Shown piece after piece: positions 1 to 28,392 of a stretch of 28,392 nt of DNA (positions are counted from its first letter, which is position 1; every line of letters begins with the position of its first letter). The stretch is from positions 1 to 28,392 of the forward strand of contig JAJYMT010000069.1 in assembly GCA_021786695.1 (NCBI GenBank), in the 5' to 3' direction. This DNA comes from a bacterium. Lineage in GTDB: Bacteria > Patescibacteriota > Patescibacteriia > Patescibacteriales > GWE2-39-37. The notes under the pieces were generated by a model. The model saw only the letters and a list, made by a program, of their open reading frames with translations, did not search any database and was not told the origin of the DNA. The position numbers and the translations under genes were made by a program.

Positions 1-55
1 CGCCTTTGAAAGGCGGATATTCCAGGGTAAAAAGCAAAAATTTAGCCATAAGATG

Positions 56-1516
56 TTATTCCAACGCCTCTTCAGCCGGCTTGCGCCTGAAAGAATCGAT
101 GATCGATAAAATATCATTCCTGGTGAAAGCGCGGAAAAAATACAGCAGGGCGAAATAAACGATTCCGGCCAGGCCGACCACCAGGAAAACATTCATATAA
201 CTTTTCAGATAAAAGGCGATCAGGCCCATAATGAGCGCTGAGACGAGCACCTTCGCGGCCATTTTAACCACTTTTCGCGAGTCGTATCTGACAATTTTCG
301 GAACGATGACGATGCCGAGGATGAACATCAGTAGATTGGTCGCCGCTACCGTAATGCTCGCGCCCACCGCCGCCAGGCGCGGAATCAGGAGCAGATTCAT
401 GACGATGCTGACCACGACCGCCACGCCCATATTGAAGGTATTGGCCTTCTGCCGGTCGCAGGCGTTCAAAATCGCGCCGACGCCGAAATTCAGGAAGACG
501 AAAACCAGCGCCAGCATATTGATGCGGAGAGGCAGGACCGAATCCTCGTAACCGGATTTGAACAAGAGCGCCACTTTGTCGGCGACGGCGATGATGCCGA
601 TAGTGATCGGTAGCGAGATGATCAGCAGATAATTCATCGCCCGCTCGAAAGTAATTGCCAGCTGGCGGCGGTTATTCGCCCAATAATTGGCAAAGGCGGG
701 ATAGAGCGAGGCCGAAAAAGCCATGGGCAGAAACTGCAAAGCAAAAATTATCTTGAACGCCACCTGGTAGATGCCGACCGCCCGGTCGCCGGCGAGCGAG
801 GATAGCAGGACCGAATCAAGATAGGTGTAGGTACGCTGGAAGATGCCGAAAATGGCGAACGGCAGAGCGATGGCCAGAATTTTTTTTAGCAGCTCGCGGT
901 CGAGCCGCGGGCGGATCTTCACCCGCCATTTTTTTTCCAGGATGACGCCGGAATAAAAAAAGTTGAAGGTGCTGGCGGCGACTAGGGCGGCCGCGAGCGG
1001 CCGGATGCCGTAGCCGAGCCGCAAGGTGATCAGACCGGCGCCGAGCACGATCAGCTGGAAGACCACCGAGGCGATGCTCTCGAAAGACAGGTTATGATAG
1101 CCGCGCGCGACGGAAAAAAACGTCAGGGTGAAGGAATCGAGGATCATGCAGGCGGAGGAAAGGTAGACCAACTGCCTAGTCAGTTCCGGATAGCCGAGCA
1201 GATTGATAATCAGAACCACGGCGCCGAGCGACAGCAAACTCAAGGGAATTTTTACGCCCAGCACATTGTTGACTAACTCCGGGGCGCGGCTTTGGTCCTT
1301 GGCGATTTCCCGGGTCAGAACATTAGAGAGTCCGATATCGACAAAGACGGCGAAGATGGTGGTGAAAGAGATGGCGAAATAATATTTGCCCAGATCTTCC
1401 GGCCCGAGCGCGCGGGCGATGATCACGAAATAGGTAAAAGAGATGACCTTCTGGATCACCAGGGCCAAAGTATAGTATGAGGTATTTTTAGCGATATTTA
1501 CGACTTTTTGAGGCAT
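56..1516 (-). CDS. Polysaccharide/oligosaccharide flippase (Wzx/MOP superfamily)
   Basis: 486-aa ORF with about 14 hydrophobic segments; N-terminal 'KNTSYYTLALVIQKVISF..IIARALGPEDLGKY' and 'DIGLSNVLTREIAKD' match Wzx-type flippases. Confidence 0.85.
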   Translation of the reverse strand: MPQKVVNIAKNTSYYTLALVIQKVISFTYFVIIARALGPEDLGKYYFAISFTTIFAVFVDIGLSNVLTREIAKDQSRAPELVNNVLGVKIPLSLLSLGAVVLIINLLGYPELTRQLVYLSSACMILDSFTLTFFSVARGYHNLSFESIASVVFQLIVLGAGLITLRLGYGIRPLAAALVAASTFNFFYSGVILEKKWRVKIRPRLDRELLKKILAIALPFAIFGIFQRTYTYLDSVLLSSLAGDRAVGIYQVAFKIIFALQFLPMAFSASLYPAFANYWANNRRQLAITFERAMNYLLIISLPITIGIIAVADKVALLFKSGYEDSVLPLRINMLALVFVFLNFGVGAILNACDRQKANTFNMGVAVVVSIVMNLLLIPRLAAVGASITVAATNLLMFILGIVIVPKIVRYDSRKVVKMAAKVLVSALIMGLIAFYLKSYMNVFLVVGLAGIVYFALLYFFRAFTRNDILSIIDSFRRKPAEEALE

Positions 1517-1571
1517 TTTTTTCGCTTTGGTATATTTTCATATTTTATCACAACCTAGCGATTATTCAAAT

Positions 1572-1601
1572 AAAAAGGATCCGACTGATTTCGCCGGATC
1601 C
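1572..1601 (-). terminator. Intrinsic terminator after the orphan membrane gene
   Basis: GGATCCG/CGGATCC stem followed on the minus strand by TTTTT. Confidence 0.7.
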
Positions 1602-1610
1602 AAAGATCGG

Positions 1611-1997
1611 TTATTCCGCTGGTGCGCCGTCCTCGATCTTGAGCGGTTTCCCGAAAAACTCCAACAGGCAGGCAAGCACCGCGGTGGAACAAATAGCTAT
1701 AACGAACATATACAACAACAACCTTAGGAAGCCGAAAAAACTGAGTTCGATGGGAAGAACGCGACTGATGGAAAAAACCAGCGGTAAAATGGAGATTGAG
1801 GCAAGATAGAGCATGCCGTACTCTCCGCCGAAGAGGCGCTTCCAGACCGCCTCGAGAAAGTTGAAAAACATCATTTTCATGCTCTTGACGATCCCGCTGT
1901 AGAATTCCCCTCTTCCGATGGTATCGGGAACCACGTTGCCGACGCGGCTTCGCGCGTACATCCTGACTCGCCAACTGCTCCTCTTCAGGGTTTTCAT
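1611..1997 (-). CDS. Hypothetical membrane protein (128 aa)
   Basis: ATG preceded by AAGGAGG (2004-2010); own promoter and terminator; two to three hydrophobic segments in the C-terminal half; no family recognised. Confidence 0.75.
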   Translation of the reverse strand: MKTLKRSSWRVRMYARSRVGNVVPDTIGRGEFYSGIVKSMKMMFFNFLEAVWKRLFGGEYGMLYLASISILPLVFSISRVLPIELSFFGFLRLLLYMFVIAICSTAVLACLLEFFGKPLKIEDGAPAE

Positions 1998-2045
1998 TTT
2001 TTCCCTCCTTCTTAGGTTGGTATGTACGGATATTTGATTGGTTTA

Positions 2046-2074
2046 TTTATAACAAAAAACAGCAACTTTGTCAA
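2046..2074 (-). promoter_or_regulatory. Sigma70-type promoter TTGACA-N17-TATAAA
   Basis: Read directly on the minus strand: -35 at 2069-2074, -10 at 2046-2051. Confidence 0.8.
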
Positions 2075-2078
2075 CAAC

Positions 2079-2111
2079 AAAGCCCTGCCTGAGTTTTCCC
2101 GGCAGGGCTTT
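2079..2111 (-). terminator. Terminator-like hairpin closing the ribosomal protein operon
   Basis: AAAGCCCTGCC (2079-2089) / GGCAGGGCTTT (2101-2111), a perfect 11-bp inverted repeat. Confidence 0.7.
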
Positions 2112-2148
2112 GTTGTATATTAATACATTCAATTTAACGTTTTGCCCA

Positions 2149-2405
2149 ACTGCGGGTCGCTCCGCCAGCTGGCGGAGCTCCTTAAAACCAGTCGGTTTTA
2201 ATGTTTCCCACACGGGAAAACCCAGGTTTTCCCGACCCCTTTCCTCCTCAGTGTGCTCGCTAACGCTTCGCCCACTGCGGGGCGCTCCGCCAGTTGGCGG
2301 AGCTTCTTAAAACCGGTCGGTTTTAATATTTCCCACACGGGAAAACCCAGGTTTTCCCGACCCCTTTCCTCCGCAGCGTGCTCGCTAACGCTTCGCCCAC
2401 TGCGG
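2149..2405. repeat. 125-bp-period tandem repeat containing three hairpins and the last 21 bp of rpsI
   Basis: 2149-2280 aligns with 2274-2405 with about 7 substitutions; CTAACGCTTCGCCCACTGCGG is exact at 2260-2280 and 2385-2405. Confidence 0.95.
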
Positions 2406-2834
2406 TGCTCTTCTGGCCTTTTTCAATCCCGGCTTCTTCCTCTCTTTGACGCGGGAATCGCGGGTCAGCAAGTCCTTGGTTTTAAGCGCCGGACGCAGAT
2501 CCTTTTCCATCTCTACCAAAGTGCGGGCGATGCCGTGGCGGATCGCTCCGGCCTGTCCTTTCTTGCCGCCGCCTCTGACCAGGATCGAGAAATCCAGATC
2601 TTTGGCGAGTCCCGAATATTTCAGCGGTTCTTTGGCGATTGAAACCAGGACCGGGGTCAAATATTGCTCGATGTTCATCTCGTTGACCGATACAATGCCC
2701 TTGCCCGTCTTATAAAGCCGGACTCTGGCAGTGGCGCTTTTGCGGCGCCCGACCGCCTCGATGTAGCGGCCCTTGAATTTTACCGGCTCGGCCTCCTCAA
2801 CTTTTTTTTCGATGTGTTTTTTCGTCTCGCTCAT
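2385..2834 (-). CDS. rpsI: 30S ribosomal protein S9
   Basis: 'GRRKSATARVRL', 'GGGKKGQAGAIRHGIAR', 'LLTRDSRVKERKKPGLKKARRAPQWAKR'. Confidence 0.99.
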   Translation of the reverse strand: MSETKKHIEKKVEEAEPVKFKGRYIEAVGRRKSATARVRLYKTGKGIVSVNEMNIEQYLTPVLVSIAKEPLKYSGLAKDLDFSILVRGGGKKGQAGAIRHGIARTLVEMEKDLRPALKTKDLLTRDSRVKERKKPGLKKARRAPQWAKR

Positions 2835-2847
2835 ATTCGATCGATCG

Positions 2848-3207
2848 TTATTTGATTATTAACCGCCTCATCATATCGGTGCGGAACTTAACCGGCGGCA
2901 ACATCTCGCGTACCGCCTTGCGCAAAACTTCGGCCGGATCCTTCTGGAAGACCTTTTTCATCAGGGTTTCTTTCAGCCCGCCTGGATGGCCGGAATGGCG
3001 GATATAGGTCTTCTGCTCGAACTTCTTGCCGGTGAATTTCAGCGCGGCGATGTTCGAAATTTGGACGATATCGCCCTGGTCCAGATGCGGCTCGAAAGAC
3101 GGCTTATGCTTGCCGCGCAACAGCGTCGCGATGCGCGTAGCCAAACGTCCCACGGTCTGATCCTTGGCGTCGATTTGATGGAGTTTTCTTTGGGATATTT
3201 TCGACAT
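2848..3207 (-). CDS. rplM: 50S ribosomal protein L13 (short C-terminus)
   Basis: 'IDAKDQTVGRLATRIATLLRGKHKP', 'HSGHPGGLK'; start moved to the ATG at 3207 so it does not overlap rplQ. Confidence 0.97.
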   Translation of the reverse strand: MSKISQRKLHQIDAKDQTVGRLATRIATLLRGKHKPSFEPHLDQGDIVQISNIAALKFTGKKFEQKTYIRHSGHPGGLKETLMKKVFQKDPAEVLRKAVREMLPPVKFRTDMMRRLIIK

Positions 3208-3211
3208 ATTT

Positions 3212-3562
3212 TTATACCAGTTCGATCTGCACCATCTTGGCGCCGTCACCCGGCCGCGCGCCCAGGCGGATGATGCGGCTATAACCGCCGGCACGGTCTT
3301 TGTAGCGCTCGGCCAGTACTTCCAGGGATTTCCTGACCGCCATCTTCTGCGGCAAAGTAGCGATCAAAGCGCGGCGGGCCGACAAATCGCCCTTTTTCGC
3401 GGTGGTGATGGATCGTTCGACCAGCGAGCGCACCGCCTTTGCCTTGGCTTCGGTGGTTTTGACCTTTTCATAGATCAGAATGCTGGACGCCAAATTACGG
3501 AGCATCAATTCGCGCGGCCCCTTGGCTCGGTCTAAAATTTTATTTTTATTGCGATGTCGCAT
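3212..3562 (-). CDS. rplQ: 50S ribosomal protein L17
   Basis: 'MRHR...LRNLASSILIYEKVKTTEAKAK', 'RYKDRAGGYSRIIRLGARPGDGAKM'. Confidence 0.99.
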   Translation of the reverse strand: MRHRNKNKILDRAKGPRELMLRNLASSILIYEKVKTTEAKAKAVRSLVERSITTAKKGDLSARRALIATLPQKMAVRKSLEVLAERYKDRAGGYSRIIRLGARPGDGAKMVQIELV

Positions 3563-3652
3563 AATAAATTCAAAGCGTAAATATCAAAATGTAAAATTTT
3601 GGAAATTATTTTCATCCCGCCTCGGCGGGATTCAATAATTTTGATTTTTAAT

Positions 3653-4459
3653 TTACTCCTTCTTCGGCCGGCCGCGCTTTTTCTTGGTCGAACCGTCTTC
3701 CGCTGCCTCCTCCGCGGTTGCTTCCGGCGCCGCCGCCTCTTCCGTTGCCTCGGCTTCCGACACCGCTTCCGGCTCCTTGCCGACCAGGGCGTTGAATTGT
3801 TCGATCAATATTTCGGCGGATTTTGTAAACGCGTCTTTGACCGAAATCGTACCGTCGGTGGTCACCGCCAGGATCAGTTTGTCCCAATTGGTCATTTTGC
3901 CGACGCGGACATTTTCCACGTTCACGGCAACGGAGGTGACCGGCGAAAAGGCGGAGTCGACTTCGATATAACCGATCTCATGTTTGGCCCGCTCGCGCGA
4001 TTCAATCGTCTCGTAGCCCCGGCCCCGCTGGATGAATAATTCCAGACCTAAGCTGCCGGCCATATCGGTGATATGCGCGATCGTCTGGTTCGGATTGACG
4101 ATTTCCACCTGGCTGTTTTTTGCAAAATCCTTGCCCTTCACTTCCTTCTCGCTGCGGGCGTCCAAAGTCAGAACCGCCGCTTCGTCCGAATGCAGTTTGA
4201 AGCGAAGCTGTTTGAGATTCAAGATAATCTCGAGCACGTCTTCTTTGATATGGGGCAAAGACATGAATTCATGGTCGGCTCCCTTGATTTTTACGCCAAC
4301 CACCGCGACTCCGGGCAAGCTTGACAGAAGCACCCTTCGGAGCGAATTGCCCAAAGTAATGCCGTAACCGGGAAAGCATGGTTCGATCACCACCAACTCC
4401 TGGTTGTCCGCCTCGCCTTTCTCAAATTTGATTTTCTGCGGCAGAGCGATTTTTTCCAT
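3653..4459 (-). CDS. rpoA: RNA polymerase alpha subunit lacking the canonical alpha-CTD
   Basis: 'IEPCFPGYGITLGNSLRRVLLSSLPG', 'HEF..LPHIKEDVLEIILNLK', 'VENVRVGKMTNWDKL'; ends at 268 aa in an acidic tail plus KKKRGRPKKE. Confidence 0.99.
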   Translation of the reverse strand: MEKIALPQKIKFEKGEADNQELVVIEPCFPGYGITLGNSLRRVLLSSLPGVAVVGVKIKGADHEFMSLPHIKEDVLEIILNLKQLRFKLHSDEAAVLTLDARSEKEVKGKDFAKNSQVEIVNPNQTIAHITDMAGSLGLELFIQRGRGYETIESRERAKHEIGYIEVDSAFSPVTSVAVNVENVRVGKMTNWDKLILAVTTDGTISVKDAFTKSAEILIEQFNALVGKEPEAVSEAEATEEAAAPEATAEEAAEDGSTKKKRGRPKKE

Positions 4460-4490
4460 AGTAATAAAATTAATTTATCGAAATGATTTA

Positions 4491-5120
4491 TTATCTGGAA
4501 TAGAACTCGACGATCATCTGCGCGTTGATGTTCGCCGCCAAATCCTTGGCGCCCGGGGCGTGCAAGACCTTGCCGGACAAATCGGCCGGAACGAGGTTGA
4601 GCCAGCTCGGCAAATTGACTTTTTTGAGCGCCTCGCCCAGATTGTTGAAAATTTTCTTGCGTTTAGAGCCGTCCTTGATCTTGATGACGTCGCCGGTCTT
4701 TACCTGGTAGGAAGGGATCGAAACCTTGCGGCCGTTGACGGCGATGTGGCCGTGGCTGACCAGCTGGCGCGCCGTATCGCGGGAGGAGGCCAAACCGAGC
4801 TTGTAAACGGTGTTATCCAGGCGGGTTTCAAGCAATGACAAAAAATTCTCGCCCAGATTGCCGATCATCTTCTGTGCGCGCAGGAAAGTCAGCCGGAATT
4901 GCTTCTCAAGCATCCGGTATTCCTTCATTGCTTTCTGTTTTTCCTGCAGCTGCAGGCCGTACTCGGTCTGCCTGGTCCTGCCCTTGCCGCCGTGGATGCC
5001 GGGCGGAAAATTTCTTTTGGTGATGGCGCATTTCACGCTGAAACAGCGTTCACCCTTGAGGAACAGTTTTTCGCCGACCCGGCGACATTGCTTGCATTTT
5101 GGATCCAGATTTCGTGCCAT
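4491..5120 (-). CDS. rpsD: 30S ribosomal protein S4 (zinc-binding C+ type)
   Basis: '[24 protein letters not shown]...KC', '[13 protein letters not shown]', '[14 protein letters not shown]'. Confidence 0.99.
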
Positions 5121-5161
5121 ACCGTAATTGAAAATTGGAAATTGATAATTGAAGATTGTTT

Positions 5162-5785
5162 TTACACTCTCCTCGGCTTCTTCGGCCGGCAGCCGCCGTG
5201 CGGGATCGGCGTCAGGTCTTTGATCGCCGTCACTACCAGGCCGTTGGCGTTCAGCGCCCGGATAGCCGATTCGCGGCCGGTGCCCACGCCGCGGACGAAC
5301 ACATTGACCTCGGATAAGCCGTATTCCTTCGCTTTCTCCACCGCGATGCGGGTGATGATCTGCGCGGCGTAAGGCGTCGATTTTTTCGGGCCCTTGAAGC
5401 CGGCGATGCCGGCGGAGGCCCAGGACAGCACATTACCCTCTTTATCGGTCAAAGTGATGATGGTGTTGTTGTAGGAGGCCTTGACGTAAGCGCGGCCGAC
5501 AGTCACCCGCCGATCCGCTTTTTTCTTCCGCTTCTTTTTTCTGGTGTCGGTCCGTTCGGCCTTCTTTTTTTCCAGATGCTTCTTGACGCTGTCAGGCAGT
5601 TCCTCCGGCTGGTTCAAGCTGGTCTTGATCACCTTGTCTTCGGTGGCGGAATCGCGCAAAGAAACGATTTGCTCGGCCGCCTCCGCTTTCTCGGTCTTTA
5701 TCTCTTTCTCCGCAGCAACCTCAGCCGGCTCGGCCGCCTGCGGTTCGTCTGTGACCTTATCAATTGTAGTATCTTTTTTCGTCAT
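5162..5785 (-). CDS. rpsK: 30S ribosomal protein S11 with a long N-terminal extension
   Basis: '[36 protein letters not shown]', '[18 protein letters not shown]'. Confidence 0.98.
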
Positions 5786-5834
5786 TTTATAACTGTTCGA
5801 ATTTCCTAATTAACTAATTACCTGAGCGCCTAAC

Positions 5835-6227
5835 TTATGTTTTCTGCGCCGCCTTGGCGCGGCCCGAACCCATGGTCTTGCGGGTATTGCCGCGAACAGT
5901 GCGGTTGTTGGTCTTGGTGCGCTGGCCGCGGGCCGGCAGGCCCTTCTGGTGTCTTGAGCCGCGGTACGACCCGATATCTTTGAGCCGCTTGATATTAGCC
6001 ATCACCTCGCGCTTCAGGTCGCCCTCGACCTTGTTCTGCTTTTCGATGATGACGCGGATCTTGTTCACTTCCTCGTCCTTCAGGTCTTTGACCCGGGTAT
6101 CGGGGCTGACTTTCGCCTCGCCCAAAATCTGGCTCGACTTGGTGCGGCCGATACCGTAAATATAAGTCAAAGCGATCTCGACTCTTTTTTCATTCGGAAT
6201 TGTGACTCCGGCGATTCTTACTGCCAT
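5835..6227 (-). CDS. rpsM: 30S ribosomal protein S13
   Basis: '[24 protein letters not shown]', '[25 protein letters not shown]'. Confidence 0.99.
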
Positions 6228-6235
6228 ACCTTTAT

Positions 6236-6352
6236 TAAATTCGAAATTCGAAACAATTATTTAAATTCTAAATTCGAATTTCTAAACGGTTTTGAATTTT
6301 TATAATTTGGATTTTGAATTTGTTTCGGATTTAGTGCTTCGTGCTTCGGACT
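6236..6352. repeat. Degenerate heptamer-repeat array with two inverted arms
   Basis: AAATTCG-AAATTCG-AAACAAT on the left; TTGTTTCGGATTT-AGTG-CTTCGTG-CTTCGGA on the right; the arms are near reverse complements. Confidence 0.75.
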
Positions 6353-6357
6353 TTGCT

Positions 6358-6471
6358 CTATCCTTGTCTCTGCTTATGCTTCGGGTTCTTGCACAGCACG
6401 CAAACCCGTCCTTTGCGGCGGATAATTTTACAATCCTTACAGATTTTTTTAACAGACGCTCTTACTTTCAT
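6358..6471 (-). CDS. rpmJ: 50S ribosomal protein L36 (absent from the supplied ORF track)
   Basis: Manual translation: [37 protein letters not shown]. Confidence 0.99.
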
Positions 6472-6475
6472 ATGA

Positions 6476-6730
6476 TTATAACCTGTAGGTTATTCTGCCT
6501 TTAGTCAGATCGTAGGGGCTGATTTCCAGCCGTACCCGGTCGCCCGGCGCCAGGCGGATCTTGTGCATCCTCATCTTGCCCGACAAATGGGCCAATACCT
6601 CGTTGCCGCTGGCGATCAGCACTTTGAAGGCGCCGGCCGGCAGAAGCTCCAAAACCTCTCCCTCCATTTCCAAAAAATTCTTGGAATCGGTGACCGGTTG
6701 ATTTACTTCCCGCTGTTTTCTTCTTCTCAT
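6476..6730 (-). CDS. infA: Translation initiation factor IF-1
   Basis: 'EGEVLELLP...F.V....[41 protein letters not shown]'; the start could be further downstream. Confidence 0.97.
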
Positions 6731-6807
6731 TAGCAAAATAAAAAAGTTTTACCGGGTGAGCGGTAAACCAGTTTAAGCTAAATTAGTATTACTTAAAGGT
6801 ATGAATA

Positions 6808-6836
6808 ATTATATATTCTAACCGTGCTTCTGTCAA
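6808..6836 (-). promoter_or_regulatory. Consensus promoter TTGACA-N17-TATAAT for the infA-rpsI operon
   Basis: -35 at 6831-6836, -10 at 6808-6813, A-tract-rich upstream region. Confidence 0.9.
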
Positions 6837-6890
6837 GTAGAAAGACCTTTGATTTATTTTTGCTAATTTAAGCCAAATTTAGTAAAAACC

Positions 6891-8789
6891 TTATTCCAGC
6901 ACCGCCTTAATCCTGCGTACGCCGGCGGAAGAACTCTCTTCTTTCACTATCCTGAATCTGCCTAATTCGTTGGTATTTTCCACATGCGGGCCGCCGCAAA
7001 TTTCCTTGCTGAAAAGCCGTCCGTCTTTCTCGATGGTGTAAACCTTCACTTTTTCGCCGTATTTCGATTCGAACACGCCTTCTGCGCCAGCCTGTTTCGC
7101 CGCCTCCAAAGTCATCTCCTCGCAAAGAACCGCCGCTTCCGCCCCGATCGCCTCGTTGACTGATCGTTCGATCAGCGCCAGTTGGTCGGCAGTCATTTTT
7201 TCCGTATGGGAAAAATCGAAGCGCAGCCGCTCGGCCGTGATGTTACTTCCCTTCTGATGGACATGATCGCCGAGCACTTGCCGCAAGGCCGCGAGCATCA
7301 GGTGCGAGGCGGTGTGGAGTTTCTTGGTCGCCTCGCCCGCGTCGGCCAGGCCGCCTTTGAATTTACCGGCTGAGGCGGTGCGGGAAAGTTCCTGGTGTTT
7401 TTGAAGTTCCTCGCTGAATTCGTTTTTAATACGATCGAAATCAACACCAGTTTTAAACTCTATGCCCCTTGTTTTTAGTTCTTCAAGAGACATTTCCAGA
7501 GGAAAGCCATACGTTTGGTAAATATCAAATAACCATTTTCCTGTCGCGAGACCAAGGCCTTTGTATCCACCGATTGCTCCATCACTTTTAATTTCTCCCT
7601 GCAAAATTCTTAGTCCTTTTTCAAGCGTCAGCTTAAATCTATTTTCTTCCGTTTGTAATTCCTTAATGATTTTATCATTGCCTCTATCTAATTCCGTATA
7701 AATATGAGCATACATTTTTATTGTTATTGCGGCGATTTCCGTAGTCCAGTTTTCTTTTTTAATTCCCAACTGCTTGCCATAACGTACCGCGCGGCGGATC
7801 AGCCGGCGCACCACATAGCCCTGGTCGGTGTTCGATGGGCTGACGCCCCGATCGTCGCCGATGATGAAGGTGGCGGCCTTGAGGTGGTCCGCGACGATCC
7901 GCATGGCGCGGCTCGTCTCCTCCGACTCGCCATATGCTTTGCCGGACAATTCTTTCAACTTATCGAAAATCGGGCTGAACAGTTCGGTATCAAAAGCGTT
8001 CTGCTTGCCGGTGAGCACGGTCAGCGTCCGTTCAAGGCCCATGCCGGTATCGACATTCTGCCGCGGCATCTTCTCGAACTTGCCGTCCGCGGTCTTGTTG
8101 AACTCCATAAAAACATCGTTCCAGATCTCCATGATCCGGAAGCCGTCCACCTCTTCCTCGAAGGTGCCGGTGAGCGGTCCGCGCTCCGGCGCTACGTCAT
8201 AAAACATCTCGGTGCAGGGACCGCAGGGGCCGGTAGCTCCGGCCGGCCCCCACCAGTTGTCTTTAGCCGGCAGCGGGAAGATGCGGATATTCTCACTGCC
8301 GCTGATTTTTTCTCCTGGTCCTGAAACTTTTGCCTCGATGCCGGCGGCCTTGAAACATTTTTTCCATTCATCGATCGACTCCTGGTCGATCGGACTTGAA
8401 TCGTTGCCCATAAAAACCGTCGCGTAGAGGCGGCGCGGGTCGAGCGCCAGCCAGTCATGGCCGGTCAAGAATTCCCAGGACCAGGCGATCGCCTCCTTTT
8501 TGAAATAATCGCCCAGAGACCAGTTGCCGAGCATCTCGAAAAAAGTCAGATGGCGGTTGTCGCCCACCTCGTCGATGTCGCCGGTACGGATGCATTTCTG
8601 GCAATTGGCCAGCCGCGCGCCTTCGGGATGCGGTTCGCCCATGATATACGGCACCAGCGGATGCATGCCGGCAGTGGTGAAGAGCACCGTCGGATCGTTT
8701 TCCGGAATCAAAGAAGAACTGGGCAGTATGGCGTGCCCCTTTGATTTGAAAAAATCCAGATATTTTTGTCTAAGTTCACCGCCTGTCAT
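6891..8789 (-). CDS. alaS: Alanine--tRNA ligase, short form without the C-Ala domain
   Basis: 'LFTTAGMHPL', 'HLTFFEMLGN', 'VDTGMGLERT', editing motifs 'HTASH' and 'CGGPH'; start taken at MTGGELRQKY (8789). Confidence 0.98.
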   Translation of the reverse strand: MTGGELRQKYLDFFKSKGHAILPSSSLIPENDPTVLFTTAGMHPLVPYIMGEPHPEGARLANCQKCIRTGDIDEVGDNRHLTFFEMLGNWSLGDYFKKEAIAWSWEFLTGHDWLALDPRRLYATVFMGNDSSPIDQESIDEWKKCFKAAGIEAKVSGPGEKISGSENIRIFPLPAKDNWWGPAGATGPCGPCTEMFYDVAPERGPLTGTFEEEVDGFRIMEIWNDVFMEFNKTADGKFEKMPRQNVDTGMGLERTLTVLTGKQNAFDTELFSPIFDKLKELSGKAYGESEETSRAMRIVADHLKAATFIIGDDRGVSPSNTDQGYVVRRLIRRAVRYGKQLGIKKENWTTEIAAITIKMYAHIYTELDRGNDKIIKELQTEENRFKLTLEKGLRILQGEIKSDGAIGGYKGLGLATGKWLFDIYQTYGFPLEMSLEELKTRGIEFKTGVDFDRIKNEFSEELQKHQELSRTASAGKFKGGLADAGEATKKLHTASHLMLAALRQVLGDHVHQKGSNITAERLRFDFSHTEKMTADQLALIERSVNEAIGAEAAVLCEEMTLEAAKQAGAEGVFESKYGEKVKVYTIEKDGRLFSKEICGGPHVENTNELGRFRIVKEESSSAGVRRIKAVLE

Positions 8790-8830
8790 TGTAATTTGAA
8801 ATAGTTTGTGTGAATTCTCAAATTTTCGAT

Positions 8831-8872
8831 TCTCGACACCCGACCTCGATGCATCGAGGTCGGGTGTCGAGA
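8831..8872. repeat. Perfect 42-bp palindrome in the alaS leader
   Basis: TCTCGACACCCGACCTCGATG|CATCGAGGTCGGGTGTCGAGA with no spacer. Confidence 0.95.
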
Positions 8873-8903
8873 GCCCAAATATCAAAGTAAATCATATTGG
8901 AAA

Positions 8904-8932
8904 ATTATAAATTATTTAAGCGATTTTGGCAA
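8904..8932 (-). promoter_or_regulatory. alaS promoter TTGCCA-N17-TATAAT
   Basis: -35 at 8927-8932, -10 at 8904-8909. Confidence 0.8.
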
Positions 8933-8945
8933 CCTCCAAGAAATG

Positions 8946-8974
8946 AAAAACCCCGCCACACTGGTGCGGCGGGG
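8946..8974 (-). terminator. Intrinsic terminator ending the 9640-8946 unit
   Basis: Minus-strand RNA CCCCGCCGCAC-CA-GUGUGGCGGGG-UUUUU. Confidence 0.85.
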
Positions 8975-9035
8975 TGTCCTGTTGTTTCGCGCGGTTCTTC
9001 GCGATCAGGCGGTCAGGGCATCCGCCGATTCTGTT

Positions 9036-9089
9036 TCATTGCGTCTTGTTCTCCCGCGCTCCGGCGGAGTACTTTAGCCGTTGCACCAT
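9036..9089 (-). CDS. Candidate micro-ORF, 17 aa (MVQRLKYSAGARENKTQ)
   Basis: AAGGAGG at 9094-9100 spaced 4 nt from the ATG; too short to assess further. Confidence 0.3.
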   Translation of the reverse strand: MVQRLKYSAGARENKTQ

Positions 9090-9155
9090 CGTCCCTCCTT
9101 TCGGTGCGATGATCGCCGGCACGGCCGTTGCCGGCCGACGCGCCGCTCGGCAGCT

Positions 9156-9281
9156 TCAGGTCCGCTCGTGCCCCCGTCCCTGGGACTTCTTCCGCCCGTC
9201 GATCTCGACCTTCTTCATCTCGACCTTCTCCGTCCGCCGGGTGTAGGTGTGCGACCTGCACGGTCGACCTCTCGAGGTCAT
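9156..9281 (-). CDS. Candidate small basic protein, 41 aa (MTSRGRPCRSHTYTRRTEKVEMKKVEIDGRKKSQGRGHERT)
   Basis: GGAGAAGGGGG upstream of the ATG; codons mostly end in G or C like the GC-rich genes here; not in the ORF track. Confidence 0.45.
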   Translation of the reverse strand: MTSRGRPCRSHTYTRRTEKVEMKKVEIDGRKKSQGRGHERT

Positions 9282-9284
9282 GGC

Positions 9285-9640
9285 GCCCCCTTCTCCCGTC
9301 ATCTCGATGACGAGTGCCAGTCAGCGGTTTCGGACCGTCGGGTCCGTCGTACCCCGGGCTTCTGTCGAAGCCGGGAAGTCAAAACGCTACAGCGCCGGAA
9401 TGTGGGATGGTCGCCCCTGTTATCCGGCAAGGATGCGGAGCCGTAGCCCCTAAGATCCCCAAAAGGGCCTTCTTGGTCCGGAGACAGCCGGGTCTGTTTA
9501 CTTCATTCCCCGTTAACCGAAGTGGGTCAACATCATCTGCATAGGCACGTGTCCTTTCCCTGAAGGGTTTGGTCTCGGGTTGACCGAAAGTGCGCTTGAG
9601 AGCATCCCGTATTATTTGCCCCCGGTTGCGGGAAGATGTC
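9285..9640 (-). ncRNA. Candidate structured RNA or long structured leader (no known family recognised)
   Basis: About 350 nt without a credible ORF downstream of an extended -10 promoter; dense hairpins (UUCCCG-CAAC-CGGGGG, GGUC..GACC, GUUGACC..GGUUAAC with AC-UUCG-GU, CCCGGCUUC-GACA-GAAGCCCGGG, GGACC-CGAC-GGUCC, CGUCAUC..GAUGACG). Confidence 0.45.
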
Positions 9641-9643
9641 TAT

Positions 9644-9652
9644 AGTATAGCA
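9644..9652 (-). promoter_or_regulatory. Extended -10 promoter TGcTATACT
   Basis: Read directly on the minus strand; no good -35 hexamer. Confidence 0.6.
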
Positions 9653-9690
9653 TATTACGCCGGAATTTCCAGCCGGTACGGCCCGGCAGA

Positions 9691-9846
9691 TCAGCGGGGC
9701 AACGACTCGATGGCGGCCGGCTTTGGCAGCGTCTTTCTGATGCCGCATTCGAGTCCGAAGCAGATGGCGCCGCCCACGATAAAAATGAGTATGCCATAGG
9801 TGACGTATTTCGCGATCGGATGCTTCTCCTTCTCTTCCCTATTCAA
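9691..9846 (-). CDS. Small single-pass membrane protein, 51 aa (absent from the ORF track)
   Basis: TTG start overlapping the upstream TGA, AAGGAGG at 9852-9858; MNREEKEKHPIAKYVTYGILIFIVGGAICFGLECGIRKTLPKPAAIESLPR*. Confidence 0.75.
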   Translation of the reverse strand: MNREEKEKHPIAKYVTYGILIFIVGGAICFGLECGIRKTLPKPAAIESLPR

Positions 9847-10301
9847 TGCCGCCTCCTTGATCTCCGCTCGTATTTTCTCCAGACGTTTGCGAGCAGCTCG
9901 TTGTGATCGTACTTTTCCACGAACTGCCGAAATTTCTGGAGGAACTCCGTCGGCCAGGGCTCGCGCCGGTCCCAGCCGTCAATATGCGCAAATCGCACCG
10001 TCTCGACGCGGCCGAACGGATCGTAATCGACAGCGATCCTGATAGACCAGTAGCCGAAGGCGCCGGCCGGCAAAAACCGGATCGTGGGATAGTGGATGGT
10101 GAATTGTTTCTGTTTGTTCGCCCAGTCGATGAACCGGTTGAGCAGCAGTTCGAGCATCAGGTTGAAATATTCGTCGGAAAATTCGATCCGCTTCCTTTTG
10201 CGGCTGAAAAATTCCTTCAGATCGGCGACCGTGTACTCGGCGGCCGGCTGGCTTGCCACCGACAAGCGCTCGCAACTTTGCGCTGATTTCTCTGATTTCA
10301 A
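9843..10301 (-). CDS. Hypothetical soluble protein (152 aa)
   Basis: TTG start with AAGGAGG at 10310-10316, directly after the mnmA stop; no family recognised. Confidence 0.75.
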   Translation of the reverse strand: MKSEKSAQSCERLSVASQPAAEYTVADLKEFFSRKRKRIEFSDEYFNLMLELLLNRFIDWANKQKQFTIHYPTIRFLPAGAFGYWSIRIAVDYDPFGRVETVRFAHIDGWDRREPWPTEFLQKFRQFVEKYDHNELLANVWRKYERRSRRRH

Positions 10302-10320
10302 GGAACGTTCCTCCTTATTG

Positions 10321-11412
10321 TTATTTTAACTGCTTGTCGATTATTCCTCCGCCTAAGACCTCATTTCCTTTATAGAATACCACGCTCTGGCCTGCGGTGA
10401 CCGCCCGCTGCGGTTTAGTGAATTTCACCGACAGTCCGCCGGACGGATTTTTCTTTATATCACAAGTGACCGCCGGATGTCTATACCGGATCACCGCCTG
10501 CGCCCGCAGGGGCAGTTTCGGCTCGCCGTTGATCCAGTTCACCTCGCGCGCGACAAGGTCTTTCCGGAAAAGCGCCTTGTCCTCTTTTTCGGAAACCACG
10601 AACAGGGTGTTGGTTTCAAAATCGCATTTCGCCACATAGAACGGCCCGATGCCCCCGATCTCCACGCCTTTTCTTTGGCCGATAGTATAGAGCGGCAATC
10701 CCTGGTGTTTCCCGATTACGCGCCCGTCCATGGTCTTGATCTCGCCCGGGATTAATTTCAGATGCCGTTTCAGAAATTCGTTATGGGTGCGCTCCGGAAT
10801 GAAGCAGATCTCCTGGCTTTCCGGTTTTTCGGCCACCCCTAAACCGGCCTTTCCGGCGATTTCCCTTACCTGCGTTTTCGTAAGGTCGGAGAGCGGAAAG
10901 AGGATTTTTTTCAGATTGTCCTGGTTCAGATTGTACAAAAAATAGGTCTGATCCTTGGCCTTGTCCTTGGGCCGCGTCAATTTGATGGAATCGCCTTGCC
11001 GTTTCATTCCGGCATAATGGCCGGTGGCGATGAAATCGGCGCGCAAGCCGTTGGCCTTCTCGATCAATAGATCGAACTTGATGTATTTGTTGCAATTGAC
11101 GCAAGGATTCGGCGTCTCACCCGCGCCGTAGCCGGCGATGAATTCGTCCACCACCAATTTCTTGAACGGCAGATCGAAGTTGACCGTATAGATCGGGAAG
11201 CCGAGATGCTGCGCCACCCGCCGCGCGTCATTGAATGAGGCGACCGAACAGCATTTATTGGTCACTTCCGATTCGCCCGAAAGCGTCTCGGCCCAAAAAT
11301 GCATGAAGATGCCGAGCACCTCATAGCCCTGTTTTTGGAGTAGATAGGCCGCGACCGAGGAGTCCACCCCGCCCGACATCGCGACGATTACTTTTGGTTT
11401 TTTGACCGCCAT
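10321..11412 (-). CDS. mnmA: tRNA 2-thiouridine synthase MnmA
   Basis: 'AMSGGVDSSVAA', 'TPNPCVNCNKYIKF', 'ATGHYA', 'KDQTYFL', 'ESQEICF', 'GQRKG', 'QRAVTAGQSVVFY'. Confidence 0.98.
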   Translation of the reverse strand: MAVKKPKVIVAMSGGVDSSVAAYLLQKQGYEVLGIFMHFWAETLSGESEVTNKCCSVASFNDARRVAQHLGFPIYTVNFDLPFKKLVVDEFIAGYGAGETPNPCVNCNKYIKFDLLIEKANGLRADFIATGHYAGMKRQGDSIKLTRPKDKAKDQTYFLYNLNQDNLKKILFPLSDLTKTQVREIAGKAGLGVAEKPESQEICFIPERTHNEFLKRHLKLIPGEIKTMDGRVIGKHQGLPLYTIGQRKGVEIGGIGPFYVAKCDFETNTLFVVSEKEDKALFRKDLVAREVNWINGEPKLPLRAQAVIRYRHPAVTCDIKKNPSGGLSVKFTKPQRAVTAGQSVVFYKGNEVLGGGIIDKQLK

Positions 11413-11426
11413 TTTTAAATCCTAGC

Positions 11427-11459
11427 AAAAACTGCCGGATCATTCAATCCGGCAGTTTT
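11427..11459 (-). terminator. Terminator at the end of the SipW/TasA cluster
   Basis: AAAACTGCCGGAT/ATCCGGCAGTTTT, a 13-bp inverted repeat. Confidence 0.8.
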
Positions 11460-11471
11460 GATCGATTGTGC

Positions 11472-12389
11472 CTATTTGATGATCTTATATTGTTCGATGA
11501 CCGCCCATCCTACGTCATAGATTTTTTTATTCCTGTATTTCCGCAGTTCTTTCAGGGTTTTTATCAGTTTCAATTTACCGCCCGTGACCAGGTAGATTTT
11601 TTTATTGGGCGCGCGCAACAAACTGCCGTTCGGATAGCGCTTGACGCCCAACACCTGTTCCTTCGCGCAGTTTCTTTTGAACGATCGGACTTGTTTGTCG
11701 GTAAAACGGCAAAGGGCGGGCGAACTGTAGGTCTTGGAACAATATTGAAGCCCGTCGACGCAGGCCGTCTGCCAAACTTGGCAGTAGGCGGTTTCACAGT
11801 CGCTTGGAACGGATGACGGCTGGGCATTGTCGGAAAGGAAGGCCGAGGGGCCGAAGGCCAGTCCCGAATTCGAGCCGCCGCCCGCGAACCCGTTTGCCGC
11901 CAGTCCGGCGGGCGCCTGCCCGTCGGTGAATCCGACCAAAAGATCGAAAGTCAACGACTTGCTCATATAAACGGCGCCGGCCTGCGCTTTGAAAACGACG
12001 TAGAAATCGTATTGGACGGTCTCGCCGGGATTGATCGAGGACAAGACCACCTCGCCGGCGTTAAGAAAATCCGCCAGGGTCTTGCTGTAGACCACCACCC
12101 CGCTCTTTTGAATGACGAAATACATCTGGCCGCCCAGGGTCTCGGGATCGGAAAAATTACTTACTTTGGCCGCCGCGGTGCGTACGCTTTGCGTTGAGTT
12201 TCTGACCCTCACCCAGCGGGCGATCGACTGCCCCGGAAGAAAATTCACTTCCTTGAACAAAGGACTGCTCTCAAAAATGATATTCGGATCGATGGCGCCG
12301 GCCTGCGGATCGTTGCCGAACACAATGAGCGCCGCTAAAAAAGCGCCCAGGATCAATATCGATTTTTTTGCTTTGGATCTGGTATGCAT
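11472..12389 (-). CDS. Exported TasA-like protein with a Cys-rich segment and basic C-terminal module
   Basis: Signal-like N-terminus; 'LFKEVNFLPGQSIARWVRVRN' resembles the TasA core; six Cys; C-terminal 'YPNGSLLRAPNKKIYLVTGGK'; start taken at MHTRS (12389). Confidence 0.6.
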   Translation of the reverse strand: MHTRSKAKKSILILGAFLAALIVFGNDPQAGAIDPNIIFESSPLFKEVNFLPGQSIARWVRVRNSTQSVRTAAAKVSNFSDPETLGGQMYFVIQKSGVVVYSKTLADFLNAGEVVLSSINPGETVQYDFYVVFKAQAGAVYMSKSLTFDLLVGFTDGQAPAGLAANGFAGGGSNSGLAFGPSAFLSDNAQPSSVPSDCETAYCQVWQTACVDGLQYCSKTYSSPALCRFTDKQVRSFKRNCAKEQVLGVKRYPNGSLLRAPNKKIYLVTGGKLKLIKTLKELRKYRNKKIYDVGWAVIEQYKIIK

Positions 12390-12393
12390 ATTT

Positions 12394-14682
12394 TTAGCCC
12401 CCCGAACCGGTTTCCGGAGCCGGCGGAGCATCGGGTAAAATTATTTCCGGCGGATTGGTGGCCGGCGGCGGATCGGTAAGTTTAAGATCGACCGGTTTTT
12501 CCGGCGCGGCCGGCGGCGGATCGGCCGGCGGCGGAAGTGCGGCGCCGTCTGACGGCGTAGTCGTCGCGGCCGGCCCTAAATCAGCGGCCGGAGATTCAAC
12601 CGGCGTCGTGGTCGAGATTACGGCCGGATTGTCGCTTCCGTTTCCGGCCGCAACGGCCGGTGGCGCCGGTTCGACATAGCCATCTTCCCCGACTTCCGGC
12701 AAAGCCGGGCCGAATGCGGCCTCGGCGCCGCTGGCTGAATTTTCCGCGCCTGGCGTCGGTATCGGATCGACCCAGTTGGCCGAGCCGTCCGGAATACGGG
12801 CGAAGGACTTGCCCTCGGGCGCGTTGCCGGTATAGGCGTAGGAATCGATCAGGGCCGCACCGCCCGAAATCGGGCCGTCAAACAGGCGCACGGCATCGCC
12901 ACCGGTATTGTTCAGGGCGAAATCGGCGTCGCCGTTGCGGTAAACCACCAAAAATCCGCCGGGAGCGACAATGGTTGCTCCGCTATCCGTGTTAGCGGCG
13001 GAAATCAAGAGTTCGTGCGAATCGGAATTATCATAAAGTTTCCAGCCGTTGACATCGACCGAACTGCCGCCGCTGTTATAAAGCTCGACCCATTCCCCGC
13101 CCGGTTTTTGCGCGTTATCGGCGCCAGCCGGATTGGGCAAGAATTCGTTGATGACTACTTTGCCGGCGGCCGGCTCGTTTGGACAAATGACGGTGCTTTG
13201 CGCAGTTACCCAGGCGCTCCAATCGGTCTGGTTCGACCAGAATTTGGCTTGGTTGACCAGCGCCGAACCGCACTTGATGGGATTACAGCCGCCGCTCGCC
13301 GGCACTTTCAATTTAAAATCGATCTCGATCAGCGGGTCGTCCGGGTAGACGCTGCCGAAGTTCCATTCGAAGAATCCGCTCGATTTGGTGGTGTAATTCG
13401 GCTGGCGGGTCGAGGCGTAGCTTATATATTCGAGCGACGAGGGATAGTAATCATGGATGCGCACGCCGCCGCCGGTGCAGACCTTGGTGCCGTAGTTGTC
13501 AAGCGTCAGATGATAGGTGAGTACCTCGCCGGGCGCGGCTTCGGTCTTGTCGACCGTCTTGGTCAGCCGAAGCGCGCAGGAATCGGGGGGCGGAGGCGGT
13601 TCGCAGGAGCAGATGCGGACAAAGACCGCGATGTTTACGCCTTCCAAAAGATTTTTCATCGCTTCCATTTCCGCGTTCGAGGGCGGTATGACCTGCCGCA
13701 ACATGTCGTCAGCCGCGGCGACGATCGCGTCCAGATCGCGGGTCTCGCCCGGCGGAACGTAAGCGTCGATATGAAAATTAAGGATGTTGAATTTCATCGC
13801 CAATAACTGTTTTTTCAATTTATTCCGCATGATGCTGTCGGTGGCGGTAAAAATCTGATTGACCTTGGTCTGGGTGTTGATGACAACGTCCGTACCGGTG
13901 GCGCTTCCGTCGGGGGCGGTGGTGGTCGCGCCCATGGAGACCGGCAGAAGCGGCAGATAGACCTCCGGGTGCGTCTTCCAGTAGCCGTATGAGCGGACTT
14001 CGAAATCCTGGCAATAGGGCGCTTGAATTGCAGTCGGCGAGTTTTCAAAATCGGAAAAGCCGGTGGGAAACGCAAGGTCGTGCCGCGTTTGCGCTCCTTG
14101 AAAGTCGAAGGTGAACTGGCAGGTCTCCCCGGCAAATTCCGGCGGCGTAGTCGTGGCGAAAGACAAGTCAAAGGTCCAGTCGGACGGGTCGCTGTACAAA
14201 GTGAGCGCGCCGGTAAAATTTTTGGCCGGACCGGTATATTTCAGCTCGCCGTTCAGGCGCGCCTCCAAATTTACATAATCGCAGGCCGCGCCGGTTAGGT
14301 TGCCGGTGCTCGCGCGGTAATGCATCGGATTGCCCGGGTTGGTGATGCTGATGGTTTTTCTGAGCGGCCTGTCCGGCGGCACGCAGATGGAACTGGTTGA
14401 AACCTGGGTGGTAAGCGAGAAATCGAGTACACCGGCGTTGAACTCATTATTTTGCGCCCCTTCCCGGTCCGACAAATAGGCGGCCGTGCCGCCGATGCCG
14501 CGCATCAGCATGGCAGTCATGGTGCAAAGCACCAGCACGGAAATCAGACGCAGCCGGGGCTTGCCGGAAAAGCCGAAAACGGGCGCGTCGAAATCCGCTC
14601 CGTTGATCCTCGGCGCGTTTTTGTCCAGCAAGAATCGGCTGAACCCGGCCTGATGCTTAAATTTTCGGCTGTTGGCTTTCAT
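12394..14682 (-). CDS. SipW-cognate secreted protein with DUF11-like and lamin-tail domains and a Pro-rich tail
   Basis: 'GTAAYLSDRE...NEFNAGVLDF' SipW-type motif; 'LTKTVDKTEAAPGEVLTYHLTLDN' (DUF11-like); 'VVINEFLPNPAGAD...EWVELYN...VDVNGWKLYD' (lamin-tail domain). Confidence 0.8.
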   Translation of the reverse strand: MKANSRKFKHQAGFSRFLLDKNAPRINGADFDAPVFGFSGKPRLRLISVLVLCTMTAMLMRGIGGTAAYLSDREGAQNNEFNAGVLDFSLTTQVSTSSICVPPDRPLRKTISITNPGNPMHYRASTGNLTGAACDYVNLEARLNGELKYTGPAKNFTGALTLYSDPSDWTFDLSFATTTPPEFAGETCQFTFDFQGAQTRHDLAFPTGFSDFENSPTAIQAPYCQDFEVRSYGYWKTHPEVYLPLLPVSMGATTTAPDGSATGTDVVINTQTKVNQIFTATDSIMRNKLKKQLLAMKFNILNFHIDAYVPPGETRDLDAIVAAADDMLRQVIPPSNAEMEAMKNLLEGVNIAVFVRICSCEPPPPPDSCALRLTKTVDKTEAAPGEVLTYHLTLDNYGTKVCTGGGVRIHDYYPSSLEYISYASTRQPNYTTKSSGFFEWNFGSVYPDDPLIEIDFKLKVPASGGCNPIKCGSALVNQAKFWSNQTDWSAWVTAQSTVICPNEPAAGKVVINEFLPNPAGADNAQKPGGEWVELYNSGGSSVDVNGWKLYDNSDSHELLISAANTDSGATIVAPGGFLVVYRNGDADFALNNTGGDAVRLFDGPISGGAALIDSYAYTGNAPEGKSFARIPDGSANWVDPIPTPGAENSASGAEAAFGPALPEVGEDGYVEPAPPAVAAGNGSDNPAVISTTTPVESPAADLGPAATTTPSDGAALPPPADPPPAAPEKPVDLKLTDPPPATNPPEIILPDAPPAPETGSGG

Positions 14683-15196
14683 TTAGTTTCGCTTGTTTTA
14701 TCTTTTTCATCTCGTCCCTGATTTTTTTCGCTTCGTCAAAGATAACCAAGAGCGCCGGAATGATGATGATCAGGGCGAAGCCGTAGGGTTTTTTGGCGGT
14801 GTTGATGATATAGCCGGCATACGGAACCGTCAGAAATTCTTTGCCCACGATTTCGTTCTGCCGCACCTCCCGGAGATCGACCGCGTTGTTGGCGTCGCCC
14901 TTGGTAACATAGGTCAGGCCGGTCGGGCCGTTCTTGATCTCATTTATCCGGTGCGTGGTCGGAGTATCCCGTCTTGAAATTTTACCAAAGGTAATGACGT
15001 CGCCGACTTTATATTCAGATACTGGTTTTACGACTACGATACTGCCGGTGTGGATCGCCGGCTCCATCGAACCGGACAGCACCGCCAGCACCTTGAAGTT
15101 GCCGGTGATCGGGAAAACGGAAATCAGCAAAAGAACCGCGATGACCGCGATAACGGTGATGAACAGATAGTAGATGATATTGAATGCTTTGTTCAT
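14657..15196 (-). CDS. sipW: Signal peptidase I, SipW/ER type (S26B)
   Basis: 'VLSGSMEPAI' (catalytic Ser), 'THRI' (His), 'TKGDANN..D', N- and C-terminal membrane anchors; start taken at MNKAF. Confidence 0.93.
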   Translation of the reverse strand: MNKAFNIIYYLFITVIAVIAVLLLISVFPITGNFKVLAVLSGSMEPAIHTGSIVVVKPVSEYKVGDVITFGKISRRDTPTTHRINEIKNGPTGLTYVTKGDANNAVDLREVRQNEIVGKEFLTVPYAGYIINTAKKPYGFALIIIIPALLVIFDEAKKIRDEMKKIKQAKLNESQQPKI

Positions 15197-15318
15197 TGAT
15201 GATAAATAATTTTTCAAACCCTCATTCGGCCGCCCCAACCGCCTGCCGGCGGATGAGACGGCCTCAAAGATTTTGACTTCTCAAAAACTTTTATGCCTTA
15301 GGGACTCCTAAGAGATCA

Positions 15319-16725
15319 TTACGGATTCTGCTGGTTGGTGATATGGCAGACGATGGTCTCGCCTTCGTTCAGCGTAATCGAGCCGCCCAAATTGGTCGGA
15401 CAGAGCTGGCCATAGCTTGAGACGCCGGTGATCGGCCCGACAAAGTGATAGCCGGTGCGTCCGCCTTCATTGATCGTATGAGCCGCATTCGAACTGACCG
15501 ACACCGAAGTATTGTTCGGCACCAGGTTGCCGTCGATCTCCAAACCGAAGAAAGACGGATCCGCCGGACCGATGACGTGTTTGACCAGGGTGATGTTCGG
15601 TTGCAGATCGTTGTTGACGATCTTGCAGGCCTTGTTATCGCCCTCCGCCAGTGTCACTTGGCCGACCCCGTTGCAATCAAAGCCCGGGGCAAAAGTGCCG
15701 ACGTACCCCTGCACGCCGGTTTCGGCCACAGTGTAGTTGCCGACCGGCACCACCGTCGGAACGCCGGAGGTGACCGCGATGGTATTCACGCCGTCATCGA
15801 CGAACAGATGGAAGTCGCTGACGATATGGTTGCCGCCGAAGTTGTTCACCACTTGTTTGGTGACGGTGATCGTTGCCAGCCGTTGCTCCTTGCCGCAGGT
15901 GTAGCGCGGATTGTGCCGCGCCTGCATCGCCCGGAAGGCGATGTTCATCGTCACGCCGTCGGTCTGGGTCTCGTTGCCGAGCGCCCTGCCGTCGCAACTG
16001 ACGCCGGAACCGCGCACCAGCGGACCGTTAGAACTATTCGGCAGTTTGCCCTCGCCGTCTTGCGCTACGCGGGCCTCGGCCATATTGCCGAAGCACCAGG
16101 CCTTACCGATGTAATAATCCTTGCCGCCCACCGCCGGACCCAACTGGTTCGGCGTCCAGACGTTGGTGGTCGAGTCAACCAGATCCGCGGAAAAGGATTT
16201 GCCTTCGCCGAAAAATTGTTTGACCGTCTTTACCCCGCCGTTCAGGAGCGGTTCGCCTTCTTCCAGCACGTTGTCGCCGTCATCGGCCCACCAGATCATC
16301 CGCACGTTGTCGGCGAGTTCGCCGTCCCAGGTGTTGTTGACGTCTTCCGGCGCGTCGCCGGTCAAGAGCTCCGGCTCGGTCGATGATCGGTCGTCGTTTG
16401 AGGTGAGCGCCATATCCATACAGAGCCAGGCGTCGTTATTATTGACGTGTAGCGAGATGGTGTCCTCGCCTTCGTCGTCCGGCTTCAAGTCGGTGAAATT
16501 GATGAGCAGCTTCCCGTCATCCAGGTCGCTCGGACCGAAAGTCGTGGCTTCGGAGATCGCGCCATTGTAATAGCTTTCGTTGTCGACTTTCAAGTCGATG
16601 GCGCCGGCGGTGAAGGTGTTGCCGACCGAGGCCTCGGTGTCGCCCAAAAAGGCGACGGTGCCCGATATCGCCACTACCGCGATAATACTTAAGATTATCC
16701 CAAGGCTTATCGTTATTTTTTTCAT
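15319..16725 (-). CDS. TasA/camelysin-family protein with C-terminal prealbumin-like repeats
   Basis: 'SGTVAFLGDTEASVGNTFTAGAIDLKVD'; two 'ITVTK/ITLVK..C.I.N' repeats; start taken at MKKITISL. Confidence 0.85.
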   Translation of the reverse strand: MKKITISLGIILSIIAVVAISGTVAFLGDTEASVGNTFTAGAIDLKVDNESYYNGAISEATTFGPSDLDDGKLLINFTDLKPDDEGEDTISLHVNNNDAWLCMDMALTSNDDRSSTEPELLTGDAPEDVNNTWDGELADNVRMIWWADDGDNVLEEGEPLLNGGVKTVKQFFGEGKSFSADLVDSTTNVWTPNQLGPAVGGKDYYIGKAWCFGNMAEARVAQDGEGKLPNSSNGPLVRGSGVSCDGRALGNETQTDGVTMNIAFRAMQARHNPRYTCGKEQRLATITVTKQVVNNFGGNHIVSDFHLFVDDGVNTIAVTSGVPTVVPVGNYTVAETGVQGYVGTFAPGFDCNGVGQVTLAEGDNKACKIVNNDLQPNITLVKHVIGPADPSFFGLEIDGNLVPNNTSVSVSSNAAHTINEGGRTGYHFVGPITGVSSYGQLCPTNLGGSITLNEGETIVCHITNQQNP

Positions 16726-16789
16726 ATAGGCCTTGCCCGCTTCTCCGCCTCTTCGGCGGACTAAGCAGGGATTAAGCACTTAGGATAAA

Positions 16790-17533
16790 TTAGGGTGCGA
16801 CAGCTACGATGTTCCCAACCGGGCATGGTTTGTCCGAATTATACTGGTTCCTGAATTGCTGGATGCTGAATTCGATGTCGGCTCCGAATTTGTCGGTTTG
16901 CACATTATTGGTAACCGTGCCGGGAACCTCCCAGGCGATACCGTAATAAGTGGTGGAACCGCCGGTGAGTTTACCCAGGCCCCAGTTTTCAACCGCGTCC
17001 AGGGTGCCCGTGGTTAACTGGACATCACCGCAATTCGGACTGTAAACGTTATCACCCGGCCTTACATTGGCACATTCAACGGTATCGTTAGATTTCCCCA
17101 TATCGGACCAGATAGTGAAGATGGTGTTTTCGTCCAATTCGCCGTCGCCGGTCGGAGTGCAAGCCGGTTCTTCGGCCAATTCCGGTTCGGTGCAGCTGAC
17201 ATCAGAGTCGACATTCTTGGTGATTTTTGCAAAACCGCAAGCATCGTTGTTGTTTACATGCAAGCTGACGGTATCTTCACCCTTATCGCCGGGTTTGACG
17301 TCACCCAAGCTGAAAAACAGATCGCCTTGACCCAAATCCTTCAACGACCAGTTGCCATAGTTGGCGGTTTGGCCGTTGTAGGTGGCCTGGCTGTCAATCG
17401 TTAAATCGAGCGCCCCGGCGGTGAAAGTATTACCGGTCGAGGTCTCGGTGTCCGAGAAATAAGCGGTGGTGGCGCCGATGGCGACCGCCGCGACCGCCGC
17501 GATCATCGCGACGCTTAAAATAATTTTTTTCAT
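16790..17533 (-). CDS. tasA: TasA/camelysin-family protein, probable major fibre subunit
   Basis: 'MKKIILS...GATTAYFSDTETSTGNTFTAGALDLTID', 'DVKPGDKG'; first gene of the cluster; single domain. Confidence 0.85.
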   Translation of the reverse strand: MKKIILSVAMIAAVAAVAIGATTAYFSDTETSTGNTFTAGALDLTIDSQATYNGQTANYGNWSLKDLGQGDLFFSLGDVKPGDKGEDTVSLHVNNNDACGFAKITKNVDSDVSCTEPELAEEPACTPTGDGELDENTIFTIWSDMGKSNDTVECANVRPGDNVYSPNCGDVQLTTGTLDAVENWGLGKLTGGSTTYYGIAWEVPGTVTNNVQTDKFGADIEFSIQQFRNQYNSDKPCPVGNIVAVAP

Positions 17534-17680
17534 AGGTTTTCTTGCCGGTTAAACTTCCTTGATCGTCGCTGTCGTTCCATTCGACCTTTAAAATTTGGCG
17601 GCAGCGTAATCGTCCCTATAGTTTAACCGTGTTAGTTAATAATTTATTAATATATAAACTTAATAATCTTTTGAATATAA

Positions 17681-17729
17681 AACGCCCCCAAATAAATGAC
17701 TTGCAAGAAGCCACTGATTTGAGGGCGTT
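17681..17729 (-). terminator. Terminator-like hairpin after the zinc-ribbon gene
   Basis: Minus-strand RNA AACGCCCUCAAAU...AUUUGGGGGCGUU (13 bp with one G-U pair) followed by UUAUAUU. Confidence 0.55.
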
Positions 17730-17780
17730 GATGTTTCAAAGAAACGTATATGCCCGACTTGAATATTCAGTTGTAAATTA

Positions 17781-17996
17781 CTACGGCATCAGCGGGAAAG
17801 GCGCCGGCTCCTCTTCGCAGTAGGCCTCGGCCGGACTGCAGGTTTTGCACTGGATATATATATCATTTCCGCTAGGTGTCAGGATATTCTGGCTTTTGCA
17901 TTTCGGGCATTTCTTTTCCTGCTTCAGTGTCCCGGCCGATTTGGTGATGTTGGCGAAATGGTTCGAGCACCTGGCACAGCGCCACATAAAATCCAT
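17781..17996 (-). CDS. Small zinc-ribbon protein, Mu Com-like
   Basis: 'WRCARC...EKKCPKCKSQN...CKTC'; the RCxxC...CPxC..N spacing resembles phage Mu Com. Confidence 0.6.
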   Translation of the reverse strand: MDFMWRCARCSNHFANITKSAGTLKQEKKCPKCKSQNILTPSGNDIYIQCKTCSPAEAYCEEEPAPFPLMP

Positions 17997-18009
17997 ATTT
18001 TTTCGAATC

Positions 18010-18041
18010 AAAAAGCTCCGTCATCAATGACGGAGCTTTTT
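18010..18041 (-). terminator. 15-bp perfect hairpin plus U-tract 13 nt upstream of the Com-like start
   Basis: AAAAAGCTCCGTCAT-CA-ATGACGGAGCTTTTT. Confidence 0.75.
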
Positions 18042-18061
18042 CGCGTATGCTTCGCGTATGC
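18040..18061. repeat. Direct repeat TTCGCGTATGC x2 abutting the hairpin
   Basis: Exact copies at 18040-18050 and 18051-18061. Confidence 0.9.
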
Positions 18062-18206
18062 AATAAAATTAAACACACAAACAAACCAAGTTTCTGGCCG
18101 GGAACGTCTATTAAAGCAAAGATTCATCATCTTTTTTCAAAAAATTTTGAAAAATATGTAATTTTTTGCCAAAGATTAGTTGGTTTTACAGGTCAAAAGT
18201 ATTCAC

Positions 18207-18234
18207 AGCATAGCAAATAAGCGGGATTAGTCAA
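18207..18234 (-). promoter_or_regulatory. Promoter TTGACT-N16-TATGCT (extended -10) upstream of the Com-like gene
   Basis: -35 at 18229-18234, -10 at 18207-18212 preceded by TGC. Confidence 0.65.
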
Positions 18235-18306
18235 GCGATCCTTCCGAGTGATAGATAGAAATAAACCGCTAAAATTAAATTAATAATTTACTTGGATGCT
18301 CAAAAC

Positions 18307-18328
18307 AAAAAAGGTCCGGTCGGACCTT
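18307..18328 (-). terminator. Terminator after the CAP-domain gene
   Basis: AAGGTCC-GACC-GGACCTT-TTTT on the minus strand. Confidence 0.75.
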
Positions 18329-18337
18329 CGGCGGGGT

Positions 18338-18360
18338 TGTGGATAAGTTACTGTGGATAA
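18338..18360. promoter_or_regulatory. Two perfect DnaA boxes (TGTGGATAA) in direct orientation
   Basis: Exact consensus at 18338-18346 and 18352-18360. Confidence 0.7.
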
Positions 18361-18381
18361 GTCGCTATCGAAAAAGACGGA

Positions 18382-19986
18382 TTAAACCATAATCAACAAG
18401 ATCAGTAAAGCGATCAGTCCGACCGTCGAGCCGATAAGATGGTGGTGCTGTTTCTTTATTTCGATGAAGATATTCAAGACCAGCGCCAGCCCGGCCAGCG
18501 CCAGGAGTAATTTATAGTAACCGGAGGTAAAATCAAACATCGCCTGGACCAGGGGCGTCTGGTTGGCGCGCAGAAAACTGTAATGGCCGATCACGGAAGC
18601 CGGAGCCGTTCTGACCGCCGGCAGCGGTAAATTAAGGACGGCGTCGTTGCCGGCAAGGTCGCGCGCCCTGATTACGGCCGGCACTTCCGTGGCGCCGCTA
18701 GATTTTTCCGAAGAGAGCACGCCGTAGCCGAGCCAGCGATCAGCCCGGTTCTTATCCCGATAAAGGGTGATCGTATTCCCCCAAAAATCGGCCTGGGCGC
18801 TCGCGGTATCTTCGCTCAGGCGGGCGGTGATTTCAAGCGTGGTTTCGGATCCTCCCTTAAGCAATTTGATGCGGGAATCGGCAAGATCGAGTGCGGGCGC
18901 GGTCTTATCGATCGTGAGATCTATCGCGGAGGAGCTGGCCGTATATTTTCCGTTGCGCGCGATTGCCTGGGCGTGATAAACGCCCTCGGGCAAGGTCAGC
19001 ACCAGATAGCTCGTGTCGGCGGTCAGATTATCTGCCGCGACCTTGCGCTGGCCGTTTAAAAATAACTCAAAGGACGAAGCGCCGGGATGGCTTAGGACGA
19101 AATTAATTTCCGCTTTGTTGGTGACGGCAGAAGCGGCCGGCGAAATGATTACGGGCGCCGAAAGGGCTGCGGTCTTGGGCGGCGCGACTGCCGGCGCCTT
19201 ATTGCCGAGCACGCCGATCCTCGCGGTCCGCTCAAGCACCATCGCCGTCGCCGGTTCGCCCGCCGCAACAGCCGCCGCGGCCGGTTTCGCCCGCCGCGGC
19301 GCGCCGAAGTATTGCGCGACAAAAGTGGTGTCAGAATTTTTGTAACTGCCGGCAGAAAAGCCGACTCCGATCTCGCTGAAATCCTTATCGACCAGATTTT
19401 TCATATGAGTCGGACTGTTCTGCCAGGCCGTAACCGTTTCCTCGGGAGTGGAAAAACCCATTGCCAGATTCTCGCCTGCCACCGCGAAATCATATTTGGC
19501 CTGCGCGAGCCAAAAAGCCAGTCCCCTGCCCTCCGGATTCAGATGGGCGAAATATTCCTTTGTCAGCATATCCTGCGCTTTGCTTTCGGCCGCGTAATCA
19601 AGCAAACGGCTTTCATCGAGCAGATTTACGCCGGCCTGCTGGCGGAGACGGTTGGTCAGGTTGATGATTTTCTCGCCCTGCGCTCCGGCCGTGTCCGGCG
19701 CCAGCCAGGCGCTGATCGGCATCAGATAAACGAAAGCGATCAAGATCAGCTTGACCGCAACGGCCGAGGCGGCGTGGAATGCCACTCTTTTCGGATGCAG
19801 GATACGCGGAGCATAGTTGTTACCCTGATGAGGGATGAAAAGATTCTTGAGCGCGCCCGGCTTTGGGCCGGATTTCGTACCCGCTTCCGCTAAAGGCGAT
19901 TTTTTCCCGCCGGAAACATCAACCAGCCGCGGAAATTTTTGTTCCCGCAGCCAGAGTGAAAGTTTGCCTGTTAGTCGGCTGGTCAT
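18382..19986 (-). CDS. CAP (SCP-like) domain membrane protein with an Ig-like domain
   Basis: 'IINLTNRLR', 'AAESKAQDMLTKEYFAH', 'AGENLAMGF', 'WQNSPTHMKNL...FSEIGVG'; 'LTIDKTAPAL'; N- and C-terminal TM helices. Confidence 0.88.
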   Translation of the reverse strand: MTSRLTGKLSLWLREQKFPRLVDVSGGKKSPLAEAGTKSGPKPGALKNLFIPHQGNNYAPRILHPKRVAFHAASAVAVKLILIAFVYLMPISAWLAPDTAGAQGEKIINLTNRLRQQAGVNLLDESRLLDYAAESKAQDMLTKEYFAHLNPEGRGLAFWLAQAKYDFAVAGENLAMGFSTPEETVTAWQNSPTHMKNLVDKDFSEIGVGFSAGSYKNSDTTFVAQYFGAPRRAKPAAAAVAAGEPATAMVLERTARIGVLGNKAPAVAPPKTAALSAPVIISPAASAVTNKAEINFVLSHPGASSFELFLNGQRKVAADNLTADTSYLVLTLPEGVYHAQAIARNGKYTASSSAIDLTIDKTAPALDLADSRIKLLKGGSETTLEITARLSEDTASAQADFWGNTITLYRDKNRADRWLGYGVLSSEKSSGATEVPAVIRARDLAGNDAVLNLPLPAVRTAPASVIGHYSFLRANQTPLVQAMFDFTSGYYKLLLALAGLALVLNIFIEIKKQHHHLIGSTVGLIALLILLIMV

Positions 19987-20071
19987 ATCGATAATTATAA
20001 AACAATTCGCGTTTGCTGTAAAATTTTTAAAAAATCCCCCGGCCGGATCGCTCCAGCCGGGGGTGCTCTTG

Positions 20072-21235
20072 TCAGCTGACCGAGGTCATCAGGCCGACCG
20101 TGTCCACACCGTCCGCGCGGAAGGCATAGACCTGGTAGCGGCCGTCTTCCGCCGGTTCCCTGGTGCGGACGAACAGGGCGCCGTGGTTGGTGCCGCGGCG
20201 GCGCAGTTCGGCCAGGGTCTCGTCCGAGGCGATCACCATCGCCGAGACGACGCGGTTGGCCGAGTCGATCAGGACGATCTCCCGCTCGATTTCGAGCGGC
20301 TTCTCTTGCGACGGCTGCGGCCGGGTGAAGGTCAGGTTTTCCTTGACCTCCGTTTCGGCCACCGCCCCGCCCTTCTTGACCAGGCGGAAGTGCCTGAGAG
20401 CGGCCTCGGCCTTGGCCTCCGGCTGGTTCCAGCCGCTGACCACCAGGAACAGATCCCCGTGGTCGGCCACGCCGTGGTAGCCGGCCCGGTACTCTTCGAC
20501 CGTCAGCGGACAGCCGCTGACCCGCTCGCCGGTTTCGGTATAGGCGGCGATCCACTTCCGCAACGTCCGGTCGTGGAGTTCCTGCCGCCTCGCCGCGCGC
20601 TCCTCTTTGCGCCGGATCCGCTCCCGCTCTTCCGCCTCCCGTTTGTCCGCGGCCGCGCGCACCAGCTCTTTCCGCCGATCTTTCTCGAGTTTTTCCTCGA
20701 GCCGGCCCAGCGACTGCTCGACCGGAGTAAGCGCGTACCCGACGTTCAGGATGCGGTTGGTCTTGATCTTCAGCCGCCGGCCGGAAGCGATGTCGCCGCC
20801 GGGCATCAGCAGTTCCTTGCCGGCGATGGCCAGGGAGTTGCGCGCCGTGGAATCGGGTCCCAGCGGCAGGAAATCCTTCAGCGGGAAGGCGTACCGCAAC
20901 TGGAGCGTCTTCGGTCCATCGCCGGCAAGTACCGCCACCACCAGTTCCTGCTCCACCAGCACCAGCTTGAAGTGCCGGTAGACGCCGGGTGTCAGGTAGC
21001 TCTTGGCCCGGAAGAGCTCCAGCCGGTCCGCCAGGCGGCTGAATCCGGCCAGCAGCCAGTCGTGCTTCCAGTTCTTCGGCCGCCAGAAGGCGACCTCGAG
21101 CAGTTGCCCGAGCAGAGTGCAGGTGGTGATCATGCCGGAACCCTTCTCGTCGTCCCAGGAACGCTCCTCCTGGAGTGAAAAAAGATCGCCGAAATTCTTG
21201 CCGAGCCACGCGAGCGCCTCCGATACCGTAAACAT
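20072..21235 (-). CDS. Hypothetical protein (about 387 aa) with a central charged coiled coil
   Basis: GC-rich ORF, GGAAAGGGGGG upstream of the ATG at 21235, own consensus promoter; no family recognised. Confidence 0.8.
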   Translation of the reverse strand: MFTVSEALAWLGKNFGDLFSLQEERSWDDEKGSGMITTCTLLGQLLEVAFWRPKNWKHDWLLAGFSRLADRLELFRAKSYLTPGVYRHFKLVLVEQELVVAVLAGDGPKTLQLRYAFPLKDFLPLGPDSTARNSLAIAGKELLMPGGDIASGRRLKIKTNRILNVGYALTPVEQSLGRLEEKLEKDRRKELVRAAADKREAEERERIRRKEERAARRQELHDRTLRKWIAAYTETGERVSGCPLTVEEYRAGYHGVADHGDLFLVVSGWNQPEAKAEAALRHFRLVKKGGAVAETEVKENLTFTRPQPSQEKPLEIEREIVLIDSANRVVSAMVIASDETLAELRRRGTNHGALFVRTREPAEDGRYQVYAFRADGVDTVGLMTSVS

Positions 21236-21361
21236 CTGCACCCCCCTTTCCTGTCTGCTGTTGCGTTTTTTGGCTTCCAAGATCCCTGAACGATTCCCTT
21301 ATTTTTTGACGGCCGAAAAGCCGTCTGAATATGATTTGTAATGTTCAAAATACGATTTTAA

Positions 21362-21390
21362 ATTATATCATATTATAGAGTTTATGTCAA
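21362..21390 (-). promoter_or_regulatory. Consensus promoter TTGACA-N17-TATAAT
   Basis: -35 at 21385-21390, -10 at 21362-21367. Confidence 0.9.
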
Positions 21391-21431
21391 CCATCCGGTG
21401 CCTTCTAATATTTATTTAGCTAAAATAAAAC

Positions 21432-21479
21432 AAAAATACAGCCCCGCCCTTTTTGGAAAAAGGGCGGGGCTGTATTTTT
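21432..21479 (-). terminator. 23-bp perfect inverted-repeat terminator (could act in both directions)
   Basis: AAAAATACAGCCCCGCCCTTTTT-GG-AAAAAGGGCGGGGCTGTATTTTT. Confidence 0.88.
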
Positions 21480-21499
21480 TATGGGATAATTTCCTGTTC

Positions 21500-23917
21500 C
21501 TAGTACAAACCGGAGAATTGCTTGCGTACCGCGTCCTTGGTCGCGTCTTCCGGCAAAACGTTCAGCAAACTCTTGACCATCTCTCCCGCCTTCTGCCTTT
21601 CACCCACTTTCTGATAAAGCAGGGCAAGCGAGTAGAGCGAGTTGGCGTGGTTCGGATTGGCAGCCAGGATGCTCAAGAAAATCTGTTCGGAGTTGTTCAG
21701 GTCGTCGTTGCGGCCGATGGTCGCACCGGTAGCGCTGTTAGGCGAGACCGAAAGGCCCTGATCGGTCTGGCCGGTGGTGATATTGTTGCTGGCGGCCTGC
21801 CCCAGATCCGGTTTGACCACGCCGCGGTTAAACAGGATGCGGCCGAGCTCAAAACGGTAATCCAGGTTGTTGCCGGCCAGCACCGTGGCCTTCTTGAGCT
21901 GTTCGACGCTCTCACTCAGTTTGTTCATCTTTTCGTAAGCGATCGCCTGGCCGTAATAAGCGGCAGCCAAGTCGCTCTTCTTGTCGATCGCCTCCTGATA
22001 TTTTTTGATCGCCTCATTTAGATAGGTCTCTTTTTCTTTCGCGTCCTGCGCCAGGTTGGCGCGCGCCACGTTGATCAGGGCGATGCGGATGATCGGCGTC
22101 GGGTTGGCCGGATCAAGCTCCGCGTCCTTTTTATAGAGATTCTCGGCCCACTCGAGCGCCCCGCGGACATAGAAAGAGGCATTTTCATAGATCAGGGCCA
22201 GCCCCTCGTTGTTGGAGGCGGAGTTAGGCGCCAGGTCCACGGCCTTTTTGCCGTTATCGATGGCGTTCGCCAGATAATTGCCGACGGTCGTCTGATCGGC
22301 CCGTCCGGCGGCCTCCTGGTTGGCGAGCGCCAGATAGGTGTTCGCCAATTCCAGATAATATTTATCCTGATAGGGCGCGAGTTGCAGCGACTTGGTGAGC
22401 AGTTCGATCTTTTTGTTCTGGTCGGTTTCGCCGAGCGACTTCTGCGCGTAGATATCGGCCAGGTACATCTTAAAACCCATGGTGAACAGCACCACCACCG
22501 CAGCGGAAACGGTCAGAAAAATCGCGGACAATGCCAGCGCGTATTTGGGCGTGGCGCGGAAAGACAGGTTGACCGATTTGAACCGTTCGGGATAGATCGA
22601 CATCGCCACCGCGACCGTGAGAGCCGAGATCAATATCGCGACCAGGATGATCGAACCGTTGACCGGCAAAAGCAGCGCGGACAGGAGTACCACGACGAAA
22701 CTGGCGAACAACCCCAGCAAGATCAGTTGGGCATCTTTCTTGGCCGCTTTGATCAGCGCCAGGAAAGTGACGGACAAGGCGATCAACGCGATGATGATGA
22801 CGGCCAGAGTACCGAGCGAGCCGATCGTCGCCATGAATTCGAACAACGCTCCGGCGGCGCTGTCGAAGCGGGCGTTCCAGAGGATGGTACCGTTGAAATC
22901 CGGACTTTTGAACTTGCTGAAAGAATAATAAAAAGTAGAAGGGCCGGAACCGAGGATCGGATCAGCAATGATGCTGTTCTTGGCGATCTGCCAGGAAGCG
23001 GTGCGGGAAAGCGAGACCTCGGTCGGCAGGTTGAGCTTGGCAAAATTGAAGTTGCCAAGCACCAACTGGACGATCAGGAGCAGGAAGACCGCCACCGGAA
23101 TCACCATATCGTTCGATTCGGTCTTGATGATTTTTGCGAGCAGGAACATCAGGATGATTACCGCGCCGACCAGGGCCGCCGGCCAGAAAGTGAAGCCGGA
23201 CAGCAAGGTCAGGATTACCAGGTCAAGCAGAATCAACAGGCCCAGGACGATTTTTACGATCAGATTGAGGGTCTTGTTTTTATCCTCCCGCAATTCCTGG
23301 ATCTGAGAGGCCGCCACTACCAGGAGCGGCAAAGAGATGACGATGTAGGTGGTGAGCGAAGAAAGCGAACCGAGCGGATTAAAGCTCGCGGCCTTGGTGG
23401 CGACAATCGGCAGGATAAAGATGCCCGCGAGCTGGAGGATGGAATAGACGGAAATCAGGAAAGAAGAGCCGACCAGCGCCCAGAAAAACCACTTAGCGCG
23501 CTTGGCATCGATGTTATTGATCAAGAGATAATAGAACATGATAAAGGCGACCAGGCCGGCCAGTCCTTTGCTCGGATTGCCGAAGGCGCCGATCAAACTG
23601 TCTTTCTGACTGACGGACAGGATCGTTGACACGATGTAGACGACCACCAGTCCGACGATCGGCCAGTCGAGCGGCGTGCGCTTAAATTCCAGCTCTCCCT
23701 GGATCACGCCCTTGGAAACCCAGGCCACCGCGCCAAGGAGCACCAGGAAATAAAAGAGGATGTTTTTCTCAAACGGCAGGCCTTGCGAGGCCAGGCCGGT
23801 GAAAAACAGCGGCACCAAGAGGAAAATCAAAAAAAGCGCGCCGCCGACGATGTAGTCGAAACTTTTGGCCGCTCCTTGATCCTTGTTTTTGGCTTTAAGT
23901 TTGTCCACGATTTCCAT
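21500..23917 (-). CDS. O-antigen ligase/oligosaccharyltransferase-like membrane protein with C-terminal TPRs
   Basis: About 12 TM helices; 'WQIAKNSIIADPILGSGPSTF' (Wzy_C-like loop); TPR-like helices after about aa 490. Confidence 0.8.
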   Translation of the reverse strand: MEIVDKLKAKNKDQGAAKSFDYIVGGALFLIFLLVPLFFTGLASQGLPFEKNILFYFLVLLGAVAWVSKGVIQGELEFKRTPLDWPIVGLVVVYIVSTILSVSQKDSLIGAFGNPSKGLAGLVAFIMFYYLLINNIDAKRAKWFFWALVGSSFLISVYSILQLAGIFILPIVATKAASFNPLGSLSSLTTYIVISLPLLVVAASQIQELREDKNKTLNLIVKIVLGLLILLDLVILTLLSGFTFWPAALVGAVIILMFLLAKIIKTESNDMVIPVAVFLLLIVQLVLGNFNFAKLNLPTEVSLSRTASWQIAKNSIIADPILGSGPSTFYYSFSKFKSPDFNGTILWNARFDSAAGALFEFMATIGSLGTLAVIIIALIALSVTFLALIKAAKKDAQLILLGLFASFVVVLLSALLLPVNGSIILVAILISALTVAVAMSIYPERFKSVNLSFRATPKYALALSAIFLTVSAAVVVLFTMGFKMYLADIYAQKSLGETDQNKKIELLTKSLQLAPYQDKYYLELANTYLALANQEAAGRADQTTVGNYLANAIDNGKKAVDLAPNSASNNEGLALIYENASFYVRGALEWAENLYKKDAELDPANPTPIIRIALINVARANLAQDAKEKETYLNEAIKKYQEAIDKKSDLAAAYYGQAIAYEKMNKLSESVEQLKKATVLAGNNLDYRFELGRILFNRGVVKPDLGQAASNNITTGQTDQGLSVSPNSATGATIGRNDDLNNSEQIFLSILAANPNHANSLYSLALLYQKVGERQKAGEMVKSLLNVLPEDATKDAVRKQFSGLY

Positions 23918-23976
23918 AAATTTTAAAAATTATAAGGTTATTAACACCTTATTTGAAGTTATTTAAAGTTGCTAAA

Positions 23977-24005
23977 AGTATATCATATCCGAATATCGCT
24001 GACAA
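23977..24005 (-). promoter_or_regulatory. Promoter TTGTCA-N17-TATACT
   Basis: -35 at 24000-24005, -10 at 23977-23982. Confidence 0.75.
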
Positions 24006-24025
24006 TAAGCCAATTCGGCGCCTTC

Positions 24026-25198
24026 CTATAATTTTCCGGCCCGAATCTGCCGGCGCAGCCGCTCCATCAGAGTGAGATAGAACTCGAGATTGTTCAAGGT
24101 CGCCAGCCGCAGTCCCAGCGGCTCTTTGATTTTGAACAGATAATTGAGGTAAGCGCGGGAATATTGCCGGAGGATGGGTAATTTTGAGGCGGCGTTGATG
24201 GGATGTTTGTCGGAACCGAACTTTGTATTGGTTATATTTATAGTATCGTAAAATTTTGAATTTTGAATTTTGAATTTTGAAAATTGTTTCGGATTTCGGA
24301 TTTCGGATTTCGTGCTTTTTTTCCATAAAAAAAGCCGCCCATGCCTGCCCTCGCGCGTCGGAATGACGCAATCGAACATATCGACGCCGCGGCGGACCGC
24401 TTCGACGATCTGTTCCGGGTAACCGACCCCCATCAGGTAGCGGGGCGCCTCTTCGGGCATCGCCGGCACCAGGTAATCGAGCACCCGGTACATCTCTTGC
24501 GCCGTCTCCCCGACCGACAGCCCGCCGATGTTGTAGCCGTCAAAACCGATACCGGCCAGGTCGGCGATACTTTTTAGCCGTAATTTTTTATCTAAACCGC
24601 CCTGAATGACGGCATGGAGCAGCGGTTTTTTCCCTTTTAATTTTTGGTGGTACGTCTTGGACCGGCGCGCCCATAAGCTCGTCAGCTCAACCGACCCTTC
24701 CAGATATTCTCGGCCGGCCGGCAGGGCGACGCACTCGTCAAGACAAACCGCGATGTCCACGCCCAGATCGGCCTGGATTTTTATCGCCCGCTCCGGCGTC
24801 AGATTGAAATTCTTGCCGTCGATATAGGACTTAAACCCGACGCCTTTGTCCGTTAATTTAACCAACCCTTCCCCGCCCCTTTTTTTACCACCGGCCAAGC
24901 TGAAAACCTGGAAGCCGCCGGAGTCGGTCAGGATCGGCCCCGGCCAGCCGATAAATTTATGCAGGCCGCCGAATTTTTTCACCGGCTTTTCGCCCGGCCT
25001 TAGCATCAGGTGGTAGGTGTTGGACAGGATAATTTGGGCGCCGAGCCGTTGCAGTTCCTCGCCGGCGATATGTTTAACCGTGCCTTGCGTCGCCACCGGC
25101 ATGAAGAACGGCGTCTCGATTTTTCCGTGAGCGGTAGCCAGCACGGCGGCGCGGGCCCGCGACTTGCCGGAACGTTTTATTATCTTAAAATGTTTCAT
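24026..25198 (-). CDS. tgt: tRNA-guanine transglycosylase
   Basis: 'ETPFFMPVATQG', 'LSNTYHLMLRPG', 'LTDSGGFQVFSL', 'LDEC', 'GGLSVGE', 'PRYLMGVG', 'GVDMFDCVIPTR'. Confidence 0.97.
   Translation of the reverse strand: MKHFKIIKRSGKSRARAAVLATAHGKIETPFFMPVATQGTVKHIAGEELQRLGAQIILSNTYHLMLRPGEKPVKKFGGLHKFIGWPGPILTDSGGFQVFSLAGGKKRGGEGLVKLTDKGVGFKSYIDGKNFNLTPERAIKIQADLGVDIAVCLDECVALPAGREYLEGSVELTSLWARRSKTYHQKLKGKKPLLHAVIQGGLDKKLRLKSIADLAGIGFDGYNIGGLSVGETAQEMYRVLDYLVPAMPEEAPRYLMGVGYPEQIVEAVRRGVDMFDCVIPTREGRHGRLFLWKKSTKSEIRNPKQFSKFKIQNSKFYDTINITNTKFGSDKHPINAASKLPILRQYSRAYLNYLFKIKEPLGLRLATLNNLEFYLTLMERLRRQIRAGKL
24252..24314. repeat. Heptamer arrays inside tgt: (AATTTTG)x4 and (TTTCGGA)x3
   Basis: 24252-24279 and 24287-24307; 63 nt, reading frame preserved. 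Confidence 0.9.
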
Positions 25199-25293
25199 TT
25201 ATCCAAACGATTAATTTTATCTCGGTTGATGGCGGCCTGATCCATATGGATAATCTACTACAATTCGCGGCCTTAATCAATTTTTTCCAATTT

Positions 25294-25320
25294 AAAAGGC
25301 GCCTCGATCGGCAAGGCGCC
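25294..25320 (-). terminator. Terminator after the lipoprotein gene
   Basis: GGCGCCT/AGGCGCC stem followed by TTTT on the minus strand. Confidence 0.65.
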
Positions 25321-25340
25321 AGTTCCTCTCAACGGCTATT

Positions 25341-25871
25341 TCAAAACATCACCGGCGCCACGCTCCAATACGCGGGATTCTTCGGAGCGCGCACGGTGGT
25401 CGAGACGACATATTTCGGGATCAGGCCGGAGATGCTGTCGGCATCGATCTTCGCGACGTTATCGGCCCAGATCTTCGAGACGTCCCACTTCCATCTCGCG
25501 GTCGGTTGGTCAAAGCCGTCCTGGAAGACGATTTTCATATCGCTCGACTCGACCTTCGCTTTCCGGCGGACGCCGCTCTTGTCTTCCCACACCATGCCGA
25601 CCTCGGCCGTCACGGCGGCCGGAGATACCCTTGGCTGGAGTAGGAAAAAAGCGCCGGCATTTTCAACCGGCCGCAGCTGATGCTCGCCAAATGCTCCGGC
25701 CTTTTCCAGCCGGTCGATGGTCTGGCGCACTCCCGCGATGACTTTCGGGCAGGTGCACTTGTTCGGGTCGACCGCGTAATCGGCGGTTTCGGCCGGAATA
25801 TTGGCCGATTCACAACCGGCGGCGAGCAGCGCAACGATTACGGACAAGACGGCCAGACGATTAAATCGCAT
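25341..25871 (-). CDS. Hypothetical lipoprotein-like exported protein (176 aa)
   Basis: 'MRFNRLAVLSVIVALLAAGC' lipobox-like; strong SD AAGGAGGAGG; overlaps the VKOR stop by 11 nt; CTC motif. Confidence 0.75.
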   Translation of the reverse strand: MRFNRLAVLSVIVALLAAGCESANIPAETADYAVDPNKCTCPKVIAGVRQTIDRLEKAGAFGEHQLRPVENAGAFFLLQPRVSPAAVTAEVGMVWEDKSGVRRKAKVESSDMKIVFQDGFDQPTARWKWDVSKIWADNVAKIDADSISGLIPKYVVSTTVRAPKNPAYWSVAPVMF

Positions 25872-26280
25872 AGGTCTCCCTCCTCCTTGTCTTGGTTTTG
25901 ATGATCGAGCAGATAAAGATGGCGGTGATCGCCAGGGAAGAAAAAAGGCAGTAAGGGCATACTCGGCGGATCACGAATACTGCCACAAAGGTGAGATAAA
26001 TTGAAAAGAACGTGCCCAGTCCGGAAACGATGAAAACCGCCACGGAACTGAGCGAGCCGAAACGCGGCCGCTTCTTTTCCAGCGCCGCCAGGAGCGCGAT
26101 CGCGAGATAGGCGGCCGCGCCGAGGATCGCGTTCGGCACGCCGGCGATTTTGCTGTAATCGCCGCTCCGCACCGGATGCGTGAAGGGGTCGGTCAGGTAC
26201 CAGTACGAAAGCAATAAGCAGTCCGCCAGACCGGCCAGCGCCAGCAATAAAATGGGTAGCCGAAACTTATCGGATTTCAT
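25861..26280 (-). CDS. VKOR-family disulfide-bond protein (atypical)
   Basis: Four TM helices, 'YSKIAGVP.AILG', 'FSIYL.FV.VFVIRRVCPYC'. Confidence 0.85.
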   Translation of the reverse strand: MKSDKFRLPILLLALAGLADCLLLSYWYLTDPFTHPVRSGDYSKIAGVPNAILGAAAYLAIALLAALEKKRPRFGSLSSVAVFIVSGLGTFFSIYLTFVAVFVIRRVCPYCLFSSLAITAIFICSIIKTKTRRRETYAI

Positions 26281-26348
26281 TTTTCCCTCCGGATGGAAAT
26301 TTGGCCTTCGGTTGATTCTACACGAGCGCCTTCAAAAGTCAAGATTAA

Positions 26349-28334
26349 TCATTGCACCACCCGCCCGTCGCCCTCCGCCACCGGATCGCTTTCCAGTTTG
26401 GTGGTCTTGGGCTTCAATTTTTTGTTGATCGGCGAATTGGTGACGCTGTCGGTCGCCGCGATCTCGGTGCCGGAGAGCATTACCATGATTTTATTGGCGT
26501 CATCCGTCGTCGGCTTGATGGCGATGTTGAATTCGGCCTCCGCTTTGTAGACGGTGATCGGCATCCGCCCGAGCCGCCAGATTATTTTTTTGGCCGTCTG
26601 ATCGTATTCGATCGAACCGACGGAAGCGCGGGATTTCTGATCGAAGGCGACGCCGGCGGCGAGCGGCGCGCTGATCGTCACCTCGGAAAGCTCGTTTAAG
26701 TTGTTGGTCAGGACCCAGTAGATCTTGTAGGAGGTGGTTTCGCCCACCTTGGGCGGCAGCGGCCCCGAGCCGACCGCGATATTATCGTCGTTGAAATACC
26801 TTACCTCTTCGGCAAGCGACAGGTCGCTGTTGATCTTGCTGATGATCACGTTGCTCTGGCCCGCCTCTTTGGACACCGCTTCGGTCGAAGTGGCGGCGGC
26901 GCCCTCGGGCAGGACGCCGATCGAGAATTGCGCGTAACTCTTAACCTGGTACGATTTGCCCGGGTCGATCTGTCCCGCCGGCATAAGGTTGATTGAAAAA
27001 TCGATCGTGCCTTCGCTTCCGGGCGCCAGTTCCGAGAGAACCGGAATCTCGACCTTGCTCCAGCTGATCGATTTGGCGGAAACCTTGCCCTTGTTGGCGT
27101 CTTTCAAACTTGCCCAGTCCAAAAAGTCGCTATCGAGTACCGCTTGTACGACCACATCCTTCATAGTGGTCTTGCCCATATTCTTATAGACGATCGAGTA
27201 GTTGAGCGTCTGGCCGAAATTAACGCCCTGGTCGGTGCGGGCGCCGTTCACGATCAACGTCAGGTTCAGATCGCGTTTCATCACCTCGAAAGTCAGTTTT
27301 TTATTGAGGAAGGTCTTGAGGCCGCCCGACGCCTCCTCGCCTGCCTGGAATTTCATATTTATCTCCTGCGAATCGGCTGTTTTGTCCTTGAATTTGAATC
27401 TGATTTTCAGCTCTTGCTCCTCTTTGGCAATCCCGCCGATCGTCCAGCTGCCGGGTATGGTACCGCTGGCCGTATCCTTGGCCAACTCCAGATTTTCCGG
27501 CAAATCCATCGAAACGGTAAAATTATTCAGATAATTTTCTTCCTGGGCGCGGTATTTGACGACGATTTCGTTGGTTTCCCCGACCAGGGCGCTTGATGGA
27601 TAATCGACGTTGATCTCGAGGCCCGTACCGCTGACGGTATTTTGGAAACTGGCCTCCTTTTTAAAGTCGGAAGAAAAATTAGCCGGCTGATAAGTAAGCC
27701 GTCCGAGCACGATCTCCTGCGCCCCCTGCTCGCCGATCAGTTTGCCCTTGATCTTTATCTCGCCCGAGCGCCGGACGCCGAGCGCATCGAACTGCCAGCT
27801 GTTCTTGTCCTTGGTCGGCATGGGCGAGGCGTCGATAAAGACGAAATTATCCGGATAGACCAGGTCGACCGAAAGTTTCTTCAGCTCCTGCTGGCTCAGA
27901 TTTTTGTAAACGACGGTGTAATAGAATTCCTTGCCGGCGAGCACCTCCTGGTCGGCGCTGATCGCCAGAATGACGGCGTTCTGATTGGCGCCGGCGCGCA
28001 CCGACAGAAAATAATAGCCGAGCCAGGCCAGCCCCAGCAGGGCGCTCGCTATTATCCAAAATTTCAAAATCTTGTACGGCCAGCCGTGCCGCACCGTCTT
28101 GGTGATCTGGCTCATAAAATCCTCTTTGCCGCCGGCGCGGTAGATTTCGGCCAGGCCCTCTTCGATTTCGTGTTCGCGCACCTCTTCGTGCACATACTGG
28201 TCAAACTTCTGCGCCTCGTCCTCGCTCGGGACGTTTTTTTCCACGAAGTCGCTCAAGGCGGATCTGGCCGCCTTGGGTTTGAGCGGTTCGGACCCGGCGT
28301 CCCGCGCGCTCGCTTGATTGGCTGGTTTTGGCAT
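26349..28334 (-). CDS. Membrane-anchored multi-Ig-like (DUF11-like) surface protein
   Basis: One TM near aa 90-110, then repeated beta-rich units ('GKEFYYTVVYKN', 'GQTLNYSIVYKN', 'GETTSYKIYW.LTN'). Confidence 0.75.
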   Translation of the reverse strand: MPKPANQASARDAGSEPLKPKAARSALSDFVEKNVPSEDEAQKFDQYVHEEVREHEIEEGLAEIYRAGGKEDFMSQITKTVRHGWPYKILKFWIIASALLGLAWLGYYFLSVRAGANQNAVILAISADQEVLAGKEFYYTVVYKNLSQQELKKLSVDLVYPDNFVFIDASPMPTKDKNSWQFDALGVRRSGEIKIKGKLIGEQGAQEIVLGRLTYQPANFSSDFKKEASFQNTVSGTGLEINVDYPSSALVGETNEIVVKYRAQEENYLNNFTVSMDLPENLELAKDTASGTIPGSWTIGGIAKEEQELKIRFKFKDKTADSQEINMKFQAGEEASGGLKTFLNKKLTFEVMKRDLNLTLIVNGARTDQGVNFGQTLNYSIVYKNMGKTTMKDVVVQAVLDSDFLDWASLKDANKGKVSAKSISWSKVEIPVLSELAPGSEGTIDFSINLMPAGQIDPGKSYQVKSYAQFSIGVLPEGAAATSTEAVSKEAGQSNVIISKINSDLSLAEEVRYFNDDNIAVGSGPLPPKVGETTSYKIYWVLTNNLNELSEVTISAPLAAGVAFDQKSRASVGSIEYDQTAKKIIWRLGRMPITVYKAEAEFNIAIKPTTDDANKIMVMLSGTEIAATDSVTNSPINKKLKPKTTKLESDPVAEGDGRVVQ

Positions 28335-28392
28335 ATTATCGGTTCAAAATTATAAGTATCTGTTTTAATTATTTCTCCTCCAGCAAAACCGC

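Follow-up and report, generated by a model that had tools for sequence, protein, structure and literature searches.

The window analysed here is a stretch of 28,392 nucleotides from an ultra-small bacterium of the Patescibacteriota (contig JAJYMT010000069.1), in which rpoA, the gene for the alpha subunit of RNA polymerase, lies on the minus strand at 3653..4459 (268 amino acids plus a stop codon in the list of open reading frames). A Pfam search of the translated protein found PF01000 (E=2.8e-27) and PF01193 (E=1.2e-20), both of which are domains of the alpha N-terminal region (alpha-NTD), and nothing beyond them; the alpha C-terminal domain (alpha-CTD, PF03118) had no match at E<=1. The rpoA model TIGR02027 scored 244.9 against its cut-off of 227.8, with model positions 4–227 of 298 aligned. 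The alpha-NTD, which serves assembly and dimerisation, was assigned to residues 1–228 (3776..4459, minus strand) from the Pfam matches (residues 26–222) and the AF2 model. It is followed by an acidic, disordered linker of 30 amino acids, residues 229–258 (3686..3775, minus strand), containing 11 Asp or Glu, 10 Ala and no Lys or Arg residues. The sequence KKKRGRPKK at residues 259–267 (3659..3685, minus strand) has the features of an AT-hook, i.e., the GRP core, an Arg before it and Lys/Arg flanks. Only Glu268 and the stop codon (3653..3658, minus strand) come after it, and the protein ends in ...EDGSTKKKRGRPKKE. The interval 3653–3775 therefore consists of the stop codon and the final 40 codons of rpoA. 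In the AF2 model, calculated with 56 homologues, the pLDDT was mostly above 90 in the NTD, whose last helix spans residues 207–226, and it was below 50 for residues 232–264, where no secondary structure was present.

The genes around rpoA, identified by Pfam, are arranged in the canonical order S13-S11-S4-RpoA-L17-L13-S9. Because just 90 nt (3563..3652) separate the rpoA stop codon from rplQ (3212–3562), there is no space for a split or frameshifted CTD, nor for a CTD remnant, and the short RpoA is not an artefact of assembly or frameshift. The source genome (843 kb in 82 contigs, 83% complete, 52.6% G+C) has a single match to PF01000, showing that rpoA is present in one copy, and about four matches to Sigma70 region 4. 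No PF03118 match above the cut-off was found in this 83%-complete genome by the profile search. These results confirmed that the RpoA encoded here lacks the alpha-CTD and has an acidic tail ending in an AT-hook, and both statements had already been made in the preliminary description, which noted an E/A-rich acidic linker with an AT-hook and the missing alpha-CTD. In the same gene string, S11 (5162–5785, minus strand) has an N-terminal extension of 96 aa, in which a run rich in Lys and Arg comes after an acidic stretch, and the Pfam S11 domain covers only residues 97–206.

PF02178 (AT_hook) was the sole Pfam family matching the RpoA tail, at 12.6–14.0 bits, below the cut-off of 17.4, and RpoA ends at position 9 of the 13 positions in this profile. 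The assignment of the hook drew, besides this sub-threshold match, on the invariant residues, the sequence logo and the codon diversity described below, and on a complex model. There is one hook per RpoA chain, next to the acidic region, and multiple hook repeats of the HMGA type are absent. RpoA has the only lysine-flanked canonical hook in the source genome, where the other RGRP matches are mostly in Arg-rich, off-frame open reading frames.

The conservation of the hook was then considered at the levels of peptide and codon. The motif [RK]GRP was present in the last 40 residues of 106 of the 120 nearest RpoA homologues (265–290 aa), and PF03118 was absent from all 120. In an alignment of 56 RpoA sequences with identities of 45–80%, including two proteins at 45–46%, R262, G263, R264, P265 and K267 were invariant and K260 and K266 were nearly so, while the linker columns had no consensus. 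From the 106 homologues and these five invariant residues, it is clear that the hook did not arise by chance in this one protein. When all sets were pooled, the hook was found in 148 of 271 unique RpoA sequences; the counts for the successive positions K, K, R, G, R, P, K and K in these 148 tails were 137, 130, 146, 148, 148, 148, 138 and 148, respectively, and only 3–5 residues followed GRP in 145 of them. The linkers of 39 hook-bearing relatives were 25–61 aa long and always net negative, with charges from -3 to -21. At the nucleotide level, the 21 nt encoding KRGRPKK occurred as 33 distinct strings among 36 loci, with Arg specified by up to six codons. This synonymous diversity indicates that the selection acts on the hook peptide and not on a DNA or RNA element, and the comparison of the sequences showed that the hook is under purifying selection at the peptide level. 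The motif is thus strongly conserved in the relatives of this RpoA, with five invariant residues and 148 unique tails.

To place the protein in its phylum, PF03118 was tallied in an even sample of 401 genomes, including the unpublished genome G154, and 334 of them had an alpha-CTD above the Pfam cut-off. In the window's own class, however, only 5 of the 25 genomes in this sample had a match at E <= 0.001 (4 above the cut-off), and all of the matches were located away from rpoA. The class includes the Falkowbacteria, Uhrbacteria, Magasanikbacteria, Kerfeldbacteria and Buchananbacteria, and the RpoA NTD was found in 243 of 251 class genomes sampled. The open reading frames of the 150 class RpoA matches listed were nearly all about 240–300 aa, and the alignment to the query never extended beyond residue 268, so that there is no fused alpha-CTD among these 150 matches. 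As judged from these sequence comparisons, the short RpoA is a trait of the whole GTDB class. Family f22 of another class, in which the CTD matches were weak, was considered as a second loss of the alpha-CTD; this was rejected, because its RpoA open reading frames are 309–336 aa long, so that the CTD is divergent and not lost.

The hook itself is much less widespread than the short RpoA. The pattern [KR][RS]G[RS]P[KR]K was found in 64 of the 251 class genomes, as compared with 13 for the reversed control pattern. The match fell on the last few codons of rpoA, as assigned by coordinates or from fetched loci, in at least 36 of the 251 genomes (14%), belonging to about 20 GTDB families, and a hook variant, KRGRPKRK, escaped the pattern. 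No RpoA-terminal hook was found outside the class in the phylum sample. Two other ways of mapping the hook were abandoned. The end of the phmmer alignment at query residue 266 or beyond could not serve as a proxy, as lysine-rich tips align equally far (G208 and G520), and it was dropped in favour of coordinates and fetched tails; a search of representatives at 50% identity reached other phyla too quickly. One genome of the sample, G468, has two rpoA copies of equal score that face opposite ways on the same contig (C37:4591-5394:+ and C37:37543-38346:-), which would reflect a large inverted duplication unless the assembly is at fault.

The tails of the relatives without the hook were of several kinds. 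Among 80 species-level loci nearest the window RpoA, 39 had the hook, 32 had lysine-rich tips (...KKKTKK) and 8 had acidic tails. Among 84 more distant loci, the hook was present in 12 and a lysine-rich tip in 32, and 39 fell into the acidic or short category, which contained a few full-length alpha-CTD proteins whose label was changed ahead of the tree building. The RpoA tail is only 11–20 aa in some lineages, and many relatives have mixed K/E tails. Hence the idea that the hook is the general answer of relatives lacking the alpha-CTD did not hold: it is present in about 14% of the class genomes, which otherwise have mostly lysine-rich tips or acidic stubs, and it has been lost or replaced at least five times, and about 15 times on the best tree. 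Hook presence was also not tied to base composition, as the mean locus G+C was 0.392 for the 39 hook loci and 0.394 for the 32 loci with lysine-rich tips.

A tree of 180 NTD sequences provided the basis for these counts. On this tree the hook accounts for 15 state changes, at least 5 of which are forced by branches with SH-aLRT of at least 95, and of the 20 changes for the lysine-rich tips at least 7 are forced. In several sub-clades the hook lineages are among the early branches. When the alpha-CTD sequences served as the root, parsimony required 24 steps with an ancestral hook, compared with 25–26 otherwise, and the ancestral-hook scenario involves 15 losses and zero re-gain. An ancestral hook in the CTD-less clade is therefore mildly favoured by the sequences; it is a lean and not a result, because the deep branches have weak support. 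Inside hook clades, the RpoA proteins of loci L018 and L035 have lysine/serine-rich tips of the KKSKKKSRSKKS type where their sisters carry KKSKKRGRPKKS, and some hook replacements, such as these two, look like decay in place.

Two further kinds of ends were noticed in this survey. In an otherwise acidic-tailed clade, one RpoA (L056:1501-2340:+) has an end similar to the Rho N-terminal/HeH motif PF07498 (19.4 bits, below the cut-off of 24.9; E=0.001), and this end may be another recruited nucleic-acid-binding module. In a short-tailed, Uhrbacteria-type clade (L166, L169, L171, L176, L178–L180, L186, L187, L196, L197 and L206), the conserved sequence Q-L-[NS]-H-A-S-L-T-E-[QK]-I is located just after the NTD and is followed by a short acidic end.

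Some genomes of the class encode the alpha-CTD as a separate polypeptide. The profile search detected a detached PF03118 domain in 20 of the 251 class genomes, and none of these 20 matches was at the rpoA coordinates wherever rpoA coordinates are listed. One of the proteins, with 467 aa (L086:263-1663:-, genome G046), combines Sigma70 region 4 (residues 217–265) with an alpha-CTD (residues 372–429). Others are stand-alone alpha-CTD proteins of 110–241 aa (L113:1246-1719:+ and L117:1237-1959:+, both in genome G095; L114:1264-1752:+, genome G386; L115:3-332:+, genome G223). In the genomes encoding these separate polypeptides, RpoA stops just after the NTD. The fusions with sigma region 4 come from the same class and, as in the genome studied here, accompany an RpoA without the alpha-CTD; they differ in being separate polypeptides, none of which is present in this genome, whereas the RpoA hook is in-chain. 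We considered that the detached alpha-CTD and the RpoA hook might be mutually exclusive. The hook was found in 1 of these 20 genomes and in at least 35 of the other 231, counts in which the relatives are not independent; exclusivity was rejected, because G537 carries both. Nor do we take the detached domains for an alpha-CTD that was relocated from RpoA.

The DNA on which the hook might act was investigated next. A sigma-70-type promoter matching the consensus at 12 of 12 positions (TTGACA-17-TATAAT) is located at 6808..6836 on the minus strand, upstream of the string infA/rpmJ-S13-S11-S4-rpoA-L17, and from its position it presumably serves rpoA. The region from about -40 to -80 of this promoter (6841..6880, minus strand) is A/T-rich and contains AAATTA and AAAAATAAAT. 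By our own reading of the sequence, a second promoter with 12 of 12 matches to TTGACA-17-TATAAT lies at 21362–21390 on the minus strand; G and C dominate the first 10 nt above its -35 element, and a terminator hairpin lies between the A/T runs. The 16S gene has a candidate promoter upstream, with ATAAATTAAT at about -58..-49. The preliminary description had taken the A-tract-rich DNA above the 6836 and 21390 promoters as agreeing with a role like that of UP elements. Both promoters indeed have the full consensus and A/T-rich upstream DNA, but part of the A/T at 21390 belongs to the terminator.

For a genome-wide view, promoter-like sites were scanned using crude gene calls (779 genes), which gave 296 such sites. 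The A/T content of the -59..-38 region was 0.628 at the 36 top sites facing a gene and 0.563 in the non-coding background. A run of at least six A or T residues was present in this region at 67% of the 36 sites, against 43% of random non-coding windows, and 5 of 2000 resamples reached 67%. However, intergenic consensus matches without a called gene downstream had an A/T content of 0.672 and such a run in 68%. The scan detected no positional A/T peak upstream of the promoters, the profile being flat across -75..-36. The upstream A/T enrichment is thus modest, and it is weak and not specific to promoters as compared with other intergenic DNA. The A/T-rich DNA at individual promoters is anecdotal as support for a UP-like role, given that the genome-wide enrichment is no greater than at the intergenic consensus matches.

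A model of the complex between RpoA residues 222–268 and 30 bp taken from the A/T-rich stretch (6841–6870, minus strand) had an ipSAE of 0.32 in three runs, and three unrelated control proteins had 0.00, on a scale that is uncalibrated for protein-DNA complexes. The confident contacts were made by residues 261–267 only, with bases 2–9 (AAATTAG) of the 30-mer. This model is only consistent with a contact between the hook and DNA. From the features of the hook we infer DNA binding, a preference for A/T and an action at promoters, and the reading to which we give about an even chance is that the tail tethers the polymerase flexibly to DNA upstream of promoters, with a preference for A/T. In its favour are the invariant hook beside a variable linker, the constant place of the hook near the C-terminus, the modelled contacts, the excess of A/T runs over random non-coding windows and the parallel with CarD described below. 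Alpha consists of the assembly domain, an acidic unstructured tether of about 30 residues and one C-terminal AT-hook. As RNA polymerase holds two alpha chains, each enzyme would have two hooks. In this proposal, upstream of the -35 element, the Arg-Gly-Arg-Pro core would enter the narrow minor groove at short tracts of A/T, and the holoenzyme would gain a sigma-independent, weakly sequence-selective grip, like the DNA-binding half of the recognition of UP elements by the alpha-CTD. The acidic linker would keep the tether stretched out and away from the DNA, and it may also weaken non-specific contacts of the basic tip. The role of the alpha-CTD in activator docking would not be taken over by the tail. 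The preliminary description had called the tail a minimal convergent substitute for the alpha-CTD. This was too broad: the DNA contact could be covered, but a 9-residue peptide cannot offer the activator-docking surfaces, which limits any substitution to the DNA contact, and what is seen is replacement by an unrelated motif, which does not by itself amount to convergence.

Several observations weigh against such a tether. The hook has been dispensable in evolution, being present in at least 36 of 251 class genomes and sometimes replaced by purely acidic stubs, its PF02178 score is below the cut-off, and the upstream A/T enrichment is small and flat, and equal or larger at intergenic sites without a gene. 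The hook also has no relation to the local G+C. In a different explanation, the tail is a non-specific electrostatic tether to DNA or the nucleoid, for one-dimensional search or retention, with no promoter or UP-like role and with an incidental A/T preference. Lysine-rich tips without a GRP core have repeatedly replaced the hook, also inside hook clades (L018 and L035), no promoter-specific A/T signal rises above the intergenic background, hook presence does not follow G+C, and in CarD the HMGA-like and H1-like domains are functionally equivalent (PMC2919716). We nevertheless consider this explanation rather unlikely, because the R-G-R-P-K-K core is invariant in the 148 unique tails (per-position counts as above) at NTD identities down to 45%, a constraint that exceeds a purely electrostatic need; more weakly, the modelled tail is predicted to touch the AAATTA tract and not the ends or the GC-containing parts of the 30-mer. 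That the tail is a neutral low-complexity remnant is effectively refuted by the conservation, with five invariant residues in 56 sequences at 45–80% identity and extensive synonymous codon change, although low-complexity tails and extensions are common on the proteins of this operon, such as the 96-aa extension of S11.

A ligand other than DNA was also considered. In known RNA polymerase structures, the C-terminus of the alpha-NTD is on the upstream face, distant from the RNA exit channel. This placement speaks against the possibility that the hook binds RNA, i.e., the nascent transcript, rRNA or a small RNA, for coupling to ribosomes or for modulating elongation or termination, and the S9 of the window itself has no hook. 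In three families of the same class (f163, f167 and f175), however, S9, encoded two genes downstream of rpoA, has a basic N-terminal extension of 45–55 aa with KRGRPKK, and these proteins match Pfam Ribosomal_S9 together with a sub-threshold AT_hook. They were found in f167 (L250:2387-2920:+, L251, L247, L248, L249 and L252), f175 (L258:2259-2768:+) and f163 (L259–L263), and the S9 hook is present both with and without an RpoA hook. As S9 is embedded in rRNA, and as RNA binding is reported for both canonical and extended AT-hooks (PMC4615771), the occurrence of the same KRGRPKK on S9 of these sister families counts against a tether to A/T-rich DNA and keeps RNA binding as an option for the RpoA hook, albeit one that we judge improbable. 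About equally improbable is that the acidic linker is the working part, acting as a polyanionic mimic of nucleic acid that sweeps off non-specific nucleic acid or auto-inhibits, with the basic tip parking the tail intramolecularly. The C-terminal tail of Bacillus delta (RpoE) and region 1.1 of sigma-70 are parallels for such acidic mimicry. Every hook-bearing linker has a net negative charge, from -3 to -21, and the basic tip is missing from the acidic tail in several lineages (such as the clade of L043, L054, L055 and L061). The AT-hook of SWI/SNF is reported to work in auto-regulation and not simply to anchor the protein to DNA (PMC10403523). Nevertheless, the linker sequence is unconserved, the tail is just 11–20 aa in some lineages and of mixed K/E composition in many relatives, and the invariant residues sit in the hook and not in the linker.

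The proposed tether to A/T-rich DNA can be compared with systems that are already known. Through the alpha-CTD, the polymerase contacts UP elements and a large fraction of the known activators. The RpoA tail resembles the E. coli-type alpha-CTD (PF03118; the rrnB P1 paradigm) in being joined to the alpha-NTD by a flexible linker, in being present twice per enzyme, and in sharing the gene position and the NTD; by analogy, arginine side chains would be expected to read the A/T-rich minor groove in both. It differs in having no helix-hairpin-helix fold, in using 9 residues instead of about 70–85, in lacking the surfaces for class I activators or sigma region 4, and in its longer and strongly acidic linker. 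Unlike the alpha-CTD, the hook module is evolutionarily labile within its clade. Eukaryotic HMGA1 has three AT-hooks with an RGRPKK-type sequence and an adjoining acidic stretch. The RpoA tail shares with this protein (PF02178) the GRP core with Arg/Lys flanks, close to RGRPKK, beside an acidic stretch; it has one hook instead of three, the acidic part is before the hook, the protein is a polymerase subunit and the Pfam score is sub-threshold. Archaeal RpoD and eukaryotic Rpb3 are likewise assembly-platform subunits without a DNA-binding C-terminal domain, but their enzymes use TBP/TFB-type factors, whereas the RpoA described here is in a bacterial sigma-dependent enzyme.

By analogy, CarD is the closest working analogue of the RpoA tail. 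In Myxococcus xanthus CarD, an RNAP-binding module precedes an acidic, unfolded segment that leads to RGRP AT-hooks (PMC4374960), and a histone-H1-like lysine-rich domain, found in one CarD relative, replaces the AT-hook domain of CarD without loss of function (PMC2919716). The likeness therefore includes both the order of an RNAP-associated module, an unfolded acidic segment and a basic RGRP hook or hooks, and the exchange between a hook and a lysine-rich sequence among relatives. On the other hand, CarD is an accessory factor with an RNAP-beta-binding CarD_CdnL_TRCF domain, four hooks and the partner CarG, and the RpoA tail is a single hook on a core subunit; the N-terminal domains of the two are unrelated, and CarD-type proteins are reported in myxobacteria only. 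Full-text literature searches found no published description of an AT-hook tail on RpoA. What is new here is the class-wide short RpoA, against the alpha-CTD in most of the phylum, the hook in about 14% of the class genomes, its lysine-rich and acidic alternatives, and the lean towards an ancestral hook.

The alpha-CTD usually counts as a standard component of the bacterial RNA polymerase, and some members of this class bear a 9-residue AT-hook instead. Because a whole class has an alpha subunit without the alpha-CTD, the upstream-contact module of RNA polymerase is replaceable and evolutionarily plastic. The tail may provide a minimal model for how much of the benefit of the alpha-CTD is simple minor-groove tethering, and it raises the question of how transcription is regulated without class I activation in these organisms. 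A more extensive scenario, which taken as a whole we regard as quite unlikely, is that the ancestor of the class (Falkowbacteria, Uhrbacteria, Magasanikbacteria, Kerfeldbacteria and relatives) swapped the near-universal alpha-CTD for a eukaryote-style AT-hook, after which lysine-rich tips, acidic stubs and perhaps an HeH motif evolved from this tail in its descendants, and some families put the hook on S9. The hook would then anchor the transcription and translation machinery to A/T-rich nucleic acid, and promoters would run without an activator-docking module on the polymerase. In other classes of the Patescibacteria, KRGRPKK hooks were also observed inside unrelated proteins of 118–690 aa (L126, L131, L132, L129 and L140), indicating that this motif is in use beyond RpoA and S9.

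What the first reader, a model, noticed from the sequence alone, without database searches (positions are those of the whole stretch)
8946..9652. Self-contained 690-nt transcription unit: hairpin-dense RNA with two micro-ORFs
Seen: extended -10 promoter, about 350 nt with no credible ORF, then 41-aa and 17-aa ORFs, then a strong terminator. Hairpins continue through the whole unit, several with canonical tetraloops (AC-UUCG-GU, GGCCG-GCAA-CGGCC, CC-GAAA-GG, GACCU/AGGUC). It does not match my recollection of RNase P, tmRNA, SRP, 6S or group II intron consensus. Inference: an undescribed large structured ncRNA, or a regulated small-protein mRNA such as a type I toxin-like locus.
Basis: partly seen in the sequence, partly recalled or inferred. 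Interest (0 to 1): 0.72.

Follow-up and report, generated by a model that had tools for sequence, protein, structure and literature searches.

The report
Small-protein mRNA with conserved leader
The 690-base stretch upstream of the alanyl-tRNA synthetase gene of this tiny-genome (CPR/Patescibacteria) bacterium looks like a self-contained, fast-evolving transcript. It encodes a very basic 41-residue protein behind a long leader holding strongly conserved non-coding blocks, and it is not one big folded RNA; what it does is unknown.

Summary
The unit is real and lies on the minus strand. It has an extended -10 promoter-like site (9671-9644), about 355 nt without a credible ORF, a 41-aa ORF (9281-9156), a 17-aa ORF (9089-9036) and a strong terminator (8975-8950). 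It sits directly before alaS, which has its own promoter.

Hairpin density is not above chance (MFE z -1.55), and nothing matches Rfam. RNase P RNA and tmRNA are encoded elsewhere in the genome.

Relatives exist only in a narrow clade (AlaRS 72-76% identical), always upstream of alaS. The locus is a mosaic:
- One lineage shares only the promoter, the first 45-50 nt of the transcript, one hairpin module and the terminator.
- Three others share the interior.

The 41-aa ORF is a conserved small basic protein (MTSRG.P...GRKSRKSQ). Four lineages keep its start and SD, and all indels are multiples of 3.

A hairpin just 5' of its SD covaries: 6 of 8 pairs change on both sides. A 145-nt leader block and the spacer after the ORF are 81-87% identical, while four-fold sites of alaS and mnmA are only 35-48% identical. 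Their fold is unproven.

Best reading: a small-protein mRNA with cis-acting leader RNA. It is not a 690-nt structured ncRNA and not a type I toxin. No transcript data were available. Similar mini-ORF units were noted elsewhere in this scan, on unrelated DNA.

The parts
9644..9671 (-). Promoter-like site: -35 TGGAAA, 16-nt spacer, extended -10 TG-c-TATACT. The presumed transcript start is about 9637.
   Evidence: Found by the scan. The extended -10 (TGCTAWAYT) and the following bases are conserved in L026 (TTGCGA-17-TGCTATATT) and recognisable in L106 (TTGCAT...TGCTAATAT). Transcription itself is not shown.
9594..9640 (-). 5' end of the transcript, holding a small hairpin. Two alternative foldings are possible: UUCCCG-CAAC-CGGGGG, or GGGGGC...GCUCUC.
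   Evidence: Together with the -10, this stretch is 85-86% identical over 59-62 nt to L026/L105 (E 1e-14 against the pair of regions). AlaRS is 76% identical in protein and alaS four-fold sites are 42% identical. The two substitutions inside the stems are compatible with pairing (read from the sequence).
9513..9569 (-). Hairpin module (CCC-UUCA-GGG flanked by A-rich arms) followed by a 9-codon ORF (ATG 9542 to TAA 9513).
   Evidence: 74% identical to L026:3709-3761 and alignable to L106/C. In the four-way alignment this ORF looks like the product of a ~150-nt deletion joining two ORFs of L106/C. Its apparent SD is the 3' arm of the conserved hairpin, so translation is doubtful.
9372..9516 (-). 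Block 1: a non-coding leader block under strong purifying selection.
   Evidence: 81% column identity to L106, gaps included, with 27-35-nt stretches that differ at one base; also kept in lineage C (L132/L133). Indels of 1-2 nt and a stop in L106 rule out coding. Four-fold sites of alaS and mnmA are only 48% and 35% identical. In the consensus fold of 39 pairs most pairs never vary and only 1 shows a change on both sides. Alifold z is -1.7 on the sense strand and -2.1 on the antisense strand, so the structure is unproven.
9315..9371 (-). Variable spacer. It holds hairpin GGACC-CGAC-GGUCC (9345-9332) and a conserved single-stranded motif AAC..C...A.UGG (9331-9314).
   Evidence: L106 and C carry about 90 extra nt here. 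The hairpin is kept with other loops in L106 and C, and a second copy stands at L106:2912-2936. The motif is recognisable in all four lineages (alignment).
9295..9314 (-). Covarying hairpin (CUCGUCAU-CGAG-AUGACGGG) that ends at the SD region of the 41-aa ORF.
   Evidence: All four lineages form a hairpin here with different sequences. 96.9% of cells are paired against 76% in shuffles (0 of 500 reach it). 6 of 8 pairs change on both sides. Slid controls give 28-52%.
9156..9281 (-). ORF2: a 41-aa very basic small protein (MTSRGRP...GRKKSQGRGHERT), with SD GGGAGAAGGGGG at 9297-9286.
   Evidence: Homologues are L106:3899-4048 (49 aa), P0123 (43 aa, L132/L133) and P0122 (44 aa, L131). They were found by an exhaustive profile search (E 1.6e-8 and 1.2e-7 over 1.84 billion proteins). 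All indels are 3, 6, 6, 12 or 15 nt. The N-terminal MTSRG.P is kept through synonymous codons. pI is 10-12 and GRAVY -1.2 to -1.8. pN/pS of 0.6-1.0 does not separate this frame from shifted frames. No Pfam or NCBIfam family matches.
9104..9155 (-). Spacer 2: a conserved non-coding stretch with hairpin CGGCCG-GCAA-CGGCCG (9137-9122) and mini-hairpin GCGA-UCA-UCGC (9116-9106).
   Evidence: 87% identical to L106 and conserved in C. L131 has a different hairpin sequence at the same place. Of 16 consensus pairs, 2 change on both sides and 3 are broken in L131. The mini-hairpin is kept in all four lineages (GCGA/GCGG...UCGC).
9036..9102 (-). SD GAAAGGAGGG (9102-9093) and ORF3, 17 codons (ATG 9089 to TGA 9036).
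   Evidence: The SD is identical in all four lineages. In L106, C and L131 the ORF is 11 codons from TTG, reading (M)SG[QW][LH]P[PR][KT][FVI]L[VA]. The 17 codons here are unrelated because of out-of-frame indels. Translation of a short ORF seems to be conserved, but the peptide is not.
8945..9035 (-). 3' untranslated part with two small hairpins, then the intrinsic terminator (stem 8975-8950, U-run 8949-8945).
   Evidence: z -3.2. The terminator stem is identical in L026. Terminators stand at the same place in L107, L131 and C, each followed by the alaS promoter.
8904..8932 (-). Adjacent and not part of the unit: the alaS promoter TTGCCA-17-TATAAT.
   Evidence: 11 of 12 consensus positions. 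Conserved in L026, L107, L131 and C.

Best explanation
This is an independently transcribed, lineage-restricted mRNA of about 690 nt for small proteins, with cis-acting RNA elements.

Its layout, 5' to 3':
- A sigma-70-type promoter with an extended -10.
- A leader of about 355 nt. Its first 45 nt and a 145-nt internal block are under strong purifying selection.
- A stable hairpin that covaries between lineages and ends at the SD of a 41-residue, very basic, hydrophilic protein (ORF2).
- A second conserved 'hairpin, SD, short ORF' module.
- An intrinsic terminator, about 15 nt before the alaS promoter.

Shown here: the anatomy, the conservation pattern, the in-frame evolution of ORF2, and the covariation of the pre-SD hairpin.

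Inferred: the leader sets how much ORF2 protein is made. Block 1 would be a sensor or a protein-binding site, possibly for the basic ORF2 product itself, as in ribosomal-protein leaders. The pre-SD hairpin would stabilise the mRNA or gate ribosome access. The 3' SD plus mini-ORF would load ribosomes to stabilise or couple the 3' part.

The locus evolves by large indels and module swaps.
For: - Promoter and terminator. Their conservation in relatives.
- ORF2 family. Four lineages keep the same start and SD. Five of five indels are multiples of 3, whereas the adjacent non-coding block has indels of 1-2 nt. MTSRG.P is kept by synonymous codons.
- Pre-SD hairpin: 6 of 8 pairs with changes on both sides, 96.9% paired against 76% in shuffles (0 of 500 reach it) and 28-52% when slid.
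- Block 1 is 81% and spacer 2 is 87% identical between G000 and L106. Four-fold degenerate sites are 48% (alaS) and 35% (mnmA) identical, and alaS nucleotide identity is 72%.
- The SD of ORF3 is identical in four lineages, and an 11-codon ORF is kept in three.
- The unit lies upstream of alaS, in the same orientation, in every lineage found.
Against: - No transcript evidence. The only RNA runs of the study hold nothing of this organism.
- pN/pS of ORF2 is 0.6-1.0, no better than in shifted frames. Part of the ORF (GGGCGGAAG...AAGUCC) is invariant at the nucleotide level, so RNA-level constraint could explain some of its conservation.
- Block 1 has too little variation to prove a fold. Its alifold z-score is no better than that of the reverse strand.
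- The lineage of L026 (AlaRS closer to L106 than to G000) lacks block 1 and ORF2 altogether, so they are dispensable.
- Only four to five lineages are known, and three of them come from one sample.
Confidence: 0.6

Rival explanations
1. Dual-function RNA. The transcript encodes the small protein, and block 1 and/or the conserved 5' end also act in trans as a base-pairing or protein-sequestering RNA.
For: Block 1 and the 5' 45 nt are conserved in presumed loops and single strands as well as in stems. This fits recognition of sequence rather than shape alone. The 5' end and the terminator are kept even in L026, where the interior is replaced. That is the usual pattern of sRNAs with a 5' seed (my own knowledge; review PMC12612679 listed).
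Against: No target was found. Complementarity to tRNAs was uninformative (tRNA-Ala ranks 9th of 31), and pairing to the alaS leader was not computed because the script timed out. There is no paralogue and no second site in the genome. Block 1 is missing in L026's genome.
Confidence: 0.15
2. A single large structured non-coding RNA of about 690 nt, in which the ORFs are incidental.
For: Several hairpins are kept between lineages. Nucleotide-level conservation inside ORF2 and pN/pS near 1 are compatible with RNA-level selection.
Against: Whole-unit folding gives z -1.55. Length and content differ strongly between close lineages: about 490 nt, about 700 nt and about 1.8 kb. Indels are strictly in frame inside ORF2 but not outside it. 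SDs are conserved at proper spacing before start codons. No Rfam family matches.
Confidence: 0.1
3. An upstream leader or attenuator of alaS. Transcription from the upstream promoter reads into alaS when the terminator is bypassed, controlled by translation of the last mini-ORF or by tRNA-Ala or AlaRS binding.
For: Linkage and orientation with alaS hold in all lineages. A short SD-led ORF precedes the terminator. In L131 its stop codon lies 8 nt before the terminator stem. Upstream CGGCGG could pair with CCGCCG of the terminator's 5' arm (read from the sequence).
Against: A near-consensus promoter (TTGCCA-17-TATAAT), conserved in all lineages, separates the terminator from alaS. The mini-ORF is not rich in Ala codons: 2 of 17, 1 of 11, 1 of 11 and 0 of 11. 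Its distance to the terminator varies from 8 to about 300 nt. In L106 a GIY-YIG gene lies between the unit and alaS. No T-box match in Rfam.
Confidence: 0.08
4. Decaying remnants of former genes or neutral junk, or a type I toxin-antitoxin locus.
For: There is a rapid turnover of content. A 27-nt match of 9157-9130 to the enolase VPSGASTG region of other CPR genomes appeared (inspected).
Against: 81-87% identity where neutral sites are saturated excludes neutrality. An intact enolase is elsewhere in the genome, and the match is about what chance gives over 316 genomes (my estimate). No ORF product is hydrophobic. All three promoter-like sites in 8500-10100 are on the minus strand, so no antisense promoter was seen. 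The antisense 121-aa ORF is not kept in frame in L106 and finds no protein relatives.
Confidence: 0.04

Closest known systems
Bacterial small-protein mRNAs and dual-function RNAs (for example S. aureus RNAIII/hld, E. coli SgrS/SgrT, B. subtilis SR1/SR1P; review PMC12612679, seen; the examples are from my own knowledge)
   Same: A short stand-alone promoter-to-terminator transcript. It has a long structured untranslated part, one or more SD-led ORFs under 50 codons, a conserved 5' end and a conserved terminator.
   Different: No sequence or family relation. No base-pairing target is known. The ORF2 protein family (MTSRG.P...GRKSRKSQ) is in no library. The unit is confined to a few uncultured CPR lineages.
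Autoregulatory leaders of ribosomal-protein operons (for example the L20, S15 and L10 leaders; my own knowledge)
   Same: A highly conserved structured leader stands in front of a gene for a small, very basic protein likely to bind nucleic acid. The locus lies among translation genes (mnmA, alaS, infA, rpsM, rpsK).
   Different: ORF2 matches no ribosomal-protein family (Pfam and NCBIfam at E<=10). Binding was not tested. No Rfam leader family matches.
5' stem-loop and SD mRNA stabilisers of Firmicute-type decay systems (aprE leader, cry3A STAB-SD; my own knowledge)
   Same: A stable hairpin directly upstream of a strong SD, and an SD plus mini-ORF with no conserved product. Both are arrangements that protect mRNA from 5'-end-dependent decay.
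   Different: The hairpin is internal, about 325 nt from the presumed 5' end, unless the RNA is processed. The decay machinery of this organism was not examined.
Leader-peptide attenuators of aminoacyl-tRNA synthetase operons (E. coli pheM-pheST) and T-box leaders
   Same: A short translated ORF and a terminator upstream of a synthetase gene.
   Different: No enrichment of cognate codons. A conserved promoter stands between the terminator and alaS. No T-box motif (see the membership test).

Membership tests
Any Rfam 15 family (including RNase P, tmRNA, SRP, 6S, T-box, group I/II introns, OLE, GOLLD, HEARO, ROOL, raiA) | Covariance-model score at or above the family's gathering score | tested here: not met
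   No match in the window at gathering score. Only chance-level miRNA/sRNA hits at E<=10 in 8700-9900, none inside block 1. Nothing in the homologous loci L106, L026 or L107.
RNase P RNA / tmRNA | Being the genome's copy of that RNA | tested here: not met
   An RNase P RNA-like match lies at C65:16376-16674 (56.6 bits, E 4e-17). tmRNA lies at C70:1141-1520 (134 bits).
Type I toxin-antitoxin | Small hydrophobic, membrane-active peptide | tested here: not met
   ORF2 homologues have GRAVY -1.2 to -1.8 and pI 10-12. ORF3 of this window has GRAVY -1.2, and its 11-codon counterparts are about neutral (-0.01 to +0.43) but too short to span a membrane.
Type I toxin-antitoxin | Antisense or overlapping sRNA with its own promoter | tested here: inconclusive
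   The consensus scan finds no plus-strand promoter-like site in 8500-10100. No RNA data are available.
Protein-coding small gene (ORF2) | Reading frame, start and SD kept across lineages; indels in multiples of three | tested here: met
   Four lineages were compared. Indels are 3, 6, 6, 12 and 15 nt. ATG and SD are conserved, and the stop lies in the same region.
Protein-coding small gene (ORF2) | Excess of synonymous over non-synonymous change (dN/dS well below 1) | tested here: inconclusive
   pN/pS is 0.6-1.0 in frame, similar to shifted frames. Only the N-terminal MTSRG.P shows a clear synonymous pattern.
Structured cis-regulatory RNA (riboswitch- or leader-like) | Base pairs supported by compensatory changes | tested here: inconclusive
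   Met for the pre-SD hairpin (6 of 8 pairs). Weak for the spacer-2 hairpin (2 of 16). Block 1 is almost invariant (1 of 39), with alifold z -1.7 against -2.1 for the reverse strand.
Leader-peptide attenuation of alaS | Leader ORF enriched in the cognate (Ala) codons | tested here: not met
   Ala is 2 of 17 codons (G000), 1 of 11 (L106), 1 of 11 (C) and 0 of 11 (L131).
Leader-peptide attenuation of alaS | No independent promoter between the attenuator and the regulated gene | tested here: not met
   TTGCCA-17-TATAAT at 8932-8904 matches 11 of 12 positions and is conserved in L026, L107, L131 and C.
Dual-function sRNA | A trans-acting base-pairing domain with defined targets | not testable with these tools
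   Only a crude duplex scan against tRNAs was possible, and it was uninformative.

The most novel reading that the evidence does not exclude
Block 1, together with the covarying pre-SD hairpin, would be an undescribed cis-regulatory RNA that controls a new family of small, very basic proteins. It would act either as a ligand-sensing riboswitch or as an autoregulatory binding site for the ORF2 protein. This module would be functionally tied to alaS or tRNA-Ala metabolism in a clade of ultra-small bacteria, which would explain why it always sits directly upstream of alaS.
Probability: 0.25. Interest if true: 0.6.

Novelty: new member of a known kind. Interest (0 to 1): 0.4.

Why it matters
CPR/Patescibacteria genomes are about 1 Mb and tightly packed, so 0.7-1.8 kb kept for tiny ORFs and non-coding sequence next to an essential translation gene suggests a real function.

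The locus offers:
- An uncatalogued small-protein family.
- A non-coding block more conserved than the neighbouring alaS coding sequence.
- A clear case of modular, fast turnover of a small-ORF transcript.

If the leader proves to be a sensor or an autoregulatory site, it would add a regulatory RNA class in a phylum where almost none is known. If not, it is one more lineage-specific small-protein mRNA.

Tried and rejected
1. Rfam at gathering score and at E<=10, on the window and on the homologous loci: nothing.

2. Divergent RNase P, tmRNA, SRP or 6S RNA. RNase P RNA and tmRNA are elsewhere. SRP and 6S models hit nothing in the genome, and nothing in the unit at E<=10. The unit is too large and too variable for any of these.

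3. Alternative genetic code. The nearest MAG is labelled 'Ca. Gracilibacteria'. With TGA read as sense, minus frame 0 would be open for about 240 codons. I rejected this for four reasons:
   - There is no start codon or SD.
   - The terminator would lie inside the ORF.
   - Block 1 has 1-2-nt indels against L106.
   - alaS (632 codons) and mnmA are intact under table 11.

4. Antisense 121-aa ORF (9081-9446, plus strand). No Pfam hit, no relatives among 5.8 billion proteins, and the frame is not kept in L106.

5. Enolase pseudogene. A 27-nt match to VPSGASTG-coding DNA appeared. An intact enolase lies on C24, and the match is at chance level.

6. Homology of ORF2 and ORF3 to the Cys-rich 48-60-aa ORF and the HC..GC micro-ORF that genus g4 carries between mnmA and alaS: not significant (E 4.5).

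7. DGR template or repeat. The own genome holds no second copy.

8. tRNA-Ala complementarity (T-box-like). tRNA-Ala ranks 9th of 31, and the method is uninformative. The first attempt timed out.

9. Transcription evidence. Two DNA runs hold the locus with no other letters in the unit, and the RNA runs of the study hold nothing of the organism.

10. More homologues:
    - 40 relatives: nothing.
    - 316 genomes of the order: nothing.
    - 60 relatives of the L026 MAG: nothing beyond the L026 MAG's own known 5'-end match.
    - 80 metagenome alaS loci: nothing beyond L025/L026, the same 5'-end match.
    - L136 and L137 are 100% identical to L106.

11. ESM Atlas for ORF2: no usable hit.
Full report
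**Where and what**

The window comes from an 0.84-Mb, 83%-complete assembly of a Patescibacteria/CPR-type bacterium. The unit lies on the minus strand.
- Upstream are mnmA (10321-11412), a 152-aa ORF and a 51-aa membrane ORF that ends at 9691.
- Downstream is alaS.
- alaS most likely starts at ATG 8789, not at the TTG 8885 of the mechanical ORF list. Homologues align only from residue 25-33, and L026 and L131 start with the same MTG..LRQ.YLDFF.

**Checking the observation**

The consensus scan finds TGGAAA-16-TG-c-TATACT at 9671-9644 and an 11-bp terminator at 8975-8950. It also finds a second, near-consensus promoter (TTGCCA-17-TATAAT, 8932-8904) in front of alaS.

Between about 9637 and 9281 there is no credible ORF. 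A 41-aa ORF (9281-9156) and a 17-aa ORF (9089-9036) follow, each behind an SD.

The claim of exceptional hairpin density does not hold:
- The unit folds at -278.5 kcal/mol against -267.1 +/- 7.4 for dinucleotide shuffles (z -1.55). The opposite strand gives z -0.48.
- Apart from the terminator region (z -3.2), sub-segments give z from -0.3 to -1.8.
- Of the named tetraloop hairpins, CC-GAAA-GG is the SD of the 17-aa ORF. GACCU/AGGUC lies in the first codons of the 41-aa ORF and is not kept in relatives.

**Known RNAs**

Rfam 15 gives nothing at gathering score and only chance-level hits at E<=10. It gives nothing in the homologous loci either. The genome's RNase P RNA-like match and its tmRNA are on other contigs.

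**Finding relatives**

BLAST of the unit found nothing in 40 relatives and nothing in 316 genomes of the order. Among 60 relatives of the nearest MAG it found only that MAG's own 5'-end match. I therefore went through the neighbour gene.

The closest AlaRS proteins anywhere are 72-76% identical, and each brings a contig with a related unit upstream of alaS:
1. L025/L026/L105, a MAG labelled Ca. Gracilibacteria. It shares the -10 and the first ~45 nt of the transcript (85-86% over 59-62 nt), a hairpin module (74%), the terminator stem (identical) and the alaS promoter. Its ~300-nt interior is unrelated. Its whole genome lacks the interior of our unit.
2. L106 (identical to L136 and L137, seen in three samples). 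L106:3585-4112 aligns to window 9516-9093 at 65% over 533 columns (E 1e-43).
3. Two further lineages came from an exhaustive profile search with the ORF2 pair. P0123 (43 aa; L132/L133, called lineage C here) and P0122 (44 aa; L131) had E 1.2e-7 and 1.6e-8 over 1.84 billion proteins.
4. L107 shows only the terminator and the alaS promoter.

More distant family members (genus g4) carry other content in the mnmA-alaS gap: a Cys-rich 48-60-aa ORF, a 16-18-aa ORF ending in HC..GC, and a terminator. There is no significant similarity to ours.

**ORF2 is a gene**

The four homologues align as follows:
- G000: MTSRGRPCRSHTYTRRTEKVEMKKVEIDGRKKSQGRGHERT
- L106: MASRGHPVQSHTHTLCMEKPAAQEAEGNFKKNGRKSRKSLVEGQAHERT
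- C: MTSRGQPFSSQVHTTVEKKVEGNFKKDGRKSRKSQVEGCYARA
- L131: MTSRGRPVQSHTNLRRMKGLMAQKIDGDGRKSRKSQDEGRFARA

Evidence for coding:
- Start codon and SD are conserved.
- All indels are 3, 6, 6, 12 or 15 nt, whereas the non-coding block upstream has indels of 1 and 2 nt.
- The N-terminal residues are kept through different synonymous codons: Thr ACC/ACT/ACA, Ser TCG/TCA, Arg AGA/CGA/AGG, Gly GGT/GGA, Pro CCG/CCC.

The reservation: overall pN/pS is 0.6-1.0 and no better than in shifted frames, and part of the ORF is invariant at the nucleotide level. So the protein is weakly constrained, or the RNA is constrained as well.

The product is hydrophilic and very basic (pI 10-12, GRAVY -1.2 to -1.8). It matches no Pfam or NCBIfam family and no Atlas cluster. 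The genome holds no paralogue.

**Non-coding constraint**

Between G000 and L106, four-fold degenerate sites are 48% identical in alaS and 35% in mnmA. That is close to saturation. alaS as a whole is 72% identical in nucleotides.

Against this background:
- Block 1 (9516-9372) is 81% identical including gaps, with long runs that differ at one base.
- Spacer 2 (9160-9093) is 87% identical.

Both are therefore under strong purifying selection. Block 1 cannot be coding: it has stops and indels that are not multiples of 3.

Its consensus fold is a closing helix with four hairpins. That fold is compatible with all but a few substitutions, mostly through G-U wobbles, but only 1 of 39 pairs has a change on both sides. 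The alifold z-score (-1.7) is no better than that of the reverse complement (-2.1). Structure in block 1 is thus plausible but unproven.

**A proven RNA element**

Immediately 5' of the ORF2 SD, all four lineages form a hairpin from different sequences:
- G000: CUCGUCAU / AUGACGGG
- L106: CCC.CCGCG / CGCGG.GGG
- C: CCUGC.GCU / AGC.GCAGG
- L131: CGCGACC / GGUCGCG

On the MAFFT alignment, 6 of 8 pairs change on both sides. 96.9% of cells pair, against 76% in shuffles (0 of 500 reach it) and 28-52% when the partner is slid.

Two weaker cases follow the same theme:
- The spacer-2 hairpin (CGGCCG-GCAA-CGGCCG) is identical in three lineages and replaced by GUCGC-CAG-GCGAC in L131.
- A mini-hairpin (GCGA-NCA-UCGC) precedes the invariant SD GAAAGGAGG of ORF3 in all four.

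**The other ORFs**

ORF3 is an 11-codon TTG ORF in L106, C and L131, reading SG[QW][LH]P[PR][KT][FVI]L[VA]. Here it is a 17-codon ATG ORF with an unrelated peptide. So a ribosome-loading site is conserved rather than a product.

The 9-codon ORF at 9542-9513 looks like a by-product of a ~150-nt deletion. Its 'SD' is the 3' arm of a hairpin kept in L106, C and L026.

L106 carries further SD-led small ORFs upstream, including two paralogous 40-45-aa ORFs (54% identical, E 7e-6). Its unit is about 1.8 kb.

**Interpretation**

The data fit a stand-alone mRNA for small proteins with cis-acting leader elements. It evolves quickly by deletions, insertions and module replacement, and it is always parked just upstream of alaS.

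The mechanistic steps are inferences: block 1 as a sensor or protein-binding site, the pre-SD hairpin as a stabiliser or gate, and the 3' SD plus mini-ORF as a ribosome-loading or stabilising element.

Why the alternatives rank lower:
- An alaS attenuator is unlikely. A conserved strong promoter separates the terminator from alaS. The mini-ORF is not Ala-rich. Its distance to the terminator varies from 8 to about 300 nt. A GIY-YIG gene intervenes in L106.
- A type I toxin is excluded by peptide chemistry.
- Neutral decay is excluded by the conservation.
- A single 690-nt structured RNA is contradicted by the mosaic content, the ordinary folding energy and the in-frame evolution of ORF2.

**What is missing**

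No RNA data cover this organism. Two DNA runs hold the locus, with no other letters in the unit.

Only four to five lineages are known, and three come from one sample.

The scan's notebook lists comparable 'mini-ORF RNA' units upstream of rpsO and aspS in other CPR genomes. They are on unrelated DNA, and I did not test them.

Noticed in passing
window 8789-8897 (minus), especially 8826-8878: The alaS 5' UTR (about 108 nt from its own promoter) holds a perfect 20-bp palindromic hairpin. Contigs of both DNA runs show a 1-nt deletion or a G insertion at its centre (8852). Relatives carry different long palindromes of the 'GTCATTCC...GGAATGAC' type at the same place (L131:455-515, L107:257-340, L106 near 4470-4520 and 4915-4985). 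alaS itself has no SD. The mechanical ORF start (TTG 8885) is probably wrong, and ATG 8789 fits the homologues.
   Followed up: partly
whole genome G000 and family genomes G001-G006: The Rfam small SRP RNA model (RF00169) finds nothing at E<=1 in any of the 7 genomes of the family, four of which are 94-96% complete. The large SRP model (RF01854) and the 6S model (RF00013) also find nothing in G000. The family's SRP RNA may be too divergent for the models. I did not check whether ffh is present.
   Followed up: partly
G000:C65:16376-16674: The genome's RNase P RNA candidate scores only 56.6 bits against RF00010, whose gathering score is 100, over 299 nt. It looks like a reduced or divergent RNase P RNA.
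   Followed up: no
L021:1910-2407, L022:3685-4164, L014:1862-2161 (genus g4, mnmA-alaS gap): A different small-ORF cassette occupies the same slot. It has a Cys/His-rich 48-60-aa ORF (..C.C..Y....ELIHHTC.V.GPTHNGG) behind AAGGAGG. A 16-18-aa ORF ending in HC[KS][EN]GC and a terminator follow. It could be a metal-binding or peptide-precursor pair.
   Followed up: partly
L106:2769-3141 and L106:4590-4925: L106 carries two paralogous 40-45-aa ORFs (DG[IF]L.S..AE.WP...G...PR...AK..RR.RA.APG). They are 54% identical, differ by a 6-nt indel and show several synonymous differences. A GIY-YIG nuclease gene, looking like a homing endonuclease, is inserted between the unit's terminator and alaS.
   Followed up: partly
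window 9691-9846 and 9843-10301 (minus): A 51-aa single-pass membrane ORF overlaps the stop of the 152-aa ORF by 4 nt (TTGA). It has a homologue in L026 (767-970), where a 709-aa polytopic membrane protein gene is inserted between it and the unit. Neither ORF has a significant Pfam family; the best hit is DUF7550 at E 0.05 for the 51-aa ORF.
   Followed up: no
window 9157-9130: The spacer after ORF2 matches the enolase VPSGASTG-coding DNA of several other CPR genomes (24-27 nt, 88-92% identical). I judged this to be chance, and an intact enolase lies on C24.
   Followed up: yes

Follow-up and report, generated by a model that had tools for sequence, protein, structure and literature searches.

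Comparison of homologous loci identifies the locus studied here as one instance of a Patescibacteria-specific two-part module, made up of a zinc-ribbon gene and a structured RNA element, and the pair is probably an undescribed on/off control for secreted surface-protein genes. The invariant partner of the gene in this comparison is an element downstream of it, which the original prediction had not seen. Judged from the sequences compared, the zinc-ribbon gene probably regulates the fibre genes at the RNA level, and its conserved target would be this downstream terminator element and not the repeats upstream of the gene. In Rfam, Pfam and the literature searched, the module appears to be undescribed.

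To our knowledge, gene regulation in Patescibacteria is almost uncharted. Members of this group cannot be cultivated on their own, and they presumably attach to host cells by means of surface fibres and adhesins. In relatives, the zinc-ribbon gene heads clusters of secreted or fibre proteins. The pair is compact, consisting of a 71-aa protein and an RNA of ~45 nt; it stands at the head of such clusters in dozens of species and is directly testable in vitro and in heterologous reporters. If the assignment is true, a zinc-ribbon antiterminator would tie phage Mu Com to a cellular role.

The Locus and the Zinc-Ribbon Protein

The window is the whole stretch of DNA that was analysed (28,392 nt). 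Coordinates are window positions, and all features of the locus lie on the minus strand (Table 1). The genome that holds the window is 83% complete and comprises 0.84 Mb (843 kb). Downstream of the zinc-ribbon gene we find three Peptidase_M73/TasA-like proteins of 247, 486 and 762 aa (PF12389), the largest of which also carries DUF11 and LTD domains, together with an S26/SipW-like peptidase, a 193-aa protein that matches PF10502. The window hence shows the combination that marks a TasA/camelysin fibre operon, Peptidase_M73/TasA proteins with a SipW-type S26 peptidase downstream. The zinc-ribbon gene had been placed directly upstream of tasA. A TasA-like gene does come next, but 247 nt lie between the zinc-ribbon stop and its ATG, a stretch in which a further, conserved terminator element is found.

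Table 1. Features of the zinc-ribbon locus in window positions.
Feature	Position	Strand	Remark
CAP-domain gene	18382-19986	-	upstream neighbour of the zinc-ribbon locus
Two perfect DnaA-box 9-mers (TTATCCACA), 14 nt apart	18338-18365	-	upstream of the promoter-like site
Terminator of the CAP-domain gene	18310-18329	-	separate; that gene's own
Sigma-70-like promoter pattern TTGACT-16-TATGCT	18207-18234	-	TG before -10; consensus match only
Two exact tandem copies of GCATACGCGAA	18040-18061	-	
Perfect 15-bp palindromic hairpin, then UUUUUGAUU	18010-18041	-	terminator-like; arms 18041-18027 / 18024-18010
71-aa C4 zinc-ribbon gene	17781-17996	-	ATG at 17996
Conserved downstream RNA element (model R1)	17673-17757	-	box A, P1, box B, P2, U-tract
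Box A, GGCATATACGTTT	17742-17754	-	family consensus GGCAT-n-AACGTTT; 12.5 bits
P1, small hairpin GTTTC-TTT-GAAAC	17733-17745	-	
Box B, ACATCAACGCC	17724-17734	-	16.2 bits
P2, long hairpin, then U-tract	17681-17729	-	conserved foot AACGCC/GGCGTT; intrinsic-terminator form
Box C, AAAGGTCGA	17581-17589	-	56 nt 5' of the TasA-like ATG; enclosed by inverted repeat 17546-17555 / 17620-17629
First TasA/camelysin-like secreted subunit gene	16790-17533	-	ATG at 17533; PF12389; presumed regulated target

The 71-aa ORF, whose product shows the CxxC...CxxC arrangement, is by its pattern of conservation a real gene of a small, narrow, Patescibacteria-only family. We found 32 clusters at 90% identity (E below 1e-13) and 15 representatives at 50% identity among 1.8 billion proteins, and the family reaches 32 species-level genomes. 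The homologues come from Parcubacteria, Falkowbacteria, Kuenenbacteria, Buchananbacteria and other Patescibacteria MAGs, while IMG/VR viral contigs contained no relative. The core is 50-70% identical, with W5, C7, C10, H13, G22, K29, C30, C33, K34 and N37 invariant, and the C-terminus is variable and acidic. AlphaFold2 models the protein as an all-beta zinc ribbon (pLDDT 71) with beta strands up to residue 53; beyond residue 50 the pLDDT drops to 46-57. Small size, an N-terminal CCCC zinc site and a low-confidence C-terminal tail together give the Com-type architecture. A Foldseek comparison with the PDB gave no match at E<=0.001, the best and non-significant neighbour being LysW (E 0.43), a zinc-ribbon carrier protein with an acidic tail, and a sequence profile search of the PDB furnished only weak matches to the aIF2-beta zinc ribbon (E 0.3). 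For such a generic zinc-ribbon fold, which lacks a significant structural neighbour, binding of DNA or protein is therefore also possible. Separately, a 2098-aa protein of the representative library (P0039) contains 21 stretches that match the 71-aa query (E 3e-10), as if this zinc ribbon were repeated in one giant array.

Com of phage Mu, a C4 zinc finger of 62 aa whose tail is disordered, binds an RNA hairpin beside a regulatory structure (PMC6483171). The Pfam family PF10122 (Zn_ribbon_Com, curated threshold 22.9 bits) gives no match to the window protein at E<=0.1, and 4 of 40 family members match below threshold with E 0.04-0.1 (best 0.039); Mu Com itself scores 36.8 bits. When we aligned the family with hhalign to 18 Com relatives, both knuckles were aligned, at a probability of 86% with a pairwise E of 4.8e-6 over 30 columns; with Mu Com alone the value was 65%, and both figures have to be read in the light of the fact that short Cys-rich profiles can inflate scores. 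On these alignments, the name Com-like that had been given to the CxxC/CxxC gene is fair for the fold, with membership of the Pfam Com family below threshold. Shared ancestry with Com is perhaps indicated by the same profiles.

Both proteins are small C4 zinc ribbons (62 aa for Com, 71 aa here), the C-terminal tail of each is disordered or of low confidence, the knuckles RCxxC and E-x-x-CPxCK agree, and the regulator gene lies directly 5' of the genes under its presumed control. The presumed target here is again an RNA hairpin beside a regulatory structure (PMC6483171). In contrast to Com, our family has 3-4 more residues between the knuckles, W5, H13 and N37 are additionally invariant, and the family is cellular, Patescibacteria-only and devoid of an IMG/VR relative. 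The structure linked to the gene is a transcription terminator, whereas that of Com is a stem that sequesters a start codon, and the boxes described below are unlike the SELEX Com motif GAGNNCC.

A Conserved RNA Element behind the Gene

For the comparison we used 36 distinct homologous loci, 34 of which extend far enough on the 3' side. K-mer discovery returned ACATCAACGCC and GGCGTTTT downstream of the gene in ~30 of the 36 loci, against maxima of 16-19 in shuffled sequences, and a pattern search located box B in all 34 loci with enough 3' sequence. All loci with enough 3' sequence (34 of 34 by pattern) share a three-part arrangement of box A, a small hairpin, and a box B that opens a long hairpin closed by GGCGTTTT(T). 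Read as RNA, this is GGCAU-n-AACGUUU, the small hairpin, and then ACAUCAACGCC, which opens P2. From 5' to 3' the element consequently consists of GGC, AUnAAC, GUUU-loop-AAAC (P1), AUCAAC, a GCC that opens P2, and the U-tract. Box B also occurs as ACAACAACGCC, ACACUAACGCC and AUAUAAACGCC, and its last 6 nt are the foot of the 5' arm of the terminator P2. The distance from box A to box B varies between ~19 and 33 nt through the variable loop of P1. In most loci the element sits 8-114 nt past the zinc-ribbon stop.

The predicted fold of P2 has -17 to -30 kcal/mol across the homologues (-27 to -30 kcal/mol in one fold set). P2 covaries in 24 sequences: 92% of the cells are paired, compared with 30-57% in slid controls, and 6 of its 12 pairs show changes on both sides. 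The U-tract that follows is invariant. P1 contains 2 pairs with compensatory changes in relatives. P2 has the form of an intrinsic terminator and lies between the regulator gene and the structural genes.

A covariance model of the element (R1) gave one strong match in its own genome (69.6 bits, E 6e-12), with the runner-up at 23 bits. Across 151 genomes of the order, each match with E<1e-7 was located 8-96 nt past a zinc-ribbon ORF; the single exception is truncated where its contig stops. Box A is missing from the three weak matches that have no zinc-ribbon gene, which are simple AACGCC...GGCGTTTT terminators. When ten loci were excluded from the model, 10/10 were recovered. A scan of window positions 17300-18600 with Rfam 15 returned chance-level matches only, the best being Xoo2 with 25 bits against a gathering score of 45. 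We discarded the idea that box A belongs to a sigma-54 or sigma-70 promoter, since it stands too close to the -10-like sequence and at too variable a distance from it. A pattern search of the own genome with CATCAACGCC was swamped by matches in coding sequences.

Proposed Mechanism

Box A and box B are near-repeats of each other, and this allows an alternative RNA hairpin, GGC-[AUnAAC]-GUUU...AAAC-[AUCAAC]-GCC, whose two strands in the 6x6 internal loop are identical. In the outer helix the GCC of box B pairs with the GGC of box A, and the first bases of the terminator's 5' arm are taken up in this way. The alternative hairpin is 99.4% paired in 24 sequences; the only variation in GGC is a change of C to U in 4 sequences, which keeps a wobble pair. 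Because the outer GGC:GCC helix is invariant, covariation cannot prove it. With -1 to -7 kcal/mol, compared with -17 to -30 kcal/mol for the terminator, the alternative hairpin is far weaker, so that a stabilising factor would be needed. Since this weak hairpin can sequester the terminator's 5' arm, we favour protein-stabilised antitermination, following the logic of HutP and RAT, and the strict one-to-one adjacency of gene and element makes the zinc-ribbon protein the obvious candidate for the antiterminator factor.

By default, transcription of the zinc-ribbon gene would stop at P2. The protein, perhaps as a dimer, would bind the two AUnAAC strands of the weak alternative hairpin formed by GGC:GCC and GUUU:AAAC. 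The stabilised hairpin would then tie up the AACGCC foot, and RNA polymerase could continue into the surface-protein genes. The best explanation we can offer is therefore an antitermination of the HutP or BglG/RAT type, exerted at the downstream element by a Com-like zinc ribbon, and we would give it an even chance of being right. The RNA-level switch with a terminator that had been envisaged for this locus is still its best reading. The gene downstream of P2 may in addition have its own promoter after P2. In three metatranscriptomes of the same study, read coverage at the locus was zero.

The arrangement resembles the hut operon of Bacillus subtilis, in which hutP is followed by a terminator and HutP binds this terminator at two sites ~20 nt apart (PMC12591593, PMC2425495). 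In both systems the unit begins with the regulator gene, the intercistronic gap ahead of the structural genes contains an intrinsic terminator, and there are two repeated single-stranded sites ~20 nt apart, one of which overlaps the terminator (PMC2425495, PMC12591593). The proteins differ. HutP is a hexameric alpha/beta protein that is activated by histidine and Mg2+ and recognises NAG triplets, whereas the window protein is a zinc ribbon without an evident ligand-binding domain, and the genes presumed to be regulated here encode surface proteins.

A RAT hairpin, in turn, needs a protein (dimer) to win over the terminator. Like the RAT elements of the CAT-domain antiterminators BglG, SacY and LicT, the alternative hairpin is weak, imperfect and quasi-symmetric, has conserved nucleotides in its internal loop and overlaps the 5' arm of a much stronger terminator (PMC12591593). 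The protein fold, however, is unrelated, PRD or PTS control is absent from the window system, and the regulator gene lies directly 5' of the element it would act on. CAT, ANTAR and HutP proteins make up the list in a review of RNA-binding antiterminators from 2025, in which zinc is never mentioned (PMC12591593), so that a zinc-ribbon antiterminator would be new. We put forward, with clearly less than even confidence, a new class of RNA-binding antiterminator in which a dimeric Com-related zinc ribbon would clamp the quasi-symmetric internal loop (two AUnAAC strands) of a RAT-like hairpin in competition with the sequence-conserved terminator, and would gate the expression of surface fibres and other secreted proteins across Patescibacteria.

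The Upstream Leader

The promoter proposed for the gene shows 9 of 12 consensus matches and lies ~205 nt before the zinc-ribbon ATG. The region contains 4 such sites where 2.2 are expected, and we consequently regard it as a pattern match only. Between this site and the repeats the leader is A+T-rich, and a second DNA sample is identical over the leader. The two tandem copies run into the 15-bp hairpin with its U-tract exactly as had been described (18061-18010), and the spacer of 13 nt from the hairpin to the gene, GATTCGAAAAAAT, is likewise exact. The arms of the hairpin, 15 nt each and perfectly complementary, are 2 nt apart, and TTTTTGATT comes next. In both the MFE and the centroid fold of the leader this hairpin dominates; for the leader as a whole the folding energy is -51.1 kcal/mol (z = -3.07). 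The idea of a repeated mobile element was rejected, as the hairpin is present as a single copy in the 843-kb genome.

In the relatives, a hairpin with a U-tract lies <=40 nt from the ATG in 7 of 36 loci (19%), a ~4-fold enrichment; the controls are 38 of 782 ORFs of the own genome and 1 of 44 neighbouring genes. Within 100 nt the count is 13 of 36 loci (36%), with 110 of 782 and 5 of 44 in the controls. Across the 36 homologous leaders we found no repeat or other sequence motif in common. From this comparison, the upstream hairpin is a recurrent option and not a defining part of the module; the hairpin and the 11-mer repeat of the window are lineage-specific. We take the hairpin, most likely, for a strong intrinsic terminator of the ordinary kind, by which expression of the regulator gene would be limited or insulated. 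It may attenuate a transcript that begins near 18200, or it may only close off an upstream unit while the gene is read from a promoter beside its ATG. The eye-catching repeat-plus-hairpin of one genome is hence not the conserved signal, a caution for annotation.

For this upstream part one could also assume that there is no RNA switch at all: the hairpin would end a short transcript or block read-through, and the gene's own promoter would overlap the 3' side of the hairpin to give a leaderless or nearly leaderless mRNA. The family genes lend this some colour, since a Shine-Dalgarno-like sequence is found in none of the 36, T stands at -1 in 33 of 36, an A+T-rich block covers -13 to -5, and the gap from hairpin to ATG is so short. 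T at -1 (27/44) and the lack of a Shine-Dalgarno sequence (34/44), however, are general traits of these genomes, and the 13-nt spacer has no convincing -35 partner. We consider a leaderless mRNA possible but doubtful. The 44 called genes are those of loci L005-L015, where a Shine-Dalgarno-like sequence precedes 10, and initiation without Shine-Dalgarno seems to be the rule in these Parcubacteria-type genomes.

Two further observations concern the leader. The tandem repeats and the hairpin are both spanned by a 40-aa ATG ORF (18008-18130, minus strand) whose end lies 9 nt short of the zinc-ribbon ATG; it showed no conservation and is probably a chance ORF. In 10 of 36 loci the 400 nt ahead of the gene contain perfect DnaA-box 9-mers (TTATCCACA), with a background of ~0.04 per 400 nt. 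The loci are the window and L020, L029, L030, L031, L034, L037, L043, L044 and L047. The own genome has 14 such 9-mers in all, two of which form the tandem pair in front of the promoter-like site. This suggests that DnaA, or another reader of the same box, acts on the promoter of the regulator.

Secreted Genes and Box C

Read from the sequences, every ORF that follows the module starts with a signal-peptide-like N-terminus. Recurrence next to sipW/tasA in relatives had been named as a check. We do find TasA-like genes together with a SipW-like peptidase in L005/L006, L005 having four M73-like genes and an S26 peptidase, but the first gene is TasA-like in only 4 of 31 homologous loci (window, L005, L014 and L019). 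In ~20 loci the next gene belongs to an uncharacterised family with the motif APIVKAKWE and in ~7 to a Gly-rich family. These three groups link the module to secreted surface proteins in general and not to TasA specifically. The commonest of these families has ~370 aa and an N-terminal TG(L/F)TRDTSGG-APIVKAKWE (L011:3038-4183, L008:6912-8075 and ~18 others). It is without a Pfam domain, and its look-alike clusters in the Atlas come from Minisyncoccota and Methanobacteriota archaea.

Between the terminator and the next gene, most loci contain one to three copies of box C (AAAGGUCGA), usually followed by a variable hairpin. In ~20 loci box C lies 15-76 nt before the start codon. It also precedes second genes of the clusters (L005:9731, L007:7763) and two other secreted-protein genes of the own genome (on contigs C14 and C61, minus strand), and before secreted-protein genes it is always in sense orientation. 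Genome-wide, AAAGGTCGA is rarer than its reversed control, in genomes with and without the zinc-ribbon gene. The AAAGGUCGA-hairpin leaders could form a second layer of the same regulon. Box C might serve for processing, stabilise the 5' end or be bound by a protein. In one genome of the order (G121), AAAGGTCGA is found within the first 31 bases of at least 7 contigs (C17:25, C31:31, C37:3, C43:12, C51:30, C57:25, C59:8), which suggests that a multi-copy repeat containing box C breaks the assembly.

These leaders offer another place where the protein might act. The downstream element would then be the gene's own terminator or a 3'-end stabiliser, and the protein would be either a Com-type translational activator on the AAAGGUCGA-plus-hairpin leaders or a protein-binding secretion or assembly factor. 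The position of box C shortly before the start codon, its presence at second cluster genes and at the two other secreted-protein genes, and the action of Com on a hairpin beside a start site (PMC6483171) all fit such a role, as does LysW as the best, non-significant, structural neighbour. Across orders, however, ordinary terminators do not conserve 25 nt of flanking and foot sequence, a direct functional link is indicated by the strict pairing of each box A/B with an adjacent gene, and some secreted-protein genes with box C have no zinc-ribbon gene nearby. We judge action elsewhere to be improbable and continue to favour antitermination at the downstream element.

Other Readings of the Boxes and the Repeats

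The boxes might alternatively work as DNA. In a mechanism like that of phage Q or Ogr they would be DNA sites that load the protein onto RNA polymerase, which would then read through P2. The order of regulator, short terminated unit and structural genes does resemble lambda Q-PR'-tR', Q of lambda has a zinc ribbon (PMC9388147), a -10-like TATAAA is often found between box A and box B, and the NCBI label of the Com relatives is 'DNA-binding transcriptional regulator'. The variable distance between the boxes, however, fits an RNA hairpin and not a fixed promoter geometry, P1 shows compensatory changes, and a consistent -35 element is missing. Loading of polymerase at DNA sites is thus quite unlikely in our view, and protein-stabilised antitermination on the RNA is preferred.

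This leaves the tandem copies of the 11-mer GCAUACGCGAA, an arrangement that was equalled in 0 of 100 dinucleotide shuffles. No other exact copy exists in the genome, and the 11-mer is absent from the homologous loci. As to similar repeat-plus-hairpin leaders, whose recurrence in relatives was to be checked, what is found there is the hairpin near the ATG in the minority of loci given above. As a genome-wide operator the 11-mer was rejected, because its matches with 1 mismatch equal those of the reversed control. It was also rejected as a diverged box A or B, since it scores 3.3 bits against the box profile, where the true boxes reach 12.5 and 16.2 bits and the 95th percentile of shuffled sequences is 6.6.

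The original prediction, that the protein binds the upstream repeats, antiterminates the upstream hairpin and spreads a positive autoregulation to the fibre genes, draws on repeats that abut a strong terminator-like hairpin, on the enrichment of hairpins close to the ATG and on unrelated direct repeats upstream in 5 further loci (p_shuf 0-0.01), but it is very unlikely, given that this repeat is confined to one locus and scores below the 95th percentile of shuffles against the box profile, that homologous leaders are not enriched for boxes (1.65 vs 1.56 bits), and that a protein core of 50-70% identity should mean a conserved target, which lies downstream. Counting the window, direct repeats are found upstream in ~6 loci, and their sequence is different in each. 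In L007, a long G+C-rich tandem array of CCCTACCGCCCTAA-like units (~5700-5850) fills the intergenic region 5' of the zinc-ribbon gene.
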